A stretch of 64,000 bases of DNA from assembly GCA_041666265.1 (NCBI GenBank), contig JBAYHH010000001.1:8056-72055 (forward strand), given 5' to 3'. Positions within the stretch are counted from its first letter, which is position 1. Every line of letters begins with the position of its first letter. Below are positions 1 through 64,000 of the stretch, piece after piece. A model generated the notes under the pieces. It was given only the letters and a program-made list of their open reading frames with translations, made no database searches and had not been told where the DNA came from. The translations under genes were made by a program, and so were the position numbers. This DNA is from Candidatus Magasanikiibacteriota bacterium (GTDB lineage: Bacteria > Patescibacteriota > Patescibacteriia > Magasanikbacterales > GWA2-37-8).

Positions 1-88
1 GAACCAGCAATTGGAAAATTAGAAATTAGAAATTTTAATCACCGTTTACTTCGCACGGAGTAGACGAGTGGGAGGAATATATATATAT

Positions 89-529
89 ATGTCCATAATT
101 CGCTACAACCCCATGTGGGATCCATTCGCGGAAATGGAGGAGGCCATGAGCCGTTTTCCGTCTTTGCAAAATCAATCCATGAAGGCCTTTGCGCCGGCGA
201 TGGATGTGTATGAAACCGACAAGGCGGTGGTCGTGGAATCACCCTTGGCCGGTGTCAGCCCCGATGATGTCAAAATCACCGTGGAAAAAGGCGTGCTTAC
301 CGTGCAAGGCGAGCATCGCAAAGAGCACGAAGTAGACGACAAAAATTATTACCGCAAAGAAGTGCGTAGTGGCGCGTTTTTCCGCCAAGTGGCCTTGCCG
401 GCCGCAGTGGTGGAGGACAAAGTCAGCGCCGAGTTTGAGGATGGGATTTTGAAGATCACTTGTCCAAAAGCAAATGAGGTTGCAAGTAAACAGGTAAATA
501 TTAAGATTGTGAAGAAAGGGAAGAAGTAA
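89..529 (+). CDS. Hsp20/alpha-crystallin family small heat-shock protein
   Basis: ORF 68..529. Alpha-crystallin-like core (VKITVEKGVLTVQGEH, AEFEDGILKITCPK). Most likely start is ATG 89 (MSIIRYNP). Confidence 0.8.
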   Translation: MSIIRYNPMWDPFAEMEEAMSRFPSLQNQSMKAFAPAMDVYETDKAVVVESPLAGVSPDDVKITVEKGVLTVQGEHRKEHEVDDKNYYRKEVRSGAFFRQVALPAAVVEDKVSAEFEDGILKITCPKANEVASKQVNIKIVKKGKK

Positions 530-549
530 GTACATTACAATTTATCCAC

Positions 550-579
550 TTGACAAGCACTGGGTGGTGTGTTATACTA
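550..579 (+). promoter_or_regulatory. sigma-70-like promoter (TTGACA-N18-TATACT)
   Basis: TTGACA at 550-555 and TATACT at 574-579, upstream of the NYN gene. Confidence 0.5.
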
Positions 580-595
580 TTTTTAACTAAAACCA

Positions 596-640
596 CCCAC
601 CCTGCCCCCGAAAGGGGGCCCGGTGGGGTTTTTATTTTAT
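596..640 (+). terminator. GC-rich hairpin plus U-run between promoter and NYN gene (intrinsic terminator, attenuator or small-RNA 3' end)
   Basis: CCCACC-CTG-CCCCC-GAAA-GGGGG-CCC-GGTGGG followed by TTTTTATTTT. Could also terminate hsp20. Confidence 0.55.
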
Positions 641-648
641 AGAAACAT

Positions 649-1200
649 ATGGGTAATAACAGGCGGGCGGCGGTATTCATTGACGGAAGTAATTTTTACT
701 TCAAGATGAAATCGTTGGGGATAAAAAATTTACGAAAGTACGGTTATAATGCTTTGTGTAATGAATTGGCAGGCGAAAGAGAATTGGTGGCTATTGGATA
801 TTATGTCGGAGTGGTTAGAGCGGCGTTTAACGATGCCAAAGGACAGATGTTGCGTTTGGCGCAAAGGAATTTATTTAATCACCTGCGTGATCAGAAAGTA
901 ATTGTCCATAAAGGATATTTGATGAAAAACGACGGTGTTTATCACGAAAAAGGCGTGGATGTGAAAATTGCGACGGATTTACTCGTGGGCGCGTATGAAG
1001 ATTTGTATGATGACGCGATTGTGATTTCGTCGGACACGGATTTGTTGCCGGCGATGCAGAAAGTAAAAGAAAAAGGCAAAAATGTGGAGTATGTCGGTTT
1101 TGGACACCAACCCTCGCTGGCGCTTCAAACCGCCGCCACGCGTTCGCGGTTGCTGTTGATTGAGGAGTTGGAGAAGTTTGTGGATAAAAGTGAAAAATAA
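649..1200 (+). CDS. NYN-domain (LabA-like) protein
   Basis: N-terminal AVFIDGSNFY motif and the DTDLLPA acidic cluster are typical of NYN/LabA ribonuclease-like domains. Confidence 0.65.
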   Translation: MGNNRRAAVFIDGSNFYFKMKSLGIKNLRKYGYNALCNELAGERELVAIGYYVGVVRAAFNDAKGQMLRLAQRNLFNHLRDQKVIVHKGYLMKNDGVYHEKGVDVKIATDLLVGAYEDLYDDAIVISSDTDLLPAMQKVKEKGKNVEYVGFGHQPSLALQTAATRSRLLLIEELEKFVDKSEK

Positions 1201-1201
1201 T

Positions 1202-1612
1202 ATGAAAATCGAATCAGCAAAAGAATTTATCAATCGTAGAAGTAAACACTTTCAGGATGTTTTAGATAAATACAAAAAAACCAAAAAGGACAATTTATTA
1301 AAATGGCTTCCTGACATAAACAGAAAGGGTCGTTATGGTTTTATAAGAGAGGCGTGGACTTTAATGCCACAGTTTAATACAAAAGAAAAGATATTTATTA
1401 TAGAAAGGTTTCGGCGGGTTAAAATAAAGCGCCCAATTACTCATAAAAAATTGAAAATTGGCGAAATTGAATACCGATTTGGTTACTATATGGTCGGCAA
1501 AAATGGAAATAAAATTAACAAGTGGACATGGGGCGAGTCGTGCCCAATCATTCCTCGTGAAGATTTGGAAAAATTACTAAAAAAAGCTAAAAAAGAAAAA
1601 ACTATTTTGTAA
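1202..1612 (+). CDS. hypothetical lysine-rich protein
   Basis: ORF 1160..1612; ATG at 1202 avoids overlap with the previous gene. Very AT-rich and Lys-rich; no recognisable domain. Confidence 0.4.
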   Translation: MKIESAKEFINRRSKHFQDVLDKYKKTKKDNLLKWLPDINRKGRYGFIREAWTLMPQFNTKEKIFIIERFRRVKIKRPITHKKLKIGEIEYRFGYYMVGKNGNKINKWTWGESCPIIPREDLEKLLKKAKKEKTIL

Positions 1613-1816
1613 ATTAGTAAATTAAAATTTAATTTATTAAAATCTAAATTACTAACGAGCCAAGTGGAAGACAAAGATTCTTCGCTTCGTTCAGAATGAC
1701 ATAAAAACATATGAGTAAAGTATTAGGTACCCGCCTTCGCCCTTTGGGCTTCGGCAGGGCAAGTCGATCTCGGTTTTCAATTATTAATTAACATTTATCA
1801 TTAATCAAATAATACT

Positions 1817-3730
1817 ATGTCAAAAGTTTTGGGTATAGACTTGGGCACAACCAACAGTTGTATGGCCATCATCGAGGGCGGCCAGCCGAAAGTTCTCGAA
1901 AATAAAGAAGGCGCGCGTACCACACCGTCGGTGGTCGCTATTAGCAAATCCGGTGAACGCCTGGTGGGTCAGCTTGCCAAGCGTCAAGCCGTCACCAATC
2001 CGGAAAACACATTGTATTCCATCAAGCGTCTCATTGGTCGTCGGTTTACCGACTCCGAAGTTCAGCGCGATCTCAAACTGATGCCGTACAAAATCGTGCA
2101 AGCGGGTGAGGGCGTGAAAGTGGCGATGCAGGGAAAAGAATATTCACCGCAAGAAATCTCGGCGATGATTTTGGGCAAAATGAAAGCTGATGCCGAAGAA
2201 CGCATTGGTGAAAAAATTACCGACGCGATTATCACCGTGCCGGCGTATTTTGATGATTCGCAACGCCAGGCCACCAAAGACGCGGGTGTGATTGCCGGTC
2301 TTAATGTTTTGCGCATTATAAACGAACCGACCGCGGCCGCGCTCGCTTATGGTTTTGACAAAAAGACCGAACAAAAAATCGCGGTGTACGATCTCGGCGG
2401 CGGCACTTTTGATATTTCCATTCTTGAAGTCGCGCCGGATAATGTTCAGGTGCTTTCCACCAATGGCGACACCCATCTCGGTGGTGATGACTTTGACCAG
2501 GTTTTGATTCAATATATTTTGGATGAATTCAAAAAAGATCAAGGCATTGATCTGTCCAAAGACAATCTTGCGTTACAACGCATCAAGGAAGCGGCCGAAA
2601 AAGCCAAGATAGAACTGTCCACTTCACAAGAAACCGAAATCAACCAGCCGTTTATTACTTCTGACTCCAACGGTCCCAAACATTTGGTCATGAAACTTAC
2701 TCGCTCCAAATTGGAAGAACTGGTAGGGGATTTGGTGCAACGCTCGCTTGGTCCGGTGCAAAAGGCGCTCGACGATGCCAAACTCAAAGTCAGTGATTTG
2801 CATGAAGTGGTGATGGTCGGCGGTATGACCCGCATGCCACTGGTGATTCAAACAGTCGAGAAATTTTTTGGCAAAAAAGCGAATATCACGGTAAACCCGG
2901 ATGAAGTGGTGGCGATTGGCGCCGGTGTGCAGGGTGGTGTGCTCAAAGGCGATGTCAAAGATATTTTACTTTTGGATGTGACACCTTTGTCGCTTGGTTT
3001 GGAAACCATGGGTAGTGTGATGACCAAATTGATTGAACGCAACACCACTATTCCAACCAGCAAGACGCAAGTTTTTTCTACCGCGGCCGACAATCAGCCG
3101 GGCGTGGAGATCCATGTTTTGCAAGGCGAGCGCCCGATGGCTGGCGACAACAAATCGCTCGGTCGGTTTATGCTCGACGGTATCCCGCCGGCCCCGCGCG
3201 GTGTGCCGCAGGTGGAAGTAACTTTTGACATTGATGCCAACGGCATTTTGAATGTCAAAGCCAAAGACAAAGCCACCAACAAGGAACAAAGCATCAAGAT
3301 CACGGCGTCCACCGGTTTGTCCAAAGACGAAGTGGAACGCATGAAAAAAGAGGCTGAAACGCACGCCGATGAAGATAAGAAAAAACAAGAACTGATCGAA
3401 ACGCGCAATTTGGCGGACACGATGGTATACACCACCGAAAAAATGATGAAAGAAGTGGAAGAAAAAAAAGTCGCCATCACCGATGATGAAAAGAAAAATG
3501 TGGAAGAGGGGATCAAGTATGTGAAGGATTGCAAAGACAAAGATGATGTGGAAGCGATCAAAAAAGCCAGCGAAGCGCTATCCAAGGCGGCGCAGGTGGT
3601 GGGGGCGAAGATGTATAGTGCGAATAGTGCTTCAAATAGTGCGAATGGTAAGGCGAATGATGCGAATACGAACGACGGTGACGCGTCTAAGCAAGATCAG
3701 GGTCCGATTGAAGGCGAGGTGGTGAAATAA
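1817..3730 (+). CDS. dnaK: molecular chaperone DnaK (Hsp70)
   Basis: 637 aa with canonical Hsp70 motifs ([25 protein letters not shown]). Low-complexity S/N/A C-terminal tail. Confidence 0.97.
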
Positions 3731-3778
3731 AATCCTACTATCCAAGGATTTGCCTTGGGATAATTATCCATATTAATT

Positions 3779-4198
3779 ATGAGTGCTTATATTGAGCGTT
3801 TTAATGTTGAAACAGAATGGTTTAGAGGGCAGATGGGGAAATTAAAGGAAAAATTAGGGTCTGCCGATAAGACCTTGGCCAAAATTGATGTTGATACTTT
3901 GACTCATGATGCGTTAGAGTATTGGACGGATTTTTTAGCGATATTAAGATTTTCTGAAAGAGATGATTTTGGCCAACCGGAATGGATAAACGGGTTGAAC
4001 AGAAAAGAGAAAGTTCTGTTTGATAAAATCGTCAAAGACGATACGGGTACGCCGGATGCGCCTTTTATGAATTGGTTAAGAAATTTATTAGCTCCCATTT
4101 CTGGTTATTTAGATTTGATTAAGCATGCCCCAAATAAAGGATCGGAAGAAAAATTGTTGGCAACAATAAAAACATTGTCCGAGAGATTGGATGTGTAA
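3779..4198 (+). CDS. hypothetical protein
   Basis: 139-aa ORF between dnaK and dnaJ. Not GrpE-like. No recognisable motif. Confidence 0.45.
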   Translation: MSAYIERFNVETEWFRGQMGKLKEKLGSADKTLAKIDVDTLTHDALEYWTDFLAILRFSERDDFGQPEWINGLNRKEKVLFDKIVKDDTGTPDAPFMNWLRNLLAPISGYLDLIKHAPNKGSEEKLLATIKTLSERLDV

Positions 4199-4208
4199 TA
4201 AAAAAAGA

Positions 4209-4238
4209 CCCCGGGGCGCGCGAAGGCGCCAGCCGGGG
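4209..4238 (-). terminator. GC-rich hairpin terminator between convergent genes
   Basis: CCCCGG-GGCGC-GCGAAG-GCGCC-AG-CCGGGG. A-run at 4201-4206 gives a U-run for the minus-strand transcript. Confidence 0.55.
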
Positions 4239-4245
4239 CGGGTGG

Positions 4246-4464
4246 TTACCAGAGCTTGGAACACAGCACTTCGGTCGTGCTGGTGGTTGCGCTCCATTCA
4301 GCGGCGATTGGGGAGAGGATGCCCCCCAAAAATCCCACGAAGGCAACCACGAAGGCGATGTTCCCGCCCCATCCCTGGTGAATTTGGAAGGTGGCGCAGT
4401 AACCCCCACCACCGATCAGCATCCCCACGAAGAAAATCGTGAGTAACACCAATAAATTTTTCAT
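4246..4464 (-). CDS. small Gly-rich hydrophobic membrane protein
   Basis: 72-aa ORF with a GGAAGG-like RBS upstream. Two hydrophobic segments with GxxxG-like motifs. Lies in a locally GC-rich patch. Confidence 0.45.
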   Translation of the reverse strand: MKNLLVLLTIFFVGMLIGGGGYCATFQIHQGWGGNIAFVVAFVGFLGGILSPIAAEWSATTSTTEVLCSKLW

Positions 4465-4643
4465 TTTTTCTTCCCTTCCTTTGTGAATTTAGAACCGATT
4501 TTAACCTTAGCATAACTGCATAAAAAAGTCAATGATGGTGGTAGTATGGCAGTTGGACAAATAGTAAACAGTTTTATTATTTGATATTAAAAAATTGAAA
4601 ATTGTTTGAAAAGTAGAAATTGAAAATTAGAAATTTACTGGTT

Positions 4644-5765
4644 ATGTCCAAAGATTACTACAAAATACTCGGCGTCGAAAAAAACGCCACGGCCGACGAA
4701 ATAAAAAAGGCGTTTAAAAAACTCGCCATGCAACACCACCCGGACCGACCGGGTGGCGATGAAAAAAAGTTTAAAGAAATAAACGAGGCTTTTCAGGTAC
4801 TCGGCGACGCGGACAAGCGCGCCAAGTTTGACCAGTTTGGATCGGATTTTGAACAGCAGGGCGGTTGGGGTGGCGCCGGCGGTAGTTGGGAAGATATTAT
4901 GAATGCGTTTCGCCAACAGGGCGGGCAAGGTGGTTTTGGTGGTCAAGGGATGAATTTTGACTTCGGGGGTGGTTTTGGAGATATTTTTGGCGATCTGTTT
5001 GGCGGGTCCGCCTCCGCTCGGGCCGGTCGAGCTTCGGCGAGACGCGGTCGCGATATCCAAGTCGATGTAGAAATAGATTTTAAAGAAGCGGCGTTTGGCG
5101 TGGAGCGCGATTTGAATTTACGCAAACAATCCGCCTGTGATGTTTGCGGTGGCACCGGCGCCGAGCCCGGGAGTAAAATGGAAAAATGCGGCACTTGCCA
5201 CGGCCAGGGCCAAGTAGTGCAACAACAACGCACCTTTATGGGCGTGATGCAGACTGTGGCCGCTTGCCCTACCTGCCAAGGCCGAGGCGAACACCCGGGT
5301 AAAAAATGCAAGCACTGCGGTGGTGATGGCGTACTCGCCAAATCCCAAAATGTAAAAGTTAAGATTCCCGCCGGCATTGACGATGGTCAGTCCATTCGCT
5401 TGTCCGGCTATGGCGAAGTGGCTCCGCATGGCGCTGGGGCGGGGGATCTGTATGTGCAAGTGCATGTGCGCCACAACAAACTTTTTCACCGCGAAGGTTT
5501 TGATGTTTACACTGAAAGCGAAATCAATTTCGCGCAGGCGGTGCTGGGCGACAAATTGGAAGTTGAGACTATCGACGGTCCGCTCAAAGTCATGGTCCCC
5601 GAAGGCACCGAATCCGGTGCGCTCATCCGATTAAAAAATCATGGCATCCAACATATCAACAGTAGCGCGCGCGGTGATCATTATATCAAAATAAAAATCC
5701 GCGTGCCCAAAAAACTCTCGCGCGACGCGCGCAAAAAATTGGAAGAAATAAAAAACGACTTGTGA
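4644..5765 (+). CDS. dnaJ: molecular chaperone DnaJ
   Basis: J domain (YYKILGV, HPD), G/F-rich linker, and four CxxCxGxG zinc-finger repeats. ORF 4620..5765; likely start is ATG 4644. Confidence 0.95.
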   Translation: MSKDYYKILGVEKNATADEIKKAFKKLAMQHHPDRPGGDEKKFKEINEAFQVLGDADKRAKFDQFGSDFEQQGGWGGAGGSWEDIMNAFRQQGGQGGFGGQGMNFDFGGGFGDIFGDLFGGSASARAGRASARRGRDIQVDVEIDFKEAAFGVERDLNLRKQSACDVCGGTGAEPGSKMEKCGTCHGQGQVVQQQRTFMGVMQTVAACPTCQGRGEHPGKKCKHCGGDGVLAKSQNVKVKIPAGIDDGQSIRLSGYGEVAPHGAGAGDLYVQVHVRHNKLFHREGFDVYTESEINFAQAVLGDKLEVETIDGPLKVMVPEGTESGALIRLKNHGIQHINSSARGDHYIKIKIRVPKKLSRDARKKLEEIKNDL

Positions 5766-5785
5766 TCAGATCACCGGTCGTTTTT
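5756..5785 (+). terminator. intrinsic terminator after dnaJ
   Basis: CGAC-TT-GTGATC-AG-GATCAC-CG-GTCG followed by TTTTT. Confidence 0.5.
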
Positions 5786-5803
5786 AAAAGACACTTTTTA
5801 AAT

Positions 5804-5832
5804 TTGTCGACAAAAATCAATTGTGGTATAAT
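5804..5832 (+). promoter_or_regulatory. sigma-70-like promoter with extended -10 (TTGTCG-N17-TGgTATAAT)
   Basis: Upstream of the 5897 gene. A short hairpin and T-run follow at 5841-5862. Confidence 0.5.
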
Positions 5833-5896
5833 AAGTTTATCGCCACAGGTCGAGGCGAAAATTTTTATTATAAATATTATCGATAACAATTAAAAT

Positions 5897-6355
5897 ATGA
5901 AAAAATTATTAATTGCCATGGTGGTGTTAGGCTTGCTGGTTGTAATGGCCCCGGCTTTCGCTGATGATACGGACCAGACAAGTGAAACAACAACCGTTTG
6001 GGAACAACTCAAGGCTGATCGCGAAGCCGCTTTTGCCAATTTAAAGACCGCCCGCGAAGCGGTGCGCGCGCAATTGAAAAACGAGCGAGAAAAAGTCGGC
6101 GCCATTTGGGAGGCCAAAAGAGACGCGCTTAAAGCCCGTAATGATTTAAATAAAGCCGCCCAGACAGAATATCAGAAGGTGGTCAAAGCGGCGCGTGATA
6201 TTCGCAATGCCGCTGTCAAAAAAGCGGATGCGGATTTTAAATTGGCCCAAAAAGCCGCTCAAACTGCGTATAGCGCTGCTAAGGCCGCCAATGAAGCCGC
6301 GTATCGATCTGAAGTCACATCATCCACCGCCATCACTGTCCCGACCGCTGAGTAA
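5897..6355 (+). CDS. secreted alpha-helical protein (signal peptide), unknown function
   Basis: N-terminal signal peptide (MKKLLIAMVVLGLLVVMAPAFA). A/K/E-rich helical repeats. Strong promoter upstream. Confidence 0.55.
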   Translation: MKKLLIAMVVLGLLVVMAPAFADDTDQTSETTTVWEQLKADREAAFANLKTAREAVRAQLKNEREKVGAIWEAKRDALKARNDLNKAAQTEYQKVVKAARDIRNAAVKKADADFKLAQKAAQTAYSAAKAANEAAYRSEVTSSTAITVPTAE

Positions 6356-6364
6356 ACCTAATTG

Positions 6365-6479
6365 TACAAAAATACACCCCTAACTTAAATCTCTTCGCTT
6401 TCCTCGGCCGCGAGGCCTCAGGGATGCGCCTGCGGGCGCATAACCCGCTCAGAGAATTCAGTTAGGGGTGTATTTTGTA
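6365..6479 (+). repeat. conserved structured intergenic element, copy 1 (candidate ncRNA / 3'-UTR structure / terminator)
   Basis: Outer stem 6365..6384 / 6461..6479 (TACAAAAATACACCCCTAAC / GTTAGGGGTGTATTTTGTA). Conserved core 6392..6457 contains hairpins CCTCGGCCGCGAGG and ATGCGCC-TGCG-GGCGCAT. Fills the gap between convergent genes. Confidence 0.7.
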
Positions 6480-6480
6480 T

Positions 6481-6879
6481 TTAGCGTTTATCCAGCGCCT
6501 CATTCACGAGCTTATCCGCCTCTTTGTTTCCGGCGCGCATTATATGGGTAAATTTTACTTTTTTAAATTTTGTCGTCAGGTTATATGCCTGTAAATACAA
6601 TTTTTGTAATCCCGGTTCTTTCACGCGATATTCGCGTTTCATTTGTTTGGTAACAAGCTCGCTGTCGAGCACACATTCCACTTCGGTCGCGCCCAATTCC
6701 AACGCGCGCGTGAGTCCGAGTATCAGTCCCATGTATTCGGCGTAATTATTGGTTTGTTCTCCAAGATATTTTCCAAAAGCGGCCAGATTTTCACCGGCCA
6801 TATTTTTGATTACCACTCCGCTCGCGGCCGGCCCGGGATTACCGCGCGCTCCGCCGTCCGAGAATATTTTAACTTGCAT
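6481..6879 (-). CDS. rnhA: ribonuclease HI
   Basis: IFSDGGARGNPGPAASGVVI N-terminus and the acidic-residue pattern are typical of RNase H type 1. Confidence 0.85.
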   Translation of the reverse strand: MQVKIFSDGGARGNPGPAASGVVIKNMAGENLAAFGKYLGEQTNNYAEYMGLILGLTRALELGATEVECVLDSELVTKQMKREYRVKEPGLQKLYLQAYNLTTKFKKVKFTHIMRAGNKEADKLVNEALDKR

Positions 6880-6885
6880 AAAAAA

Positions 6886-8226
6886 TTAGTAATTTAATTT
6901 CCAGACGCCGTCGCTATCACCATATTTCCCACTGAAATATAAAATATGATTGACGCTATCGGCCTCAAAAGAACGCACCGCAGATTTAATGAGTTCGTCG
7001 GTTACCAAATAATACGGAAAAAGAGCGGTGGTATTTTTATTCCAAGATAATGCCAGAGTGTTGTATTTATCCAATGGGACAACTTGTTTTAGGCCTTCAC
7101 CCGAGCGATTTAAAAGCATCGGCTCGCCCCCTTCGCTGTAAGTGATCAATTCCCATGGCGTCCAAAATAGCCACCAGTTATTATATGGTGAAATTAAATA
7201 ATCATTGGCCGCGATTTTGTATGTTCCTTGCGGAGCGACCAGATACATGAGCGATTGACTGGCGTTTTTTAGTAAAATTTGTCCGCGCGCTCCCGTCACT
7301 ATGGAAAGATTGTTAAAATCGGCCGGCAACACTTCGGTATCAATGATGGAGAGGTCGGATGCAAATCCGGCGGTGTCTTTTACGATGCGCAAATTTTGTG
7401 TGTTCGAAGCGGTTTGCATCGTCCAGAGTGCTCCGCCCTCCATATACCAATCTACATACTTATTAGTTGCCACCCGCGCGCTATTACCGGTGATCGGATT
7501 GAGTGAACGAATTTCCTTTTCAGTGGAATAATATATTATACCGGAGTCATCATCAGACCATTGTATTTTGGTGATCGGCGCGCTCTCTGTCGTTAAATCG
7601 ATTTTTTTGGAAAAATTGTCAGCATCAATAATCATCGCCGTATCAAATGGCGCGACCTTGTCAGTGATCAATAGTCGATGACCTTTTTTTGACCACGCTA
7701 CTGCCAATGATTCGGTTTTTTTGTCGGAAAAAATTTTCGTCATCGAATTATTTTGAGTGTTAAAAATCATCACCTGGCGGCCATTCACTCCGGCAAGAAG
7801 CGCGCTGTCAGATGATAAATACAGATCATCGACAGTCGTCGTAGTAATAATTTGCGGATTATTTTTTTTCAAAAGTCCGATTTCTTTGATATAAACCGTT
7901 TGTTTATTTTGAACCTCGATGTCTTTGTTCCAATCATAATATCCGGACGCGGAAATTTTGAGATGATATTTGCGCGGAGTGATGTTGTTGAGGCGAATGG
8001 GCATGCCGGATTTGATTTCCACCCCGCCCAAATTGGCGTTAGCGTCGATCGGCTCGACATCGATGCTCACGGCTCCAATCTCGCGTCGGCGGCCATTTTG
8101 CCAATCATAGCGATAGCCTTGAGTATACATGACGATGAGCGGCGAAATGATAAAAAAAGAGGCGATGAATAGGCCTAAAATCGCTCGCCGAATCGGACGG
8201 GTTAATCTGGTATTGGGATATTCCAT
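6886..8226 (-). CDS. membrane-anchored protein with PEGA-like domain and beta-propeller-like repeats (TolB-like)
   Basis: ORF 6886..8361; the upstream extension overlaps the heptad array, so the start at MEYPNT (8224-8226) is preferred. TM segment, PEGA-like stretch (KYHLKISASGYYDW), repetitive beta-rich C-terminus. Confidence 0.5.
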   Translation of the reverse strand: MEYPNTRLTRPIRRAILGLFIASFFIISPLIVMYTQGYRYDWQNGRRREIGAVSIDVEPIDANANLGGVEIKSGMPIRLNNITPRKYHLKISASGYYDWNKDIEVQNKQTVYIKEIGLLKKNNPQIITTTTVDDLYLSSDSALLAGVNGRQVMIFNTQNNSMTKIFSDKKTESLAVAWSKKGHRLLITDKVAPFDTAMIIDADNFSKKIDLTTESAPITKIQWSDDDSGIIYYSTEKEIRSLNPITGNSARVATNKYVDWYMEGGALWTMQTASNTQNLRIVKDTAGFASDLSIIDTEVLPADFNNLSIVTGARGQILLKNASQSLMYLVAPQGTYKIAANDYLISPYNNWWLFWTPWELITYSEGGEPMLLNRSGEGLKQVVPLDKYNTLALSWNKNTTALFPYYLVTDELIKSAVRSFEADSVNHILYFSGKYGDSDGVWKLNY

Positions 8227-8230
8227 TTTG

Positions 8231-8384
8231 GGTATTAGGTGAGAGGTTAAAGGTGTTAGGCGCGAATGGTTGCCAATCACTGATTTATGTAGTATAATCA
8301 TACTATCTAAAAAAATGGTAATTGTCAAAGATGATTCCGCCATTTTTGGTATTTTTACCAATACCTTTCACCTAATACCTACAA
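8231..8384. repeat. inverted pair of AGGT heptad arrays (locus 1) in the divergent region upstream of murA
   Basis: Left array 8231..8260 GGTATTAGGTGAGAGGTTAAAGGTGTTAGG. Right array 8359..8384 is its approximate reverse complement (CCAATACCTTTCACCTAATACCTACA). Confidence 0.55.
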
Positions 8385-8392
8385 GCTAAGAT

Positions 8393-9703
8393 ATGTCCCA
8401 TCTCATCATCAACGGCGGAAAAAAATTACAAGGCGAAATCGTCAATCAATCGGCCAAAAATAGCGCTGTGGCGATTTTGTGCGCTTGTTGCGCTATTCGC
8501 GGCCGCACCAGCTTGGTAGCGGTGCCAGAGATTGAAGAAGTCAATCGGATTATTGAGCTCATCAGGAGTATCGGCGTGAAAGTCGAGATGACAGGCAAAG
8601 GAAATTTGACCGTGGATGCTTCGGGTGATTTGGATTTGTCGCATATTGATCGCAGCGCTTCCGAAAAAACTCGCTCATCACTCATGCTCATGGGCGCTCT
8701 TGCCAGTCGCGAAAAAAAATACAAAATTTTTAAATCAGGTGGGTGCAAGCTGGGACAACGCACGGTGAAGCCGCATATTTTTGCGTTGGAAAAATTTGGT
8801 GTCGAAGTCGAGTCCAAAGACGGATATTATGAAATAAAAAATAACTTGCTTCGCCCCGCGCACCTCGTGATGTATGAGTCGGGCGACACTGCCACCGAAA
8901 ACGCCATCATGGCGGCCGCGCAGACCGTCGGTGAAACTGTGATCAAGATGGCCTCGGCCAATTACATGGTGCAGGATTTGTGTCATTTTTTGGTGAGAGC
9001 CGGCGCTCGTATCGATGGTATCGGTACGACCACGCTCAAGATTCATGGAGTGGAAAAATTGACTCCGGTTGAGAATTATTCGATCATGCCCGACCCGATC
9101 GTGGCCATGACATATATCGCCGCCGCCATTGTCACGCGTTCACACCTCACTATCACCAATTGCCCACTTGAATTTTTAGAGCTCGAACTCGTCAAACTCG
9201 AAAAAATGGGGCAAAAATTTAAATTGAAAAATAATCGCCTGTCGGTCGGTGGAAACTTTGAGATCGTAGATATAGAAATTTTACCAAGCGACCTCGTTGC
9301 TCCTCCTGACAAGATCGATGGTCGGCCTTTTCCGGGATTAAATCTCGACAATTTGCCATTGTTTATTCCGATTCTGGCTATGGCCGAGGGGCGCACTCTC
9401 GTGCATGATTGGGCTTATGAAAATCGCGCGATGTATAGTTTTGATCTTTTGAAATTGGGCGCGCGCGTCACTGTGCTTGATCCGCACCGGGTGTTTGTTG
9501 AGGGGCCAAGCGAGCTCAAGGCGGCCGAAATTATCGCTCCGCCCGCGCTTCGTCCGGCGGTCAATGTTTTGATCTGCATGCTCGGAGCCAAAGGGCAGAG
9601 TATTTTGCGCAATACCTACGAGATTGACCGCGGTTATGAGAATCTTTATGAGACCTTAAATATCGCCGGAGCGGATATTAAGATAGTTGACGATAATATT
9701 TAA
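8393..9703 (+). CDS. murA: UDP-N-acetylglucosamine 1-carboxyvinyltransferase
   Basis: Collinear with MurA. Active-site Cys in KSGGCKLGQR. Two-domain EPT fold signature. Confidence 0.9.
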   Translation: MSHLIINGGKKLQGEIVNQSAKNSAVAILCACCAIRGRTSLVAVPEIEEVNRIIELIRSIGVKVEMTGKGNLTVDASGDLDLSHIDRSASEKTRSSLMLMGALASREKKYKIFKSGGCKLGQRTVKPHIFALEKFGVEVESKDGYYEIKNNLLRPAHLVMYESGDTATENAIMAAAQTVGETVIKMASANYMVQDLCHFLVRAGARIDGIGTTTLKIHGVEKLTPVENYSIMPDPIVAMTYIAAAIVTRSHLTITNCPLEFLELELVKLEKMGQKFKLKNNRLSVGGNFEIVDIEILPSDLVAPPDKIDGRPFPGLNLDNLPLFIPILAMAEGRTLVHDWAYENRAMYSFDLLKLGARVTVLDPHRVFVEGPSELKAAEIIAPPALRPAVNVLICMLGAKGQSILRNTYEIDRGYENLYETLNIAGADIKIVDDNI

Positions 9704-9800
9704 TTTTGAATTTCGAATTTTAAGTTATTTTTGGATATTTGTTATTTGAAATTTATTTGGAATTTGTAATTTTGAATTTGAGATTTAAATTAATGTTTTT

Positions 9801-11069
9801 ATGAACCTTTCTCCTTCCAAAATCCGCGCGCATAAATACGCCGGCATCTACATTGCCGTCATTTTGTTTATTATTTCATTTGGCCTTGGCGTTTTGGCCG
9901 GGCAGGCGTGGTATGTGCGCGGTCAAATCACCGGCGACAGCGGTAATGTGGAAATTTCCAAACTATTAAATTTCAAGCGCAACGCCAATCGATCCGACAG
10001 TGTTGACTTTAATGAATTTTGGAATGTTTGGGATAAAATCCGAGAAAAATATGTGAAGTCCGGCACAGTCAAAGATACGGATTTATTTTATGGCGCCGTC
10101 CAAGGGCTGGTGTATGCGCTCGGTGATCCATATTCTGTGTATTTGCCACCCAAATCAGCTGACGAATTTGCTAAAAGTTTATCCGGCGAATTTGAGGGTA
10201 TTGGCGCGGAGATCGGCTTGAAACTCGGCCAGCTCGTAGTGGTATCGCCACTACCTGATTCACCCGCTCAAAAAGCCGGTCTGCGCCCGGGAGATCAAAT
10301 CCTCGCTATCGACAAAGTAGATACGACCGGCATGGATTCGACCGCCGCGGTGATGAAGATTCGCGGCCAGGCCGGCACACCGGTGGTCCTCATGATTGCG
10401 CGCGCCGGATCAACCAAGACCATCGATATCACTATTATTCGCGCCAAGATCAATGTTCCGTCGGTGATGTTTGAGTGGAAAGGCGACCCCGCCAGTGACG
10501 GGGCAGGCAAAGTGGCGTATGTGCGCGTGATGCAATTTAATGAAAATACGACCGGTGATTTTGATCGCTATGTTCGTCAGCTTAAAAAAGACGGAGCCAA
10601 GGCGATGATTCTCGATCTGCGTAATAATCCGGGTGGCTACCTTGATTCCGCCGTGACGATGGCGAGCGAGTGGATCAAAGACGGCAAGATCGTGAGCGAG
10701 AGATTTTCTTCGACCACAATCAATACACACGAAACCGAAGGGGAGCATCGTTTGTTTGGTCTCAAGACCGCGGTGCTCATCAATGGTGGTTCGGCATCGG
10801 CCAGCGAGATAGTGGCGGGTGCGCTTCAAGATCACAAATCAGCGACGATTATCGGAGAGAAATCATTTGGCAAGGGAAGTGTGCAGGAGTTTGAGACTTT
10901 TGATGATGGTTCCGCTTTGAAATTGACCGTAGCCGAATGGCTCACTCCCAATGGCAAAAATATCAATGAATCCGGCATCACGCCCGACATCGAAGTAATA
11001 GAGGATTTCGAAAAAGAAAAAGTGGGCGAGGATGTGATGATTGATCGAGCGCTTCAGATATTGAATTAA
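9801..11069 (+). CDS. S41 family C-terminal processing peptidase (Ctp/Prc) with PDZ domain
   Basis: N-terminal TM. PDZ region (GLRPGDQILAIDKVD). S41 catalytic region (LINGGSASASEIVAGAL...GEKSFGKGSVQ). Confidence 0.9.
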   Translation: MNLSPSKIRAHKYAGIYIAVILFIISFGLGVLAGQAWYVRGQITGDSGNVEISKLLNFKRNANRSDSVDFNEFWNVWDKIREKYVKSGTVKDTDLFYGAVQGLVYALGDPYSVYLPPKSADEFAKSLSGEFEGIGAEIGLKLGQLVVVSPLPDSPAQKAGLRPGDQILAIDKVDTTGMDSTAAVMKIRGQAGTPVVLMIARAGSTKTIDITIIRAKINVPSVMFEWKGDPASDGAGKVAYVRVMQFNENTTGDFDRYVRQLKKDGAKAMILDLRNNPGGYLDSAVTMASEWIKDGKIVSERFSSTTINTHETEGEHRLFGLKTAVLINGGSASASEIVAGALQDHKSATIIGEKSFGKGSVQEFETFDDGSALKLTVAEWLTPNGKNINESGITPDIEVIEDFEKEKVGEDVMIDRALQILN

Positions 11070-11148
11070 TTGATTTGCCAAAAAAATAAAAGAGTGCTAC
11101 TATAATTATTGTAAAAGCATTATTTATTAAAAAATAAACAGCCATCAT

Positions 11149-12201
11149 ATGTCAACACCTGAAGCGGCGTATAATGAAATGATAGCCGAAAAAGCCAAAA
11201 TCGAAGAGGAAAAGAAAAAAAAGAGAGACGCCAAGTTGGCGCGAAGAGATGAAATCAATAAATTGTTGGGGACAAAAGAAAGTGAATTAAACAGGACCAA
11301 TGATTATGTGAACAAGGCCACTGATTTGTTGTCTGAAAAACCAGACGCAACAGATAAAATGAAGCAGAATGAGTCTGTGCTTCGAAGTTCGGTTGTACAA
11401 GGCGCCGAAGAGTGGACAAAGTTGAGAGAAGAATTAGCAACGATCGAATCTGATCCCGCGATAATTCAATATTTAGCCGAACAAAAACAACACTCTCAAG
11501 TAGTAGCCGAACACAAGGCTAAAATCGAAAAGGACTTGGCGGAAAAAGTGGCTGCCCAAGAAAAAGTGGTCGAAGACAAAGAGCGCGCGGCAATGGAGAC
11601 GGCCAAACAGCTCTGTGATGTGTGGCAAGAAGATGACGCGGCATTAATGCTGATGCCGGTAGAAGAAGAGAGATATAATTATCTTAGTCACCCTTATTGG
11701 GAGGGTGTGGAGGAGCGGTATATCGATATTCAAAATAAAATTAATGTACTAAACGCTGAAAAATCAAAGGCATCAGGATTCTTTAAAGGATCTAAATTGA
11801 AAAAGATCGACGCGCAATTGGATGAGCTCGATACGCAATGGAGCAACAATAAAAGTTTGTATGGTCAGAAATTTGCGATTGCCGATCAGCGCCAAAAAAG
11901 AAAGGGAGTTCTTTACGATAAATTAATGGGTGGTTTGTCTTCCCGCGATGAAAAAGCAGCTCCCGATGGATCACTGCGAGCTTATTTGGATGCGTTTACC
12001 GCACTTGAGGGTTTGAAAGGGCGCGATGTACGCAATATCACCGCTATCAAATTGTTGGCTGACTTAACAAAAAACCAAAATAAATTTCCCTTTTTGATAG
12101 TTTATGAAGGTCGCGTGGCTGTCAATTATAATAAACTATTTGAGCAGTTTGGCTATAATCGCCAAGATTCATTGGATAAATTAAAACAGAAACAAGGCTG
12201 A
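11149..12201 (+). CDS. hypothetical coiled-coil protein
   Basis: 350 aa, charged and helical, K/E-rich. No enzymatic motif. Confidence 0.5.
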   Translation: MSTPEAAYNEMIAEKAKIEEEKKKKRDAKLARRDEINKLLGTKESELNRTNDYVNKATDLLSEKPDATDKMKQNESVLRSSVVQGAEEWTKLREELATIESDPAIIQYLAEQKQHSQVVAEHKAKIEKDLAEKVAAQEKVVEDKERAAMETAKQLCDVWQEDDAALMLMPVEEERYNYLSHPYWEGVEERYIDIQNKINVLNAEKSKASGFFKGSKLKKIDAQLDELDTQWSNNKSLYGQKFAIADQRQKRKGVLYDKLMGGLSSRDEKAAPDGSLRAYLDAFTALEGLKGRDVRNITAIKLLADLTKNQNKFPFLIVYEGRVAVNYNKLFEQFGYNRQDSLDKLKQKQG

Positions 12202-12207
12202 AAATTT

Positions 12208-12388
12208 GTTAGGTAATAATTAAAGGTGTTAGGTAAAAGGTATTAGTTGTCAAGTATTAGGTGTTAGGGTAGATGTTAAAAATTCATGAATTTTAAATCA
12301 CCGTTTTAATACGGTGATTTGTTTATAGTTATATTAAAAATTGTCCGTTTCACACCTTCTACTTTCTACCTAATACCTATCACCTTTA
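12208..12388. repeat. inverted pair of AGGT heptad arrays (locus 2) flanking the terminator between convergent genes
   Basis: Left array TTAGGTA ATAATTA AAGGTGT TAGGTAA AAGGTAT TAGTTGT CAAGTAT TAGGTGT TAGGGTA (7-nt period). Right array 12351..12388 is in reverse-complement orientation (CACCTTCTACTTTCTACCTAATACCTATCACCTTTA). Confidence 0.55.
12295..12320. terminator. bidirectional hairpin terminator between convergent genes
   Basis: AAATCACCG-TTTTAATA-CGGTGATTT with T/A runs on both sides. Confidence 0.5.
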
Positions 12389-13243
12389 TTATATTTTCTC
12401 CGCCCAATGTTTATCGGTCTCGACCTCGAGTTTTAAGAATACTTTTTTACCAAGCGCGGCCTCAAATTCTTTGCGTGCCGCGATGCCGATTTCTTTGATC
12501 GCTCGTCCGCCCGCGCCGATGATCATTTTTTTATAACGACTGTCTGCCGTATAGACGGTAGCATAAATTTCAAAGATATCGGATTTTTCTTCGATGCTGT
12601 CCACTTCCACATTGGTGGTGTAAGGGACTTCTTTGCGTAAAGCCAAGAAGATTTTTTCGCGAATTATTTCCGCCACCCAAAATTTATGATCCAAATTGGT
12701 TAATTGCTCCGGCGGATAATTCGGCTCGCCTTCGGGTAGGATCTCAAACACTTTTTTGCGCAATGGTTCGACATGGCGATTTTTGAGCGCGGATAATTCA
12801 TACATCGCCACAAATTCGATTTCCTCGGTCAGCTGTTTGTAGTCATCCAAATACATTTTTTCTTTGGCCGGCAAATCGCACTTGTTGATCACCAAAATTT
12901 TTGGGATTTCGAGTTTGCGCAAGATCGACATCACGAAGCGCTCTTCGGCTCCGATCGGTTTTTCCGGATCCACCACATAGACGATACCGTCGATCTCTTG
13001 GATTGCCTCGCGCGCTTTTTCGGTGAGTTTGCCGGTGAGCGGTCCGGCTTTTTCCTTGAAAATGCCGGGAGTGTCGACAAATACCGCCTGCCCTTCGGCC
13101 GCGTTCAAGACGCCATGGATATTGTGGCGAGTAGTTTGGGGTTTGTCGGTGACGATCGCCAGTTTGGTGCCGACGAGCGTGTTGAGCAGGGTGGACTTGC
13201 CGACATTTGATCGGCCGACAAGGGTAATGAAGCCTGATTTCAT
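12389..13243 (-). CDS. era: GTPase Era
   Basis: G1 motif GRSNVGKSTL, G3 DTPG, G4 NKCD, C-terminal KH domain. Confidence 0.93.
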   Translation of the reverse strand: MKSGFITLVGRSNVGKSTLLNTLVGTKLAIVTDKPQTTRHNIHGVLNAAEGQAVFVDTPGIFKEKAGPLTGKLTEKAREAIQEIDGIVYVVDPEKPIGAEERFVMSILRKLEIPKILVINKCDLPAKEKMYLDDYKQLTEEIEFVAMYELSALKNRHVEPLRKKVFEILPEGEPNYPPEQLTNLDHKFWVAEIIREKIFLALRKEVPYTTNVEVDSIEEKSDIFEIYATVYTADSRYKKMIIGAGGRAIKEIGIAARKEFEAALGKKVFLKLEVETDKHWAEKI

Positions 13244-13372
13244 GAAAAGATATCAAAAATTAAAAATCAAAGATCAAAAATGTCGAATTCGGACACAGTC
13301 TTTAATATTTGATTTATTATTTTTGATATGTTACAATACTACCATAATTAAGCCAATATATCAAGGGTAGGT

Positions 13373-13810
13373 ATGAAAGTCATACTATTGCAAAATGTGG
13401 CCGGCTTGGGCAAGGCCGACGATATCAGAGAAGTGGCCGAGGGCTATGCTCGCAATTTTTTGTTTCCGCGTCATTTGGCGGTGCTTTCGAGCTCTCAAGG
13501 ACTCGCCGAAATCGAGGCGCAAAAGAAGAAAAAGTCCAAAGACGAGCTCCGCGACCTGCAACAACAACAATCGCTCGCGGCCAAGCTCGACGGAGTCGAG
13601 GTTAAACTAAAAGAAAAGGCAAGCGCCTCGGGCGTGCTATACGCGGCTATCGGCCCCAAGCAGATCAGCGATGCCCTCACCAAAATGGGATTCGCGGTCG
13701 ATAAAGAAAAAATTCGCATGGCGCCAATCAAAGAAGCCGGTGAATTCGAGGTCAAGATTAGATTAAGACATGGATTAGAAGCCAAGATATCAATAGTTGT
13801 TTCGGTGTAA
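13373..13810 (+). CDS. rplI: 50S ribosomal protein L9
   Basis: MKVILLQNVAGLGKADDIREVAEGYARNFLFP is a canonical L9 N-domain. Length is as expected. Confidence 0.93.
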   Translation: MKVILLQNVAGLGKADDIREVAEGYARNFLFPRHLAVLSSSQGLAEIEAQKKKKSKDELRDLQQQQSLAAKLDGVEVKLKEKASASGVLYAAIGPKQISDALTKMGFAVDKEKIRMAPIKEAGEFEVKIRLRHGLEAKISIVVSV

Positions 13811-13923
13811 TTTTGAATTTATAATTTTGAATTTTGAATAAAATTCGAATTTTTAATTTTTAAAATTCTATATTCAAGTTTTATTCAAAATTAGAAATTT
13901 AAAATTAAATATTTTGTAAATTT

Positions 13924-15546
13924 ATGCGAACCAAATATATATTTGTAATTGGCGGGGTGCTATCGGGCGTAGGCAAGGGTATCACTACCGCGTCCATCGG
14001 GCGGATTTTTAAAAATTACGGTTTTAATGTTTCAGCAATTAAGATCGATCCCTATATCAATGTCGATGCCGGCACGATGAATCCGGTCGAGCATGGCGAA
14101 GTTTTTGTCACCGAAGATGGCGACGAGACCGATCAGGACATGGGCAACTACGAACGCTTTTTGGATACCGATCTTTTTTCCACCAATTACATGACTACCG
14201 GTCGGGTATATCAAAGTGTCATCGAAAAAGAGCGCAGTATGTTTTACAAGGGTCATTGCGTGCAAGTCGTGCCCCACATTCCTTTTGAGGTGATCGAGCG
14301 CATCGAGACCGCGGCCAAAAAAACCAAAGCCGAAGTGATGGTGATCGAGATTGGCGGGACCGTGGGCGAGTATGAAAATATTTTGTATCTCGAGGCGGCC
14401 CGCATGATGAAGCTTGACCACCCCGATGATGTGGCGATCGTGCTCGTGGGATATATGCCGGTGCCGTCCCATCTCGGCGAGATGAAGACCAAGCCGACCC
14501 AGCACGCGGCCCGCACACTAAATAATTCCGGTTTGCAGGCCGACATCATCGTGGCGCGCGGGAAATACGCGCTCGATAAACCGCGCAAAGAAAAGCTGGC
14601 GCTATTTTGCTGGATGAAACCGGAAAATATTGTTTCAGCTCCGGATGTGGAGAGTATTTACGAGTTACCGGCCGTGCTCGAAAAACAAAATATTTCCAAG
14701 TTACTCGCGAAATTATTGAAGATTAAATTACCAGAAAAAAAATCTACCGAGTGGGATAAATTTGCCACCAAAGTGAGCGCGGTCCACAAGAAATTGAAAA
14801 TCGCGGTGGTGGGTAAATATTTCGCCACCGGTGATTTCACCTTGGCGGATTCATATATTTCCGTGATTCAAGCGGTCAAGCACGCGGCTATTTGGAATGG
14901 CGCCGATGCCGAGATGACCTGGATCGACAGCGAAGGATTTGAAAAAGATCCGGCCAGCGTCAAGGATTTGAAAAATTACGACGGTCTCATCGTGCCGGGC
15001 GGGTTTGGCACGCGCGGGATCGAGGGGATCATCAATGCGATTCGTTTCGCCCGCGAAAACAATGTGCCGTATTTGGGGCTGTGTTATGGCATGCAGCTCG
15101 CGTGTATCGAATTGGCGCGCAATGTGCTCGGGATCAAAGACGCGCACACGGTGGAGTGCGATCCGGGGACCAAAAATCCGATCATCCACATCAATCCGAT
15201 GCAGGCCAAAAATGTGGCGAGCAATCGTTATGGCGGGACCATGCGCCTCGGCGCCTATGATTGCGAGCTCAAAAAGGGGAGCAAGGTGCGCGCGCTTTAT
15301 GGCAGTGACCATATCAGCGAGCGTCATCGTCATCGTTATGAGTTTAACAATGACTTTCGCGAACAAATCGAAAATGCGGGGTTGGAATTTGTCGGCGTGA
15401 ACAAAGAAAAAAATCTAATGGAAGTGATCGAGCTCAAAAATCATCCGTATTTTGTCGGTTCTCAATTTCATCCGGAATTTAAATCTCGTCCGCTCCACCC
15501 GCATCCTCTATTTGTCGGGCTGATCAAGGCGGGGTTAAAAAAATAA
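13924..15546 (+). CDS. pyrG: CTP synthase
   Basis: N-terminal synthase domain (IFVIGGVLSGVGKGI) and C-terminal GATase with catalytic Cys in GLCYGMQ. 540 aa. Confidence 0.96.
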   Translation: MRTKYIFVIGGVLSGVGKGITTASIGRIFKNYGFNVSAIKIDPYINVDAGTMNPVEHGEVFVTEDGDETDQDMGNYERFLDTDLFSTNYMTTGRVYQSVIEKERSMFYKGHCVQVVPHIPFEVIERIETAAKKTKAEVMVIEIGGTVGEYENILYLEAARMMKLDHPDDVAIVLVGYMPVPSHLGEMKTKPTQHAARTLNNSGLQADIIVARGKYALDKPRKEKLALFCWMKPENIVSAPDVESIYELPAVLEKQNISKLLAKLLKIKLPEKKSTEWDKFATKVSAVHKKLKIAVVGKYFATGDFTLADSYISVIQAVKHAAIWNGADAEMTWIDSEGFEKDPASVKDLKNYDGLIVPGGFGTRGIEGIINAIRFARENNVPYLGLCYGMQLACIELARNVLGIKDAHTVECDPGTKNPIIHINPMQAKNVASNRYGGTMRLGAYDCELKKGSKVRALYGSDHISERHRHRYEFNNDFREQIENAGLEFVGVNKEKNLMEVIELKNHPYFVGSQFHPEFKSRPLHPHPLFVGLIKAGLKK

Positions 15547-15550
15547 AAAA

Positions 15551-15571
15551 AGCCTGCTGGGGGTGCAGGCT
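15551..15571. terminator. hairpin terminator between pyrG and convergent gene
   Basis: AGCCTGC-TGGGGGT-GCAGGCT, preceded by an A-run (U-run on minus strand). Confidence 0.5.
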
Positions 15572-15572
15572 A

Positions 15573-15986
15573 CTAAGTAAGGGTGGTTGTTATAATCCAA
15601 ACATCCGGACAGATCATGAAGTCTGAACCGTTTGTTTGGTAATAACGGCCGAACGACCGGCATTGACTGACTGGATTCATTGGGAAGCTCATCCCGTTTC
15701 TTCCAGTGAGTGTCATCATTTCGACATCTTCCGGAAGCGCGGGCTTTGGCTTGCGCACGCACACCGCGAGCTTCGCTTCGCTCTTATCGCCTTGGAGCAG
15801 GCGAGCGCGCGCGTTATCCGGATCACGCCAGATAGGAGAGTCGAGGGCGCTGTCCACGGTCAACATGACGAGGCCGTGATTTTTGAGAATTTGTTCGATT
15901 TGTTGAATCGACACAGGCTCGTCAAATTTCACGGCGAATAGCATCGCGCCCTTTGCTTGAAATTCTACCCTTTTTTCGATGTTCAT
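15573..15986 (-). CDS. hypothetical protein
   Basis: 137-aa ORF with a strong RBS (GGAGAGGAAA) 8 nt upstream of ATG. Preferred over the overlapping + strand ORF 15636..15941. Confidence 0.45.
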   Translation of the reverse strand: MNIEKRVEFQAKGAMLFAVKFDEPVSIQQIEQILKNHGLVMLTVDSALDSPIWRDPDNARARLLQGDKSEAKLAVCVRKPKPALPEDVEMMTLTGRNGMSFPMNPVSQCRSFGRYYQTNGSDFMICPDVWIITTTLT

Positions 15987-16090
15987 TTTCCTCTCCAGGA
16001 AAATTGTTTAGGAATGAGCGAATCCGCAATATTTAACCACATATTCCGCGCCGAGTCAATGGGTTTGGTTTGTGGATAAAATTCACAAAC

Positions 16091-16114
16091 AAAAAAACAC
16101 CAGGTTTTTGGTGT
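16091..16114 (-). terminator. intrinsic terminator downstream of the Nudix gene (minus strand)
   Basis: ACACCA-GGTTTT-TGGTGT with an A-run at 16091-16096 (U-run on minus strand). Confidence 0.5.
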
Positions 16115-16133
16115 GCGTAAAAATATACAAAGT

Positions 16134-16646
16134 TTAAAATTGTAAAGTTTTTTTGACTTCCTTCAATATAATCAAATCCCGTTTTTGAATAAAACTACCT
16201 TCGTAATTCGCTGGTTCATCTGACGCCAATATGCTTATAGCTTTATTTAAAGTCACCCAGATTATTTTAAATCCATCGCTTAATTCTTTTTTAGTAAAAT
16301 TAGGCTGACCTTTAGAAATAATATTTCCAGAATAACAGAACGATGTTTGTTTGAGGTTAAACTGCGATCGGTATTCAATGATTTTGCCTAATTCTTGCAG
16401 TGCATCAATTTTACAACCAACTTCTTCCATCGATTCTCTTTTTAGAGCATTAATTTTTGATTCATGTTTTTTAATACCCCCCCCTGGCAATTTGTGATAA
16501 TTATATCTTGAAACAAACAAAAGCGGTATCAAATTATTATCAAATAATACCGCTCTTGCGGCTTTGCGGACATTCATCTTTGGCATGTTCTTATTTCTAT
16601 CTTTGTCACTAATCTCGGATAATAATTTCATAAAATTTCGAATCAA
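16134..16646 (-). CDS. NUDIX hydrolase
   Basis: Nudix box GGGIKKHESKINALKRESMEEVGCKI. Confidence 0.75.
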   Translation of the reverse strand: MIRNFMKLLSEISDKDRNKNMPKMNVRKAARAVLFDNNLIPLLFVSRYNYHKLPGGGIKKHESKINALKRESMEEVGCKIDALQELGKIIEYRSQFNLKQTSFCYSGNIISKGQPNFTKKELSDGFKIIWVTLNKAISILASDEPANYEGSFIQKRDLIILKEVKKTLQF

Positions 16647-16715
16647 TATTTAATATTATAATTTCTAATATTTATTCAAAATTCAAAATTCGAAATTAAA
16701 TATTATCATTTACCG

Positions 16716-18092
16716 CTACCGCCCCCGCATCCCCAATACGATATTCACCGTGCGCATCACGATCGCGAAGTCGAGCCAAAAGCCACGATTTTTAATGTAA
16801 AACAAATCGTATTCCAGCTTGCGCAGATTTTCTTCCAAAGTGCCGTAATACGATTTTTGCACTTGCGCCCAGCCGGTGAGCCCGGGTTTGATGAGACAGC
16901 GCAAAGAATAAAATGGCATTTGGCGGGTGAGCTCATAGACAAATTCCGGCCGTTCGGGCCTGGGACCGATGAGCCCCATCTCATTGCGAAAGATATTAAT
17001 AAATTGCGGGATTTCATCGAGGCGAGTCTGGCGTAAAAATTTGCCGACGCGAGTGACGCGCGCGTCATCGACGCTCGCGAATTGCGCTCCGGCGGTCTCG
17101 GCGCTACCGTCGATCGCGAGCACTTTCATCGTGCGGTATTTATATATAAAAAATACTTGCCCCATGCGTCCGACTCGTTGTTGGCGAAAAAATATCGGGC
17201 CCGGTGAAGTCAGGCGAATCGCCCAATAAATAAACGGAAAAGAAATTACAAAAAATATCGCCATGAGCGAAGCAAAAAAATAATCGGTCACAATGCGCGT
17301 GCGGTCGTATATTTTTTTCTGTTGCTCGTTGAGATTATTTAGAAACCACCCCTCGGAAAAAGTAAACGGGGGAATGCGTCCGAGCACATCCTCATAAAAT
17401 CGCGCCAAAGCCATCACGGTCGTCTGCGCGAATAGTTGCTCGTATAATTCTTTGAGTAGCGAAGCGTTTTTGTAGAGCATCGGCGCGGTCACGATGATCT
17501 GGGGCGCTTGATTATTGTTTTTTTCTAAAAGTATTTTTAAGGTGGGCGCGCTCGCGTAGCGGGATAGCTCGGCCGGCAAATTATCCGCCATGATAAATCC
17601 CGCCACTCGATAACCGCGCTCCGGTTGTTTTTCGAGCAGTGCGATCAATTCGATGATTTCCGGAGTAACACCGGTAAACACCACGGTGGTTTTTAAAATT
17701 CCGGTGGATAAAAATCGATTGTAAATGTAGCGCCAAACAGTGAGCAAGCCAAAGCCGTTGAGGGCGGTCAGCGCCAAAATAGTTTTGGGAGAAATGGCGA
17801 GAGCGGGACGGAGATAAAAGTAGATCATGCCAACCATCACCCAGGCAAACGCCGTCATCAAAATTTTTTGGAAGAATTGGAGGTTGTTGCGGTTTTGACC
17901 GATATCATAAAGGCCGGAAATAAAAATAATCAGCAAAGCGCCGATGAATAGCTCTATCATCGGCCAAAGCAGGGCGATATCGGGCGCGCCGGGAGTGAAT
18001 ACATAGCGTTCCGACAGCGCCAAAAATAACCCAAACAACAAGGCGACAAAATCCCCGGCCATGAGAGTGAGTTGTTTGAGGCGGTAGAACAT
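16716..18092 (-). CDS. polyprenyl-phosphate sugar phosphotransferase (bacterial sugar transferase, WbaP/PglC-like, long form)
   Basis: Multiple N-terminal TM segments. C-terminal catalytic domain motifs (RVGRMGQVFFIYKYRTM, DEIPQFINIFRNEMGLIGPRPERPEF). ORF extends to 18140; start at 18092 or further in is uncertain. Confidence 0.85.
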   Translation of the reverse strand: MFYRLKQLTLMAGDFVALLFGLFLALSERYVFTPGAPDIALLWPMIELFIGALLIIFISGLYDIGQNRNNLQFFQKILMTAFAWVMVGMIYFYLRPALAISPKTILALTALNGFGLLTVWRYIYNRFLSTGILKTTVVFTGVTPEIIELIALLEKQPERGYRVAGFIMADNLPAELSRYASAPTLKILLEKNNNQAPQIIVTAPMLYKNASLLKELYEQLFAQTTVMALARFYEDVLGRIPPFTFSEGWFLNNLNEQQKKIYDRTRIVTDYFFASLMAIFFVISFPFIYWAIRLTSPGPIFFRQQRVGRMGQVFFIYKYRTMKVLAIDGSAETAGAQFASVDDARVTRVGKFLRQTRLDEIPQFINIFRNEMGLIGPRPERPEFVYELTRQMPFYSLRCLIKPGLTGWAQVQKSYYGTLEENLRKLEYDLFYIKNRGFWLDFAIVMRTVNIVLGMRGR

Positions 18093-18112
18093 GGTATAAT
18101 AATCGTAATCTA

Positions 18113-19717
18113 ATGTATCATATTTCCCGAATAAAATCAATAATTAGCGTTTTTTTGATGGCGGTGTTTTTGGCACCGGTTTTTGCGCACGCCAAAACAC
18201 CAAACGACCCGCAATACCTCGATCAGTCGGAATTTTACGCGCAAATCAGCGCGCCGGACGCTTGGGATTATGCCACCGGCTCGTCCAAAGTCGTGATCGC
18301 GATCATCGACACCGGTATTGACTCGTGGCACGACGATCTCGCGACCAATGTTTGGGTTAATCCGTATGAAATTTCGGATAATGGCATCGACGACGACGGT
18401 AATGGTTTTATTGACGATATGCACGGTTGGAATTTTGTCGAAAATAACAACAATATTCGGCCGTCGGTTTTTGAAAATATCAATGATCCGGAAGCAGTCA
18501 GACACGGCACGATCGCGGCCGGATTGATCGGGGCGGTGGGCGACAATGGCAAAAATGGCGCCGGTCTCAATTGGCAGGTAAAAATTATGGCTTTGCGCGC
18601 GGTGGACAGCTCAGGGTCGGGTTCATATGATAGTATTTCGCAGGCCGTGGTTTATGCGGTCAAAAATGGTGCGAGCGTGATCAGTATGAGCGTGGTGGGC
18701 GAGGGGTTTGATGAAAATCTGAAAAAAATGATGCGTTGGGCGTATGACCAAGGGGTGGTGCTGGTCGCGGCCGCGGGTAATAATCGCTATGATGGCCGAG
18801 GCGATCTCGACACAAATCCGGTTTATCCGGCGTGTTTTGATAGTGGTGACCAAGAAAATTGGATCATCGGCGTGACAGCGGTCAATAAAAACGATCAATT
18901 AAGCCGATTCGCGGACTATGGTCAGTGCGCGGATATCGCCGCGCCCGGAGAAAAAATATATAGCATCGAACGCTACGCTCCCGACTATGGTTACAAGAAA
19001 AATTTTGGCGGACCCTGGCAGGGGACATCGTTTGCGACTCCGCTCGTGGCCGGTGCCGCCGGGTTGATCAAGTCTCTACATCCCGAATGGTCGGCCGGAA
19101 AAATAATTGAAACGATTTTAAATTTTGGCGATAATATTTCCGCCATCAATCAGAGTCTTGGTATTACCATGCCACCTCGGCTCAATGTCGGCACGGTTGT
19201 GAAGCAAGCATATTATTCGCGTTTGCCGGTCGAAAATATTTCTTATGGACTCACTGGAAATAATATTTGGATGACCACCGGTACCAAAAAAATTGATCTA
19301 ATTACAGTTTTAGACGCGCGTCCGATAAGTTTTGCCACTGAATACTTCACCGACAGTTGGTCGCCAGAATTCGCGGTCTTGATTTCTCGTCCGCCATTTT
19401 TGTATGTACAGTTATACAAAAACAACGGCCGTTACTGGCGCGAATTTTCTTTGCAGAATTCCAAAAACGCGCTTGGACAAAAAATCCTCGTTGGGCGCGA
19501 CCTCGATGGCCGGTCAATTTTGACGATATCTAAATATATCAGAAAAACCAATCAAACCGTGTGGGAAGTGTATGGTATGACCGGTGATTTGCTCCAAAAC
19601 GCCCGCTACAAAGGCGTGGTGAGCGATTGGCAGATGGCCCCCAATTACGCGGGAATCGACGCGAAAATCAAGGTTAAAGGTAAATTGACGACCAAGCGGG
19701 TGGGGTGGTATAATTAG
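18113..19717 (+). CDS. S8 family (subtilisin-like) serine peptidase
   Basis: D/H/S triad motifs (IIDTGID, HGTIAAG, GTSFATPLVAG). Signal peptide. The start could be 18158, because only 20 bp separate it from the divergent gene. Confidence 0.88.
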   Translation: MYHISRIKSIISVFLMAVFLAPVFAHAKTPNDPQYLDQSEFYAQISAPDAWDYATGSSKVVIAIIDTGIDSWHDDLATNVWVNPYEISDNGIDDDGNGFIDDMHGWNFVENNNNIRPSVFENINDPEAVRHGTIAAGLIGAVGDNGKNGAGLNWQVKIMALRAVDSSGSGSYDSISQAVVYAVKNGASVISMSVVGEGFDENLKKMMRWAYDQGVVLVAAAGNNRYDGRGDLDTNPVYPACFDSGDQENWIIGVTAVNKNDQLSRFADYGQCADIAAPGEKIYSIERYAPDYGYKKNFGGPWQGTSFATPLVAGAAGLIKSLHPEWSAGKIIETILNFGDNISAINQSLGITMPPRLNVGTVVKQAYYSRLPVENISYGLTGNNIWMTTGTKKIDLITVLDARPISFATEYFTDSWSPEFAVLISRPPFLYVQLYKNNGRYWREFSLQNSKNALGQKILVGRDLDGRSILTISKYIRKTNQTVWEVYGMTGDLLQNARYKGVVSDWQMAPNYAGIDAKIKVKGKLTTKRVGWYN

Positions 19718-19819
19718 GTCGAAGGTAGAAGGTTGTAGGTATTAGGCAAATACCTGTCGGCTTTTATCTTAGTTTTCAATAATTACGGCTAACACCTTTT
19801 ACCTTTAACCTATCACCTA
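19715..19819. repeat. inverted pair of AGGT heptad arrays (locus 3)
   Basis: Left array TAGGTCG AAGGTAG AAGGTTG TAGGTAT TAGGC. Right array 19790..19819 is in reverse-complement orientation (TAACACCTTTTACCTTTAACCTATCACCTA). Confidence 0.5.
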
Positions 19820-19822
19820 TTT

Positions 19823-20845
19823 ATGGACAATCAAATTTTTGAAAAAAAGAATGTGCTCGTCACCGGCGGAGCGGGATTTATCGGTTCGCATTTGTGCGAG
19901 CGGTTGCTCAAAGAAGCCAAGGTCATTTGTATCGATGATTTTTCTAATTCTCTTCCGCAAAACATTAACCACTTACTGCAATATCCGGATTTTGAATTTA
20001 TAAATTTCGACATTAACAAACCGATTGATTTGGAAAAATTTGTCGAGCTCGACAAATTTAAATTAAAGTATCAAGGCATTCAAGAAATTTATCATCTCGC
20101 TTGTCCGACCAGTCCCAAAGATTTTGAAAAATCCAAAATGCAAGCGCTGTGGGCGAATTCTTCGTCCATGATCAATACTCTTGATTTGGCTGTCCAATAC
20201 AAAGCGCGTTATGTGTTTACTTCAAGCGCGGTGGTTTATGGTCCGTCCACTCCGGCCAAAGCGGTATTCAAAGAAACCGATCTCGGGACTTTCAATCATT
20301 TGTCCGAACGCGCGTGTTTTGACGAGGGTAAACGATTTGCCGAGACTTGCGTCGAGACCTACGCGCAGGTGTATGGTATTGACGCCAAGATAGCGCGCGT
20401 GTTTACGACCTATGGCACGCGCATGCGCTTGTTTGAAAAACAATTGATTCCGGATTTTATTATGAGCGCGCTCAATGGCGATGATTTGGTGATTTATGGA
20501 GAAAAAAATTTCGCGACTTCGCTTTGCTATGTCAGCGATGTGGTAGATGGACTGGTGCGTTTGATGTCGGCCGGACCGGAAGTGCGGTTGGTGAATTTGG
20601 GCGGCGATGAATCATTTAAATACAGCGAAGTGGCCGAGATGATTATCAAATTAACCAATTCCAAATCCAAATTAGTATTTGAAAAAGGGATACTGTTTTT
20701 GACGCCCAAAGGAATCCCAAATATTGCCGTGGCCAAAGATGCGCTTGGTTGGATGCCGATTGTGCGAATCAAGGATGGACTCCAACGCGCCATCGATTAT
20801 GTATCGGCCAATAAAGAAGCGCTCGTGATGGCCGCGAAAAAATAA
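19823..20845 (+). CDS. NAD-dependent epimerase/dehydratase (extended SDR; UDP-sugar epimerase or decarboxylase family)
   Basis: Rossmann motif VLVTGGAGFIGSHL. YxxxK downstream. About 340 aa. Confidence 0.85.
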   Translation: MDNQIFEKKNVLVTGGAGFIGSHLCERLLKEAKVICIDDFSNSLPQNINHLLQYPDFEFINFDINKPIDLEKFVELDKFKLKYQGIQEIYHLACPTSPKDFEKSKMQALWANSSSMINTLDLAVQYKARYVFTSSAVVYGPSTPAKAVFKETDLGTFNHLSERACFDEGKRFAETCVETYAQVYGIDAKIARVFTTYGTRMRLFEKQLIPDFIMSALNGDDLVIYGEKNFATSLCYVSDVVDGLVRLMSAGPEVRLVNLGGDESFKYSEVAEMIIKLTNSKSKLVFEKGILFLTPKGIPNIAVAKDALGWMPIVRIKDGLQRAIDYVSANKEALVMAAKK

Positions 20846-20846
20846 T

Positions 20847-21509
20847 ATGATTTTGGTCGTCGTGCCCGCCCACAATGAAGCCAAACAAATCGGTCGCGTG
20901 GTGCGCGGCCTTTTTGAACACGGTTGGAAAGATATCGTCGTGATTGACGACGGCTCGACCGATGATACCGCCGGCGAGGCCACGCGCGCGGGCGCGAAGG
21001 TATTGACGCATGTGATTAATCGCGGGCAGGGGGCGGCGCTACAAACCGGTGATGAATACGCGCGTGCTATCGGGGCCGAGATAGTGGTGCATTTTGACGG
21101 CGACGATCAGATGAATCCCGGTGATATCGGTCCGGCGATTGATGTTTTGAAAAACAACAGCGCTGATGTATTGGTTGGTTCGAGATTCTTGGATGTGCGT
21201 TCTCGTTTGCCGTGGTCAAAAAAATATTTACTTTTGCCGATTTCGCGTTTGATCAATTATTTGTTCACTGGAGTTTGGATGAGCGACGCGCACAATGGCT
21301 TTCGGATTCTAAATTCGCGCGCGCTCGCGGTGATCACGATTCGTCAAGATGGCATGGCGCACAACACCGAGATCATTTGTCAGGTCAAAAAACATCATTT
21401 GAAATTAATCGAGTTTCCGGTCGAGGTGCGCTACCATGAATACGGACAGGGGATCGGGGGCGGGGTGCGCATCATCACTGATTTGATTAAAGAACTAATG
21501 ATGCGGTGA
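20847..21509 (+). CDS. glycosyltransferase family 2 (polyprenyl-phosphate sugar synthase-like)
   Basis: VVVPAHNEAKQI...VIDDGSTDDT is a GT2 N-terminus. DxD region present. Confidence 0.85.
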   Translation: MILVVVPAHNEAKQIGRVVRGLFEHGWKDIVVIDDGSTDDTAGEATRAGAKVLTHVINRGQGAALQTGDEYARAIGAEIVVHFDGDDQMNPGDIGPAIDVLKNNSADVLVGSRFLDVRSRLPWSKKYLLLPISRLINYLFTGVWMSDAHNGFRILNSRALAVITIRQDGMAHNTEIICQVKKHHLKLIEFPVEVRYHEYGQGIGGGVRIITDLIKELMMR

Positions 21510-21615
21510 AAATTATAAATATTAAATTACAAATCCCAAATAAATATCAGATCTCAAATTTTAAAAACGAATCGATTTTGATATTTGTAATTTGAAATTT
21601 TGAATTTAATTTTCT

Positions 21616-21951
21616 ATGCTATTGATTCAAATTTTGTTAATTATATTCTTTTTTTTCGCGATTATCAAAGTATTTGCTCGTTATCGTAGCGGCGATGTGG
21701 CGATAGGCGCATTTATATTTTGGACCGCTTTGTGGGTAGGCGCCGGTGTTGTTGTTTGGAAACCCGATCTTACCATGCCAATGGCGCGTTGGTTTGGCAT
21801 CGGGCGCGGGACAGATCTCGTGGTTTACGCTTCGATCGCGCTATTATTTTACTTATTTTTTCGTCTGATGGTCAAGGTGGAAAAAATTAACAAAAATATT
21901 ACGAAAATCGCGCGAAAAATCGCGTTGGATGACGGTGATTTAAATAAATAA
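21616..21951 (+). CDS. small integral membrane protein (DUF2304-like, GT2-associated)
   Basis: 111 aa with 3-4 TM segments, directly downstream of the GT2 gene. Confidence 0.5.
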   Translation: MLLIQILLIIFFFFAIIKVFARYRSGDVAIGAFIFWTALWVGAGVVVWKPDLTMPMARWFGIGRGTDLVVYASIALLFYLFFRLMVKVEKINKNITKIARKIALDDGDLNK

Positions 21952-22027
21952 CTTATCCACTTGACTCAAGTGGGGGGTATGGTAAAATTAACCCATCAAA
22001 CAGAAATTTATTCCTAATTTTTTATTT

Positions 22028-22867
22028 ATGTCGGAAGAAAAGAAATCGTTTTTTGCTTCGCTTGAACCCAAAAGCGCTGTTATTGTTGGATTGGTGGCCG
22101 GAGTTTTAGTTATTTGTTCGGTCGGTTTTTTGGTAATGCTCGGCATGTATTTTTCGAAATCAGGTAATAGTATTATTGATAAAAGCGATGCTCCGGCAGA
22201 TGATGTAGCCGACAATCCGGCAGATGCCGCGCCGGTCGTGCAGGCGCCGAAGTCCGACAAACCGGTGGTTGAGTTATTTGTAATGTCTTATTGTCCGTAT
22301 GGCCTCCAAATGCAAAAGGCTTTTACTCCCGTGATGAAATTATTGGGTAGCAAGGCTGATATGAGCATCAAATTTGTATCATACGCCATGCACGGCCAAA
22401 AAGAAGTCGAAGAGAATACTCGTCAATATTGTATTGAAAGCGAACAGCCGGCAAAATTTATTGCCTATGTTGATTGTTTTTCCGTTAGTAGCGACTCGGT
22501 AGCATGTCAAAAAACTGTCGGTATCAACGAAAGTAAGATGAATGCCTGTGTGGACAAAACCAACAAGCAATTCAAGACCATGGAGTTATTCAACGATCAA
22601 AGCACTTGGCTTTCCGGTCAATATCCGCAATACCCGGTTCACGCCAGTTTAAATGAAAAATATGGTGTTCAAGGTTCTCCCACTCTCGTGATCAATGGCG
22701 CTCAAGTGGAATCAAATCGTTCTGCTGAAGCTATCAAGACGGTTGTGTGTGAGGCTTTTAATAATAAGCCGGCAGAGTGTTCGCAAACACTTAGCACCGC
22801 TTCCGCCTCGGCCGGATTTGGCGCCGGCACCGGCGCTGATACCGCCGGCGCAGAGTGTGGACCGTAA
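22028..22867 (+). CDS. membrane-anchored thioredoxin-fold protein (DsbA-like)
   Basis: N-terminal TM. VMSYCPYG active-site-like motif. Downstream region of thioredoxin-fold size. G/A-rich tail. Confidence 0.5.
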   Translation: MSEEKKSFFASLEPKSAVIVGLVAGVLVICSVGFLVMLGMYFSKSGNSIIDKSDAPADDVADNPADAAPVVQAPKSDKPVVELFVMSYCPYGLQMQKAFTPVMKLLGSKADMSIKFVSYAMHGQKEVEENTRQYCIESEQPAKFIAYVDCFSVSSDSVACQKTVGINESKMNACVDKTNKQFKTMELFNDQSTWLSGQYPQYPVHASLNEKYGVQGSPTLVINGAQVESNRSAEAIKTVVCEAFNNKPAECSQTLSTASASAGFGAGTGADTAGAECGP

Positions 22868-22889
22868 TTTAATTCAGTAATTAAATGGT

Positions 22890-23201
22890 ATGGGCAATTT
22901 CAAAAAAGGATTATTCCTTGGTGGATTACTCGGTGCCGGCATGATGTGGCTTAATGCCACTCCCAAAGGCCGTGAAATGCGCGCTAAATTAGTGGAGCAC
23001 CTCAATCCGCTTTATATCGAGCTCAAAGAAAGCATTAAACAACTTGAAGGCCCTACTCGTGAAATGTATGAGGCGCTCGTTGATCGCGCGGTCGAAGAAT
23101 ATTCCGCCAAAAAGGAAATGGCCGATGAAATGAAGGCGGTGCTTATCAAAAAACTCAAATGTAAATGGAAGGACTTGGAAAAAGAGTTGAAGAAAAAATA
23201 A
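22890..23201 (+). CDS. YtxH-like small protein
   Basis: N-terminal glycine-zipper (GLFLGGLLGAGMMWLNATPKGRE) followed by a charged helix, as in YtxH/DUF948 proteins. Confidence 0.55.
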   Translation: MGNFKKGLFLGGLLGAGMMWLNATPKGREMRAKLVEHLNPLYIELKESIKQLEGPTREMYEALVDRAVEEYSAKKEMADEMKAVLIKKLKCKWKDLEKELKKK

Positions 23202-23216
23202 CCGATCTCTTAAAAT

Positions 23217-23322
23217 AAAACCAGCATTACAGATAATCTTTTCGCTTTCCTCGACCGCGAGGTCTCGGGGATGGTCCTGTGGGACCATAACCCGCTCAAA
23301 GAATATCTGTCATGCTGGTTTT
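23217..23322 (+). repeat. conserved structured intergenic element, copy 2
   Basis: Outer stem AAAACCAGCATTACAGATA / TATCTGTCATGCTGGTTTT. Core has CCTCGACCGCGAGG and ATGGTCC-TGTG-GGACCAT. Followed by a U-run and a partial duplicate of the right arm (ATATCTGTC at 23332-23340). Confidence 0.7.
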
Positions 23323-23448
23323 TCATTTAAAATATCTGTCCGGCTGTTTTTAAATACACAAAAAATTGGCCTTTGATAATGTATTTTCAGCACTCTACGA
23401 GCGAAGCGAGCTTGGCTGAAAATATATTATCTAAGGCCAATTATTAAA

Positions 23449-25263
23449 TTAGATAGTTTTTTTAATGTCGGTTATTTTTAGTTCCAGTTCACGGTTGCCG
23501 TTCCATTCATTGACGCCGACCGTGAAAGCGAGATCGATTTTGTCACCCGGTTTGAGATTTTTCTTCCAATCAGAAGGATGGCGATTGCTATCTCCAAATC
23601 CAAAGGCGATAGTTTTACGCACGGTGTGAGAGTTGTGTTTTACCATCAGGCGAAGGTGTTTACCGTTTTGGCCGATGGGGTCGGCGGAAATCAAAGTGAG
23701 ATCGCGCGCGCCATATACCGGCTCCTCGTTATTCATCCCAAATGGTTCGAATTTTTGTAGTAAATCGTAAAGTTTCCAGTTGACATCCTCGAGGTTCACT
23801 TCGGCATCAATATTAATTTGTGGCACCAGTTCGACGCCTGTCAGCAAAGTTTCAGCACGGGCCATTATGGCAGATTTGAATTTTTCCAAAGTTTGTTCGT
23901 CTTTGATCGATAATCCCGCTGCTTGCGGATGTCCGCCAAATTTAAGAAAATATTCCGGCATGCTCTGCAAAGCCTCGATTAAATTAAATTCGGAGATACT
24001 ACGGCCACTGCCGACAATTTCTTTGTCGGCGTTGAGTCCGAGGGCGAGCGCCGGTTTGTAAAATTCATCCTTAAGTCGTCCCGACACCAATCCCAAAATT
24101 CCGGTTGGCCATGACGGGTCAAACGCAAATAGTACCGGATTATTTTTTTGGTCCGAATTAATGATTTGTTCACGCGCCGCGGTCAAAATTTGATCGGTTA
24201 ATTTTTGGCGGTCAGTGTTATTTTTATTTAGTTGTTCAGCCAATATTTTCGCCTCTTCGACACCTTCGCTCATCAAAAGCGCCAGGGCGGTATTGGCGTG
24301 ATCCATGCGTCCGGCGGCATTGAGACGGGGAACGATTTGAAATCCAACCGCGTGCGTGTCGATTGGTCCGCGTTTTTGTTTGCCATTTTCGTCCAGAATT
24401 CCGGCGTTAATCATGAGTTCGCGCAGTCCCAGATTTTTGGTTTTATTGAGGACGGTGAGCCCGTAGCGGGTGAGAGTGCGACTTTCACCAATGAGAGGCA
24501 CCATATCTCCGACAGTGGCGATCGCGACCAAATCGAGCATCCATTTTTCAAATCCTTCGCACGATTCACCAGTGGCGGTTTTGCCTTCAGTCGCCGGGCA
24601 GTGCTTTTGCAGTAGAGCTTGTGCCAGTTTAAAAGCCACGCCCGCTCCACATAATCCCTGGTCGGGATAAGTTTCACCCGGTAATTTGGGATGGATCACT
24701 GCGTCTGCCGGGGGCATCGCCGAGGGAATTGCATGGTGATCAGTGACGACCACCCGCATTCCGAGATCTTTGGCCAGTTTGATTTCTTCCAAATTACTGA
24801 CACCGCAATCACAGGTAATGATTAAATCGGTTTTGTGTTTTTCCTTCAGATGCTTGACCGTATTTTTATTCACTCCATAACCATCAATTTCGCGATGGGG
24901 AAGAAAAACGCGCGTGCCTTCCATATTTTCGGCAGTTACAAATGGCTTGGCGCCGAGCGCAAGCAAGGTATTTACCAAAATAGTGCTCGCGCAGACGCCA
25001 TCGGCATCATAGTCGCCATGTACAGTGATATTTTTTTGGTTTTGAATAGCTTCAAAAATAATCGCCACGGCTTTTTCCATGTCGCGAAATAAAAACGGAT
25101 CATGAATATCGCTCGTATAATCCGGATTTAAAAATTCGTCAATCAGTTCCGGCGTGCGAATATCGCGATTCCAAAGTAGGCGCGCCACAATCGGCGGCAG
25201 TTCGGGGTGAATAGATATAAAATCCGCCGGCGGGGCGGGTGGGATGATCCATTTTTTCGACAT
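23449..25263 (-). CDS. recJ: single-stranded-DNA-specific exonuclease RecJ
   Basis: DHH motifs (VHGDYDADG, VVTDHH), DHHA1 (GGH), C-terminal OB-like region. ORF extends to 25326; ATG at 25261-25263 (MSKKWIIPP) is preferred. Confidence 0.9.
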   Translation of the reverse strand: MSKKWIIPPAPPADFISIHPELPPIVARLLWNRDIRTPELIDEFLNPDYTSDIHDPFLFRDMEKAVAIIFEAIQNQKNITVHGDYDADGVCASTILVNTLLALGAKPFVTAENMEGTRVFLPHREIDGYGVNKNTVKHLKEKHKTDLIITCDCGVSNLEEIKLAKDLGMRVVVTDHHAIPSAMPPADAVIHPKLPGETYPDQGLCGAGVAFKLAQALLQKHCPATEGKTATGESCEGFEKWMLDLVAIATVGDMVPLIGESRTLTRYGLTVLNKTKNLGLRELMINAGILDENGKQKRGPIDTHAVGFQIVPRLNAAGRMDHANTALALLMSEGVEEAKILAEQLNKNNTDRQKLTDQILTAAREQIINSDQKNNPVLFAFDPSWPTGILGLVSGRLKDEFYKPALALGLNADKEIVGSGRSISEFNLIEALQSMPEYFLKFGGHPQAAGLSIKDEQTLEKFKSAIMARAETLLTGVELVPQINIDAEVNLEDVNWKLYDLLQKFEPFGMNNEEPVYGARDLTLISADPIGQNGKHLRLMVKHNSHTVRKTIAFGFGDSNRHPSDWKKNLKPGDKIDLAFTVGVNEWNGNRELELKITDIKKTI

Positions 25264-25280
25264 ACCAGAACAAATAGAAT

Positions 25281-25673
25281 TTATTTTTTTAAAAGTCCGT
25301 GCAGGCCAATGGCCCGAAAATCCCAATAACTATCGGCGAGAAAGATGGTAAAAGCTAAAAATAAAGCGTTGATCGACCAGTAGTCGGAAGCGGGGATGGG
25401 CGAGCTATATGACGCGAATACCATCACTCCGAGCGCGATCCAGTAAAATAACGATTTACCGGTAAGGGTGCGTCGATCCGACAGCACGACAGTGGCGCGC
25501 ACGCGCAAAAGTCCGGTAATATAAATAATCAAAATCGGTATCGCAATCAACCATTCATAACGATGCGGATCAACCCCGATAAATTTGAAGAAATAAAACA
25601 ACGCCCAAACTAAAAGCAAAAATGCGAAAAATAAAAAAACTATATCGAGCTGATACTTGCGTAATATTTGCAT
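25281..25673 (-). CDS. hypothetical integral membrane protein
   Basis: 130-aa ORF with 4 predicted TM segments. Confidence 0.45.
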   Translation of the reverse strand: MQILRKYQLDIVFLFFAFLLLVWALFYFFKFIGVDPHRYEWLIAIPILIIYITGLLRVRATVVLSDRRTLTGKSLFYWIALGVMVFASYSSPIPASDYWSINALFLAFTIFLADSYWDFRAIGLHGLLKK

Positions 25674-25807
25674 ATTATTGAAAAGCCGGCGCGATGGTAA
25701 ATAAAATCATGGCAAAAATGCCGATAATCGCCACCAATGCCCAGAGAGACTTAATAGTTTTGTGACGCATAATATTGCATGATAATTACAATGATAGTAG
25801 TGAGCGA

Positions 25808-25870
25808 GTGTTTAATTTGTCTATAAAGCGACACTGCGAAGCATAAGGAGCGTATAGACAAATTAAACAC
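25808..25870 (-). terminator. long perfect inverted repeat downstream of lepA (18-bp stem, 27-nt loop)
   Basis: GTGTTTAATTTGTCTATA (25808-25825) and TATAGACAAATTAAACAC (25853-25870). Confidence 0.45.
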
Positions 25871-25885
25871 GAGCGAAAACTACAT

Positions 25886-27697
25886 TTATCTCTTGAGTAC
25901 CGCCAGATAAGTCTCGGCCGGAATATCCACTTTGCCATGCGATTTCATGCGCGCTTTGCCTTTTTTCTGCTTCTGGAGCAATTTCATTTTACGCGTATAA
26001 TCGCCACCCGACATTTTAGCGAGAACATCTTTGCGCAAGGCCGATAGGTGTTCGGAAGCGATAATTTTTCCACCCACTGATGCTTGTAATTTTACCATAA
26101 ATTGCTGTTTTGGTAAACTCTCTTTGAGCGATTCGACGATTTTTTTGCCAGTCTTAAACGCTTCGTCTCGCCAAACCAAAGTCGACAATTCTTCCACCAA
26201 ATCCTCCGCCACATAAATATCTAATTTTACCACATCGGTGCTCGCGTAATTCATGTATTCGTAGTTCATCGACGCGTAGCCGCTGGTCACGGTTTTTAGT
26301 TTATCGTAAAAATCCGTCACGAGCGATGCCAATGGAATTTCGTAGTGTAAAAGCGCGCGTTGATCCGCGCCAGCTGACAAATATTCGGTATTCACATATC
26401 GTCCCTGGCGTTCACTGACAAGCGCCATCACATTGCCGACAAAATCCTTGGGGGTGATAATATCCAATGTCATCCAGGGTTCCTCGATGCTTTTGACGCG
26501 CACCGGATCGGGCATGTTTTGCGCGCTTTTAACGACTAATTGTTCATCGTTGGTCTTGGTAACTTTGTAGGCGACACTCGGCACGGTGATGATGATGTCG
26601 AGATCGTGTTCACGGCGAATGCGCTCTTGAAAAATATCCAAATGCAACATGCCAAGGAATCCGCATCGAAAACCAAACCCGAGAGCATGGGAATGCTCGG
26701 GCTCAAACGACAGCGCCGAGTCGCTTAATTTCAGTTTCTCGATCGCGTCGCGCAAATCCTCGTAGCCGTCTCCTTCTTTGGGAAAAATTCCGGCAAATAC
26801 CATTGATTTTACTTCTTTGTACCCCGGTAATTCGACGCCGGCTGTTCCGCGACTATGCTCTTTGTCGTAATTGGTAATCGTGTCGCCGACGCGGCAGTCG
26901 CGCACATCTTTGAGGCCGGTGACAACATAGCCGATTTCGCCATTATTTATTTGTTCGGTCGGATGAAATTTGGGCGCGTAATATCCCACTTCAAGAGCTT
27001 CGGCCGGGGAGTGGGTGCTCATTAAAAAAATCTTGTCATTTTTTTTGAGTATCCCGTCGGTCACGCGTACTGCCGCCACTACTCCGCGATACTCATCGTA
27101 TGAAGAGTCAAAAATTAAGGCGCGCAAGGGAGCGGAAACATTGTCTTGAGGAGGCGGTACGCGCTCTACGACCGCGCGCAAAATTTCATCCACGCCCGAG
27201 CCGGTCTTGCCCGACGCTAAAATGATTTCGTCTTCCTTGCATCCCAATAAATGAATAATTTCCGCTTTGGTTTTTTCCACATTGGCGATCGGCATGTCGA
27301 TCTTATTGATTACCGGAATGATGGTCAGATTTTGTTCGAGTGCCAGATACAAATTGCCGATTGTCTGAGCCTGCACGCCTTGGGTGGCGTCGACGAGTAA
27401 AATCGCGCCTTCCACAGCCGCGAGCGAGCGCGACACTTCATAGTTAAAATCCACATGGCCGGGAGTGTCGATTAAGTTTAGGGTATAGGTATGAGGTGTA
27501 AGGTTGTAGGTCATGCGAACCGGTGTGAGTTTAATGGTGATTCCGCGTTCGCGTTCGAGATCCATGCTGTCCAACAGTTGCGCCTTCATATCGCGTTTGG
27601 CCACCGTGCCGGTTAATTCCAAAAAACGATCCGCAAGGGTCGATTTGCCGTGGTCGATATGGGCGATAATGCAAAAATTTCTGATTAGAGAATTCAT
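25886..27697 (-). CDS. lepA: elongation factor 4 (LepA)
   Basis: GTP-binding motifs (AHIDHGKST, DTPGHVDF, NKID) and the LepA-specific C-terminal domain. 603 aa. Confidence 0.96.
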   Translation of the reverse strand: MNSLIRNFCIIAHIDHGKSTLADRFLELTGTVAKRDMKAQLLDSMDLERERGITIKLTPVRMTYNLTPHTYTLNLIDTPGHVDFNYEVSRSLAAVEGAILLVDATQGVQAQTIGNLYLALEQNLTIIPVINKIDMPIANVEKTKAEIIHLLGCKEDEIILASGKTGSGVDEILRAVVERVPPPQDNVSAPLRALIFDSSYDEYRGVVAAVRVTDGILKKNDKIFLMSTHSPAEALEVGYYAPKFHPTEQINNGEIGYVVTGLKDVRDCRVGDTITNYDKEHSRGTAGVELPGYKEVKSMVFAGIFPKEGDGYEDLRDAIEKLKLSDSALSFEPEHSHALGFGFRCGFLGMLHLDIFQERIRREHDLDIIITVPSVAYKVTKTNDEQLVVKSAQNMPDPVRVKSIEEPWMTLDIITPKDFVGNVMALVSERQGRYVNTEYLSAGADQRALLHYEIPLASLVTDFYDKLKTVTSGYASMNYEYMNYASTDVVKLDIYVAEDLVEELSTLVWRDEAFKTGKKIVESLKESLPKQQFMVKLQASVGGKIIASEHLSALRKDVLAKMSGGDYTRKMKLLQKQKKGKARMKSHGKVDIPAETYLAVLKR

Positions 27698-28003
27698 GTT
27701 GACAATTATGTTGATTTGCGCTATATTTTTAATCAGTTGTCTATCAGGAGGTGATAAATGGAAACGCTTTATCTTAATATTCAGTTAGCTATTCTATCGT
27801 TCGTTTTATTAGATCTTATTTTTGCTTTCGTGGTCGCAACGGCCATTGAAAGTGAAATTCAAGATCTCCGTCGCCCGCTCCAAAAGGAGGATGGTGGCGG
27901 TGATTGCTTCATGACCACTCATTTTGATGAGGGTGGTGATGAAGATAGGTGGGGTGATTAAGCCGCCTACTCATTATAACACCGGCGACTGTTCGCCGGT
28001 TTT

Positions 28004-29623
28004 TTATTTAATTTCACCATCGATTTCCGCCGGAATATTGGCGATCCTTAAAAATCGTCGTTGAAAAGCCGTCTTTATATCCATAAATTCCGGTAATTGT
28101 AAACCCCAGCATATCAAACAATATACCAAAAGTCCAGTAATGCCGGCAATGGCTCCTTGAGCAAAAATGCCCCAAAAATAATGCAAATCAAATAATTTAG
28201 CCAGGGGATATTTTAGTAGCTGTATAGTGATAGCCATTGGAGCGGCCGCTACTAAAATTTTTAATAGCGAACGAATTGTTTCGGTGATCTCAAGATTTTT
28301 GGTAATGCGAAAAAGAAAAATAGTTAATAAGATAAAGTTGATCACCGCGCCGATAGCCACACCGAGAGCGAGCCCGGCCACCCCCAAATGATTTTTAAAA
28401 AATATAGCGGACGCGATCGCCGCGATTTCGGCGGTCACACTGATGAAAAACGGCGTTTTGGTATTTTCGAGGGCAAAAAAAGCGCGCGTCATGAGGGGGT
28501 TAAGCGCTTGCGCGAACATGCCGATTGAAAAAAAAGCCAGTGTATCGGCGGTATTGATGGTCGCAGTCCAGTCAAATTCGCCCGATCCCAAAATTACGCG
28601 TACAATTTGGGCGCGCAACACCAAAAAAATAATTGACAAGGGAATAATCAAAAACAAAATTTGTCGAGCCGTGCCCGCGAGCGAGCCGACAAAGTCATTC
28701 ATGTTTTTTTTGCCGGCCGCAGCCGAAAGAGCGGGAAAAGCGGCCAAAGCAAAGGGAATACCGATTACGCCGATCGGCACCCACTGTAAATTGTCGGCAA
28801 ACGAATAAGTCGCCACACTGCCAACAGCGAGCGTGGAGGCGAGAATAGTGATGATCACCGAATTGACATTGGAAATAGCGAGACCCAATGTGCGTGGAAT
28901 CATCAACCGACCGATGATACGCGTATCAATATCGCGCCAGTTAAACTTCCATCCCCAGCGCCAACCGGCCGAGCGCGCGCCCAACATCTGGAGCGCGAGA
29001 TGAAGAAAAGCGCCGAGTATCACGCCAATCGGCAATCCGATCAATCCCAAAGCAGGCACCAAAACCAAAGCGCCAAAAATAATGCCGAGATTGTAAAAAA
29101 TAGGCGCGAGCGCATATAAAACAAATCGGCGCAAAGATTGTAAGATTCCGCCGATTACCATCGATAGTCCAAGCAGTACCGGCGACCAAAACATCAGACG
29201 AATAAAACGGGCGGTCAAAGCGGTGGCGGTGGTATCAAAACCGGGAGCGACCAAGTGCGCCACTTGCGGAGCGAAAATCATGCCGATAAGCGCGAAAAAA
29301 AGCAATAGGACGCCAAAAATATTTAAAATATTATTCGCCAAATCCCACGCGGATGATTTGTCCTCGCCTCGATGATAGAGTCGAGTAAATACCGGAATAA
29401 AACCGGCGGTCAAAGCGCCCACGACAATCAAGTTGTAAATTAAATCCGGAATTTTAAAAGCCGCGTAATACGCGTCCATAGTCGGGCCGGCGCCAAAATA
29501 ATGCGCCAAAATTCGATCGCGCGCGAGACCGATAAATTTGTTTAACAACGAAGTGCCAGCGATAATGATGGCGCCTCCGGTGATACTGCTTGAAGAATGG
29601 TTAAATATTTTTTTCCAAATCAT
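28004..29623 (-). CDS. murJ: lipid II flippase MurJ (MviN)
   Basis: 539 aa with about 14 TM segments. Collinear with MurJ/MOP superfamily. Confidence 0.85.
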   Translation of the reverse strand: MIWKKIFNHSSSSITGGAIIIAGTSLLNKFIGLARDRILAHYFGAGPTMDAYYAAFKIPDLIYNLIVVGALTAGFIPVFTRLYHRGEDKSSAWDLANNILNIFGVLLLFFALIGMIFAPQVAHLVAPGFDTTATALTARFIRLMFWSPVLLGLSMVIGGILQSLRRFVLYALAPIFYNLGIIFGALVLVPALGLIGLPIGVILGAFLHLALQMLGARSAGWRWGWKFNWRDIDTRIIGRLMIPRTLGLAISNVNSVIITILASTLAVGSVATYSFADNLQWVPIGVIGIPFALAAFPALSAAAGKKNMNDFVGSLAGTARQILFLIIPLSIIFLVLRAQIVRVILGSGEFDWTATINTADTLAFFSIGMFAQALNPLMTRAFFALENTKTPFFISVTAEIAAIASAIFFKNHLGVAGLALGVAIGAVINFILLTIFLFRITKNLEITETIRSLLKILVAAAPMAITIQLLKYPLAKLFDLHYFWGIFAQGAIAGITGLLVYCLICWGLQLPEFMDIKTAFQRRFLRIANIPAEIDGEIK

Positions 29624-29625
29624 AA

Positions 29626-30318
29626 TTACGGAGCGGTAGTGGTGGCAGCAATCGGCTGAAACGAGGCATTAACCGTGAGCATGGCATAGGTAGTGCGGGA
29701 TTTATCTCCCATGGTCCAACTCGCATAAAACGCCCCCGAAATTCCATCAGCGCGCGAAAAAGTGATTTGTTGAAATGATTTGCCGGTACTTTCGACATCA
29801 ATCGAAAAATTTTTCTTTTGCAATTCTTTTTTGTAATATGACATTAAAAAACCGGGCGAGGTGTCGAGATCGCGCCATTCGATCTGGATCGAGTCGGTTT
29901 GGTCGCTCACCGGCGTGGTGGCGACATTCCACATACTGCGCCATGACCCGCTTTGATTCGCGGAGCTGTCCGGGCTATTCGCGGGCGACAGGTGGGCGAT
30001 CAAAGGAGATAAAATGATTTTTGGGAAAAAAGCGGCTATCTCTACTCCACGATTTTTGTAGCGTCCGGAAACAAAGGTGATATTATCGATATTGTCGCGA
30101 TCATACACCATGATATCGGCGGGAAAATCGGCCGGTAAAGTCTTGATTGACTGTGGTCCGGGTCCAAGCGACAGGCGCAAAGCGATCACGCCTCCAATAA
30201 ACAGGATCACGATGAGCAAGCAACTGGTCAGACAAGTGCGAATGAACCCGCCGCGTTTTTTGGTCAGTTCTTCGATTGGCGGTTCGACGATTTCGATATT
30301 ATCAATGTCTTTGGGCAT
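29626..30318 (-). CDS. hypothetical membrane-anchored protein
   Basis: 230 aa with a single N-terminal TM. Stop/start adjacent to murJ. Confidence 0.5.
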   Translation of the reverse strand: MPKDIDNIEIVEPPIEELTKKRGGFIRTCLTSCLLIVILFIGGVIALRLSLGPGPQSIKTLPADFPADIMVYDRDNIDNITFVSGRYKNRGVEIAAFFPKIILSPLIAHLSPANSPDSSANQSGSWRSMWNVATTPVSDQTDSIQIEWRDLDTSPGFLMSYYKKELQKKNFSIDVESTGKSFQQITFSRADGISGAFYASWTMGDKSRTTYAMLTVNASFQPIAATTTAP

Positions 30319-30420
30319 AAAAATTTGATAAAATGCTTTTCATATAATACCATGTTTTCACCCATTTGTATAGAGGATAAAGTGTGTTATAATTAACGGT
30401 ATTATAATACCTGTATTATT

Positions 30421-31773
30421 ATGCAAATTACCTTTTTTGGGGCGGCGCGCGAAGTGACCGGCTCTTGCAGTTTGATCGAGACGGGGGATACAAAAATTCT
30501 CATTGATTGCGGGATGTTTCAAGGGAGTGATTTTAATGAAGGCAAAAATAGCGACCCGCTGGTTTTTGACCCCAAAATTTTGGATGCGGTGATCGTGACT
30601 CACGCTCATCTTGATCATACCGGGCGTTTACCTTTGCTTATCAAGGGTGGATATGACGGCCATTTTTATGCCACTCCGGCTACTATTGATTTGACCCGTC
30701 TCATCCTTGAAGACGCTCTCGAGGTGATGGGTTACAATAATCGCAAATTTGGTTCGCCGATTTTATATGACTCTACGGATATCGTCGGTGTGATACAGCA
30801 GTTTAAACCAATCGAATATTACGAAGAATTTGCGATCGCTGAAGCAAAAATAAGATTTCACGAAGCCGGACATATATTTGGCTCGGTTTTTGTGGAAATA
30901 AACGCTGACGATAAAAAAGTGGTATTTTCTGGCGATGTGGGCAATGTTGATGCGCCTATTCTGCGCGACACCGATGCTTTGCCGGGAGGAATTGACGCTT
31001 TGATTTGCGAAAGCACCTATGGCGATCGTATTCACGAAAATCAAAGCAAACGACGGGAGATTTTGGAGCGAGAAATTACCGAGGCGATGAAGCGCGGAGG
31101 AGTATTGATGTTACCGTCATTTTCACTTGAACGCACGCAGGAATTATTGTATGATCTAAATGACCTTATCGACCGCCAACACTCTTTGCCGCGCGTTCCT
31201 ATTTTTCTGGATAGCCCCTTGGCCATCAATGCCACTCAAGTTTATCGTAAATTCAAAGGATATTACGACCAAGAAGCGGATCGCTTGGTAAAAGCAGGTG
31301 ACGATTTGTTTCAGTTTCCCGGTCTCACGATGTGCGAGACGCGTAATGATTCAAAAAAAATAAATTCCATTCGCGGGCCGAAAATTATCATTGCCGGAGC
31401 CGGCATGATGAACGGCGGCCGCATTGTCCACCATGCTTTGAGGTATTTACCGGAGTCTGACAGCACCCTTTTAATTATTGGCTATCAAGCGCGCGGGACT
31501 CTGGGTCGGCAAATTTTAGACGGGGTATCGCCGGTAAAAATTATGGGTGAATCCGTGCCTGTGCGCGCCCATGTCAAAGCGGTGGGCGCCTTTTCAGCGC
31601 ATGCCGATCAAGAAAAATTGATGGACTGGATCGGGGGAGGAGAATCTTTGCCCAAAAAAGTTTATCTCAATCATGGCGAGCCGACCGCATCGGACGCGTT
31701 GGCCAAAAGACTCACCGAAGAATTGGGATTGAAAACTACGGTAGTGAACAGAGGCTTAACGGTAAAAATTTAA
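30421..31773 (+). CDS. MBL-fold beta-CASP ribonuclease (RNase J/CPSF-like)
   Basis: HAHLDHTG metallo-beta-lactamase motif. Beta-CASP motifs. C-terminal region. Confidence 0.8.
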   Translation: MQITFFGAAREVTGSCSLIETGDTKILIDCGMFQGSDFNEGKNSDPLVFDPKILDAVIVTHAHLDHTGRLPLLIKGGYDGHFYATPATIDLTRLILEDALEVMGYNNRKFGSPILYDSTDIVGVIQQFKPIEYYEEFAIAEAKIRFHEAGHIFGSVFVEINADDKKVVFSGDVGNVDAPILRDTDALPGGIDALICESTYGDRIHENQSKRREILEREITEAMKRGGVLMLPSFSLERTQELLYDLNDLIDRQHSLPRVPIFLDSPLAINATQVYRKFKGYYDQEADRLVKAGDDLFQFPGLTMCETRNDSKKINSIRGPKIIIAGAGMMNGGRIVHHALRYLPESDSTLLIIGYQARGTLGRQILDGVSPVKIMGESVPVRAHVKAVGAFSAHADQEKLMDWIGGGESLPKKVYLNHGEPTASDALAKRLTEELGLKTTVVNRGLTVKI

Positions 31774-31779
31774 TAAATT

Positions 31780-32628
31780 ATGAAAATATTAATTATCGGC
31801 AAGGGGTGGCTCGGAGGTAAATGCGCGAGCGCTTGGCCGGACGCGATTATTTCTGAAAAAATTATTGCCGACGAAAAAGATGTTTTGGCGCTGATTGACG
31901 AGCACCATCCCGACGCGATCCTAAATGCCGCCGGCGTGGTGGGCAAACCCAATGTTGATTGGTGTGAGACTCATCAACTCGAGACGATTGCCGGCAATAC
32001 GGTTTTACCGATTACAATCGCGAGCGCTTGTCAAAAAAGAGGCGTGTATTTATTACATATCGGGACCGGATGTATTTTTTATGGCGCTTCGCCTCATGGT
32101 GGACCTTGGACCGAAAACGACGCCGGCAATCCGGTGGCAGTTTATTCCAAATCAAAATACGCCGCTGATTTGGCGCTGTCCACCTTGCCCAATGTTGGCA
32201 TTGCTCGTATTCGCATGCCGATCGACGACCATCCGTTTGTCGGAAATTTGATTGACAAATTGGCTTCTTATCGGCAAGTGGTGGATGTGGAAAACAGCGT
32301 TACGGTAGTGCCGGATATGATTTTGGTTTTTCGGCAATTGCTTGAAAAAAAAGCGTCCGGAATTTTTCACTGTACCAACCCCGGGTCAATTACCCACAAA
32401 AAATTAGTCTCGCTCTATGAAAAATATGTCGATCCGACTCATAAAAATGAGTGGATTACCGAGGTTGAGCTCGTGTCCTGCGGCCTCGCGGCCAAAAAAC
32501 GGTCGAATAATATCATGACTTCGGTGAATTTACCGAAATTTGGCATTATGATGCGGTCAATCGATGAAGCCATCGAGGATGTATTTAAAAAATATTCCAC
32601 TAATTTTTATGAACACTATTTTAGATAA
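31780..32628 (+). CDS. SDR-family sugar nucleotide reductase/epimerase (RmlD-like)
   Basis: N-terminal Rossmann (MKILIIGKGWLGG). Architecture resembles dTDP-4-dehydrorhamnose reductase. Confidence 0.5.
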   Translation: MKILIIGKGWLGGKCASAWPDAIISEKIIADEKDVLALIDEHHPDAILNAAGVVGKPNVDWCETHQLETIAGNTVLPITIASACQKRGVYLLHIGTGCIFYGASPHGGPWTENDAGNPVAVYSKSKYAADLALSTLPNVGIARIRMPIDDHPFVGNLIDKLASYRQVVDVENSVTVVPDMILVFRQLLEKKASGIFHCTNPGSITHKKLVSLYEKYVDPTHKNEWITEVELVSCGLAAKKRSNNIMTSVNLPKFGIMMRSIDEAIEDVFKKYSTNFYEHYFR

Positions 32629-33682
32629 TATTGAAGCGATCAAAAAATTGGATTCCAAGAATATGCTCGGTAGCATACAGCTTTTGAGCGCGCAGGTGAA
32701 AGAAGTCTGGGCACTCGGAGAAAAGTTTAACTTGCCGGCCGGATACAAAAGTGTCAAAAAAATGGTCGTGCTCGGCATGGGCGGGTCGTCTTTGTGCGCG
32801 CATATTCTTTCCGAGTTATATAAGTCAGAAATTAAAATTCCGATTGAGCTTGTCAATGATTACCATGTGCCGGCGTATGTCGATAGCCAAACTTTGGTGA
32901 TCGTTTCGAGCTATTCGGGCGGTACCGAAGAGCCGATCAATGCTGTCCAAGAAGCAAAAAATAAACAAGCCAAGATTGTTGCGATTAGTTCCGGCGGAGA
33001 GCTCGCGAGTTGGGCCAAAACACATAAAGTGCCGGCGCTCGTTTTTAGCACCGCCCATAACCCTTGCGGTAGTCCGCGTATGGGGCTTGGTTACACTATT
33101 TTTGGTCATGCGTTCGTTTGGGCTAAGGCCGGAGTGATCAAGTTTGGCGTGAAAGAAATGCAAACAGCGGTATCAGCCATAGAAAAATTCGCCTTCGAAT
33201 TCGGTACTACGGTTTTGGGCGAGGCCAATCCCGCCAAAAAAATGGCGCAGGACATTTTTGGTCGCAGTGTTTGGTATTTCGGATCAGAGCATCTGTCCGG
33301 GAGCGCGCATGCCGCCGGCAATCAGATGAACGAAAATGCCAAGCGCTTCGGCGGATATTTCATCATACCCGAGTTGAACCATCATTTGCTCGAAGGCATG
33401 ATGCATCCCCAAAGCAACAAAAATAATTTGGTGTGCGTGCTTTTGGAATCAAAATTGTACGACGCGCGCGTGCAAAAAAGATATGGCGTCACCAAGGATG
33501 TTTTAAAGAAAAACGGTATAAAATTTTTGTCTTATCAATTTGGGTCGGACAATCGTTTGGCCCAGGTGTGCGAGGCATTAGCGCTTAGTTGTTTGGTCAG
33601 TTATTACTCGGCGCTTTTGCAAGGTATCGATCCGACCGCTATTCCGTTTGTGGATTATTTCAAAGAGCAATTAAAAAAATAA
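32609..33682 (+). CDS. bifunctional phosphoglucose/phosphomannose isomerase (SIS domain)
   Basis: SIS motifs (VVLGMGGSSL, VSSYSGGTEEP). ORF 32564..33682; ATG at 32609 is preferred. Confidence 0.75.
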   Translation: MNTILDNIEAIKKLDSKNMLGSIQLLSAQVKEVWALGEKFNLPAGYKSVKKMVVLGMGGSSLCAHILSELYKSEIKIPIELVNDYHVPAYVDSQTLVIVSSYSGGTEEPINAVQEAKNKQAKIVAISSGGELASWAKTHKVPALVFSTAHNPCGSPRMGLGYTIFGHAFVWAKAGVIKFGVKEMQTAVSAIEKFAFEFGTTVLGEANPAKKMAQDIFGRSVWYFGSEHLSGSAHAAGNQMNENAKRFGGYFIIPELNHHLLEGMMHPQSNKNNLVCVLLESKLYDARVQKRYGVTKDVLKKNGIKFLSYQFGSDNRLAQVCEALALSCLVSYYSALLQGIDPTAIPFVDYFKEQLKK

Positions 33683-33710
33683 AGGTCGAAAAAAGAAAGA
33701 ATAACTTTAT

Positions 33711-33983
33711 ATGTTTTTAGATTGGTTGTTTGGCAAAAAAAACAAAGAACTCGGCCAAGTGGTGCATTACTTCGACAAGCTCGGCGTGGCGGTGGTAATA
33801 CTCAAAGGCGCGCTTAAAGTCGGCGATCGCATCAAGATCATCAGGAATGGCCATGAGTTTATCGATACTGTGGCGTCGATGCAGATCGATCGGCAGGAAA
33901 TCAAAAGCGCCGCGAGCGGCCAAGAAGTGGCGATCAAAATCAGCGAGCCCGTCAAAGCCGGAGCCATAGTAATGAGAGCGTGA
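33711..33983 (+). CDS. hypothetical small beta-barrel protein
   Basis: 90-aa ORF immediately upstream of and overlapping the GT2 cluster. Confidence 0.4.
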   Translation: MFLDWLFGKKNKELGQVVHYFDKLGVAVVILKGALKVGDRIKIIRNGHEFIDTVASMQIDRQEIKSAASGQEVAIKISEPVKAGAIVMRA

Positions 33984-33985
33984 GT

Positions 33986-34765
33986 ATGGATCTCACCGTA
34001 ATCACAGTCACTTGGAATAGCGCCAAGTATATTGCCGACCAAATTGAATCGGTGGTTTTGGGTTGTGAGGGACTTGCGTGGGAGCAAATTATTGTTGATA
34101 ACGCTTCATCTGACGAAACGGCAAGTGTCATTCAAAATGACAAGGTGCGATTGATCAAGAATAATAAAAATTTAGGTTTTTCCGCCGGCTATAATTTGGC
34201 GATCAAAAATGCGACCGGACGATACTTTCTATATCTTAATCCGGACATGAAATTACGCGGTTCGATCCGGCCGTTAATCGATTATTTGGACGCGCACACG
34301 GAAGCGGGGATAGCGAGCGCTAAATTAGTGGATACAAATGGGCGAATAAATTTATCCGCCACTCCGCGTCGTTTTCCCAAAGCGATCGAGATTTGGGCGC
34401 AATTTTTAAAATTACCTCATTTATTTCCAAAAATTTTAGATCGTTATTTTTATCGCGATTTTGATTTTTCTCGCATGGCGGATCCGGTCGCGGTCGATAG
34501 CGTGCGCGGATCATTTATGCTCATTCGTTCGGAGATCGCGACTAAACTCGGTTTTGCTTTTGATCCTCGATATTTTTTGTGGTGGGAAGATGTCGATCTG
34601 TGTCGAGAAGTGAAAAAACTCGGATATAAAATTATTTGGCATCCAAAGGTGGAATGTGTAGACAGTGTGGGGCGGAGTTTTGGTAAGCGACGATTTTTTT
34701 GGAAGCAGATATTATTTTTTAAAAATGCTTTAAAATATTTTTTCAAATGGCGCAACCGCGATTGA
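33986..34765 (+). CDS. glycosyltransferase family 2
   Basis: VITVTWNSAKYIADQIESV...NASSDETA GT2 N-terminus. ORF begins at GTG 33980; ATG at 33986. Confidence 0.85.
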   Translation: MDLTVITVTWNSAKYIADQIESVVLGCEGLAWEQIIVDNASSDETASVIQNDKVRLIKNNKNLGFSAGYNLAIKNATGRYFLYLNPDMKLRGSIRPLIDYLDAHTEAGIASAKLVDTNGRINLSATPRRFPKAIEIWAQFLKLPHLFPKILDRYFYRDFDFSRMADPVAVDSVRGSFMLIRSEIATKLGFAFDPRYFLWWEDVDLCREVKKLGYKIIWHPKVECVDSVGRSFGKRRFFWKQILFFKNALKYFFKWRNRD

Positions 34766-35772
34766 CAATCGGACTATTGACTTGGAACGGGGCGAAACAT
34801 TTACCCGCTCTTTTCGAATCTCTAAAAAAACAATCGTTTCGCGATTTTGAATTGATTGTTTTAGACAATTGCTCAACCGATGGATCTCATTCTGTCATCC
34901 TGAGCAAAGCGAAGGATCTGCTCGTTAGTTTTCAATTAATTCAAAACGAACGCAATGTCGGTTTCGCCGCCGGTCAAAATCAAATATTTGCTCTATCAGA
35001 CAGCGAATATTATTTGGCGCTGAATCAAGACATTGTTTTGTCGTCGGATTGTTTGGAGAAGGTGATTAAATGTTTGGACGCCCATACCAATATTGCTTCC
35101 GCTACTCCAAAACTTTTTAAATGGGACAGCGAAAAGAAAATCCAGACGACCATCGTGGATTCTTTCGGGCTCAAAGTATCGCGCAGTCGGAGAGTGGTGG
35201 ATATAAAAAAATTTGACGATGAAAGATTTGCCAATCAAAATTATATTAAAATTTTTGGCGTTTCCGGCGCGTGCGCGTTTTATCGCCGGAGCGCGATTGA
35301 CACAGTCGGAGGATTATTTGACCCAATGTTTTTTGCCTATAAAGAAGATGTTGATTTGGCCTATCGATTAAATAGCGCCGGTTATGACAGTGTCTTGGTT
35401 TTAGGCGCGAGCGCGTATCATGTGCGCACCGGAGCTGATTCAGGAAGTGACAGTAATCATGCCCAAGCGTTCAATAAACAGCGTCAATCTGATTTGGTGA
35501 AATATTATAGCTATCGCAATCATTTGTTGGTTTTGTTAAAAAATGAGTATTGGGAAAATTTTATCATTGACTTTCCTTGGATTTTGTGGTATGAGTTACA
35601 GAAGTTCGCTTACTATTTAATCTTTGATTTTGCCGTGTTTAAAGGGTTATTTGACCTTTGGCGACAAAGGGAGGAAATAAAAGATAAAAGGTCAAGAATC
35701 AAACAGTTTAGAAAGATCGGCTGGCGAGAAATGAGAGAGGTGATATATGACAAATGCAAAATTCCAAATTGA
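34747..35772 (+). CDS. glycosyltransferase family 2
   Basis: GLLTWNGAKHLPALFESL...LDNCSTDGS. GT2 with DxD. Overlaps the previous gene by 19 nt. Confidence 0.85.
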   Translation: MAQPRLTIGLLTWNGAKHLPALFESLKKQSFRDFELIVLDNCSTDGSHSVILSKAKDLLVSFQLIQNERNVGFAAGQNQIFALSDSEYYLALNQDIVLSSDCLEKVIKCLDAHTNIASATPKLFKWDSEKKIQTTIVDSFGLKVSRSRRVVDIKKFDDERFANQNYIKIFGVSGACAFYRRSAIDTVGGLFDPMFFAYKEDVDLAYRLNSAGYDSVLVLGASAYHVRTGADSGSDSNHAQAFNKQRQSDLVKYYSYRNHLLVLLKNEYWENFIIDFPWILWYELQKFAYYLIFDFAVFKGLFDLWRQREEIKDKRSRIKQFRKIGWREMREVIYDKCKIPN

Positions 35773-35834
35773 CTTGGAAATTGATATTTGTGATTTATTT
35801 GGAATTTGTAATTTTGAATTTTTGATTTCGCAAT

Positions 35835-36680
35835 ATGCTCGATCTGAATATCGTCATCGTAAATTATTTATCCAAAGACGCCGTGGAAACCGGCGTGCGT
35901 TCGGTTTTGGCCGATCTTGGCGGCGCGCCGGTAAACTGGCAAATTACGGTGGTAGATAATTCGGGAAACAAGGATGGCATCAAAGATTTTTTACCGCAAT
36001 TACATCCAAACATTCGCTATGTTGATGCGGGTGGTAATGTGGGTTTTGGTAAAGGCAATAATTTTGGATTTAACGCGGTTTTGGCGCGCTATCATTTGGT
36101 GCTAAATCCCGATACCTTGATACCCTCCGGCAATCGCACGATTGAACGCCTTGTCAAATTTATGGACGATAATCCACATGTCGGCATCGCCGGTCCGAAA
36201 TTAGTTTATCCGGATGGTCAATTACAGAATTCATGTTATCGTTTTGATCGACCGTCGATCATGATCAAACCATTTAAACATATCAATTGGGACAAAAAAT
36301 ATCGTTTTATAAAAAAATATTCCGAGCGACTCGAGATGCGCGAATTTGAACACAATGAAACTCGGCCGGTGGATTGGCTTCTTGGCGCCGCTCTGATTTT
36401 GCGTCACGAGTGCGCGCGCGCCATCGGTTGGTTTGATGAACGATATTTCATGTATTTGGAGGATTGTGACTTGTGTCAAAAATTTTGGGAGCGGGGGACG
36501 GCGGTATATTATTTGCACGACATCGTGGTCACGCACGCGCACGAACGCGCGTCTGCTTCCGTACCCGGGGCGCTCACGGCGCTAATAAAAAATAAAATGG
36601 CGCGCGTGCATTTGCGCAGTTGGATGCAATATCTCTGGAAATGGCGCCGACATCATAAATTTTATGCCAAACTTTCCTAA
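35835..36680 (+). CDS. glycosyltransferase family 2
   Basis: IVIVNYLSKD...VVDNSGN GT2 signature. Confidence 0.85.
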   Translation: MLDLNIVIVNYLSKDAVETGVRSVLADLGGAPVNWQITVVDNSGNKDGIKDFLPQLHPNIRYVDAGGNVGFGKGNNFGFNAVLARYHLVLNPDTLIPSGNRTIERLVKFMDDNPHVGIAGPKLVYPDGQLQNSCYRFDRPSIMIKPFKHINWDKKYRFIKKYSERLEMREFEHNETRPVDWLLGAALILRHECARAIGWFDERYFMYLEDCDLCQKFWERGTAVYYLHDIVVTHAHERASASVPGALTALIKNKMARVHLRSWMQYLWKWRRHHKFYAKLS

Positions 36681-37752
36681 GGTGGCGATCGTATATTTAT
36701 CCTACCACTGCGAGCTCTATTTGGAGCGCGCTATTGAGGCGTGGAAAAAGTTGGATTATCCGAAAGAGCAGGTGGTGATCGTGGTAGTGGACAACCAGCA
36801 TAAAAACTACGGATCAAGCGCAAAATTTATTCAAGAGAAAGCACTGCCTTTATCGGGCAATGTTTTGCCAAAGGTGGTTTTTTTACCGCAAGAAACCAAT
36901 CTCGGTTTTGCCGGAGGAAACAATATCGGCATCAATTGGGCGGTGCAAAATGGTTATGATTATGTTTTTTTACACAATCAAGACGGGTTCATGGCGCCGG
37001 AATGTCTCGCGAAATTAGTCGAGGCGATGGAAAAAGACAAAACCGTTGGTGCGGCCCAGGCGTTGATTTGTCTTTTTCCGGAGATTGATCTGGTAAACAC
37101 ATCAGGCAACAAATATCATTATCTCGGGTTTGGTTTTTGCGGTGATTACCGTCTACCGGTAATCGGTGTGGAAAAAAATGCGCATGCGATCGGATACGCG
37201 AGCGGAGCGGCGCTTTTGATGCGCGTCGATCTGATTCGCGCGCACGGCATGCTGGACGCGGATTTTTTTGCCTATCACGAAGATTTTGAATACTCTTTTC
37301 GCTTGAAGGCCCAGGGTTATAAAATTATTTTAGCGCCCGAAGCGCATTTTTTTCACGAGTACGAATTTGATAAAAAAAATACAACCAAGTATTTTTTGAT
37401 GGAACGCAATCGGATCGGAATGTGGCTGATGTATTTGGATTGGAGCACTTTATTGCTCCTCGCGCCCATAGAAATTCTACTAAATTTTGGACTATTGTTT
37501 TTTTCGTTAAAATGTGGTTGGATAAAGGAGTGGGCGATGGTTCAGGTCTATTGGCTAAAATGGTCAAATTGGCGATTTTGGCTAAATAAACGCGTTTTGA
37601 CGCGAAAAAGTAGAAAATTGAGCGACCGTGATTTATTGCAAGACGCGGTCTCGGCTATCGAGTTTGAAGGAATGGGTGGAAGATTTGTGAGATTTGGAAA
37701 TTATGTTTTGACTCAATACGCGCGCTTATTAAAGGCGCTCGGGTTCAAATAA
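36664..37752 (+). CDS. glycosyltransferase family 2
   Basis: VAIVYLSYHCELYLERAIEAW...VVDNQ. Overlaps the previous gene by 17 nt. C-terminal TM segments. Confidence 0.85.
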   Translation: MPNFPKVAIVYLSYHCELYLERAIEAWKKLDYPKEQVVIVVVDNQHKNYGSSAKFIQEKALPLSGNVLPKVVFLPQETNLGFAGGNNIGINWAVQNGYDYVFLHNQDGFMAPECLAKLVEAMEKDKTVGAAQALICLFPEIDLVNTSGNKYHYLGFGFCGDYRLPVIGVEKNAHAIGYASGAALLMRVDLIRAHGMLDADFFAYHEDFEYSFRLKAQGYKIILAPEAHFFHEYEFDKKNTTKYFLMERNRIGMWLMYLDWSTLLLLAPIEILLNFGLLFFSLKCGWIKEWAMVQVYWLKWSNWRFWLNKRVLTRKSRKLSDRDLLQDAVSAIEFEGMGGRFVRFGNYVLTQYARLLKALGFK

Positions 37753-37786
37753 TTACCGGATTTCACGGTTCTTTCAGGAGGTTGCC

Positions 37787-38317
37787 ATGGATAAACCGCA
37801 AAGAGAAGTGGTTTTCCTGGCTCTGATTTGGAACCATCTTGGAAACATCCTGATGGTTCTAAAGAATGGTCTCTGGATGTTGCCCGGAGGCCATTGGGAT
37901 CCCAAAACCAACCTGTTCGGCACGGTGGAGCGAGAGATTTTTGAAGAACTTCGTTTCACTAATCGCAATCTGAATCCGGCCCGGTTGTCATTGTTGCACA
38001 TCCATACGATTAAATCGGAGACAAAGGAACGCGATTTCCATGTCTACCAGTTTAATTATTGTGGAAGGCAATACAATGTAAATTTGGGGCCACGCGCCAA
38101 CGAAGAAGAAATCAAGGCGGTGGCATGGATTCCGGCGGCGAGTTTGCTGAGCGGTGAGGCGGCGGTGGGCGAGGCCGTTCGGCTCGTTATGCCGATAGCG
38201 GTCGCGACGAAAAACGCTTCGTCGCAACCCATCGAACAACTGTCCGATGATGGTGGGTTACCCAAGAGCGAACAACTAAAATTGTTCGAAGGATTGGGTG
38301 TGACACCCGAAGAATAG
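37787..38317 (+). CDS. NUDIX hydrolase
   Basis: Nudix box GGHWDPKTNLFGTVEREIFEELRF. Confidence 0.7.
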   Translation: MDKPQREVVFLALIWNHLGNILMVLKNGLWMLPGGHWDPKTNLFGTVEREIFEELRFTNRNLNPARLSLLHIHTIKSETKERDFHVYQFNYCGRQYNVNLGPRANEEEIKAVAWIPAASLLSGEAAVGEAVRLVMPIAVATKNASSQPIEQLSDDGGLPKSEQLKLFEGLGVTPEE

Positions 38318-38414
38318 GAATCCCCAGGGCAAGTTACTTCATCGGCCTCGCAACAAGGCCACAATCCACCGCCATTGCCCTTGCCTTTGGCGGTTTTTTA
38401 TTGTAGCATTACTG

Positions 38415-39404
38415 ATGGATATGATCAAAAAAGCCATATTGACCGGCGGGGGGCGCGCCACGCGCTTGCGGCCGATCACCAATACAATCAATAAACACCT
38501 GATTCCGTTGGCTAATAAGCCGATGATTTTTCATGCTATCGAAAAAGTGGCTCGGGCCGGGGTTACTGAGATTTTTATCAATACCAATCCAGGTGAAACC
38601 GAATTACAAAAAATAATCGGTAATGGCGATCGCTTCGGGGTGAAAATATCATTTTTTGAGCAAGTGGGCGGACCGCAGGGGATCGCTCATGTCGTCAAGC
38701 TCGCGCAAAAATTCATCGGCGATGATCCGTTCATGTTTTATTTATCCGATAATATTATTTTGGCCGAGCTAAATAAGCTCGTGGACAAATTTACCACTGG
38801 TAATTTCGACTGTCTGCTCGCGCTGTCGCAAGTAAAAGACCCGGAACGGTTTGGTGTGCCGATTTTCAATGCCAAGGGCGAACTCATCGAGGTGCAAGAA
38901 AAACCGACTAACCCGCCCAATAATTTCGCCGTCACCGGTATATATTTGTATGGCCCGAAATTATTTTTTGAAGCTTTTGATCATATTGCGAAATCTGCGC
39001 GCGGCGAATACGAAATTTCCGATATCCATTCGTATTTTTTGAAGACCGGTCGTAAGGTGGGTCACGAAGAAATCACCGGCTGGTGGAAAGATACCGGCAA
39101 AGTCGAGGATCTGATTTTGGCCAATAAACTTTTGATGGATTTGTGTGGGATAAAATTCGAGATTGGACAAAATGTGAAGCGGATCGGCAGTGTGAAGATT
39201 GTCGAGCCGGTATGCGTGGGCGATGATTGCGTTTTAGAAAATTGCGCGATCGGTCCATATACGGCGATCGGAAAAAACAGCGTAATAAAAAATACGCGCT
39301 TATCGAACGCGATCGTATTTGAAGAATGCATCGTTGAATCCCCGGTGGAAATTGACCAAATAGTCATTAGTCGCGACTCGACGATGAGTGCGAAAATTGT
39401 CTAA
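38415..39404 (+). CDS. sugar-phosphate nucleotidyltransferase with C-terminal left-handed beta-helix
   Basis: AILTGGGRATRLRPITNTINKHLIPLANKPMIF N-terminus (G1P nucleotidyltransferase signature). Hexapeptide repeats C-terminally. Confidence 0.85.
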   Translation: MDMIKKAILTGGGRATRLRPITNTINKHLIPLANKPMIFHAIEKVARAGVTEIFINTNPGETELQKIIGNGDRFGVKISFFEQVGGPQGIAHVVKLAQKFIGDDPFMFYLSDNIILAELNKLVDKFTTGNFDCLLALSQVKDPERFGVPIFNAKGELIEVQEKPTNPPNNFAVTGIYLYGPKLFFEAFDHIAKSARGEYEISDIHSYFLKTGRKVGHEEITGWWKDTGKVEDLILANKLLMDLCGIKFEIGQNVKRIGSVKIVEPVCVGDDCVLENCAIGPYTAIGKNSVIKNTRLSNAIVFEECIVESPVEIDQIVISRDSTMSAKIV

Positions 39405-39414
39405 TATTATTGTT

Positions 39415-39520
39415 GAAGCCGCACAGTCCGATAATCTTTTCGCTTTCCTCGCGCGCGAGCGCTCAGGGATGGTCCTGCGGGACCATAACCCGCTCAAAGA
39501 ATATCAGACTGCGCGGCTTC
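39415..39520 (+). repeat. conserved structured intergenic element, copy 3
   Basis: Outer stem GAAGCCGCACAGTCCGATA / TATCAGACTGCGCGGCTTC. Core has CTCGCGCGCGAG and ATGGTCC-TGCG-GGACCAT. The right arm overlaps the stop codon of the convergent GT4 gene. Confidence 0.7.
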
Positions 39521-40613
39521 TTAGCTTGTATATTTCCTCTCGCACCTTGCGTGCGAATTCGGCTTCGGTAAATTTGCGCGCGGTGGCGTAGCAGTTTTGT
39601 TCCATGGCGAGCGCTTTGGCCGGTGTCAGCTCGTCTACAGCCTGAATCAAATCATTTTCGGTAGGATCGGCGGGCAACATCACCCCGTTTTTTTGATCCT
39701 CAATGATTTCCAGCAGTCCACCCTCGGCCACGCCGATCACCGGCTTGCCCGCGGTCATTGATTCGACCGGGCTCATGCCAAAATCTTCTCGCACCGGAAT
39801 ATATATAGTGGCCAAGCATTTCCCGAGATATTGTAATAGCTCGTCATCGCTAATCCAGCCGACGATTTTGATATTGTCGTGCCCCTCGGCCATTTTTTGA
39901 ATTTTTTGCAGCTCCGGTCCGCCCGATGCTATGATCAGTTTTTTGTCTGGCATTTGCGTGAACGCTTGCGCGATGAGATCGATGCGCTTGACCGAGTAGA
40001 GGCGCGCCCAAGAAAAAAAATAATCACCCTGACTTAGATTCTTGAAAGGCAAAGTATCACATGGTGGATAGACGACAATAGATTCGAGTCCTAAAAATTT
40101 TTTGATGCGCGCTTGGGTGTTTTTGGAGTTGGTAATGATTTTGTCGAAATGTTTGGATAGCGTTCGAAAGCGCCAGCGATTAAAGCCGGCAAACGGCACA
40201 AACAATATTTTCTTCCACCAGCTATATGAGCGTAATTTTTCGGAGTAACAGTCAAACAAATGACGGGGCGGGGTGTGCATGTAGGCGATATTTTTGGCGT
40301 GGCGCGCGCGTAGCAGGGCGGTGAGGCAATCGCCACTATAGATGACGGTGTCGTAATTTTTGAGAAAACCGGTTTTAAGTAAAAATGATAATTGGACTTG
40401 AAGATAACGAAAGCCCGGGACGCGCGACCAAGATTTTTCGCGATATAGTTCAATCACTCGGCCGGAAATTTGACCGCGCGGGTCAAAAGCGTCTTTGGCG
40501 ATAAAAGCCGTAGCAATATCCGCGTTTAAAATTTTGGCCATACTAATGACCAGGCGTTCGCCTCCGCCTTTGTACAAAAAATAGTCGTGCAGGATAATAA
40601 TCTTATTTGGCAT
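39504..40613 (-). CDS. glycosyltransferase family 4 (GT-B fold)
   Basis: EDFGMSPVESMTAGKPVIGVAEGG is the conserved GT4 C-terminal motif. Confidence 0.85.
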   Translation of the reverse strand: MPNKIIILHDYFLYKGGGERLVISMAKILNADIATAFIAKDAFDPRGQISGRVIELYREKSWSRVPGFRYLQVQLSFLLKTGFLKNYDTVIYSGDCLTALLRARHAKNIAYMHTPPRHLFDCYSEKLRSYSWWKKILFVPFAGFNRWRFRTLSKHFDKIITNSKNTQARIKKFLGLESIVVYPPCDTLPFKNLSQGDYFFSWARLYSVKRIDLIAQAFTQMPDKKLIIASGGPELQKIQKMAEGHDNIKIVGWISDDELLQYLGKCLATIYIPVREDFGMSPVESMTAGKPVIGVAEGGLLEIIEDQKNGVMLPADPTENDLIQAVDELTPAKALAMEQNCYATARKFTEAEFARKVREEIYKLRSRAV

Positions 40614-40646
40614 AATTTAATTATTTGTGTGATAATCGTATTATAT

Positions 40647-40686
40647 ACAAAACAACGCTATGTTACAAGCGTTGTTTTGTTGGTCG
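40647..40686 (+). repeat. direct repeat A (attL/attR-like; partial tRNA-Pro 3' end plus downstream hairpin)
   Basis: ACAAAACAACGCTATGTTACAAGCGTTGTTTTGTTGGTCG, identical to 46115..46154. Confidence 0.9.
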
Positions 40687-40741
40687 AACATCCTAAACGA
40701 TGTTAGAACTTTTTTTGAAAAAAATTATTAAGGGCTATTGT

Positions 40742-40830
40742 GTAGGGACTTCGCCCCTACAACCCCTGCCTACCGGTAGGCAGGCCACGAAAATGGGGCG
40801 GGCAAAAAGGCGCCGCCGTTCTCATTTTTA
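40742..40830 (+). promoter_or_regulatory. cluster of three GC-rich hairpins at the island left end (possible attP remnant, structured leader or terminator cluster)
   Basis: GTAGGG-ACTTCGC-CCCTAC (40742-40760). Perfect 20-bp palindrome CCTGCCTACCGGTAGGCAGG (40765-40784). GGCGG-GCAAAAAGGCG-CCGCC followed by a T-run. Confidence 0.4.
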
Positions 40831-40892
40831 CTCTTGTGGATAACTTTTGATATTTTTCTAAATTTATCTTATATTAGCCAAATTATCACTAC

Positions 40893-40921
40893 TTGACATA
40901 GACCAAATAGTCATATAATAT
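40893..40921 (+). promoter_or_regulatory. candidate promoter of the lexA-like / R-M operon
   Basis: TTGACA at 40893-40898 with TATAAT/TAATAT at 40913-40921, 8-16 nt upstream of ATG 40929. Confidence 0.45.
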
Positions 40922-40928
40922 AGAATAT

Positions 40929-41576
40929 ATGGCTAAAACTATCACCAAAAGACAACTTGATGCACTAAATTTGATATATCAGAATACCAAGAGCTCTGGT
41001 TTTCCGCCTAGTATGGCAGAAATGCGCGACGCACTTAGTGTAGCATCAAATCAATCAATAATCAACCTATTGAAGGCTTTGGAGGAAAAAGGTTGTATAA
41101 AACGCGAAGAAGGGCTTGCGCGTGGATTAAAAATTTTACCAAAAGGATTCAGTGTCCTCGGCGTTGACCCGATAGTTCCGGTCGTAGGGCAGAGTTCGTG
41201 CGGTCCGTTTATTGAGGCCACGCAAGAAATTGGCAACTGGACTGTGTTGCCGGGCATAACCAACGAAGTACAAGAATCGCAGGACAAAATTTTTGCCATT
41301 CAGGTGTGTGGCGATAGTATGATTAACGCCGGCATTTATGATGGGGATATGTTATTGGTAAAACAGACACGCGAATTTAAAAATGGTGATATTGTAGTCG
41401 CTCGTAGCGATGACGGCACCACCGTTAAAAGATTCGTTGCAGAAAATAAACGCGCTTATCTAAAGCCGGAAAATCCGGCCTACAAAAATATTCCAATTTT
41501 TGAAGAAACATATTTTGATGGCAAAGTAATTGCCAATTTAAGTACTTTAAAAAGAATGTATGAACCAAAAAATTAA
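40929..41576 (+). CDS. lexA: LexA-type repressor (winged-HTH + S24 peptidase)
   Basis: N-terminus collinear with the LexA DNA-binding domain (LTKRQLDALNLIYQNTKSSGFPPSMAEMRDALSV...LLKALEEKGCIKR). S24 catalytic Ser (VCGDSMINAGIYDGDMLLV) and Lys (TTVKRF). The putative cleavage site is Cys-Gly (VGQSSCGPF), as in UmuD. Confidence 0.85.
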   Translation: MAKTITKRQLDALNLIYQNTKSSGFPPSMAEMRDALSVASNQSIINLLKALEEKGCIKREEGLARGLKILPKGFSVLGVDPIVPVVGQSSCGPFIEATQEIGNWTVLPGITNEVQESQDKIFAIQVCGDSMINAGIYDGDMLLVKQTREFKNGDIVVARSDDGTTVKRFVAENKRAYLKPENPAYKNIPIFEETYFDGKVIANLSTLKRMYEPKN

Positions 41577-43488
41577 CAGCGCGGTGCTAAATAAAATTTT
41601 TCACGATTCCGGCGCGCAATACGGCCTTAAAGAATTTGAAAATGTCAAACCGGTGGAGGTTTTGGATATTTTTGAGAAAGAAAAAGGCAAATTTTATATT
41701 AAATGTCTCAAGCGCGACAAAGATATTTTATTGTTTAGCAACGAAAAGAATTTATCCAAGCCCGAGGAAGTTATTCGTCAATTATGGTTATTTAAATTGA
41801 CCAAATATTATAATTACCCGCTTGACCGGATTGATTTGGAAAAAGATATTCGTTTTGGACATGAGATTCACGCTAAAGCGGCGGATATCATTATTTATCG
41901 TGAAGATAAAGAAACTCCGCTTATAATCATTGAAACCAAAAATCCGGCGGTAGAAAAGGGTTTAGATCAATTAAAAACCTATATCAATTCCGAAGGCGCG
42001 CCTATCGGCGTGTGGAGCAATGGCGTGGAAAAAGTCGTTTTGTACCGCCCTTATCCGCGCGAATTCCAAACTTTACGCGATTTACCACGCGTAGATCAAA
42101 CAATTGACGATGTCTTGGAGGAAAAATTAACCCTTGACGATTTACACAAAGATTATGATTTGGTAAAAATTCTCAAAATTTTAGAGGAACTTGTTTTGGC
42201 CAGCGCGGGTGTAGATTCGTTTAATGAAATTTTTAAACTCATTTACGCCAAGTTATTTGACGAAAAAGAGGCGCGCAAACGAAAAGATAATGAATTGTAT
42301 TTCCGACAGTCCAAAGATCCAAAAATTACTCTTGATGTTATTAATAAACTTTTTCAGAGCGCCTGCCAAGAGTGGCCAGGGATATTTAGTAGTTATGAAA
42401 AAATAGAACTTACGCCCAATCACCTCGCTGTTTGTGTGGATGAATTTTCAAAAATAAGATTATTGGACGCTAATTTGGAAGTAATTGATGCCGCCTTTGA
42501 ATATTTATTACCTGATGTCGCCAAGGGCAAACGCGGGCAATATTTCACTCCGCGCCATGTGATAGATATGGCGGTAAAAATGCTCAATCCCAAGGACGGT
42601 GAATATATTATTGATCCGGCATGTGGGAGCGGTGGATTTCTTATTCACGCCATGCGTTATGTTTGGAACAACAACTTAAAACACGCTGACAAACAAGCCA
42701 AAACAGATTATGCCCGCAAATATATCTATGGAATTGATTTTGATGATAAACCGGTAAAAATCGCCCGCGCCATGATGCTTATTGCTGGTGACGGTAAATC
42801 ACACATCTTGAAATTGAATTCGCTTAACACCAAAGAGTGGCAGGGTGATGAAAGCGAAAAAGAACGCGCGCGCGCCGAATTGCGCGATCGATTACACAAA
42901 TTTGATGATTACGACAAAGACAAAAATAATAAAGATAACTTTAAATATTTTGACTTTGATATTTTATTATCAAACCCACCCTTTGCTGGCGAGATTCACG
43001 AAACCCCACTACTCAAAGAATACGAACTGGCAAAAAACGACAAAGGCAAGTTGCGTAATAAAATGGAGCGACACATTTTGTTTATTGAACGCTCGCTTGA
43101 TTTGGTAAAACCAGGTGGGCGTATGGCGATTGTTTTACCGCAGGGCGTGTTTAATAATAGCAACATGGAATATGTGCGCGATTACTTATTGGACAAAGCA
43201 CGTATTTTGGCAGTCGTTGGATTAGAAGTAAACACATTCAAACCGCACACCGGCACCAAGACCAGTGTAATATTTTTACAAAAATGGGGCGCAAAAGAAA
43301 ACAAACCAAAGGATTATCCTATTTTTATGGCCGTTTCCAAAAAATCAGGCAAGGATAATTCCGGCGATTATGTTTATCGCAAGGACAAAGAAGGCAGTTT
43401 GATGTTTGATGAGCAGGGGAAAAAAATATTGGAGCATGATTTGGATGAAATTGCGGAGGAGTATTTGAAATTTACAGAAAAAATATGA
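41560..43488 (+). CDS. BcgI-A-like bifunctional restriction endonuclease / N6-adenine DNA methyltransferase
   Basis: N-terminal HSDR_N-type PD-(D/E)xK motif (AADIIIY...PLIIIETK...LDQLKTY). Gamma-class N6-MTase motifs (DPACGSGGFL, NPPF). 642 aa, comparable to BcgI A subunit. Start overlaps the lexA-like gene by 17 nt. Confidence 0.8.
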   Translation: MNQKINSAVLNKIFHDSGAQYGLKEFENVKPVEVLDIFEKEKGKFYIKCLKRDKDILLFSNEKNLSKPEEVIRQLWLFKLTKYYNYPLDRIDLEKDIRFGHEIHAKAADIIIYREDKETPLIIIETKNPAVEKGLDQLKTYINSEGAPIGVWSNGVEKVVLYRPYPREFQTLRDLPRVDQTIDDVLEEKLTLDDLHKDYDLVKILKILEELVLASAGVDSFNEIFKLIYAKLFDEKEARKRKDNELYFRQSKDPKITLDVINKLFQSACQEWPGIFSSYEKIELTPNHLAVCVDEFSKIRLLDANLEVIDAAFEYLLPDVAKGKRGQYFTPRHVIDMAVKMLNPKDGEYIIDPACGSGGFLIHAMRYVWNNNLKHADKQAKTDYARKYIYGIDFDDKPVKIARAMMLIAGDGKSHILKLNSLNTKEWQGDESEKERARAELRDRLHKFDDYDKDKNNKDNFKYFDFDILLSNPPFAGEIHETPLLKEYELAKNDKGKLRNKMERHILFIERSLDLVKPGGRMAIVLPQGVFNNSNMEYVRDYLLDKARILAVVGLEVNTFKPHTGTKTSVIFLQKWGAKENKPKDYPIFMAVSKKSGKDNSGDYVYRKDKEGSLMFDEQGKKILEHDLDEIAEEYLKFTEKI

Positions 43489-44342
43489 CATTAGCAGATT
43501 TATTAACCGAAAGGATTAATGAGACCGGATTTCCTTTCCAGGAGGAATGCTACCAATTTATTAAAGATACAAAAAATTTTGTTACAAAAGAATATCCATA
43601 TTCGTTTATCGGAGTTGATGGTTCGGTAGATATTTTGACTTTAAAGATTCCGCCCCTTGATGATTTTGGCGATTCTTTTTGGCCAATCATGTCTATTGAA
43701 TGTAAAAAAAGTAAACCCGGTATTAAAAATTGGTGCTTTATTAAGACGGATAGAGGTGGTTATGGAACAAAACCATTATTTGTGGTTTCAATAGTAAGCG
43801 CGGAAAGTGAAGCAAAATTATCATTTTCATCTGAATTATACTCATTTGATAGATTGAAATTTTTTAACGACAAAATGGTAACAATTGATGAAGTTGTAAA
43901 TTTTGGGTTTGAAAGCAACATACTTGCGGAATCTCTTAATAGAAATCAGGAAGAAAAAATTTATAAGTCGCTACTTCAAAGCGTAAGCGGTATTACTTAT
44001 GTTGAGAAAAAAAAGTTTCCCAATATACCGGAGCTGCGGCTGAATGAAGACAAAATTAATGGATTAAGTCGTAGGACACTTCCGCCGTCATACCCGACAA
44101 TTATTTTTATACCAATAGTGTTGACCACATCGGACTTATATGTGGCTAATTTTAATCCTAATAATGTTAAAGACGGTGAAATTGATAATGGAAGTGTCAC
44201 CTGGGTTCAGAAGAATTGGGTTTTTTATGATTTTGGTTTGCCTGATTATCTGCAACAAGATGAACTGGTTTACAGAGGCGTATTTATTGTCAACAATAAA
44301 CATTTTCCGGTATTTTATAATACATTGATGCCATCATTTTAA
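43485..44342 (+). CDS. hypothetical protein, possible PD-(D/E)xK nuclease-fold accessory protein
   Basis: 285 aa, ATGA-overlapped with the MTase gene. Candidate motif GVDGSVDILTL...IMSIECKKSK. No other homology recognisable by eye. Confidence 0.45.
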   Translation: MTLADLLTERINETGFPFQEECYQFIKDTKNFVTKEYPYSFIGVDGSVDILTLKIPPLDDFGDSFWPIMSIECKKSKPGIKNWCFIKTDRGGYGTKPLFVVSIVSAESEAKLSFSSELYSFDRLKFFNDKMVTIDEVVNFGFESNILAESLNRNQEEKIYKSLLQSVSGITYVEKKKFPNIPELRLNEDKINGLSRRTLPPSYPTIIFIPIVLTTSDLYVANFNPNNVKDGEIDNGSVTWVQKNWVFYDFGLPDYLQQDELVYRGVFIVNNKHFPVFYNTLMPSF

Positions 44343-44345
44343 TTT

Positions 44346-45722
44346 ATGGTTTTTTCAATAATACAAAAGTCCCAACTTGAGGGCGCACAACGATTAGATG
44401 CTGAATATTATCAGCCAGAGTATTTAAAATTGGAGAGTAATTTGGGAAAAAATAATTTATCCCTAAAATTTTTTAGTGATATTTTAGAAAAGGAGAATTC
44501 TTTGACCGGAGGTGCCACTCCATTGGGCGCAGACTACCCAAGTAGTGGAGTTAGATTTTTGCGTGTACAAAATATTATGCAAGGATTTTTAGATTTTGAT
44601 GATGTTGTATTTATCTCTCAGCAAACAAATGATAATCAGTTAAAACGATCTCAATTAGTGGACAGTGATGTGTTATTAACCATCACTGGTGTTTCTTATG
44701 GCAAATCGGCGGTGTATAAAAAATCTTGTGGCCCATGTAATATTAATCAACATTCTGTTAGAATGCGTTTTATTGAAAAAATTTTACCTGAATATGTTGC
44801 TACTTTTTTAAATTCAAAATATGGTAGATTTCAATCGGATAGAAAAATTACAGGTGACACCCGACCAGCGCTAGCATACGAAGAAATTAAAAATTATTTA
44901 ATTCCAATATTTGACATTGAGCAACAAAAAAATATTCAAAAAATTTATACTAAAGCGAATAATTTATTGGATGAATCAGAGAATATATATAAAAACGCTT
45001 TAGATATTTTTTTAAGCGAAACAAATGTAAATTGGTTTAGTGAGAATAAAATTTATTATTCCGTTGTTAATTTATTCGAAGTACAAACCGTCAATCGTTT
45101 TGACGCAGAATATTTTAATTCCCCGTGCAATAAAATTCTAACGCAGATTATTAAAGGCAAAACCGCCAAATTAGGCGACCTGGCGGACATGACAAAAGGT
45201 GTTGAGCCTGGGGCCGACGCGTATCAAGATGAAGGAAAATTATTTATCCGCGTTAGTAGTATTTCCAAAGATGGCATAATAGATAAAGACCAAAAATATT
45301 TGAGTGATGATTTGTATAATGAATATAAAAAAGATTACCAACCACAGGTTGGTGATGTACTTTTGACAAAAGATGCTTCGATAGGCGTTGCTTGTGTGGT
45401 ACGAGAGTCGGTTGAAGGAATTGTGGCTGGTGGAGTTTTACGATTAAAATTAAAGGAAAAGATGAATCCGGAATATTTGGCTTTAGTGTTAAATTCTATC
45501 GTTGGTCAAATGCAGGCCAAACGAGACGCCGGTGGCTCTATTATCGCTCACTGGAAACCAGAACAAATAAAAAATTTAGTAGTTCCAATTTTGCCTGCCG
45601 CAACTCAAGAAAAAATCGCGGGCTTGATCGTTAAATCGCACGAAGCCCGTAAAAAAGCGAAGAGGTTACTTGAAGAGGCAAAATTAAAGGTCGAGGAAAT
45701 GATAGAAAAAGGAGGTAGATAA
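44346..45722 (+). CDS. restriction-modification specificity subunit (HsdS/BcgI-B-like) with two target-recognition domains
   Basis: Duplicated TRD framing motifs (RLDAEYYQPEY and RFDAEYFNSP). Conserved central and C-terminal helices. Confidence 0.85.
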   Translation: MVFSIIQKSQLEGAQRLDAEYYQPEYLKLESNLGKNNLSLKFFSDILEKENSLTGGATPLGADYPSSGVRFLRVQNIMQGFLDFDDVVFISQQTNDNQLKRSQLVDSDVLLTITGVSYGKSAVYKKSCGPCNINQHSVRMRFIEKILPEYVATFLNSKYGRFQSDRKITGDTRPALAYEEIKNYLIPIFDIEQQKNIQKIYTKANNLLDESENIYKNALDIFLSETNVNWFSENKIYYSVVNLFEVQTVNRFDAEYFNSPCNKILTQIIKGKTAKLGDLADMTKGVEPGADAYQDEGKLFIRVSSISKDGIIDKDQKYLSDDLYNEYKKDYQPQVGDVLLTKDASIGVACVVRESVEGIVAGGVLRLKLKEKMNPEYLALVLNSIVGQMQAKRDAGGSIIAHWKPEQIKNLVVPILPAATQEKIAGLIVKSHEARKKAKRLLEEAKLKVEEMIEKGGR

Positions 45723-46114
45723 TAATAATAATTTTATGTCGTGGATAAAAGTAAAGGATCCAAATTTTTTCCCAAGGTTACCGAGCTTACCGCGATTACC
45801 TCGGTTGCCAAGTTTGCCGAAAATACCAAAAATCCCATCAATCAGACCGATAAAGCCAATAGCACCATTGGGTTATAAGTATGTTTGGCGTGAACCCAAA
45901 TAATTTGAAGTAGGTAGAGCGAGCGGGATGGAGGAGTGCCAAGATCCGAGGAGGTTGGTAATTACGAAAGCCCAACCCAACCGCGACCGAAATAATTGTT
46001 TCCAAAACCTCGCTAAAAAGTGGGGTTTTGTTTTCTAAAATTGGGAGCACCATTTGCCCGCCCGATTAATAATTTTTTTAAAAAAGGTTCGAGCTTCGTT
46101 CAGTAATTACGACA

Positions 46115-46154
46115 ACAAAACAACGCTATGTTACAAGCGTTGTTTTGTTGGTCG
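46115..46154 (+). repeat. direct repeat B (overlaps the 3' terminus of tRNA-Pro)
   Basis: Identical 40-mer. 46149..46154 are the tRNA 3' end (CGACCA on the minus strand). Confidence 0.9.
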
Positions 46155-46225
46155 GGGTGCCGGGACTTGAACCCGGAATCTCGTGAACCCGAATCACGCG
46201 CCTTAGCCAATTGGGCCACACCCCG
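46149..46225 (-). tRNA. tRNA-Pro (anticodon CGG), CCA encoded
   Basis: Manual cloverleaf. Acceptor CGGGGTG/CACCCCG. U8. D-arm GCCC/GGC with loop containing GG. Anticodon stem CGTGA/TCACG with loop TTCGGGT. T-arm CCGGG-TTCAAGT-CCCGG. Discriminator A then CCA. Confidence 0.85.
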
Positions 46226-46261
46226 TAGTGAGATGGATTGTATCACCCTATCGCGAAAAAA

Positions 46262-46885
46262 TCAAGGGCGCAGGGTGTGTATGGCGCGATCAAGCGCCAG
46301 GTGCATCTGTATTTCAATAGCGCGATTGGTTTTTTGAGCCAGTGGCAGATAATAGCGATTGGCTTCGCCAAACCAATGCGTAATTTTATTGTATTTGGGA
46401 AAAAGTAAAAATAAATCGCACCAACAGCGCATATTATCGAGCATGTCAGCGCATTTTACTATTCGCGTCTTTTTGTCAGCGCGCATAATAAAATTATATC
46501 TGCGCCCCTTGCTGATTTTTTTGGATAGCTCGCATTCATTGTCATGGCGCGGGCGAGTCAGATTTTTTACCAACCGAGCGATTTCTCGGTCAAATTCTTT
46601 TTCAATTGTTGGTAATTTTATATCGGTATCTTCGACTACATCATGCAAAAGAGCGGCGGCGATCATGGCGCAATTCTTACTTTTGAATTCGTAAATCAAT
46701 GAATTGGCCACGCGTAGAGGATGGATAAAATATTGGTCGCCTTCGTAGCGTCGCTGGTTTATATGAGCTGTTTGCGCCATCAAAAACGCGCGCGTCAAGA
46801 TGTCGCGCCCGCGGGCCGATTGTTTTTTTACATATCGATGAAACAGTTTCTCGTGATATTTTATGTTTCTGAAGCGTGATTTCAT
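46262..46885 (-). CDS. HD-domain (p)ppGpp hydrolase-like protein (RelA/SpoT HD family)
   Basis: QYFIHPLRVANSL...AALLHDVVEDTD conserved HD motif of SpoT-type hydrolases. About 207 aa; start uncertain. Confidence 0.7.
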   Translation of the reverse strand: MKSRFRNIKYHEKLFHRYVKKQSARGRDILTRAFLMAQTAHINQRRYEGDQYFIHPLRVANSLIYEFKSKNCAMIAAALLHDVVEDTDIKLPTIEKEFDREIARLVKNLTRPRHDNECELSKKISKGRRYNFIMRADKKTRIVKCADMLDNMRCWCDLFLLFPKYNKITHWFGEANRYYLPLAQKTNRAIEIQMHLALDRAIHTLRP

Positions 46886-47017
46886 ATTTAGATAACAAAG
46901 CTCATTTTAGCACCATTATGTGATTTGAGCAAATGCTGGTATGGGGTGTTCTGGATATATTTTTGTGATTATGATATTATACGCACAGTAGTTAATTTTT
47001 AGCTGTTATTATATTTT

Positions 47018-48052
47018 ATGCTAAATATATCGTCTTTCTTTAAAGAAGCCATCAAACGATCTGCCTCGGATTTGCACCTGGTGGGCGGGGAGTTGCCCAT
47101 GATCCGCATTGAGGGCGAGTTGACAAATTTGGGGGATAAGCCGATTGATAACAGCGATTTAAGCGACGCGCTTATGGCGCTTGTCAGCAAAGCCCAGCGC
47201 GCCCAATACGAAGAATTTTTGGAATTGGATTTTGGCTATGAAATTGACGGTGTGCGCTTTCGGGTAAATTTGCATCAACAAGCGGAAAAAATCGGCATGG
47301 CGGCGCGCTTGGTCCCGGCCGAGATTCCCAGTCCCAAGGATTTGCATTTTGAAGAAGTTTTGGCGAGCGTCCCCAATTTACTTGATGGTTTGGTACTTGT
47401 CACCGGACCGACGGGCTGTGGTAAATCGACCACGATCGCCTCGATCATCGAGCAGATCAATCAGTCGCGCAAGGCGCATATCATGACAGTCGAGGATCCG
47501 ATCGAGTTTGTTTATAAGGATAAATTAAGTTTGATTGAGCAGCGCGAAGTCGGTATTGACACCAAGTCATTTGAATCGGCTCTTAAATATGTTTTGCGTC
47601 AAGATCCCAATGTGATATTTGTCGGTGAAATGCGCGATGCCGAGACTATTAGCACCGTTCTCACCGCTGCCGAGACCGGTCATCTGGTGTTGTCTACTTT
47701 ACATACTCCGAGCGCCGCCGAAGCGATCGAGCGCATCGTCGATGTATTTGATGGATCGAAGCAAAAGCAAATTTTGATTCAGTTGTCGTCAGTATTGCGC
47801 GTGGTCATCGCCCAACAATTACTTCCGGCCAAAGACGGTGGTCGGGTGCCGGCGCGTGAAATTTTGGTAAACACGGCGGCCGCGGCCAATTTGATCAAAG
47901 AAAATAAAATCGATCAATTGAAATCGGTGATCCAAACCGGCGCCAAGGACGGCATGGTGACGATGGAAAATTCGATCGCAGAGTTACTCAAGGAGAAATG
48001 GATCAGTGACGATACCGCCGGCAAACGAGTGGGCAGACAAAAGAAAGTGTAA
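47018..48052 (+). CDS. pilT: type IV pilus retraction ATPase PilT
   Basis: Walker A (GPTGCGKST). PilT-specific N-terminus (ASDLHL) and AIRNLIRE-like region (AAANLIKENK). Confidence 0.9.
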   Translation: MLNISSFFKEAIKRSASDLHLVGGELPMIRIEGELTNLGDKPIDNSDLSDALMALVSKAQRAQYEEFLELDFGYEIDGVRFRVNLHQQAEKIGMAARLVPAEIPSPKDLHFEEVLASVPNLLDGLVLVTGPTGCGKSTTIASIIEQINQSRKAHIMTVEDPIEFVYKDKLSLIEQREVGIDTKSFESALKYVLRQDPNVIFVGEMRDAETISTVLTAAETGHLVLSTLHTPSAAEAIERIVDVFDGSKQKQILIQLSSVLRVVIAQQLLPAKDGGRVPAREILVNTAAAANLIKENKIDQLKSVIQTGAKDGMVTMENSIAELLKEKWISDDTAGKRVGRQKKV

Positions 48053-48058
48053 CGCGAT

Positions 48059-50554
48059 ATGAGGGAAATCAATTTTGAAAAAATCATCTCTACTCGCGCC
48101 ACCTATTTGGGTTTGACATCAGTCGAAGCTGGTTGGGCATTGGAAAAATTCGGTTTTAACGAACGCGCTCGCTCCAAGTCCGCCACTTGGCTGAAAAGAT
48201 TGTGGGGTATCGTATCTGAGCCGATGATCGCCTTGATTTTTGTCACCGCGATTTTGTATTTTTTTCTGGGCGAAAAAATCGACGCTGTGATTTTGATGAG
48301 TTCGATTATCCCGATATTATTTTTGGAATATTTGCAAGAACAGCGCACTGATAACGCTATTTCCGCGTTGGATAAATTGATGGTCGGTCATTGCCGAGTA
48401 TATCGCGATGGTGTTTTAAAAGAGTTTGAGACCAAATATATTGTTCCCGGTGATTTGGTGTATTTGACCGCCGGAGACAAAGTTTCCGCCGACGGGTATT
48501 TGCTCAATTCGCCCGGACTTCAGGCCGACGAAAGCATGCTGACCGGCGAGTCGGTATCGGTGGTGAAATCGGAAATAACCAACCATGAACACACCGGCGA
48601 AGAGCATCGTTTGTATCAGGGGACGCTGATCACCTCCGGCGAAGGGTATTTGCTCGTGGATAAGACTGGTGTCGCGACTGCCTACGGGCATTTGGGCAGC
48701 TTGCTTCAAAATATCGAATCAAAACAGACTCCGCTTCAACAAAAAATCAATCGCTTGGTGCGCGGTATTGCCATTGGAGCGATCGCGTCCGCTTTATTGG
48801 TGGCCGGAGTTCTGACTGTTTTTCACGGTTGGCAAGAAGGGGTTTTGGGCGGGCTCGCGATCGCCATGTCGCTAATTCCCGAAGAATTTCCGGTGGTGTT
48901 TTCGGTGTTTCTCATCGTGGGCGTGTGGCGGATGAGCCGGAAAAACGCTTTGGTGCGCGAGATGGAGATGGTAGAGACGCTGGGCTCAGCTACTGTGATT
49001 TGCACCGACAAGACCGGTACTTTGACCGAAGGACGCATGTCATTGGAAAAATTATATTTCCACGGTGAGATGATTGATGTGAAAAATCAAAAAGCTCAAT
49101 CTGATTTAGCGCCGATTATCACCGCCTCGCTGTTGGCGCTCGAAAAAGTGCCCATCGATCCGATCGAGATCGAGATGCATAAATTTGCCGAGTCGCAAGG
49201 AGTGGATTTGAATAAATTTTTTAATTCCCGCAGTTTGGTGGCGGATTTTTCTTTTAGCGCCGAAACAAAAATGGTCCACCATGTGTGGCAAGATGAAAAC
49301 GATGGCAGTTTTCAATACACCGCGGGCGCGCCCGAATCGGTAATCGCGAGTTGCGCTTTGAGTGATGGAGATCGAAAAAAATTGATCGCTGTGAACGAGC
49401 AAGTGTCAAATGAAGGTATGCGGGTGATCGCTGTCGCTTGCAAAAAATGTTTGCCGCAAAAACGATTGGAATTAACCGGCTTGGATTTTGTCGGATTTTT
49501 GGTGATGAGCGATCCGGCGCGCGCGGGTGTGAAAGAGGCCATCGAGATCTGTCAAAATGCCGGCATTCGGATCATCATGATCACGGGCGACAACAAATTA
49601 ACCGCGCACAGCATCGCCGAACATATCGGGCTCAAGCATAACGAAGAAATTATCGGTGGTGATGAAATTGAGAAAATGGACGAAAGTTCTTTGCGCGCGA
49701 TAGTCAAAGATCATAATATTTTCGCGCGCGTTCGTCCGGAACACAAATTTCGCATTGTTGAGGCTTTGCAAAAAAATGGTGAAGTGGTGGCGATGACCGG
49801 TGATGGCGTCAATGACGCGCCGGCGCTAAAAAAAGCCGATATCGGCGTGGCTATGGGTCTGCGCGGCACCGAGGTGGCCCGATCAGCATCCGGGATTGTG
49901 TTGCTCGATGACAATTTCACTACGATCGTGAGCGCAGTGCACGAGGGCCGTCGTATTTATGACAATTTGCGCCACGCCTTTATGTTTTTATTTTCGTTTC
50001 ACCTGCCGATTATCGGGCTCGCGGTAGTCCCGTTATTTTTGGGACAGCCCTTGATTTTTTTGCCTATTCATATTATTTTTTTGGAGCTGATTTGCGATCC
50101 GGTGTCGGTTCTCGGATTTGAAAAAGAAAAAGCGCGCCGAGGACTAATGACCGAGTCGCCTCGACCGGTGTCGGAGCCGATTGTCAATCCGCGTTTGTGG
50201 CGACAGATTTTGTGGCAGGGCATGGGAATCTTGGCGGTTTGTCTCGGATTCTATTATTATTTCGGTTGGCGCATGGGCGACCTCGATCTCGGTCGCACTA
50301 TGACATTCGCGGTGTTGGTTTGGTCGCAAATTTTACTGACATTTTTCAGTCGTGAATGGTCGCAAGTCAAGAGTAATCGATTGATGTTATACATTGTCGG
50401 CGTCTTGGCCGCGATGCTCGCGGTGGCGCTCCTGTTCGCGCCGATGCGCGCGGTGTTTCATTTCGCGACTATTCCGGCATATTTGTATTCCTACATGATT
50501 ATCATTCCGGTGTTCGTGATGGCGAGTGTGAGTTTTGTGGTTTCCAAGAAATAA
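48059..50554 (+). CDS. cation-transporting P-type ATPase (P2-like)
   Basis: DKTGTLT phosphorylation motif. TGDGVNDAPAL. TGES. 10 TM topology. Confidence 0.9.
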   Translation: MREINFEKIISTRATYLGLTSVEAGWALEKFGFNERARSKSATWLKRLWGIVSEPMIALIFVTAILYFFLGEKIDAVILMSSIIPILFLEYLQEQRTDNAISALDKLMVGHCRVYRDGVLKEFETKYIVPGDLVYLTAGDKVSADGYLLNSPGLQADESMLTGESVSVVKSEITNHEHTGEEHRLYQGTLITSGEGYLLVDKTGVATAYGHLGSLLQNIESKQTPLQQKINRLVRGIAIGAIASALLVAGVLTVFHGWQEGVLGGLAIAMSLIPEEFPVVFSVFLIVGVWRMSRKNALVREMEMVETLGSATVICTDKTGTLTEGRMSLEKLYFHGEMIDVKNQKAQSDLAPIITASLLALEKVPIDPIEIEMHKFAESQGVDLNKFFNSRSLVADFSFSAETKMVHHVWQDENDGSFQYTAGAPESVIASCALSDGDRKKLIAVNEQVSNEGMRVIAVACKKCLPQKRLELTGLDFVGFLVMSDPARAGVKEAIEICQNAGIRIIMITGDNKLTAHSIAEHIGLKHNEEIIGGDEIEKMDESSLRAIVKDHNIFARVRPEHKFRIVEALQKNGEVVAMTGDGVNDAPALKKADIGVAMGLRGTEVARSASGIVLLDDNFTTIVSAVHEGRRIYDNLRHAFMFLFSFHLPIIGLAVVPLFLGQPLIFLPIHIIFLELICDPVSVLGFEKEKARRGLMTESPRPVSEPIVNPRLWRQILWQGMGILAVCLGFYYYFGWRMGDLDLGRTMTFAVLVWSQILLTFFSREWSQVKSNRLMLYIVGVLAAMLAVALLFAPMRAVFHFATIPAYLYSYMIIIPVFVMASVSFVVSKK

Positions 50555-50579
50555 TTTTTGGCAAGACCAAAATACATAT

Positions 50580-51734
50580 ATGTCATTAATCGACAAACTA
50601 AAAAATGAACCGAAATTCCGTCAGGATCAAATTTACCGCGCCTGGTTTTCCACCGGCATGGTTTCGTATACCGCGATCACCACTCTTCCCAAAAATTTGC
50701 GCATAGCGCTCCAAGACGAACCATGGACAACGGTGAAGCTGCAAATCATGCAACGCAGTGAGCTCGACGGCACGCAAAAAGCCCTGCTTACGCTGGCCGA
50801 CGGCGCGGGTATCGAGACAGTGCTGATGGGTCGGAAAAATAAACGAGCGACACGCGAGAGCGATCAACGCTATACTATTTGCATTTCATCGCAGGTCGGC
50901 TGTCCGATGGGGTGTGTGTTTTGCGCCACCGGCAAAATGGGATTTAAGCGCAATTTGACGGCGCGCGAAATCGTCGATCAGGTGCGGTTTTGGATTGATT
51001 ATTTGAAGCGCGAAGAGCCGGCCACGACCAGTGGTGGGCAGGGGATACAAAATAAATTTTTGGGCCAAGCTATCTCTAACATCGTCCTCATGGGCCAGGG
51101 CGAACCGTTGTTGAATTATGACAATGTCAAGCTGGCGCTCAATATCATTCTGAAATACGCCGAGATGGGTCCGCGTCAGATCACCGTTTCGACGGTGGGG
51201 GTGCCGGCAGTGATGGAAAAAATGGTCGTTGATCCGGAATGGCCCCCGGTGCGATTCGCGCTTTCGCTTCATAATCCGATTGAAGAAGAACGAAAGAAAT
51301 TGATTCCCTCGCACCAAAAAGATTTTCTAAAATTTTTGGTTGAATGGAGCAAAACATATCACGCGCGTTTCAATTCGCGGACGCAGTTTATCGGACTGGA
51401 ATACACGATCGTGCCGGGTGAAAACGACAGCGAACGCCATCTGAAAGCGATGATTAAGTTCGCGAGTAAACTCGGCAAGGTGCGTATCAATTTGATACCG
51501 CTCAACACCACTACTGCCATCAGCCCGCGCGTCAGTTTGGCACCGACAACCACTAAGCTCAGATCAAATTCGAATATTCGTTTCGCGCCCATCAACGATC
51601 CGCTCGATACCCCGATCGAACACTGGCACCATCGTTTGATGGACTGTGGTTTTACCACTACTATTCGGCGTTCACAGGGGCAAGATATCGCTGCCGCTTG
51701 TGGACAATTGGCGTTGGGTCAGGCAAAGGGGTGA
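50580..51734 (+). CDS. rlmN: 23S rRNA (adenine2503-C2)-methyltransferase RlmN (radical SAM)
   Basis: CPMGCVFCATG radical-SAM cluster motif and a second conserved Cys region. ORF 50535; ATG at 50580 is preferred. Confidence 0.85.
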   Translation: MSLIDKLKNEPKFRQDQIYRAWFSTGMVSYTAITTLPKNLRIALQDEPWTTVKLQIMQRSELDGTQKALLTLADGAGIETVLMGRKNKRATRESDQRYTICISSQVGCPMGCVFCATGKMGFKRNLTAREIVDQVRFWIDYLKREEPATTSGGQGIQNKFLGQAISNIVLMGQGEPLLNYDNVKLALNIILKYAEMGPRQITVSTVGVPAVMEKMVVDPEWPPVRFALSLHNPIEEERKKLIPSHQKDFLKFLVEWSKTYHARFNSRTQFIGLEYTIVPGENDSERHLKAMIKFASKLGKVRINLIPLNTTTAISPRVSLAPTTTKLRSNSNIRFAPINDPLDTPIEHWHHRLMDCGFTTTIRRSQGQDIAAACGQLALGQAKG

Positions 51735-51804
51735 ATTTTGCTATTTTCTATAAATTATGCTAAAATAAAAGCGCTTCAATTGGCGTTTTTTGTGTTTTAA
51801 AATC

Positions 51805-53274
51805 ATGAAAGTAGAAAAATTATTTAAAGAAATCGCCACTCTGGCCAAACAAGAAAAAACCCCGGTTTATGCCGTGGGTGGTTTTGTGCGTGATCTGCTT
51901 TTGGATTGTGATCAGAAAAAAGATATTGATTTTGTGGTGGAGGGAAGTGGGCTGGCTTTTGCCCGGGCGTTGGATAAGAAATTGAAAGAAGAGGGGAGTT
52001 TGGTGGAGTTTTCGGATTTTGATACTGCTCGTTATGTGATAAGGAGTAAGGAAAAAGGAGTAAGGAGTAACGACAACGACGGCGAAATTGTATTGGAATT
52101 TGCGGGCGCGCGCGCGGAAAGTTACCACGACAAATCACGCAAACCCAAAGTCGTCGCTACCACCCTCAAGGACGATTTATCTCGCCGTGATTTTACCGTC
52201 AATGCGATGGCTTTGCCAGTCGATGCGATTGGCAAAAAAACCTGGAAAAAATTGATAATTGACGAATTTAATGGTCAAGAGGATTTAAAAAATAAAATTT
52301 TGCGCACCCCGCTGGACCCGGATATTACTTTTTCCGATGATCCGTTGCGGATGTTGAGGGCGATTCGGTTTGCGGCGCAACTCAATTTTTCGATTGAACC
52401 CAAAACTTTGGAAGCGATATATCGCAATCGTGAACGAATCAAGATTGTATCGGCGGAACGCGTGCAAGAAGAACTGATGAAATTGATGACGACGAACGCC
52501 CCCGGCAACGGGCTGGTGTTGATGTTTCAAACCCATCTCATGGATTTGGTTTTGCCGGAGGTGTCGGCGCTCGACGGGGTGGAAGAAATCTGGGGACATA
52601 TTCACAAAAATAATTTAATCCACTCCTTTAAAGTAGTTGACAATATCGCTTTGCGTTCGGACAAGCCGCTTTTGCGTTTAGCCGGACTGTTGCACGATAT
52701 TGGCAAAGCCGGCACCAAGAAATTTCTGCCGAAAATCGGTTGGACATTTCACGCGCACGAGCATCTGGGCAAAAAATTAGCGAGCGATTTGATGCGCCGA
52801 TTGCGGTTTCCAATCAGCGATATAAAATATGTCGCCAAACTCGTGCGCTATCATCAGCAACCGATCGCTCTTATGGACGACGGCATCACTGATAGCGCGG
52901 TCAGGAGGCTAATAGTGAACTTGGGCGATCAATTGGAAGATCTGCTGATTCTGGGGGTGTCGGATATTACCACCGGCAATCCGACCAAATTCGCGCGCCG
53001 GCAAAAGAATTACGATTATTTGCGCGCGCGCATCGACGAAGTGATCGAAAAAGATAAATTACGCGCGTTTCAGTCGCCTTTGCGCGGAGACGAGATTATG
53101 ACCCTGGCCGGTCTCAAACCCGGACCGACTGTTGGCAAAATAAAAGAAGCGATTGAAGAGGCGATCCTTGAGGGCGAAATCCCCAATGACTACGAGGCCA
53201 GTAAAAATTATTTTGAAAAAATAAAGGATGAATATTCAAAACAAGCCTTTGATTGGGAAAAATTAACTAAGTAA
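51805..53274 (+). CDS. CCA-adding tRNA nucleotidyltransferase / poly(A) polymerase family protein with HD domain
   Basis: PolyA_pol head (VYAVGGFVRDLLL...DIDFVV). C-terminal HD domain (LLHDIGK). TTG at 51790 is an alternative start. Confidence 0.85.
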   Translation: MKVEKLFKEIATLAKQEKTPVYAVGGFVRDLLLDCDQKKDIDFVVEGSGLAFARALDKKLKEEGSLVEFSDFDTARYVIRSKEKGVRSNDNDGEIVLEFAGARAESYHDKSRKPKVVATTLKDDLSRRDFTVNAMALPVDAIGKKTWKKLIIDEFNGQEDLKNKILRTPLDPDITFSDDPLRMLRAIRFAAQLNFSIEPKTLEAIYRNRERIKIVSAERVQEELMKLMTTNAPGNGLVLMFQTHLMDLVLPEVSALDGVEEIWGHIHKNNLIHSFKVVDNIALRSDKPLLRLAGLLHDIGKAGTKKFLPKIGWTFHAHEHLGKKLASDLMRRLRFPISDIKYVAKLVRYHQQPIALMDDGITDSAVRRLIVNLGDQLEDLLILGVSDITTGNPTKFARRQKNYDYLRARIDEVIEKDKLRAFQSPLRGDEIMTLAGLKPGPTVGKIKEAIEEAILEGEIPNDYEASKNYFEKIKDEYSKQAFDWEKLTK

Positions 53275-53283
53275 TAAAATTAT

Positions 53284-55014
53284 ATGAATTTATCCATGCT
53301 CAAGACAAAAAAATTTTGGATCATCACCGCAGTGGTTTTGGTAGTCGCTTGGATCGGTTACGGCCAGTACAAAAAATCTACCGCTCTGCCTGATTATGAT
53401 ACGGTCACGGTGGCGCGCGGGGACATCGCTCAAACCGTGGAGGCGACCGGCAAGATTCAATCCGCTAACGACTTGCAGATGCGTTTTGAAACCGCTGGTA
53501 CTTTGGGTGAAATCAAAGTTCAAGAAGGCGATGTGGTCAAGACGGGTCAAATGCTCGCTTCTTTGCGCGCGAGCGAATTATCCGCCGCCGTTGCTCAAGC
53601 CCAAGCTAATCTAAATCAAAAAATCGCCGGCGCCAATGATCAAGAACGCGCGTATTACAAAGCGCTCGCCGATCAAGCGCTCGCCGATCTCAATAAAACT
53701 CGCTCGGACACCGCCAATTCCATTTCTTCTTATGAAGCCGGAGTGGAAACCGCGAAAAACAACATGAAGCTGGCCGAAGGCGGAGAGGATAGTCGGATTG
53801 TCAATCAAGAATACGATGACGCGGTGGCGGTTTTGCAGGCGACCCTATCCAAGCTTGATGACGGAATGACTCAAGCCGACAATATCTTGGGTATTGACAA
53901 TACACTCGCTAACGACACCTTTGAAGCCAATTTATCTCTCTTAAATTCCAGTAAATTGAATGTGGCCAATTCTGCGTATTACTCCGCTCGCACCGCGCGC
54001 GATAGCGCTCGCGCTGCTATCATCGCGTTGAACACCATTAGTGTTCATTCTGCCGTTGACAGCGCCGTTTTATGGGCTGAGGACGCGCTGTCCAAAACCA
54101 GTATATTGCTTTCCGGCGTGGCCGATGTGCTCGCATCCACTCCGCCGTTGGGTGGTTTGACGCAAACAGAATTGGATGCCAAAAAAACGATTATTGCCGC
54201 GATGCGCACGACGATTTCGACCCAATATACGACTATGATCAGTGAGTCGCAAGCGCTTGCCGACGCGAAAAATAGCTATAATACTTATTTGGTGGCGTAC
54301 AATAAGGCGGTCAATGATTTGAATAACGCCAAGAGTACCGCGACGAGTGTGGTGGCGATCAAGGAGGCGATGTATAATCAAGCGCTCGCGAATTATGAAA
54401 ATAAAATTTTACCTTCACGCGAAGTCGACCTCGCACCGCTACGCGCCGCTCTCTCACAAGCGCAAGCCAATTACGGCAAGGCGGTTTTACGCGCGCCGAT
54501 TGACGGCGTGATTTCAAAAGTAAACAAAAAGGTGGGTGAGCTGGTATCGGCGGCCGATATCGCGATCGAAATGATCACTCCGCATTTTGAAGTGGAAGTG
54601 GATATTCCCGAAACCGATGTGTCCAAATTAAAATTGGGCGACGCGGTGGTGATTACTTTGGATGCGTTTGGCGATGACACCAAATTTAGCGGCCAAGTGA
54701 TCAGTATTGATCCGGCCAGCACCAACATCCAAGATGTAGTGTATTACAAAGTTAAAGTTTCACTCGACGACACTGATAAGCCGATCAAAACCGGCATGAC
54801 TGCCAATGTGACGGTGGCGACGGAAAAACGCGCGGGAGTTTTGTATGTCCCCAGTCGCGCCGTCCGTACCAATGGTGAAAAATATGTCAAAATTTTGACC
54901 GGCAAAACGGTCACTGATGTGCCGGTAACTCTTGGACTCAAAGCCGACGATGGTAAGGTGGAGATTGTGAGCGGAGTGAATGAGGGTGACATCGTGATTG
55001 TTGGGACGAAGTAA
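53284..55014 (+). CDS. efflux pump periplasmic adaptor (HlyD/MacA-like membrane fusion protein)
   Basis: N-terminal TM. Long coiled-coil A/Q/N-rich hairpin. C-terminal beta-barrel/MPD region. Confidence 0.8.
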   Translation: MNLSMLKTKKFWIITAVVLVVAWIGYGQYKKSTALPDYDTVTVARGDIAQTVEATGKIQSANDLQMRFETAGTLGEIKVQEGDVVKTGQMLASLRASELSAAVAQAQANLNQKIAGANDQERAYYKALADQALADLNKTRSDTANSISSYEAGVETAKNNMKLAEGGEDSRIVNQEYDDAVAVLQATLSKLDDGMTQADNILGIDNTLANDTFEANLSLLNSSKLNVANSAYYSARTARDSARAAIIALNTISVHSAVDSAVLWAEDALSKTSILLSGVADVLASTPPLGGLTQTELDAKKTIIAAMRTTISTQYTTMISESQALADAKNSYNTYLVAYNKAVNDLNNAKSTATSVVAIKEAMYNQALANYENKILPSREVDLAPLRAALSQAQANYGKAVLRAPIDGVISKVNKKVGELVSAADIAIEMITPHFEVEVDIPETDVSKLKLGDAVVITLDAFGDDTKFSGQVISIDPASTNIQDVVYYKVKVSLDDTDKPIKTGMTANVTVATEKRAGVLYVPSRAVRTNGEKYVKILTGKTVTDVPVTLGLKADDGKVEIVSGVNEGDIVIVGTK

Positions 55015-55019
55015 TCCTT

Positions 55020-55406
55020 TAAATTGTCATCCCCGCGCAGGCGGGGATCCAGAGTATTATTTTATGTTAGGGAGGAATTATAATGTTTACATTTTAGCTA
55101 GTAAAAGAAACGGTACATTATATATTGGTGTCACAAATAATTTGATTCGCAGAATCTATGAGCACAAAAATAATTTGGTTGATGGATTTACTAAAAATTA
55201 CAGCATTCACAATTTAGTGTATTATGAAAGTTACAATGAGGTCGAGAATGCTATTACGAGAGAAAAGCAACTAAAAAAATGGGATAGAAAATGGAAAATA
55301 AGAATTATTGAAGAAATGAATCCACACTGGCGTGATTTGTATGAGGAATTAAATCCAATTTATTGATTGGCGACTGGATCCCCGCCTGCGCGGGGATGAC
55401 AATTTA
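55020..55406 (+). mobile_element. miniature TIR-flanked cassette carrying a GIY-YIG nuclease gene, inserted between macA-like and macB-like genes
   Basis: Perfect 31-bp terminal inverted repeats: 55020..55050 (TAAATTGTCATCCCCGCGCAGGCGGGGATCC) and 55376..55406 (exact reverse complement). Each TIR is internally palindromic (ATCCCCGC..GCGGGGAT). Confidence 0.75.
55064..55366 (+). CDS. GIY-YIG nuclease family protein (small, YhbQ/Uri-like)
   Basis: VYILASKRNGTLYIGVTNNLIRRIYEHK plus conserved E/N downstream is the GIY-YIG motif. The longer ORF from 54998 reads through the left inverted repeat and is considered an artefact. Confidence 0.8.
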   Translation: MLGRNYNVYILASKRNGTLYIGVTNNLIRRIYEHKNNLVDGFTKNYSIHNLVYYESYNEVENAITREKQLKKWDRKWKIRIIEEMNPHWRDLYEELNPIY

Positions 55407-55412
55407 TACAAT

Positions 55413-56132
55413 ATGCTCATCGAAGTCAAAAATCTTTGTAAAACCTACTTGAGCGGCGATGTGGAAACGCCGGTGCTTCATGATCTGAATTTTACGATGG
55501 ATAAAGGTGAATTTGTGGCGATCATGGGACCGTCGGGGTCGGGCAAATCCACCCTCATGCATGTGCTTAGTTTTATGGACAAGCCCAGTTGCGGCGAGTA
55601 TATTTTTGATGGCAAAAAAGTGAACGAGCTGACCGATGACGAACTGGCGGAGATGCGCAGTAGCGCCGTTGGTTTTATTTTTCAAGCGTTCAATCTTTTG
55701 CCGCGCACGACCGTGATGGAAAATGTCGCATTGCCCCTCGTGTACACCAAAATGTCGGAAAAGGAACGCCGTGAAAAGGCCAAGGCCGCCCTGATATCGG
55801 TGGGGCTTGGTCATCGCTTGGAATATTTTACCAATCAATTATCCGGCGGCGAGAAACAACGCGTGGCAATCGCGCGTGCTCTCGTCAATAATCCGGCAGT
55901 ACTGTTTGCCGATGAGCCGACCGGAAATTTAGATAGTAAATCTGGTTTGCAGGTAATGAAAATTTTGCAGGACTTAAACGAACAAGGCCATACGATTATT
56001 CTCGTTACTCACGAAAAATACACCGCCGAACATGCCAAACGCATTTTGCGTATTCGCGATGGGGTGGTGGAGAGCGATGAAAAGGTGGCGAATCGGCAGA
56101 TCGCGAAGGGGGCGAGTGAGTTGGTGAAGTAA
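55413..56132 (+). CDS. ABC transporter ATP-binding protein (MacB/LolD family)
   Basis: Walker A GPSGSGKST, signature LSGGEKQRVAIARAL, Walker B LFADEPTGNLD. Confidence 0.92.
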   Translation: MLIEVKNLCKTYLSGDVETPVLHDLNFTMDKGEFVAIMGPSGSGKSTLMHVLSFMDKPSCGEYIFDGKKVNELTDDELAEMRSSAVGFIFQAFNLLPRTTVMENVALPLVYTKMSEKERREKAKAALISVGLGHRLEYFTNQLSGGEKQRVAIARALVNNPAVLFADEPTGNLDSKSGLQVMKILQDLNEQGHTIILVTHEKYTAEHAKRILRIRDGVVESDEKVANRQIAKGASELVK

Positions 56133-56232
56133 AAGCCCGAAAGGCCGGAAAGGCTTGAAATGCTCAAAAGGTCACGTCAACAACGTCAAGCTTTTCTAGC
56201 CTTTCCGGCATTTTAAGCCTTTCAAGCCTTCT

Positions 56233-57477
56233 ATGAACATCCTCGAAAACATCCACAGCGTCTGGCGCGTACTGGGTCGCAACAAAATCCGGTCGTTTTT
56301 GACGATGCTCGGGATTATTATCGGGGTGATGGCGGTGATCGTGGTGATGTCGGTGGGGGCGGGAGCACAGAGTCTGATTTTGAATCAAGTAAAAAGTTTG
56401 GGTTCGGATTTGATTGGAGTGTTGCCCGGTGCAAGTGACGAAAAAGGTCCGCCGGCATCGGCGATGGGGATTGTGATTACCACTCTCAAATCCGAAGATG
56501 TTGAAAAAGTGGTCAAAAACGGCGGAGATTTTCCGCATATTACCGCCGGCACCGGCTATGTGAAGGGGTCGAACACTATTACTTGGGACGGCAACGAAGT
56601 TGACAGCTCGTTTACCGGCGTGAACGCGTCTTTGATTGAGGTGGAGGACGCGAAAGTGGGGCAAGGCCGGTTTTTTACCGACGAAGAGGACAAAACCATG
56701 GCGCGCGTGGTAGTGCTCGGCTATCAGGTGGCGAGCGATTTGTTTGGTGATGACGATCCGATAGGTAAAAATATTAAAATAAAAAAAACTACTTTTAATA
56801 TCATCGGCGTGATGGAAAAACGGGGGAGCAGTGGTTTTCAAAATCAGGATACGCAGGTTTTTGTGCCGATGAAAACCGCGCAAAAACTTTTGCTCGGCAT
56901 TGATTATATCAGTTTCGCGCGGCTCAAAGTGGACAAACCGGAAAATGTGGATGAGGCGATGGATTACACGCGTCAAGTTTTGCGGGAACGACATGATATT
57001 GACAATCCAACCGACGATGATTTCAATGTCCGCAGTATGGCGCAGGGCGTGGAAGCGATTACTCAAATTACCGACGCGCTCAAATTTTTTCTCGTGGCGG
57101 TGGCGGCGATCGCTCTCATCGTCGGCGGAATCGGGATCATGAATATCATGCTCGCGGCCGTGCAAGAGCGCACGCGTGAGATCGGACTGCGCAAGGCCGT
57201 GGGCGCGAAAAATCGCCATATTGTGGAGCAGTTTTTGGTCGAAACGGTGATGATTACTTTTGTCGGTGGCGCCATCGGTATCGCGCTCGGTATTTTGATT
57301 TCGTTTATCGTCGCCAAAGTCGCCCAAGGGATGGGCTATGATTGGGATTTTGTTATCAGTTTTGGCGCGATTTTGCTGGGTTGCGGCGTGTCCATTGGCG
57401 TGGGCTTATTGTTTGGGATTTCACCCGCGCGTCAGGCGGCGGCGCTCGATCCGATCGAGGCGTTGAGGTACGAGTAA
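56233..57477 (+). CDS. ABC transporter permease (FtsX-like, MacB periplasmic domain)
   Basis: N-terminal TM, large periplasmic domain, C-terminal FtsX 3-TM module (GIGIMNIM...REIGLRKAVGA). Confidence 0.88.
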   Translation: MNILENIHSVWRVLGRNKIRSFLTMLGIIIGVMAVIVVMSVGAGAQSLILNQVKSLGSDLIGVLPGASDEKGPPASAMGIVITTLKSEDVEKVVKNGGDFPHITAGTGYVKGSNTITWDGNEVDSSFTGVNASLIEVEDAKVGQGRFFTDEEDKTMARVVVLGYQVASDLFGDDDPIGKNIKIKKTTFNIIGVMEKRGSSGFQNQDTQVFVPMKTAQKLLLGIDYISFARLKVDKPENVDEAMDYTRQVLRERHDIDNPTDDDFNVRSMAQGVEAITQITDALKFFLVAVAAIALIVGGIGIMNIMLAAVQERTREIGLRKAVGAKNRHIVEQFLVETVMITFVGGAIGIALGILISFIVAKVAQGMGYDWDFVISFGAILLGCGVSIGVGLLFGISPARQAAALDPIEALRYE

Positions 57478-57530
57478 AATTTTTAATTTGTAATTTTTAA
57501 TTTTCAAACAATAACCAAATAATTCAATTT

Positions 57531-57878
57531 ATGAATTATGATTTGGAGGAGCGTACATTAAAATTTGCCAAAGCAGTTTTGAATATTTTAAAAACAATGC
57601 CGATTAGCTTAATCAATAGTAATATAATCAATCAACTAATTCGTTCCGTCACTAGTGTCGGGGCAAATTATCGGGAAGCTAATGCTGGTAGCTCCAAAAA
57701 AGATTTTAGAAATAAAATATTTATTTGTAGAAAAGAAATTCAAGAGACCAAATATTGGATTGAGTTGCTTGCCGATATTTCTGACGAATGTAGGAGGAAT
57801 CAAATGCGAGTGTTGTGGAAAGAAGCACACGAATTAACTTTGATATTTAATAAAATTTCTTCAAGTCTGAAAGATTAG
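57531..57878 (+). CDS. four-helix-bundle protein (23S rRNA intervening-sequence protein family)
   Basis: LKFAKAV...SVGANYREANAGSSKKDFRNKIFICRKEIQETKYWIELL is the characteristic TIGR02436-type four-helix-bundle signature. Confidence 0.8.
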   Translation: MNYDLEERTLKFAKAVLNILKTMPISLINSNIINQLIRSVTSVGANYREANAGSSKKDFRNKIFICRKEIQETKYWIELLADISDECRRNQMRVLWKEAHELTLIFNKISSSLKD

Positions 57879-57954
57879 AAATTATTGCATTGAAAATTGT
57901 TTAAAAAACTGGCTGCGAACCAGCAATTGTAGAAATTGAAAATTTTAAATTCCC

Positions 57955-59199
57955 ATGAATTTCACCCCCATCCTCCTCGCCTACAAATCTCTCTTCGCGC
58001 AAAAAACGCGCGCGGTTTTGACGATCCTCGGGGTGAGTATTGGGATCGCGGTCGTGATCGCGATCATGGCGGCGGGGCGCGGGTTGGATCACATGGTGAT
58101 GGGGCAGTTGGAAATATATTCTCCCAATACCATCAGTGTGGAAGTGAAAATCCCATCCACCAAACAAGCATCCAACGAAAACGCCATGGGTCAAAGCATG
58201 GGGATCACCATTACCACTTTAGATGAAAAAGATTTGGACGATGTTTCTCGTCATCCCAATATTGTGGCGGCTTATGGCTGGCAAGTAGGGCAGGCGGCGG
58301 TAAAATATGGCGACACCACCAAAATCACCATGCTCATGGGTGAGGGATACAATTTGCAAGAGGTGGAAAAATTTGAGCTTACTGCCGGTCGAATGTATAC
58401 CAAAGAAGAAGAGGACGCGCAGGCGCAAGTGGGGATTTTGGGTTCGGCGACCAAAAAAACTTTATTTGGCGACGATGACGCGGTGGGTAAAACTATTTAT
58501 CTGAAAGGCAAAGCGTTTCGGGTGATCGGCGTGGCCAAAGAACGCGGCGCCACTTTTGGTATGGATATGGACAGCATTGTGCTCATGCCGACCAAGACAT
58601 TACAGAAAAAAATTCTCGGCATTGATTATTATCACAACATCATCGCCAAAGCCAAAGATCGCGCGCTGATTGACTCCACCGTAGAGGATATTAAAGAAAT
58701 CATTCGCGATAATCATGATATTACCAATCCCGATAAGGATGATTTTGCGGTCAATACGATGCAAGAGGCGGCCGATATGCTATCGAGCGTGGTCAATGGA
58801 CTGACACTCTTGCTCGTAGCGCTGGTTTGTGTGTCGCTCGCGGTGGGTGGGGTGGGGATCATGAATATTATGTATGTGTCGGTCACCGAACGAACTTTTG
58901 AAATCGGTTTGCGCAAAGCCGTGGGCGCCAAATCCAAAGACATTTTGTGGCAATTTTTGAGCGAGGCGGTATTGCTCACTTTGAGCGGGGGATTGGTTGG
59001 GATTATTTTGGGCGTACTGCTGGCGTTGTTGATCTATTTTATCGCTACTTATTTTAAATTTTCGTGGGTGTTTTCTGTACCCATTTCTTCCATTGTTTTG
59101 GCGGTCGGATTTTCCGGCGTGGTGGGCTTGATTTTTGGTCTATATCCCGCCAAAAAAGCGGCGAGTTTGGATCCGATTGAGGCGCTCAGACGCGAATAA
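57955..59199 (+). CDS. ABC transporter permease (FtsX-like), second copy
   Basis: Paralogous to 56233..57477 (same motifs: GVGIMNIMYVSVTERTFEIGLRKAVGA). Confidence 0.88.
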   Translation: MNFTPILLAYKSLFAQKTRAVLTILGVSIGIAVVIAIMAAGRGLDHMVMGQLEIYSPNTISVEVKIPSTKQASNENAMGQSMGITITTLDEKDLDDVSRHPNIVAAYGWQVGQAAVKYGDTTKITMLMGEGYNLQEVEKFELTAGRMYTKEEEDAQAQVGILGSATKKTLFGDDDAVGKTIYLKGKAFRVIGVAKERGATFGMDMDSIVLMPTKTLQKKILGIDYYHNIIAKAKDRALIDSTVEDIKEIIRDNHDITNPDKDDFAVNTMQEAADMLSSVVNGLTLLLVALVCVSLAVGGVGIMNIMYVSVTERTFEIGLRKAVGAKSKDILWQFLSEAVLLTLSGGLVGIILGVLLALLIYFIATYFKFSWVFSVPISSIVLAVGFSGVVGLIFGLYPAKKAASLDPIEALRRE

Positions 59200-59303
59200 G
59201 GCCAATTTTAGCCAAAACTGTATTTTGATATACACAAAATCGCGCTCTTGTCAAGGGTATGGTTATGTTGTAATATACCTACATAATTCAACAATAAATT
59301 TGT

Positions 59304-60392
59304 ATGCGCAATCAACTAACCGTATATATTTTAGCGTTAGGCGTTTTAGCATTTTTGGGCGCCGGATGCGCCAGTCAGGGAGTTTCGCTTTATGTTGACG
59401 ATACCAAGCAAAACGATGCCGGTGGTGTTGTCACCGTTTCGACCAATTCCGGTTGGAGTCACTATGAAAATAAAAAATACGGAATTAGTTTTGATTATCC
59501 ATCCAATTGGACCAGGCAAGATAGCACTTCCGATGATTTTTTGAGTGTTCGTCTCGGCAATGCCGATTGCGCGAGCGCGCAGTGTCCGCCGGATTTTGTC
59601 GGGGTGGAGATTCGCGCCGGGGTGATAAAAAATAAATTTACCGATTTATCCGCCTGGGTCGATAGTCAGATAGCGCTCAATAATAAAACCGGAATTTTGC
59701 CCGGTGGAAAAATCGAGTCGGTCAGTATCGGCGGTCGTGGCGCCATCAAGGTGGCCAAATCCGATTGGCGGGGAGCGCTGCCCGGAGCCGCGTATTATTT
59801 GGATCAAGACCAGTATCACTATACCTACATTGCTACCGGAAAAAACGACACCACCGCCGGCGCTCTGACCACAGTCGAAAAAGTGATTGCTTCGGTGCGG
59901 ATTTTTGCCAATCAATTGCCGGCCATCATCGTGGATGAGGGCGATGAATCCACGAGCACGGTTCCGCCCGAAATTCGCAACGGCAAATTGTATTCCAACG
60001 AACGATATGCGTTTACATTTCGCTATCCTGAAGAATGTGTATTTGTAAATAATTCCGATCAGGTTTATCCGCCGGTGCAAGTCGAACTATTTGCCTGTGG
60101 TAAAGACGAAAAAGACAAGACGATTAGCTTGCGCGTTGTCAGTAGCACTGTCGAGGCCGAAGTTAAAAAAGCGTTTGGCGGTCGCAAATTAAAATATTAT
60201 CAAAATATTGTTTTGGTATCAGACCGCAAAGGAATCATCGTGAGTTTCGCCAAGGGCGCGCGCAACAAAGCCGAACGCTATGTGATCGTGGGCCGAGGTA
60301 ATTATGTGTATGTTTTGTCGGTCAAGGATGATACCAAAACTTACGCCACGAATTTTGACAAACTCCTCTCCGGTTTAAGCATCGCTGATTAG
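59304..60392 (+). CDS. hypothetical lipoprotein
   Basis: Signal peptide with lipobox (LAFLGAGCAS). Beta-rich; no known motif. Confidence 0.55.
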   Translation: MRNQLTVYILALGVLAFLGAGCASQGVSLYVDDTKQNDAGGVVTVSTNSGWSHYENKKYGISFDYPSNWTRQDSTSDDFLSVRLGNADCASAQCPPDFVGVEIRAGVIKNKFTDLSAWVDSQIALNNKTGILPGGKIESVSIGGRGAIKVAKSDWRGALPGAAYYLDQDQYHYTYIATGKNDTTAGALTTVEKVIASVRIFANQLPAIIVDEGDESTSTVPPEIRNGKLYSNERYAFTFRYPEECVFVNNSDQVYPPVQVELFACGKDEKDKTISLRVVSSTVEAEVKKAFGGRKLKYYQNIVLVSDRKGIIVSFAKGARNKAERYVIVGRGNYVYVLSVKDDTKTYATNFDKLLSGLSIAD

Positions 60393-60419
60393 TGATATTA
60401 TTTAACCCACCGCGCCCTC

Positions 60420-62219
60420 ATGTCCGACACACAGACAATCAAAGATAGGCTGGATATCGCGCAGGTTATCGGCGAATACATTCAACTCAAAAAAGCCGGA
60501 GCCAATTATAAGGCGCGCTGTCCCTTCCATAACGAAAAGTCACCGTCATTCATGGTGCATCCCGAAAAACAAATTTGGCATTGTTTTGGTTGTGGTAAAG
60601 GCGGAGATATATTTTCGTTTGTTCAAGAGATCGAGGGGTTGGATTTTCCCGAGGCCTTGCGTCATCTGGCCGAGCGTGCCGGCGTCAAACTCGATACCTA
60701 CCGCAGTGAAATTGATAAAAGTCAAAAAAATCGGATCGTGGAGGTCAATCAGGCGGCCGCGGTTTTTTTTCATCGCTTTTTGACCGAAATTCCATCGGCA
60801 TCCGGAGCGCGCGCGTATTTGACCAATCGACAAATCTCGTCAGCCACTATTGTGGAGTGGCAAGTCGGTTTTATTCCCGATCAATGGGAGCTGCTCACGC
60901 AATATTTAGTTAAGAAAGGTTTTGCCATCGATGATTTGGTCGCGTCCGGGTTGACAATCAAAAAAGAAGGCGCGCCTGCGGGCAAAGGTTTTTACGATCG
61001 TTTTCGCGGTCGCATTATGTTTCCGATTCGCGACGCGCACGGCAGTGTGGTTGGTTTTACCGGGCGCGTGCTTGTCGAGACTGATCGTTCGGGTGGAAAG
61101 TATGTCAATACGCCCCAGACTTTGGTGTATGACAAGTCGCGCGTGCTTTATGGTCTCGATAAAGCCAAGATGGAGATCAAGCATCGTGATTTGGCCGTGA
61201 TAGTCGAGGGACAAATGGATGTGATCGCTTGCCATCAAGCCGGAATGAAAAATGTCGTTGCTTCTTCGGGCACAGCTCTGACCGGGGAACAGGTGAAACT
61301 GTTGAAAAGGTATTCCGGAAATATCGCGATGGCTTTTGATGCCGATAACGCCGGACAAGAGGCGATGAAGCGCGGTATTGACGCGGCTTTGTCCGAAGGA
61401 ATGAGTGTAAAAGTGATCAGTATTCCGGCGGGCGCGGGCAAGGATGCGGATGAGTGCATCAAAAAAGATAAAAATACTTGGTTCCAAGCGGTCGAAAACG
61501 CGCAGGAAATCATGTCTTGGTATTTCACCAATGTTTTATCCAAATACCAGTTATCCGTTCCTCATGAAAAACAATTGGCTTCGACAATACTGATTGGCGA
61601 AATCGCGAAGCTTACTTACGCGGTCGAACGCGATGATTGGTTGCGGCGATTGTCCGAGCAGTTAAATATCGATTCGACGGTTTTACGCGAAGAATTAAAA
61701 AAGGCGATCAAAAATAAAGGGGCCATGCCGGCGCGAGTCGCGGCCGGCTTGGAAAAATCCGCAGCAGTAGCGGTTAATGTCGTTAAAAAAGCACCCCATT
61801 CCCGGATTCAAGTATTGGCCGAGGGGCTGTGGTCGCTTTTGATGAAATGGCCGGAATTATATCCGGATACGCGCGTCCGTCTTCAAAAAGAGTATTTTGT
61901 CGCCACGGATTTTGTCGGCCTTTACGAAATCAGCGAAAAGCAGTATAATGAAACCAAGAAAATTTCATTAGACGACCTGCGTGTTTTGAGTGTCGGCGCG
62001 TCTTATGATATAGATATCCTTTCGCTCCGGGCCGAAAAGGATTTTTCGGAGTTAAGTATAGTCGAAGCGCGTAAAGAAGCGCAAGGCTTGGCGCGCAGTT
62101 TAGCTGATGAGTGGAAGAAAAATTATCGGCAGGATATTCAGATGGCCATCGCCAATGCGGAAAAATCAGGCGAAAAATCAACAGTAATGGAATTAATACA
62201 AAAATTACAATCCATCTAA
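60420..62219 (+). CDS. dnaG: DNA primase DnaG
   Basis: Zinc-binding CPFHNEKSPSFMV...HCFGCG. Toprim (EGQMD, DADNAG). Confidence 0.93.
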   Translation: MSDTQTIKDRLDIAQVIGEYIQLKKAGANYKARCPFHNEKSPSFMVHPEKQIWHCFGCGKGGDIFSFVQEIEGLDFPEALRHLAERAGVKLDTYRSEIDKSQKNRIVEVNQAAAVFFHRFLTEIPSASGARAYLTNRQISSATIVEWQVGFIPDQWELLTQYLVKKGFAIDDLVASGLTIKKEGAPAGKGFYDRFRGRIMFPIRDAHGSVVGFTGRVLVETDRSGGKYVNTPQTLVYDKSRVLYGLDKAKMEIKHRDLAVIVEGQMDVIACHQAGMKNVVASSGTALTGEQVKLLKRYSGNIAMAFDADNAGQEAMKRGIDAALSEGMSVKVISIPAGAGKDADECIKKDKNTWFQAVENAQEIMSWYFTNVLSKYQLSVPHEKQLASTILIGEIAKLTYAVERDDWLRRLSEQLNIDSTVLREELKKAIKNKGAMPARVAAGLEKSAAVAVNVVKKAPHSRIQVLAEGLWSLLMKWPELYPDTRVRLQKEYFVATDFVGLYEISEKQYNETKKISLDDLRVLSVGASYDIDILSLRAEKDFSELSIVEARKEAQGLARSLADEWKKNYRQDIQMAIANAEKSGEKSTVMELIQKLQSI

Positions 62220-62228
62220 TTAAAATTT

Positions 62229-63551
62229 ATGTCTCAAAAGCGGGGGAAAGCCGAAAAAATTAAAAAAGGAGTAAAAAAATCCGGGGCCGCAAGCCGCGGA
62301 AAACAAAAGACTAAATTTTTTAGGTCCAAGTCGGCCAAAAAAACTTTCAAATCAGTCAAAGAGAGACGGTCTAAATTCAAAGCCGGTAAAAAAACTACGG
62401 TATTTTTTGATAAGAAAAATTTAAAAAGCAAACAGTCATTGATCAATGAGGAGGTGAGCGAGCCGACCTTGGATGAGATCTGGTCGCTCGTGCGCAAGGG
62501 GCGCAATCGCGGATTTATCACCGAGATTGAGTTAAATGGTCTTTTTTCGAGACCGGAATATCACCTGGATTTGTTTGAAGGATTTTTGGATTTGGCCGAC
62601 CGCAACGGTATGCCGATTGTCGAGACTCAAAGCAATCTGTTGGGCGTGAAGGAAGGCCATAAATCAATGCTCAAAGAGTTTCAAGGCGAACAGCCGGATA
62701 TGGATATCCCGTTTGATTTAGGTGAGATTTCGAGCGACTCAATTCAGATGTATTTGCGTGAGATCGGCAAGATTCCTTTGCTTTCGGGCGAAGAAGAAGT
62801 GTCGCTCGCCAAACGCAAAGAGCGCGGAGATAAGGTGGCCGAGCGCAAGCTGATTGAAGCTAATTTGCGTTTGGTGGTTTCGATCGCCAAAAAATTTGTC
62901 GGAAAAAATTTGTCTCTTTTGGATTTGATTCAAGAGGGTAATATCGGTTTGTTTCGCGCGGTGAAAAAGTTTGACCACCGCCGCGGTTACAAATTTTCGA
63001 CATACGCTACCTGGTGGATCCGCCAGGCGATCACGCGCGCGCTCGCTGACCAAAGCCGCACCATTCGTATTCCGGTGCACATGGTCGAGACCATCAATCG
63101 TTTTCAACAGATTCATCGCCGTTTGACCCAAGATTTGGGCCGCGATCCGGCCCCGGAAGAATTGGCCGCTGAAATGGGCGAAGATGTCGAAAAAATCAAG
63201 CACATCATGAAGATATCGCAAGACACGGTATCTTTGGAGGTTTCGGTAGGTGATGATGACGATGATACTTCACTGCAGGATTTTATCGAAGATGTAAAAA
63301 ATGTTTCACCGGACCGTAGCGCCGCTTTGCAGATTTTACGCGATTATGTCAAGGATGCGGTCAAAAATCTCACTCCGCGCGAACAAAAAATACTGGAAAT
63401 GCGTTTTGGGCTGGCTGATGGCGTTACCCATACTCTCGAAGAAGTGGGTCAGGAATTTGGCGTCACGCGTGAACGCATTCGTCAGATTGAAGCCAAAGCT
63501 TTGGAAAGAATTTCTGAATCCGACATCATGACGAAACTAAGAGATTATTAG
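62229..63551 (+). CDS. rpoD: RNA polymerase sigma factor RpoD (sigma-70) with basic N-terminal extension
   Basis: Regions 2-4 canonical ([51 protein letters not shown]). About 70-aa Lys-rich N-terminus. Confidence 0.93.
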
Positions 63552-63552
63552 T

Positions 63553-64000
63553 ATGTCGTCATTAAAGATAGTTTTATCCGGCGGGGGCACTCTCGGACCC
63601 GTCACCCCGCTTCTCGCCGTGCGTGAGGCGGTTTTGTCGCGTTTTCCCGATGCCGATTTTGTCTGGGTCGGCACGGCCGATGGTCCGGAAAAAGCTTTGG
63701 TGGAAGAGTTGAATATTCCATATTATATCATGGGCGCCGGCAAGTGGCGTCGGTATTTTTCTTTTTTAAATTTGATTGATTTGCTCAAAATTTTCTACGC
63801 CTTTATTCAGTCTTTGATTTTTTTGTGGCAAGAAAAACCGCAGGCTTTGATATCGGCCGGCGGTTTTGTGAGTGTGCCATTGCATGGCGCCGGTTGGATT
63901 TTGGGGATCCCGTCTTGGGTTCACCAGCAAGATGTCGTACCCGGTCTCGCCAATAAATTGATGGCGCCACTTGCGAAACAGGTGACCGTGGCGCTCGAAC
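63553..64000 (+). CDS. murG: MurG (UDP-GlcNAc:lipid I GlcNAc transferase), 3'-truncated by window end
   Basis: N-terminal GGGTLGPVTPLLAV and the GG(F/Y)VS motif are typical of MurG. Continues past 64000. Confidence 0.75.
   Translation, partial: MSSLKIVLSGGGTLGPVTPLLAVREAVLSRFPDADFVWVGTADGPEKALVEELNIPYYIMGAGKWRRYFSFLNLIDLLKIFYAFIQSLIFLWQEKPQALISAGGFVSVPLHGAGWILGIPSWVHQQDVVPGLANKLMAPLAKQVTVALE

What the first reader, a model, noticed from the sequence alone, without database searches (positions are those of the whole stretch)
40929..41576. LexA-type repressor as first gene of an R-M operon, with a Cys-Gly (UmuD-like) autocleavage site
The N-terminal 70 aa align residue-by-residue with the LexA winged-HTH domain, not a phage CI/XRE HTH. 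The C-terminus has the S24 Ser (GDSM) and Lys (VKRF) dyad. The position homologous to LexA Ala84-Gly85 reads Cys-Gly (SSCGPF), the scissile bond type known from UmuD. Its stop codon lies 15 nt inside the MTase start, implying co-translation. I could not identify an SOS-box-like palindrome at its promoter by eye. A LexA directly controlling or co-expressed with a restriction system is an unusual regulatory design. It suggests SOS-inducible restriction, or restriction alleviation during DNA damage.
Basis: partly seen in the sequence, partly recalled or inferred. Interest (0 to 1): 0.7.

Follow-up and report, generated by a model that had tools for sequence, protein, structure and literature searches.

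The report
LexA heading a restriction-modification operon
A genuine DNA-damage (SOS) repressor gene, lexA, is the first gene of a restriction-modification operon, and this arrangement recurs across many ultra-small "CPR" bacteria, which suggests their anti-phage restriction is wired to the DNA-damage alarm.

Summary
ORF 40929-41576 is a full LexA: it scores 153.6 bits on TIGR00498 (cut-off 110.95) and has the LexA wHTH and S24 domains. Ser130 and Lys167 are present, and Cys91-Gly92 aligns exactly with E. coli Ala84-Gly85 and UmuD Cys24-Gly25.

It overlaps the next gene by 17 nt. That gene encodes a BsaXI/BcgI-like protein with a nuclease-like domain fused to an m6A methyltransferase. A PD-(D/E)xK-fold nuclease and an HsdS-like subunit follow.

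GACCAAATAGTC (40901-40912) lies between the -35 and -10 of a near-leaderless promoter, and 50 related lexA promoters carry the same palindrome.

The design is not a one-off. All 9 LexA-side look-ups show lexA->M->S, as do 55 of 72 methyltransferase-side metagenome loci. Four CPR genomes that lack this methyltransferase have other R-M types after lexA; one has a LexA-methyltransferase fusion ORF. None of 67 non-CPR lexA loci matched these R-M proteins.

Cys-Gly is fixed in the window's clade (all 45 homologs at >=67% identity) but is unrelated to the R-M linkage.

SOS induction of restriction is inferred, not shown. I could not read Sanchez-Osuna et al. 2017 on the Patescibacteria SOS network, so prior description is not excluded.

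The parts
40835..40843 (-). DnaA-box consensus nonamer (TGTGGATAA = reverse complement of TTATCCACA) upstream of the lexA promoter
   Evidence: An exact nonamer occurs within 150 nt upstream of lexA in 32 of 63 unique CPR loci. The background rate is 0.0028 per 150 nt. Allowing one mismatch, 42 of 63 loci have it. Binding by DnaA is inferred only.
40893..40898 (+). -35 hexamer TTGACA of the lexA operon promoter
   Evidence: Sequence; promoter scan; TTGAC is conserved at this position in related loci.
40901..40912 (+). Putative LexA operator GACCAAATAGTC in the promoter spacer (PWM site 40897-40916, 23.9 bits)
   Evidence: The palindrome GAC(T/C)A-AA-TAGTC sits between -35 and -10 in 50 unique lexA promoters, at a fixed 27-29 nt from the start codon in 44 of them. 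In about 890 kb of CPR loci, hits of at least 15 bits lie only at lexA promoters, with one exception. The window has 2 matches against 0.18 expected by chance. LexA binding is inferred.
40914..40919 (+). -10 hexamer TATAAT, 9 nt before the ATG, implying a leaderless or near-leaderless lexA mRNA
   Evidence: Sequence; the same geometry is seen in related loci. The transcription start site was not mapped.
40929..41576 (+). lexA (215 aa): wHTH residues 3-66, S24 domain residues 84-195
   Evidence: It is 100% identical to a protein annotated as LexA from a Candidatus Magasanikbacteria MAG.
41199..41204 (+). Codons for the predicted scissile bond Cys91-Gly92
   Evidence: Alignment register against LexA Ala84-Gly85 and UmuD Cys24-Gly25. 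Among 120 homologs the site is CG in 53, AG in 66 and TG in 1. All 45 homologs at >=67% identity have CG.
41316..41318 (+). Codon of the catalytic Ser130 (GDSM)
   Evidence: Invariant in 120 of 120 homologs and in alignment A1.
41427..41429 (+). Codon of the catalytic Lys167 (VKRF)
   Evidence: Invariant in 120 of 120 homologs and in alignment A1.
41560..43488 (+). RM-type subunit (642 aa): N-terminal PD-ExK nuclease-like domain (HSDR_N_2; D109, E125, K127) fused to a gamma-class N6-adenine methyltransferase (NPPF 472-475)
   Evidence: Pfam. PADLOC MTase_I PDLC03034 scores 613 bits over the full length. The best PDB sequence hit is RM.BsaXI, type IIB, at 2.8e-27. The AF2 model (pLDDT 70.9) best matches BsaXI over 687 alignment columns at E 1e-21. 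The D-E-K and NPPF motifs are invariant in 38 homologs.
43485..44342 (+). X (285 aa): stand-alone PD-(D/E)xK-fold nuclease candidate. It is a variable cargo gene, absent from or replaced in related operons.
44346..45722 (+). HsdS-like specificity subunit (458 aa, two target-recognition domains)
   Evidence: Pfam Methylase_S with two stretches. PADLOC Specificity_I scores 170 bits. It is only 52-60% identical between genomes whose M proteins are 95-98% identical.
46003..46040 (+). Terminator-like hairpin plus T-run; probable end of the operon
   Evidence: 12-bp stem followed by TTTTCT. No + strand terminator-like site lies between lexA and the last ~390 nt of S; the only other one, 45334-45356, is inside the S gene.

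Best explanation
This is the autoregulated lexA gene of a Candidatus Magasanikbacteria (CPR/Patescibacteria) genome. It is transcribed as the first cistron of a four-gene operon: lexA, RM subunit, nuclease X, S subunit.

Proposed mechanism:
1. A sigma-70-type promoter (TTGACA 40893-98, TATAAT 40914-19) starts transcription within a few nucleotides of the ATG.
2. A LexA dimer binds the palindrome GACCAAATAGTC in the promoter spacer and blocks RNA polymerase. This holds LexA and the R-M proteins at a low, self-limited level.
3. ssDNA-RecA filaments form after DNA damage or phage attack. They stimulate LexA self-cleavage at Cys91-Gly92 by Ser130/Lys167.
4. The operon is derepressed. The tightly packed or overlapping downstream genes are then made together.

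The downstream products are a BsaXI/BcgI-like bifunctional subunit (PD-ExK nuclease plus m6A methyltransferase), its two-TRD specificity subunit, and an extra PD-(D/E)xK nuclease.

What is shown: gene identities, motifs, fold matches, gene spacing, operator conservation, and the breadth of the lexA-R-M linkage.
What is inferred: LexA binding to the operator, co-transcription, RecA-dependent cleavage at Cys-Gly, endonuclease activity, and the physiological benefit (inducible defence, or extra methylation during repair).
For: LexA identity and cleavage register.

Selection on the site: the dyad is invariant in 120 homologs and CG is fixed in the clade. dN/dS is about 0.07 for lexA and 0.03 for M.

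Operon structure: overlaps of -17 and -4 nt and a gap of +3 nt. The terminator-like hairpin at 46003-46030 follows S; the only other + strand terminator-like hit (45334-45356) lies inside S, and none lies between lexA and S.

Operator:
- It is conserved in 50 unique lexA promoters at fixed distance.
- It is essentially absent elsewhere in 890 kb of CPR sequence.
- Its 14-bp dyad CGACT-N4-AGTCG has the same length and outer bases as the Gram-positive CGAAC-N4-GTTCG box (my comparison, from established knowledge).

Linkage:
- All 9 LexA-side look-ups, made in different flanking contexts, show it.
- 55 of 72 M-side metagenome loci show it.
- It extends to Portnoybacteria and Beckwithbacteria.
- Other R-M types follow lexA in L015, L018, L020 and L022, including a LexA-N6_N4_Mtase fusion ORF and a Tsp45I REase.
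- None of 67 non-CPR lexA loci matched these R-M proteins.

Nuclease capacity.
Against: No experiment or transcript data were available.

Only the lexA and M neighbourhoods were available, so the rest of the LexA regulon (recA, uvrA and others) could not be checked for the operator. No typical SOS gene was recognised in the window, by a crude motif scan only.

The palindrome could in principle bind another factor.

The promoter spacer is 15 nt to TATAAT, or 17 nt to TAATAT.

The AF2 model of M is only moderate (pLDDT 70.9) and is poorly confident across residues 128-171, the C-terminal part of the nuclease-like domain.

lexA and M have lower GC3 (0.37, 0.39) than the window mean (0.51) and lower synonymous divergence than syntenic neighbours. 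The cassette may therefore move between genomes rather than being a fixed chromosomal SOS gene.

The metagenome sample was the best 80 of at least 570 hits, so it is biased towards close relatives of this M.
Confidence: 0.7

Rival explanations
1. Cassette-controller reading. lexA here is not the cell's global SOS regulator. It is the dedicated controller of a horizontally exchanged lexA-M-S defence cassette, playing the role a C protein plays in type II R-M. It would be comparable to the lexA2-imuA-imuB-dnaE2 cassettes of proteobacteria. Its regulon would be essentially its own operon.
For: Between the window and the syntenic genome L004, LexA is 92% and M 95% identical, while neighbours are 50-71% identical (PilT 71%).

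Synonymous difference pS is 0.48 for lexA and 0.55 for M, against 0.72-0.74 for the flanking genes.

GC3 is 0.37 (lexA), 0.39 (M), 0.28 (X) and 0.27 (S), against 0.51 +/- 0.08 for other window genes.

The cassette sits in unrelated flanking contexts and next to tRNA-Pro here.

Operator hits are confined to lexA promoters in 890 kb.

M loci without lexA carry an XRE HTH plus a RadC-N gene in the same position.
Against: The protein passes the LexA equivalog model.

LexA identity falls with taxonomic distance: Magasanikbacteria 92%, Falkowbacteria 70%, Portnoybacteria 59%, Beckwithbacteria 45%. This fits mainly vertical descent.

The same LexA family and operator head five different R-M types. 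So lexA is the constant element and the R-M is the variable one.

No integrase or transposase was seen in any of the contexts.

The cassette is absent from viral contigs.

The sequence scanned for operators never included recA or uvr loci, so 'regulon = self' is untested.
Confidence: 0.2
2. Passive docking-site reading. The region downstream of lexA is simply an insertion hotspot for R-M cassettes. The R-M genes have their own promoters, and LexA neither controls them nor gains from the linkage.
For: R-M type and the cargo genes between M and S vary greatly between genomes. A few loci have gaps of 200-400 nt between lexA and M. Weak promoter-like matches exist inside lexA, for example 41530-41557.
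Against: The lexA-M junction is -31 to +33 nt in nearly all loci and exactly -17 nt throughout the window's clade. One locus has lexA and a methyltransferase in a single ORF. No terminator-like site lies between the genes. The orientation is always lexA first on the same strand, in about 70 independent loci.
Confidence: 0.07
3. Housekeeping-methylase reading. M+S is an orphan epigenetic methyltransferase tied to repair or replication rather than a restriction system. The N-terminal nuclease-like domain would be non-catalytic.
For: No HsdR was found within 8-10 kb in any context. M is extremely conserved (dN/dS about 0.03; 57-98% identity across CPR phyla). A DnaA-box consensus is conserved next to the promoter. 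Some operons (L004, L013) have no separate nuclease gene.
Against: D109, E125 and K127 of the PD-ExK motif are invariant in 38 homologs. The best sequence and fold matches are to the type IIB restriction enzyme BsaXI, over the whole chain. S is hypervariable (30-60% identity), as expected for defence specificity and not for a conserved regulatory motif. Nuclease and other defence-associated cargo genes (X, NYN, DUF4145, DUF3800) sit between M and S.
Confidence: 0.1

Closest known systems
Canonical LexA / SOS autoregulation (E. coli LexA, B. subtilis LexA/DinR)
   Same: Same two-domain architecture, Ser-Lys dyad and cleavage-loop register. It scores above the TIGR00498 cut-off. A palindromic operator lies in its own promoter; the 14-bp dyad resembles the Gram-positive CGAAC-N4-GTTCG box in length and outer bases.
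   Different: The P1 residue is Cys rather than Ala, and this is fixed in the clade. The operator core is GAC-N6-GTC. The promoter is apparently leaderless and has a conserved DnaA-box neighbour. lexA is co-cistronic with R-M genes, which is not the case in any of the 67 non-CPR lexA loci sampled.
UmuD / MucA family (Cys24-Gly25 in UmuD)
   Same: S24 fold, the Cys-Gly scissile dipeptide, and a GDSM...VKK/R dyad context.
   Different: UmuD has no DNA-binding domain. The NCBIfam UmuD model scores 68.5 bits, below its cut-off of 110. The resemblance is limited to one residue.
lexA2-imuA-imuB-dnaE2 'mutagenesis cassettes' of proteobacteria (own knowledge: Abella et al. 2004; Erill et al. 2006)
   Same: A lexA gene is the first cistron of the operon it represses, and the unit is partly mobile.
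   Different: The cargo here is restriction-modification rather than translesion polymerases. This lexA appears to be the lineage's main LexA type, not an obvious second paralog (untested).
DNA-damage-responsive regulators encoded upstream of immune operons: CapH+CapP (bioRxiv 10.1101/2022.04.27.489752), CapW/BrxR WYL repressors (PMC11662680), CapK+CapS (PMC13373217)
   Same: A repressor gene sits immediately upstream of diverse, swappable defence operons (R-M included) and is inactivated by a DNA-damage/ssDNA signal.
   Different: Those systems use dedicated sensors (a metallopeptidase, a WYL domain or a kinase) that act independently of RecA/LexA. Here the canonical RecA-dependent SOS repressor itself occupies the position and lies in the same transcript as the defence genes.
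C-protein-controlled type II R-M operons
   Same: A small autoregulatory DNA-binding protein is the first gene, often overlapping the next gene, and its operator lies in its own promoter.
   Different: C proteins are XRE-type HTH activator/repressors with no protease domain and no damage input. An XRE HTH does occupy this position in the lexA-less (partly DPANN-labelled) relatives of this M.
Type IIB restriction enzymes BsaXI / BcgI
   Same: One chain carries an N-terminal PD-ExK nuclease plus a gamma-class m6A methyltransferase, and a separate HsdS-like subunit has two TRDs. BsaXI is the best PDB match by both sequence and fold.
   Different: Sequence identity is about 21%. PADLOC and REBASE-type models label the family 'type I M'. 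An additional nuclease gene (X) is present here. Cleavage behaviour is unknown.

Membership tests
LexA (TIGR00498 equivalog) | N-terminal LexA-type winged HTH | tested here: met
   PF01726 on residues 3-66, 58.1 bits against a cut-off of 23.7.
LexA (TIGR00498 equivalog) | C-terminal S24 peptidase domain with Ser-Lys dyad | tested here: met
   PF00717 at 91.4 bits. S130 and K167 align with E. coli S119 and K156 and are invariant in 120 homologs.
LexA (TIGR00498 equivalog) | Whole-protein score above the curated equivalog cut-off | tested here: met
   153.6 bits against 110.95.
LexA (TIGR00498 equivalog) | Scissile Ala-Gly bond in the cleavage loop | tested here: inconclusive
   Gly92 is conserved. 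P1 is Cys, not Ala, in the correct register. Cys-Gly is cleaved in UmuD (PMC8565304, PMC10020695), but cleavage of this protein is untested.
LexA (TIGR00498 equivalog) | Binds a palindromic operator in its own and other SOS promoters | tested here: inconclusive
   A conserved palindrome lies in the promoter spacer of 50 lexA promoters. No binding assay was done and no other SOS promoters were available.
LexA (TIGR00498 equivalog) | RecA*-stimulated autocleavage | not testable with these tools
   Needs biochemistry. recA is not in the window.
UmuD (NF007621) | S24 domain only, no DNA-binding domain; score above cut-off | tested here: not met
   68.5 bits against a cut-off of 110; a wHTH domain is present.
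Type IIB R-M (BcgI/BsaXI-like) | Single chain with an N-terminal PD-ExK nuclease domain plus a gamma-class N6-adenine methyltransferase | tested here: met
   HSDR_N_2 + N6_Mtase. D109/E125/K127 and NPPF are invariant. Best PDB matches are BsaXI by sequence (2.8e-27) and by fold (1e-21, 687 columns). The model has moderate confidence.
Type IIB R-M (BcgI/BsaXI-like) | Separate HsdS-like subunit with two TRDs | tested here: met
   Methylase_S with two stretches; Specificity_I at 170 bits.
Type IIB R-M (BcgI/BsaXI-like) | Cuts both sides of a bipartite site | not testable with these tools
   Needs an enzyme assay.
Type I R-M | HsdM and HsdS subunits | tested here: met
   PADLOC MTase_I PDLC03034 at 613 bits over the full length; Specificity_I at 170 bits.
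Type I R-M | HsdR (SF2 helicase-nuclease) subunit | tested here: not met
   The Pfam tables for +/-6-10 kb around lexA-M in 9 contexts list no ResIII or helicase R gene next to the operon. None is in the window operon.
MADS (methylation-associated defence system) | MAD2 and MAD5 equivalog scores above cut-off; eight-gene locus | tested here: not met
   MAD2 scores 323 bits against 720; MAD5 scores 149 against 400. No other mad genes are present.
C-protein-controlled R-M | Small XRE-type HTH controller | tested here: not met
   The first gene is LexA_DNA_bind + S24. The XRE HTH_3 occurs only in lexA-less relatives.

The most novel reading that the evidence does not exclude
In much of the Candidate Phyla Radiation, LexA may have been recruited as the built-in damage or infection sensor of restriction-modification. 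R-M cassettes of at least five kinds dock directly behind lexA; one is even fused to it. They would be expressed from its leaderless, LexA- and possibly DnaA-controlled promoter. The SOS regulon of these reduced genomes may be little more than this operon. Restriction would then be an inducible rather than constitutive defence in organisms that largely lack CRISPR (own knowledge). A Cys-Gly LexA clade might tune the induction threshold.
Probability: 0.3. Interest if true: 0.85.

Novelty: new variant of a known kind. Interest (0 to 1): 0.7.

Why it matters
R-M systems are usually treated as constitutive, with control limited to C proteins that time their establishment. Recent work shows that other immune operons are switched on by DNA damage through dedicated regulators (CapH/CapP, CapW, CapK/CapS).

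Here the classical SOS repressor itself heads R-M operons across several CPR lineages. CPR is a large, uncultured part of bacterial diversity with tiny genomes and, by own knowledge, few CRISPR systems.

If confirmed, this would:
- link the oldest known bacterial stress circuit directly to innate immunity;
- give a defined LexA operator for CPR regulon prediction;
- provide a natural Cys-Gly LexA for studying cleavage-rate tuning;
- offer a conserved DnaA-box/LexA-box promoter as a probe of how these organisms couple replication, damage and defence.

Each point is directly testable with purified proteins and existing metatranscriptomes or methylomes.

Tried and rejected
1. UmuD identity was rejected. 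The score is below cut-off and a DNA-binding domain is present.

2. MADS membership was rejected. MAD2 and MAD5 score far below their cut-offs.

3. A classical type I system was rejected because no HsdR lies in any of the 9 contexts.

4. Cys-Gly as a marker of R-M-linked LexAs was rejected. 49 unique Ala-Gly LexAs are equally linked.

5. A prophage or viral origin was not supported. Viral contigs hold only M relatives at <=44% identity, with no lexA. No PADLOC hit was found for LexA or X.

6. The palindromes TCGAACATC/GATGTTAGA (40684-40707) and ACAAAACAACGCT/AGCGTTGTTTTGT (40647-40680) were considered as SOS boxes. I dropped them because they are not conserved in related lexA promoters.

7. 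The small ORF 45736-45903 after S is not conserved as a family across operons.

8. Rfam found no known RNA in 40400-46400 except tRNA-Pro.

I used those loci as a negative control instead.

10. I could not obtain two papers: Sanchez-Osuna, Barbe & Erill 2017 (Environ Microbiol 19:3465) and Mo et al. 2014 on LexA cleavage-loop mutagenesis. Full-text searches for LexA with CPR or Parcubacteria plus methyltransferase or R-M terms returned nothing.

11. A crude signature scan found no recA, uvrA, uvrB, dinB, ruvB, dnaE or recN in the window. No second LexA or S24 gene is in the window.
Full report
**1. The observation**

The ORF at 40929..41576 (+, 215 aa) is real. Pfam places a LexA_DNA_bind winged helix-turn-helix on residues 3-66 (58.1 bits) and Peptidase_S24 on residues 84-195 (91.4 bits). 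The NCBIfam LexA equivalog TIGR00498 scores 153.6 bits against a curated cut-off of 110.95. The UmuD model scores 68.5 bits, below its cut-off of 110.

I aligned the protein with E. coli LexA, B. subtilis LexA and E. coli UmuD, typing those sequences from memory. Cys91-Gly92 falls in the same columns as Ala84-Gly85, Ala91-Gly92 and Cys24-Gly25. Ser130 (GDSM) and Lys167 (VKRF) are conserved.

The next ORF starts at 41560, and the lexA stop codon is 41574-41576. The two genes therefore overlap by 17 nt. The protein is 100% identical to an annotated LexA of a Candidatus Magasanikbacteria MAG (Patescibacteria/CPR). The window holds no second LexA or S24 gene.

**2. The Cys-Gly site**

Among the 120 best homologs, all patescibacterial, the aligned dipeptide is Cys-Gly in 53, Ala-Gly in 66 and Thr-Gly in 1. 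Ser and Lys are present in all 120.

All 45 homologs at >=67% identity to the window protein have Cys-Gly. Below that level Ala-Gly dominates. lexA evolves under purifying selection, with dN/dS about 0.07 against relatives.

Cys-Gly is therefore a fixed and presumably functional clade variant of LexA, not a UmuD relationship. Published texts list Ala-Gly or Cys-Gly as the scissile bonds of this protease family (PMC8565304, PMC10020695). I could not obtain the LexA cleavage-loop mutagenesis paper.

**3. The downstream genes**

*Gene 41560..43488 (642 aa).* It combines HSDR_N_2 with N6_Mtase. It matches PADLOC MTase_I PDLC03034 over its full length at 613 bits. MADS MAD2 scores only 323 bits against a cut-off of 720.

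Its best PDB sequence match is the type IIB enzyme RM.BsaXI at 2.8e-27. An AlphaFold model (pLDDT 70.9) also matches BsaXI best, over 687 alignment columns at E 1e-21. In 38 homologs the PD-ExK residues D109, E125 and K127 and the NPPF motif are invariant.

*Gene 44346..45722.* It is an HsdS-like subunit with two matched TRD stretches.

No HsdR-type gene is present here or within 6-10 kb in nine related contexts. The unit looks like a BcgI/BsaXI-like RM+S enzyme with an added nuclease.

*Packing.* The gene junctions are -17, -4 and +3 nt. The terminator-like hairpin that ends the unit is at 46003-46030, after S; the scan's only other + strand hit (45334-45356) is inside the S gene.

**4. The missing SOS box**

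I aligned the 100 nt upstream of lexA from 63 unique related loci. This shows a conserved promoter with -35 TTGAC(A), a palindrome, and -10 TATAAT, with the start codon about 9-12 nt after the -10.

The palindrome consensus is (C/T)(C/T)GACTAAATAGTC(G/A)G. In the window it reads GACCAAATAGTC (40901-40912), between TTGACA (40893-98) and TATAAT (40914-19). A weight matrix from 50 sites places the box 27-29 nt before the ATG in 44 of them.

In about 890 kb of CPR loci, every hit of at least 15 bits lies at a lexA promoter except one. In the window the exact 12-mer occurs twice, against 0.18 expected by chance.

The 14-bp dyad CGACT-N4-AGTCG has the length and outer bases of the Gram-positive LexA box CGAAC-N4-GTTCG (my comparison). 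An autoregulatory LexA operator that occludes RNA polymerase is the most economical reading. Binding itself is inferred.

**5. How general the arrangement is**

*From the LexA side.* All nine look-ups of LexA homologs (57-100% identity) returned lexA followed on the same strand by this M family and an S gene, in unrelated flanking contexts. Genome hits extend this to Portnoybacteria and to the complete Beckwithbacteria genome CP011210.1.

*From the M side.* Of 72 metagenome loci with at least 700 nt of upstream room, 55 have lexA directly upstream. The junction is -31 to +33 nt in nearly all of them, and exactly -17 nt in seven of the eight sampled loci of the window's clade (L096 has a 62-nt gap).

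*Loci without lexA.* The 17 M loci lacking lexA instead carry an XRE HTH_3 gene and a RadC N-terminal-domain gene (UPF0758_N, 102 bits). Some close M homologs are labelled Pacearchaeota.

*Other R-M types.* CPR lexA loci that lack this M still have R-M genes right after lexA:
- L015: a different N6_Mtase plus Methylase_S.
- L018: a Cys-rich protein plus N6_N4_Mtase.
- L020 (Saccharibacteria): an Eco57I-type methyltransferase plus a Tsp45I restriction enzyme (226 bits).
- L022: a single 478-aa ORF with LexA_DNA_bind + S24 + N6_N4_Mtase, followed by an HNH endonuclease.

L018, L020 and L022 carry the same operator.

*Exceptions and control.* Five sampled loci (L019, L023-L026) have no R-M after lexA. 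None of 67 non-CPR lexA loci matched any of these R-M proteins.

**6. Evolutionary signals**

M is more conserved than LexA: 98 vs 92%, 90 vs 76%, 81 vs 59% and 57 vs 45% identity across successively more distant relatives. S is only 30-60% identical. The genes between M and S vary: X here, none in some operons, and NYN, DUF4145, PRiA4 or DUF3800 proteins in others.

Against the syntenic genome L004, LexA and M are 92% and 95% identical, while PilT is 71% and other neighbours 50-59%. Synonymous difference pS is 0.48 and 0.55, against 0.72-0.74 for flanking genes.

GC3 of lexA, M, X and S is 0.37, 0.39, 0.28 and 0.27, against 0.51 +/- 0.08 for other window genes. GC dips across 40600-45400, and tRNA-Pro follows at 46149-46225.

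So the lexA-M core is strongly constrained and probably exchanged among related genomes, while S and the cargo genes turn over as in defence loci. No integrase was seen, and viral contigs carry only distant M relatives without lexA.

**7. Best explanation**

This is an autoregulated LexA whose leaderless promoter drives a polycistronic lexA-RM-X-S mRNA. Basal R-M expression is clamped by LexA. RecA-stimulated cleavage at Cys91-Gly92 would raise it during DNA damage or phage attack.

Gene identity, motifs, folds, spacing, operator conservation and the breadth of the linkage are shown. Binding, co-transcription, cleavage, nuclease activity and the physiological pay-off are inferred. I cannot decide between inducible restriction and protective over-methylation during repair.

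The rivals are:
- a cassette-specific controller whose regulon is only itself;
- a passive docking site with independent R-M promoters;
- an orphan housekeeping methylase.

**8. Comparison with known systems**

The regulator is a member of the LexA family, with one atypical feature (Cys at P1). The logic resembles two known designs. One is lexA-headed cassettes such as lexA2-imuA-imuB-dnaE2 (own knowledge). The other is the recently described DNA-damage-responsive repressors upstream of swappable immune operons: CapH/CapP (bioRxiv 10.1101/2022.04.27.489752), CapW (PMC11662680) and CapK/CapS (PMC13373217, which reports such regulators next to R-M among other systems and does not mention LexA).

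Full-text searches found nothing on LexA with R-M or methyltransferases in CPR. The one directly relevant paper, Sanchez-Osuna et al. 2017, is not held, so prior description cannot be excluded. I rate this a new variant of a known kind.

Noticed in passing
window 40835-40843 (also exact copies at 1179 and 16071): A perfect DnaA-box nonamer (TGTGGATAA/TTATCCACA) sits upstream of the lexA promoter. An exact box occurs within 150 nt of lexA in 32 of 63 unique CPR loci, against a background of 0.0028 per 150 nt. In Microgenomates-type loci it abuts the -35; in Parcubacteria-type loci it lies 72-95 nt upstream in the opposite orientation. This suggests DnaA co-regulation of the lexA-R-M operon.
   Followed up: partly
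window 39354-39365: A second exact copy of the operator core GACCAAATAGTC (PWM 20.2 bits) lies inside the 3' end of the NTP-transferase gene (38415..39404), 1.5 kb upstream of lexA, with no gene start downstream. It is not conserved in the syntenic locus L004. It may be an auxiliary or looping site, or chance.
   Followed up: partly
L022 7001-8437 (DATKZC010000014.1, Candidatus Paceibacterota): A single 478-aa ORF combines LexA_DNA_bind + Peptidase_S24 + N6_N4_Mtase and is followed by an HNH endonuclease gene. It is either a real LexA-methyltransferase fusion or an assembly frameshift. No other fusion appears among the 120 LexA homologs.
   Followed up: partly
L105, L108, L110, L112, L113, L116, L118, L120, L121, L125, L147, L151 (upstream of M): Relatives of this methyltransferase that lack lexA have a ~105-110 aa RadC N-terminal-domain protein (UPF0758_N, 102 bits) directly upstream, and often an XRE HTH_3 gene as well. 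Sometimes a ~390-aa unknown protein or a NucS-like protein lies between them and M. Some close M homologs are labelled Pacearchaeota (DPANN archaea).
   Followed up: partly
related loci, about 30-70 nt upstream of lexA (e.g. L015, L097, L099, L101); degenerate in window ~40866-40885: In Parcubacteria-type loci a third conserved element, the palindrome TGGCTTA-N3-4-TAAGCCA followed by T-rich sequence, lies between the DnaA box and the -35. It could be a binding site for another factor or a weak hairpin.
   Followed up: no
window 40740-40830: GC-rich hairpins (TAGGGAC...CCCCTA, CCTGCCTACC/GGTAGGCAGG, GGCGG...CCGCC plus a T-run) lie in the otherwise AT-rich divergent intergenic region. The RNA fold is -40.8 kcal/mol with z = -2.0, and there is no Rfam match. 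The GCGCCGCCGTTCTCATTTTTACTCTTGTGGATAAC part is shared with L001 and L004.
   Followed up: partly
window 40647-40680: A perfect 13-nt inverted repeat ACAAAACAACGCT/AGCGTTGTTTTGT with an 8-nt loop lies just upstream of the divergent glycosyltransferase gene (39504..40613, - strand). Function unknown.
   Followed up: no
window 45736-45903: A 55-aa proline-rich repeat ORF (PRLPSLPRLPRLPSLPKIPKIP...) lies between S and the terminator. Small ORFs occupy this position in other operons but are unrelated, except for a zinc-ribbon-like pair in L013 and L176.
   Followed up: partly
window 1160-1612, 16134-16646, 54998-55366, 3779-4198: Other ORFs have markedly low GC (0.31-0.37) and GC3 (0.28-0.36) against a window mean of 0.46/0.51. 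They may be further foreign or fast-evolving genes.
   Followed up: no
L174 9710-12642: In one related genome the lexA-M-...-X operon is immediately followed by nrdR and nrdD (anaerobic ribonucleotide reductase) and preceded by ftsA-ftsZ. The ribonucleotide reductase neighbourhood may be relevant to the CPR SOS network.
   Followed up: no
L025 and L026 (Saccharibacteria), lexA promoters: These lexA promoters lack the GAC-N6-GTC box and instead share GTGAACGA(A/T)(C/T)GTATA between -35 and -10. They also have no R-M downstream. A different LexA operator may exist in part of the Saccharibacteria.
   Followed up: no

Follow-up and report, generated by a model that had tools for sequence, protein, structure and literature searches.

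The closest described relatives of the locus reported here are found in the Ssn family of GIY-YIG nucleases (Chenal et al., Nat Commun 2025, PMC11893778). SsnA of Neisseria meningitidis has about 94 residues, and when the homologs of all proteins of this species were compared, those of ssnA stood out as motif-flanked. The canonical Neisseria repeat, the NTS, was searched as CGTCATTCCCGCGMAVGCGGGAATCYRG with at most one mismatch. The pattern of the Ssn-related motif (SRM) was given as HGTCWYN(0-2)YYVSBRHN(0-5)WNVSBRGN(0-2)RNCYNB, with at least one occurrence no more than 500 bp away from the gene both 5' and 3' of it. Homology was defined by blastp (E < 1e-10 and at least 75% query cover to N. 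meningitidis SsnA), with cd10448 (GIY-YIG_unchar_3) as the best-CDD criterion, and the phylogeny was limited to sequences of up to 150 residues.

The enzymology of the Ssn homologs and their effect on transformation are described in the same paper. Four homologs, from three Neisseria species and Wolbachia, bind and cut the motif in vitro. Double-stranded DNA and RNA are ignored; the motif is bound only as hairpin-folded single-stranded DNA, in which the 5' tag TGTCAT and the C immediately 3' of the stem are read. Cleavage takes place about 3 nt 5' of the motif, and the reverse-complement strand remains uncut. The 37-nt substrate of N. meningitidis SsnA consists of 6 nt before the cut, 3 nt, and the 28-nt NTS, and in other homologs the cut position shifts by one or a few nucleotides. 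Mutations of Y6, Y17, and E64 abolish cleavage by SsnA. Neisseria SsnA is also inactive on an altered stem sequence, even when the hairpin is kept (PMC11893778).

Other described systems share some of these features. The CGTC-1 family of dispersed multi-copy repeats, part of the CGTC-tagged REP superfamily, includes Neisseria dRS3 and Rickettsia RPE-6, and no dedicated enzyme was found for it (Di Nocera et al. 2013, PMC3733652). In REP/RAYT systems (REPtrons), a single-copy gene lies between inverted hairpins that are recognised by its product as single-stranded DNA, and the gene is stable at one locus. The RAYTs are homologs of HUH/Y1 transposases, with a covalent intermediate and a GTAG tag. 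In the IS200/IS605 elements, subterminal hairpins are recognised in single-stranded DNA by an HUH transposase, both ends are read on one strand and do not form inverted repeats, and no target-site duplication arises.

The DNA analysed here, called the window, is a stretch of 64,000 nt from Candidatus Magasanikiibacteriota (JBAYHH010000001.1 of assembly GCA_041666265.1, positions 8,056-72,055 of the forward strand). A cassette of 387 bp (55020-55406) lies between the stop codon of an HlyD-family adaptor gene and the ATG of an ABC-transporter ATPase gene (Table 1). The surrounding gene cluster is compact, in the order CCA-adding enzyme, adaptor, ATPase, permease, permease. The interior of the cassette has a GC content of 29%, compared with 61% for the arms of the repeat and 49% for the two genes next to it. 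The original prediction had placed the cassette exactly between these two genes and had described GC-rich repeats around an AT-rich interior, and both statements agree with the present coordinates and values. The neighbours had been named macA-like and macB-like there; the downstream neighbour is the ATPase alone, because the transporter is split into a separate ATPase gene and two permease genes.

Table 1. Features of the cassette and its neighbourhood (positions in the window).
Feature	Position	Strand	Remarks
HlyD-family membrane-fusion (adaptor) gene	53284-55014	+	upstream; stop codon 5 nt ahead of left repeat
Left terminal inverted repeat, 33 nt	55020-55052	+	SRM TGTCATCCCCGCGCAGGCGGGGATCCAG at 55025-55052; outer 5 nt TAAAT
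Predicted Ssn nick, top strand when single-stranded	55021/55022	+	3 nt 5' of SRM (TA^AAT-TGTCAT); predicted from N. meningitidis SsnA
Left hairpin core	55029-55048	+	8-bp stem ATCCCCGC/GCGGGGAT, 4-nt loop GCAG
ssn, 100-residue single-domain GIY-YIG nuclease (Ssn family)	55064-55366	+	Pfam PF01541, SsnA alignment
Right terminal inverted repeat, 33 nt	55374-55406	-	same SRM on - strand at 55374-55401
Right hairpin core	55378-55397	-	8-bp stem ATCCCCGC/GCGGGGAT, 4-nt loop GCAG
Predicted Ssn nick, bottom strand when single-stranded	55404/55405	-	3 nt 5' of right SRM; prediction
ABC-transporter ATPase gene	55413-56132	+	downstream; ATG 6 nt past right repeat
Two MacB_PCD/FtsX permease genes	56233-57477, 57955-59199		separate from ATPase gene

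The sole sizeable open reading frame of the cassette is ssn, whose length of 100 residues is counted from the first ATG. Pfam PF01541 (GIY-YIG) covers residues 6-79 with an E-value of 1.3e-14, and there is no further domain. The earlier reading of the only frame as a 100-residue GIY-YIG nuclease, and of the element as distinct from any classical IS in having no DDE or Y1 transposase, is supported; the cassette encodes no HUH/Y1 transposase. Homology to SsnA was assessed by proxy, using a 94-codon open reading frame of N. gonorrhoeae (L111) in place of meningococcal SsnA itself. This frame carries Y6, Y17, and E64 and sits among canonical NTS repeats. The two proteins are 58% identical over 90 of 94 residues in an ungapped alignment, and the tblastn E-value between them was 2e-21 in a 7.3-Gb database. 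In this alignment, Y9, Y20, and E67 of the window protein correspond to Y6, Y17, and E64, the catalytic residues of Neisseria SsnA. The similarity to the UPF0213 protein BH0048 (PDB 1zg2; E = 0.003, 21 bits) is at the superfamily level and far weaker than the match to SsnA. Slx1 gave an E-value of 0.12 in the solved-structure search; I-TevI, the Seg proteins, UPF0213/YhbQ, and Slx1 have the GIY-YIG catalytic fold in common with the window protein. No specific NCBIfam model matched the protein, and defence-system, phage-family, and solved-structure searches with it gave marginal matches only.

The two repeat arms are 33 nt in length and 100% complementary. The terminal inverted repeat is thus perfect, as had been noticed originally, and its length is 33 nt rather than 31 nt, as it continues for 2 nt further inward (..CCAG). 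The proposal that each terminus can form a hairpin is borne out by the fold, which has an energy of -9.7 kcal/mol as single-stranded DNA (z = -4.0 and -3.2 against shuffles for the left and right hairpins, respectively). The 25-nt core of the repeat occurs at two places in the window, both at the ends of the cassette, with none expected from 100 shuffles. The published SRM pattern has exactly two matches in the 64 kb, where 0.13 would be expected by chance. These are the same two ends, in inverted orientation, 11 nt ahead of the ssn start codon and 7 nt past its stop codon. Neisseria genomes, in contrast, have hundreds of motif copies each. The search for further copies that was recommended with the original prediction gave only this flanking pair in the 64-kb window, and further SRMs may lie elsewhere in the genome; copies independent of ssn exist in other genomes, as described below.

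The window motif, TGTCATCCCCGCGCAGGCGGGGATCCAG, differs from the NTS consensus at three of 28 positions (1, 7, and 22). The changes at positions 7 and 22 are compensatory, replacing a T-A pair of the stem with a C-G pair. The motif is regarded as an SRM variant and not as a canonical NTS, because three differences exceed the one-mismatch rule. It also has the layout of CGTC-1 (TGTC / ATCCCCGC / GCAG / GCGGGGAT / CCAG): the tag is CGTC in its TGTC variant, the 8-bp stem has AT as its first bases, a loop of 4 nt and a CCA tail follow, and two units are paired in inverted orientation. The cassette differs from CGTC-1 in that its repeats frame a nuclease gene, as in the Ssn paper, and in that the repeats of that family are dispersed in many copies, whereas the window has only the two beside ssn. 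It should be mentioned that the repeat extends 5 nt (TAAAT) past the family-wide boundary, which is accounted for by none of the readings considered here. An extension of at least 3 nt beyond xGTCAT was found in only two of 50 other loci.

With a probability of roughly 85%, we interpret the cassette as an Ssn-family module of the form SRM-ssn-SRM, having the enzymology, the gain as a unit, and the stable residency set out below. The identity of the cassette as an Ssn/SRM module, judged from the protein and the repeats, seems more secure still. The likeness to the Ssn family extends to the small single-domain protein with aligned Y/Y/E residues and to a 28-nt motif made up of a TGTC tag, a stem of 8 bp, a loop of 4 nt, and the tail CCAG, inverted on both sides. 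The differences are the CPR (candidate phyla radiation) host, the three NTS mismatches, and a repeat 5 nt longer than the motif. The cassette is genuine, but it is not a new element class: the NTS/SRM-ssnA-SRM architecture was published in 2025 (PMC11893778), the protein is close to the SsnA ortholog, and the SRM pattern is present at both ends.

It is very improbable that the hairpins are ordinary operon signals (a terminator, an attenuator, or an mRNA stabiliser) with an incidental gene between them, or that the insert is an assembly chimera. The position of the GC-rich stem-loops, one immediately past the adaptor gene and one just ahead of the ATPase gene, would suit such signals, and REP-type hairpins can stabilise mRNA (PMC3733652). 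However, the motif fits the SRM pattern including the unpaired tag and tail, and both hairpins are missing from the orthologous operons. With no T-run behind the stems, a terminator-like site is not predicted, and promoter and terminator scans gave nothing exceeding the shuffled expectation. As to a chimera, three assemblies (the window, JGI Ga0376277_0039261, and ENA k141_1549520), which may share reads, agree at every base of the cassette and of its two junctions.

By analogy with the tested homologs, the terminal repeats are best read as the recognition sites of the enzyme. Since Neisseria SsnA loses activity upon a change of the stem, the pairing of this enzyme with these sites is presumed only from their adjacency. 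The window protein would recognise and nick its SRMs as single-stranded hairpin DNA, and the enzymology described for the homologs probably applies to it. Because the motifs are inverted, each strand would have one cuttable site, at the 5' edge of the cassette on that strand. Any single-stranded copy of the locus, whether as a transforming strand, as lagging-strand template, or as a conjugative strand, would be severed at the border of the cassette. Within the 64-kb window, the cassette borders would be the only targets of the enzyme.

The junction between the adaptor and ATPase genes was also compared in orthologous operons from metagenomes, in which the identity of the HlyD protein ranged from 32% to 76%. 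The cassette is missing from all 24 operons that include the junction, so it is considered to have entered as a unit. A comparison with such empty sites had been recommended with the original prediction, and they uphold its view of a separate cassette inserted between the two genes. In most orthologs, the ATPase gene follows the adaptor gene after 7-14 nt: the junction is TAATATG in two operons (L084 and L085) and 14 nt long in four others (L087, L088, L090, and L097). Unrelated filler of 50-128 nt is present in L082, L083, L086, and L089. Absence from the relatives is observed, and gain rather than loss of the cassette follows by parsimony. The whole unit would thus have entered the intergenic spacer of the compact cluster in this lineage of Magasanikbacteria. 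The adaptor proteins of the closest operon relatives are 71-76% identical, too distant to date the insertion or to give its exact pre-insertion sequence. At the strain level, no empty site was found: every contig that encodes exactly these two proteins, adaptor and ATPase, has the same cassette.

In the adaptor-ATPase spacer of L089, the sequence TAAATTG ... CAATTTA is similar to the outer bases of the repeat in the window. This 12-nt match of 83% in AT-rich DNA is too weak to be interpreted as a footprint.

Presence in one operon and absence from related ones is also what would be seen with a free-standing homing endonuclease gene of the I-TevI/Seg type, copied into cassette-free alleles by double-strand-break repair. 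The GIY-YIG domain would suit such an origin, as would the PHROG families of homing endonucleases that matched weakly (E = 0.005-0.008), but we consider it highly unlikely. In homing endonucleases, the GIY-YIG domain is joined to a DNA-binding one and the gene is located in an intron or a phage; the 100-residue window protein has no DNA-binding domain, and neither an intron nor a phage context was found. The group-I-intron endonuclease model TIGR01453 reached only 19 bits against a cut-off of 56, over residues 8-39. The tested homologs do not cut double-stranded DNA (PMC11893778), the empty sites of the relatives have no conserved target in common and no SRM to cut, no match was obtained in phage records, and the protein is 58% identical to gonococcal SsnA. 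The label "homing-type" in the original prediction is therefore dropped.

The Ssn/SRM module was then viewed in a survey of 80 homologs from many phyla. A frame of TGTCAT, hairpin, and ATCCAG surrounds about 50 of the 80 homologs, again in many phyla. Flanking inverted repeats with co-varying stems were found in Smithella, Planctomycetota, Proteobacteria, Bacteroidota, Patescibacteria, and others; they were judged on repeats detected only by left-right complementarity. Covariation statistics on a second motif set were not used, because its motifs had been selected for pairing, which makes them circular. At least one strict SRM lies within 500 bp at 56 of the 80 loci and none at the remaining 24; the published figure for SRMs near ssn homologs is 71% (PMC11893778). 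The two ends of one locus differ by 2.6 mismatches and the ends of different loci by 4.5, and none of 10,000 permutations gave a value as low. The signal of co-evolution between enzyme and motif was weak here (Mantel r = 0.22). The left and right hairpins are strongly unlike each other in five loci (L003, L004, L032, L056, and L068).

The motif also exists apart from the gene. Arrays independent of ssn and gene-less dimers occur in other genomes (L066, L089, and L111), among them a heads-out dimer at 951-1017 of L089. This dimer is inside an rlmN-like gene; the ortholog in the window has unrelated filler of similar length there, and the DNA alignment is uninformative. According to the original prediction, a REP-like palindrome found throughout the genome independently of GIY-YIG genes, together with relatives whose GIY-YIG genes lack the repeats, would refute its reading. 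A REP-like palindrome apart from ssn is seen in other genomes, and 24 of the 80 homologs lack a strict SRM within 500 bp, so this applies by half. The frame around about 50 of the 80 homologs supports the view that nuclease gene and repeats belong together.

Solitary and arrayed motifs without ssn would also be expected of a non-autonomous, MITE-like element that carries the GIY-YIG gene as a passenger and is moved in trans, for example by a recombinase of the IS110/Piv type such as the phage enzyme that acts on dRS3. No transposase gene accompanies the CGTC-tagged REPs (PMC3733652), and dRS3 is a known target of a Neisseria phage recombinase (PMC11893778). Still, we hold this to be improbable. 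Gene and repeat occur together across phyla much too regularly for the gene to be there by chance, the homologs of ssnA stand out as motif-flanked among those of all N. meningitidis proteins, and in all four tested homologs the enzyme binds and cuts the motif (PMC11893778).

Whether the Ssn/SRM module still moves by means of its own nuclease is a separate matter, and on the sequences at hand we are inclined to doubt it. In such a model, the SRM-ssn-SRM unit would be an autonomous minimal transposon of less than 400 bp: Ssn would nick both hairpin ends, and a unit of about 383 bp would move via a single-strand intermediate to new intergenic sites. It might resemble IS200/IS605 or REP/RAYT, but with a hydrolytic GIY-YIG enzyme and host repair functions. 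No DDE, HUH, serine, or tyrosine transposase would take part, and dispersed REPs of the CGTC type (dRS3, RPE) could tentatively be seen as non-autonomous offspring. The idea was raised in PMC11893778, and the IS-like layout of inverted repeat, gene, and inverted repeat is compatible with it. So are the gain of the unit between two tightly coupled genes, the identity of 60-76% among Ssn proteins from many phyla, and the resemblance between the two ends of each locus. The gene-less heads-out dimer of L089 would relate to ssn as REPINs do to RAYT genes, and the arrays of L066 have a counterpart there as well. In 79 of 80 loci, moreover, ssn is richer in AT than the sequences beside it, and the perfect repeat of the window reaches 2 nt (TA) past each predicted nick.

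Several observations, however, stand against autonomous transposition. Direct-repeat matches were at chance level in the 50 other loci at offsets of 0-5, and no conserved flank was found beyond xGTCAT, where the inverted repeat normally stops. The target-site duplication suggested originally (TTTA/TAAATT) is thus not upheld across the family, and a "TA" duplication at the predicted nicks was rejected on the same direct-repeat counts. Among 81 loci, the highest DNA identity between any two cassettes is 79%. Three Ssn proteins, each present with identical sequence on several contigs, P0095 (21 contigs), P0014 (10), and P0045 (11), have one context each across many samples. Carriage by phages was not observed either. 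The GC content of ssn follows host GC (r = 0.89), which suggests long residence, and the strongly unlike hairpins of the five loci mentioned above also count against it. The low GC content of the cassette was rejected as proof of recent arrival, since being AT-richer than the flanks is a trait of the family.

The chemistry seems to be unfavourable too. A hydrolytic GIY-YIG nuclease performs no strand transfer on its own, and to our knowledge enzymes of this superfamily form no covalent intermediate for it. RAYTs, with their HUH/Y1 chemistry and GTAG tag, differ in this respect from the enzyme considered here, whose tag is TGTC/CGTC. The ends of IS200/IS605 are on the same strand, whereas those of the cassette are inverted; with one cuttable site per strand, a single strand could not be excised at both ends.

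Stable residency of the Ssn/SRM module is therefore preferred. The lack of target duplication, the finding of identical proteins at one place, and the tracking of host GC by ssn suggest that movement is rare, and most copies behave as resident single-copy genes, like RAYT genes. The cassette of the window would at present most likely be a resident that exists as a single copy and is stable at its locus, and not an IS in active transposition.

The present locus places the Ssn/SRM pair in a CPR genome (Magasanikbacteria), a group without mention in PMC11893778. It also provides comparative evidence that the unit of repeat, gene, and repeat can reach a new intergenic site, which was only hypothesised in that paper from the IS-like layout. 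With the variant motif and its enzyme, a further pair becomes a candidate for the tools to cut single-stranded DNA that were suggested there. If the nuclease did drive movement, the origin of CGTC-tagged REPs would be explained and a new transposition chemistry defined. The gain inside a compact CPR operon would then be one snapshot of such an insertion. If it is autonomous, this unit of less than 400 bp would be among the smallest self-mobilising prokaryotic elements known to us.

Carriage by other replicons was also surveyed. No match was found in 50,697 phage records, and two weak matches were obtained in IMG/VR. The matches in plasmid databases were mostly to large alphaproteobacterial replicons labelled non-mobilizable, together with several records entered as plasmids but of chromosome size (1.7-4.9 Mb).

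The 387-bp cassette starts 5 nt past the stop codon of the HlyD-family adaptor gene and ends 6 nt short of the ATG of the ABC ATPase gene, which agrees with the placement in the original prediction; two separate MacB-type permease genes lie downstream of the ATPase gene. The predicted perfect inverted repeat is real, but its length is 33 nt and not 31. The 25-nt core of the arm has no further copy in the 64 kb (0 expected from shuffles). Both arms contain the stem-loop ATCCCCGC-gcag-GCGGGGAT, and folding of the arm hairpins as single-stranded DNA gave -9.7 kcal/mol, with z-scores of -4.0 and -3.2 relative to shuffled sequences. As had been proposed, the only real ORF between the arms encodes a GIY-YIG protein. 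The host is a metagenome-assembled genome of Candidatus Magasanikbacteria (Patescibacteria/CPR). The cassette and both junctions are base-for-base identical in three assemblies, in one of which the ssn ORF was overlooked by the gene caller.

Coordinates of the cassette, of a second insert in the same operon, and of an ssn cassette in the dnaK region of another genome
Feature	Sequence	Position	Properties	Evidence
Inverted repeat arms	window	55020-55052 and 55374-55406	perfect, 33 nt	inverted-repeat search
ssn ORF, sole real ORF between the arms	window	55064-55366	100 aa, single GIY-YIG domain	PF01541, E = 1.3e-14
Second AT-rich insert, same operon	window	57478-57954 (gene 57531-57878)	between the two permease genes	
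Imperfect AT-rich inverted repeat bounding the second insert	window	57475-57492 / 57930-57947	18 nt, 89%	
ssn cassette, locus L124	JGI Ga0490022_001073	2470-2834	perfect SRMs, at a distance of 3 nt from both the start and the stop codon	

Di Nocera et al. 2013 (PMC3733652) distinguished two superfamilies of REP-type palindromes, one GTAG-tagged and the other CGTC-tagged. The CGTC repeats have a CGTC or TGTC tag, stems of 8-9 bp starting with AT, loops of 4-5 nt and a CCA tail; they are chiefly inverted dimers, include the Neisseria dRS3 and Rickettsia RPE elements, and "apparently lack a dedicated transposase" (PMC3733652). The termini of the cassette fit the CGTC-1 family exactly. SsnA of N. 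meningitidis is a single-domain GIY-YIG protein of 94 aa (CDD cd10448), and its target is a 28-nt repeat, the NTS, CGTCATTCCCGCGMAVGCGGGAATCYRG (Chenal et al. 2025, PMC11893778). It binds the NTS only as single-stranded DNA, on one strand only, and cleaves 3 nt upstream of it, leaving duplex DNA and RNA untouched; the Y6A, Y17A and E64A mutants kept binding and lost cutting, and three more homologs, from two Neisseria species and Wolbachia, cleave their own motif variants (PMC11893778). Loss of ssnA in vivo led to approximately five-fold higher transformation with NTS-bearing DNA. The same authors defined the degenerate "Ssn-related motif" (SRM) and likened NTS-ssnA-NTS to an insertion sequence, mobility followed by domestication being their hypothesis (PMC11893778).

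The published SRM pattern has exactly two matches in the window, 55025-55052 (+) and 55374-55401 (-), where 0.13 would be expected by chance from simulated sequence. Both are the cassette ends, with the tags pointing outwards. The motif differs from the NTS consensus at positions 1, 7 and 22, the latter two being one stem pair, which is C-G here in place of T-A. This makes the motif an SRM variant and not a canonical NTS. The protein matched two complete N. gonorrhoeae chromosomes in the plasmid database (E = 2e-21). The gonococcal locus (L111) contains a 94-codon GIY-YIG ORF with Y6, Y17 and E64, located among eight SRM-pattern matches, seven of which satisfy the strict NTS consensus. The window protein is 58% identical to this ORF over 90 residues without a gap, and its Y9, Y20 and E67 align with the catalytic positions. 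We put the probability that the cassette is an Ssn/SRM module at about 0.9. It should be mentioned that the two gonococcal records (NZ_CP119142.1, with L111 at 1880216-1883476, and NZ_CP119140.1) are 2.17 Mb long and carry a plasmid label although they are evidently chromosomes. In the PLSDB gene table, the ssnA ortholog of L111 is unannotated; its first codon, placed so as to yield the published 94 aa, is ATT, not ATG.

The intron-endonuclease model did not fit: the window protein scored 19 bits with it, and the cut-off is 56. Similarity to the solved UPF0213 protein 1zg2 reached E = 0.003 only, and defence-system and phage libraries gave marginal matches only. The original prediction described the structure well and rightly took it for a nuclease cassette that was inserted and that belongs to no classical IS family. 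The family itself was published in 2025; the REP superfamily to which the cassette's repeats belong has been known since 2013, and dRS3 for much longer. The added value of the present case is modest: a CPR host, comparative evidence for gain as a unit, and evidence against frequent movement.

The family of the window protein is very large, its members having 95-100 aa; at least 7,999 database proteins match at E = 0.001, the best of them with 66-78% identity to the window protein. Taking one genome per species gave 570 loci, of which the best 80 (56-72% identity) were kept; these span Smithella, Saccharibacteria, Dehalococcoidales, Brocadia, Planctomycetota, Alpha- and Gammaproteobacteria, Nitrospirota, Bacteroidota, Cloacimonadota and others. 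A search based only on complementarity between the upstream and downstream flanks, locus by locus, recovered the inverted repeat TGTCAT-stem-loop-stem-ATCCAG around approximately 45 loci. The stems vary from locus to locus yet always pair, as in TTCCCGC/GCGGGAA, TTCTGAAC/GTTCAGAA, CCCTGGGC/GCCCAGGG and CATCCGC/GCGGATG. A looser hairpin search found the frame in 51 of 81 loci. The strict SRM pattern lies within 500 bp of the gene in 56 of the 80 loci (70%), close to the published 71% of homologs, and on both sides in 21 of 80, which is lower than the published 42% (PMC11893778).

The cassette interior has a GC content of 29%, compared with 61% for the arms and 49% for the neighbouring genes. 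In 79 of 80 loci the ssn gene has a lower GC content than its flanks (mean, -12 points), and this content follows that of the host (r = 0.89). Therefore, the contrast noted in the original prediction exists but is a trait of the family, not a peculiarity of this cassette.

Scanning metagenomes with the adaptor protein as the query identified 27 related loci, 24 of which include the adaptor-ATPase junction. In all 24, the ATPase gene follows the adaptor gene, with neither a GIY-YIG gene nor an SRM between them. The CCA-adding-enzyme gene is upstream in eight of the ten closest relatives; the remaining two contigs end before that position. The junction is TAATATG in L084 and L085 (adaptor 75-76% and ATPase 84% identical), and 14 nt in L087, L088, L090 and L097. 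In L082, L083, L086 and L089, the two genes are separated by unrelated filler of 50-128 nt. The related junctions lack the cassette and are mostly short. Parsimony suggests that the operon was compact and that the repeat-gene-repeat unit entered it in one piece, forming the 398-bp spacer of the window. With closest adaptors of 71-76% identity, the relatives are too divergent to yield the exact pre-insertion sequence, and contigs encoding the same adaptor and ATPase proteins included no strain-level empty site.

Homologs recognise the motif as a folded single strand and cut about 3 nt 5' of the tag (PMC11893778). By analogy, the Ssn of the window would probably cut its two motifs in the same folded form; the cuts are predicted to fall at 55021/55022 (top strand) and 55405/55404 (bottom strand). 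Since the two motifs have opposite orientations and the complement of a motif is not cut, there would be one cut site per strand, at the 5' border of the cassette on that strand; in IS200/IS605, by contrast, the same strand is read at both ends. In single-stranded form the locus would be severed at the cassette edge, and the only targets in the 64 kb would be the cassette's own borders. GIY-YIG enzymes use hydrolytic chemistry. With this cut geometry, the nuclease alone would therefore be unable to excise and re-join the element, and any movement would need host replication or repair.

It is unlikely that the cassette is still an autonomous mobile element, and no sign of current transposition was seen. 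A target-site duplication had been suggested at the flanks; none was found at offsets of 0 to 5 nt across 50 other loci. The left-right repeat normally stops exactly at xGTCAT, without extension in 32 of 50 loci and with 3 nt or more in two, which means that the extra TAAAT of the window repeat is an oddity and not the rule. T is favoured directly 5' of the tag (47 of 100 ends, both sides), and in the 80 ssn loci T is generally abundant over the 6 nt outside the tag; this T could be a one-base extension of the motif or reflect a preference for AT-rich targets. The two motifs are identical in 10 of 50 loci. In five (L003, L004, L032, L056 and L068), the hairpins are strongly unlike, with 12-15 mismatches in 26 nt, for example TTCCCGCGAAAGCGGGAA and TTCCCAACTTGATTGGGAA, in which the TGTCAT tag and the ATCCAG tail are retained. 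This suggests independent turnover of the ends, or recombination between motifs at different places. Ends of the same locus differ by 2.6 mismatches, against 4.5 for ends elsewhere (0 of 10,000 permutations as low), and motif distance correlates weakly with protein distance (Mantel r = 0.22, p about 0.035).

The highest DNA identity between any two cassettes in 81 loci is 79%. Three homologs with an identical protein on 10-21 contigs each occur in one context per homolog, with the same tight motif frame, which shows stability at population scale. One of the three is the L124 cassette, which has dnaK on one side and DUF4230-dnaJ on the other, within a conserved cluster of same-strand genes; its identical protein is at that single locus in 10 of 10 contigs. 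No phage carriage of the gene was found in the phage databases searched; plasmid-database matches are mainly large alphaproteobacterial replicons.

The alternative that the terminus is a REP-like palindrome independent of the gene holds in part: the window contains only the two flanking copies, whereas arrays and a gene-less pair occur elsewhere. In an alphaproteobacterial MAG (L066, CAVUHX010000037.1), 23 SRMs of alternating orientation, approximately 50-90 nt start to start, occupy 1125-2894, directly upstream of an ssn homolog at 3001-3291. This array is BIME-like and shows that, in some genomes, multiplication of the motif does not depend on the ssn gene. In the related Magasanikbacteria-like L089 (Ga0172381_10000031), two gene-less SRMs with tags outward, 11 nt apart, lie at 951-1017, in frame within an rlmN-like radical-SAM ORF (peptide ...CHPRESGDPRNDMADSRLRGND...). 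The pair is similar either to the RPE repeats found inside Rickettsia genes or to what a REPIN-style derivative of this cassette would look like. The window ortholog (50685-51719) offers no clean empty site, having unrelated filler of similar length.

The product of the gene in the second insert has 115 aa and is a four-helix bundle belonging to the '23S rRNA intervening-sequence protein' family (PF05635, E = 5.9e-16; TIGR02436, E = 2.7e-21), and the insert contains no SRM. The corresponding permease-permease junction is 0-9 nt in five relatives and a 62-nt palindromic filler in L089. Differing fillers of 60-130 nt are found at the same two operon junctions in L083 (1827-1954), L086 (1589-1699) and L089 (6796-6857), and contain imperfect inverted repeats such as those of L086 (18 nt, 89%) and L089 (16-18 nt, 89-94%). 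It seems that small palindromic inserts have settled in the spacers of this operon repeatedly. Extra small ORFs also occur between the CCA-adding-enzyme and adaptor genes of the close relatives L082 (1072-1923) and L089 (2737-2961): this gap is 9 nt in the window, and holds a 74-aa ORF in both relatives and, in L082, a 170-aa ORF as well.
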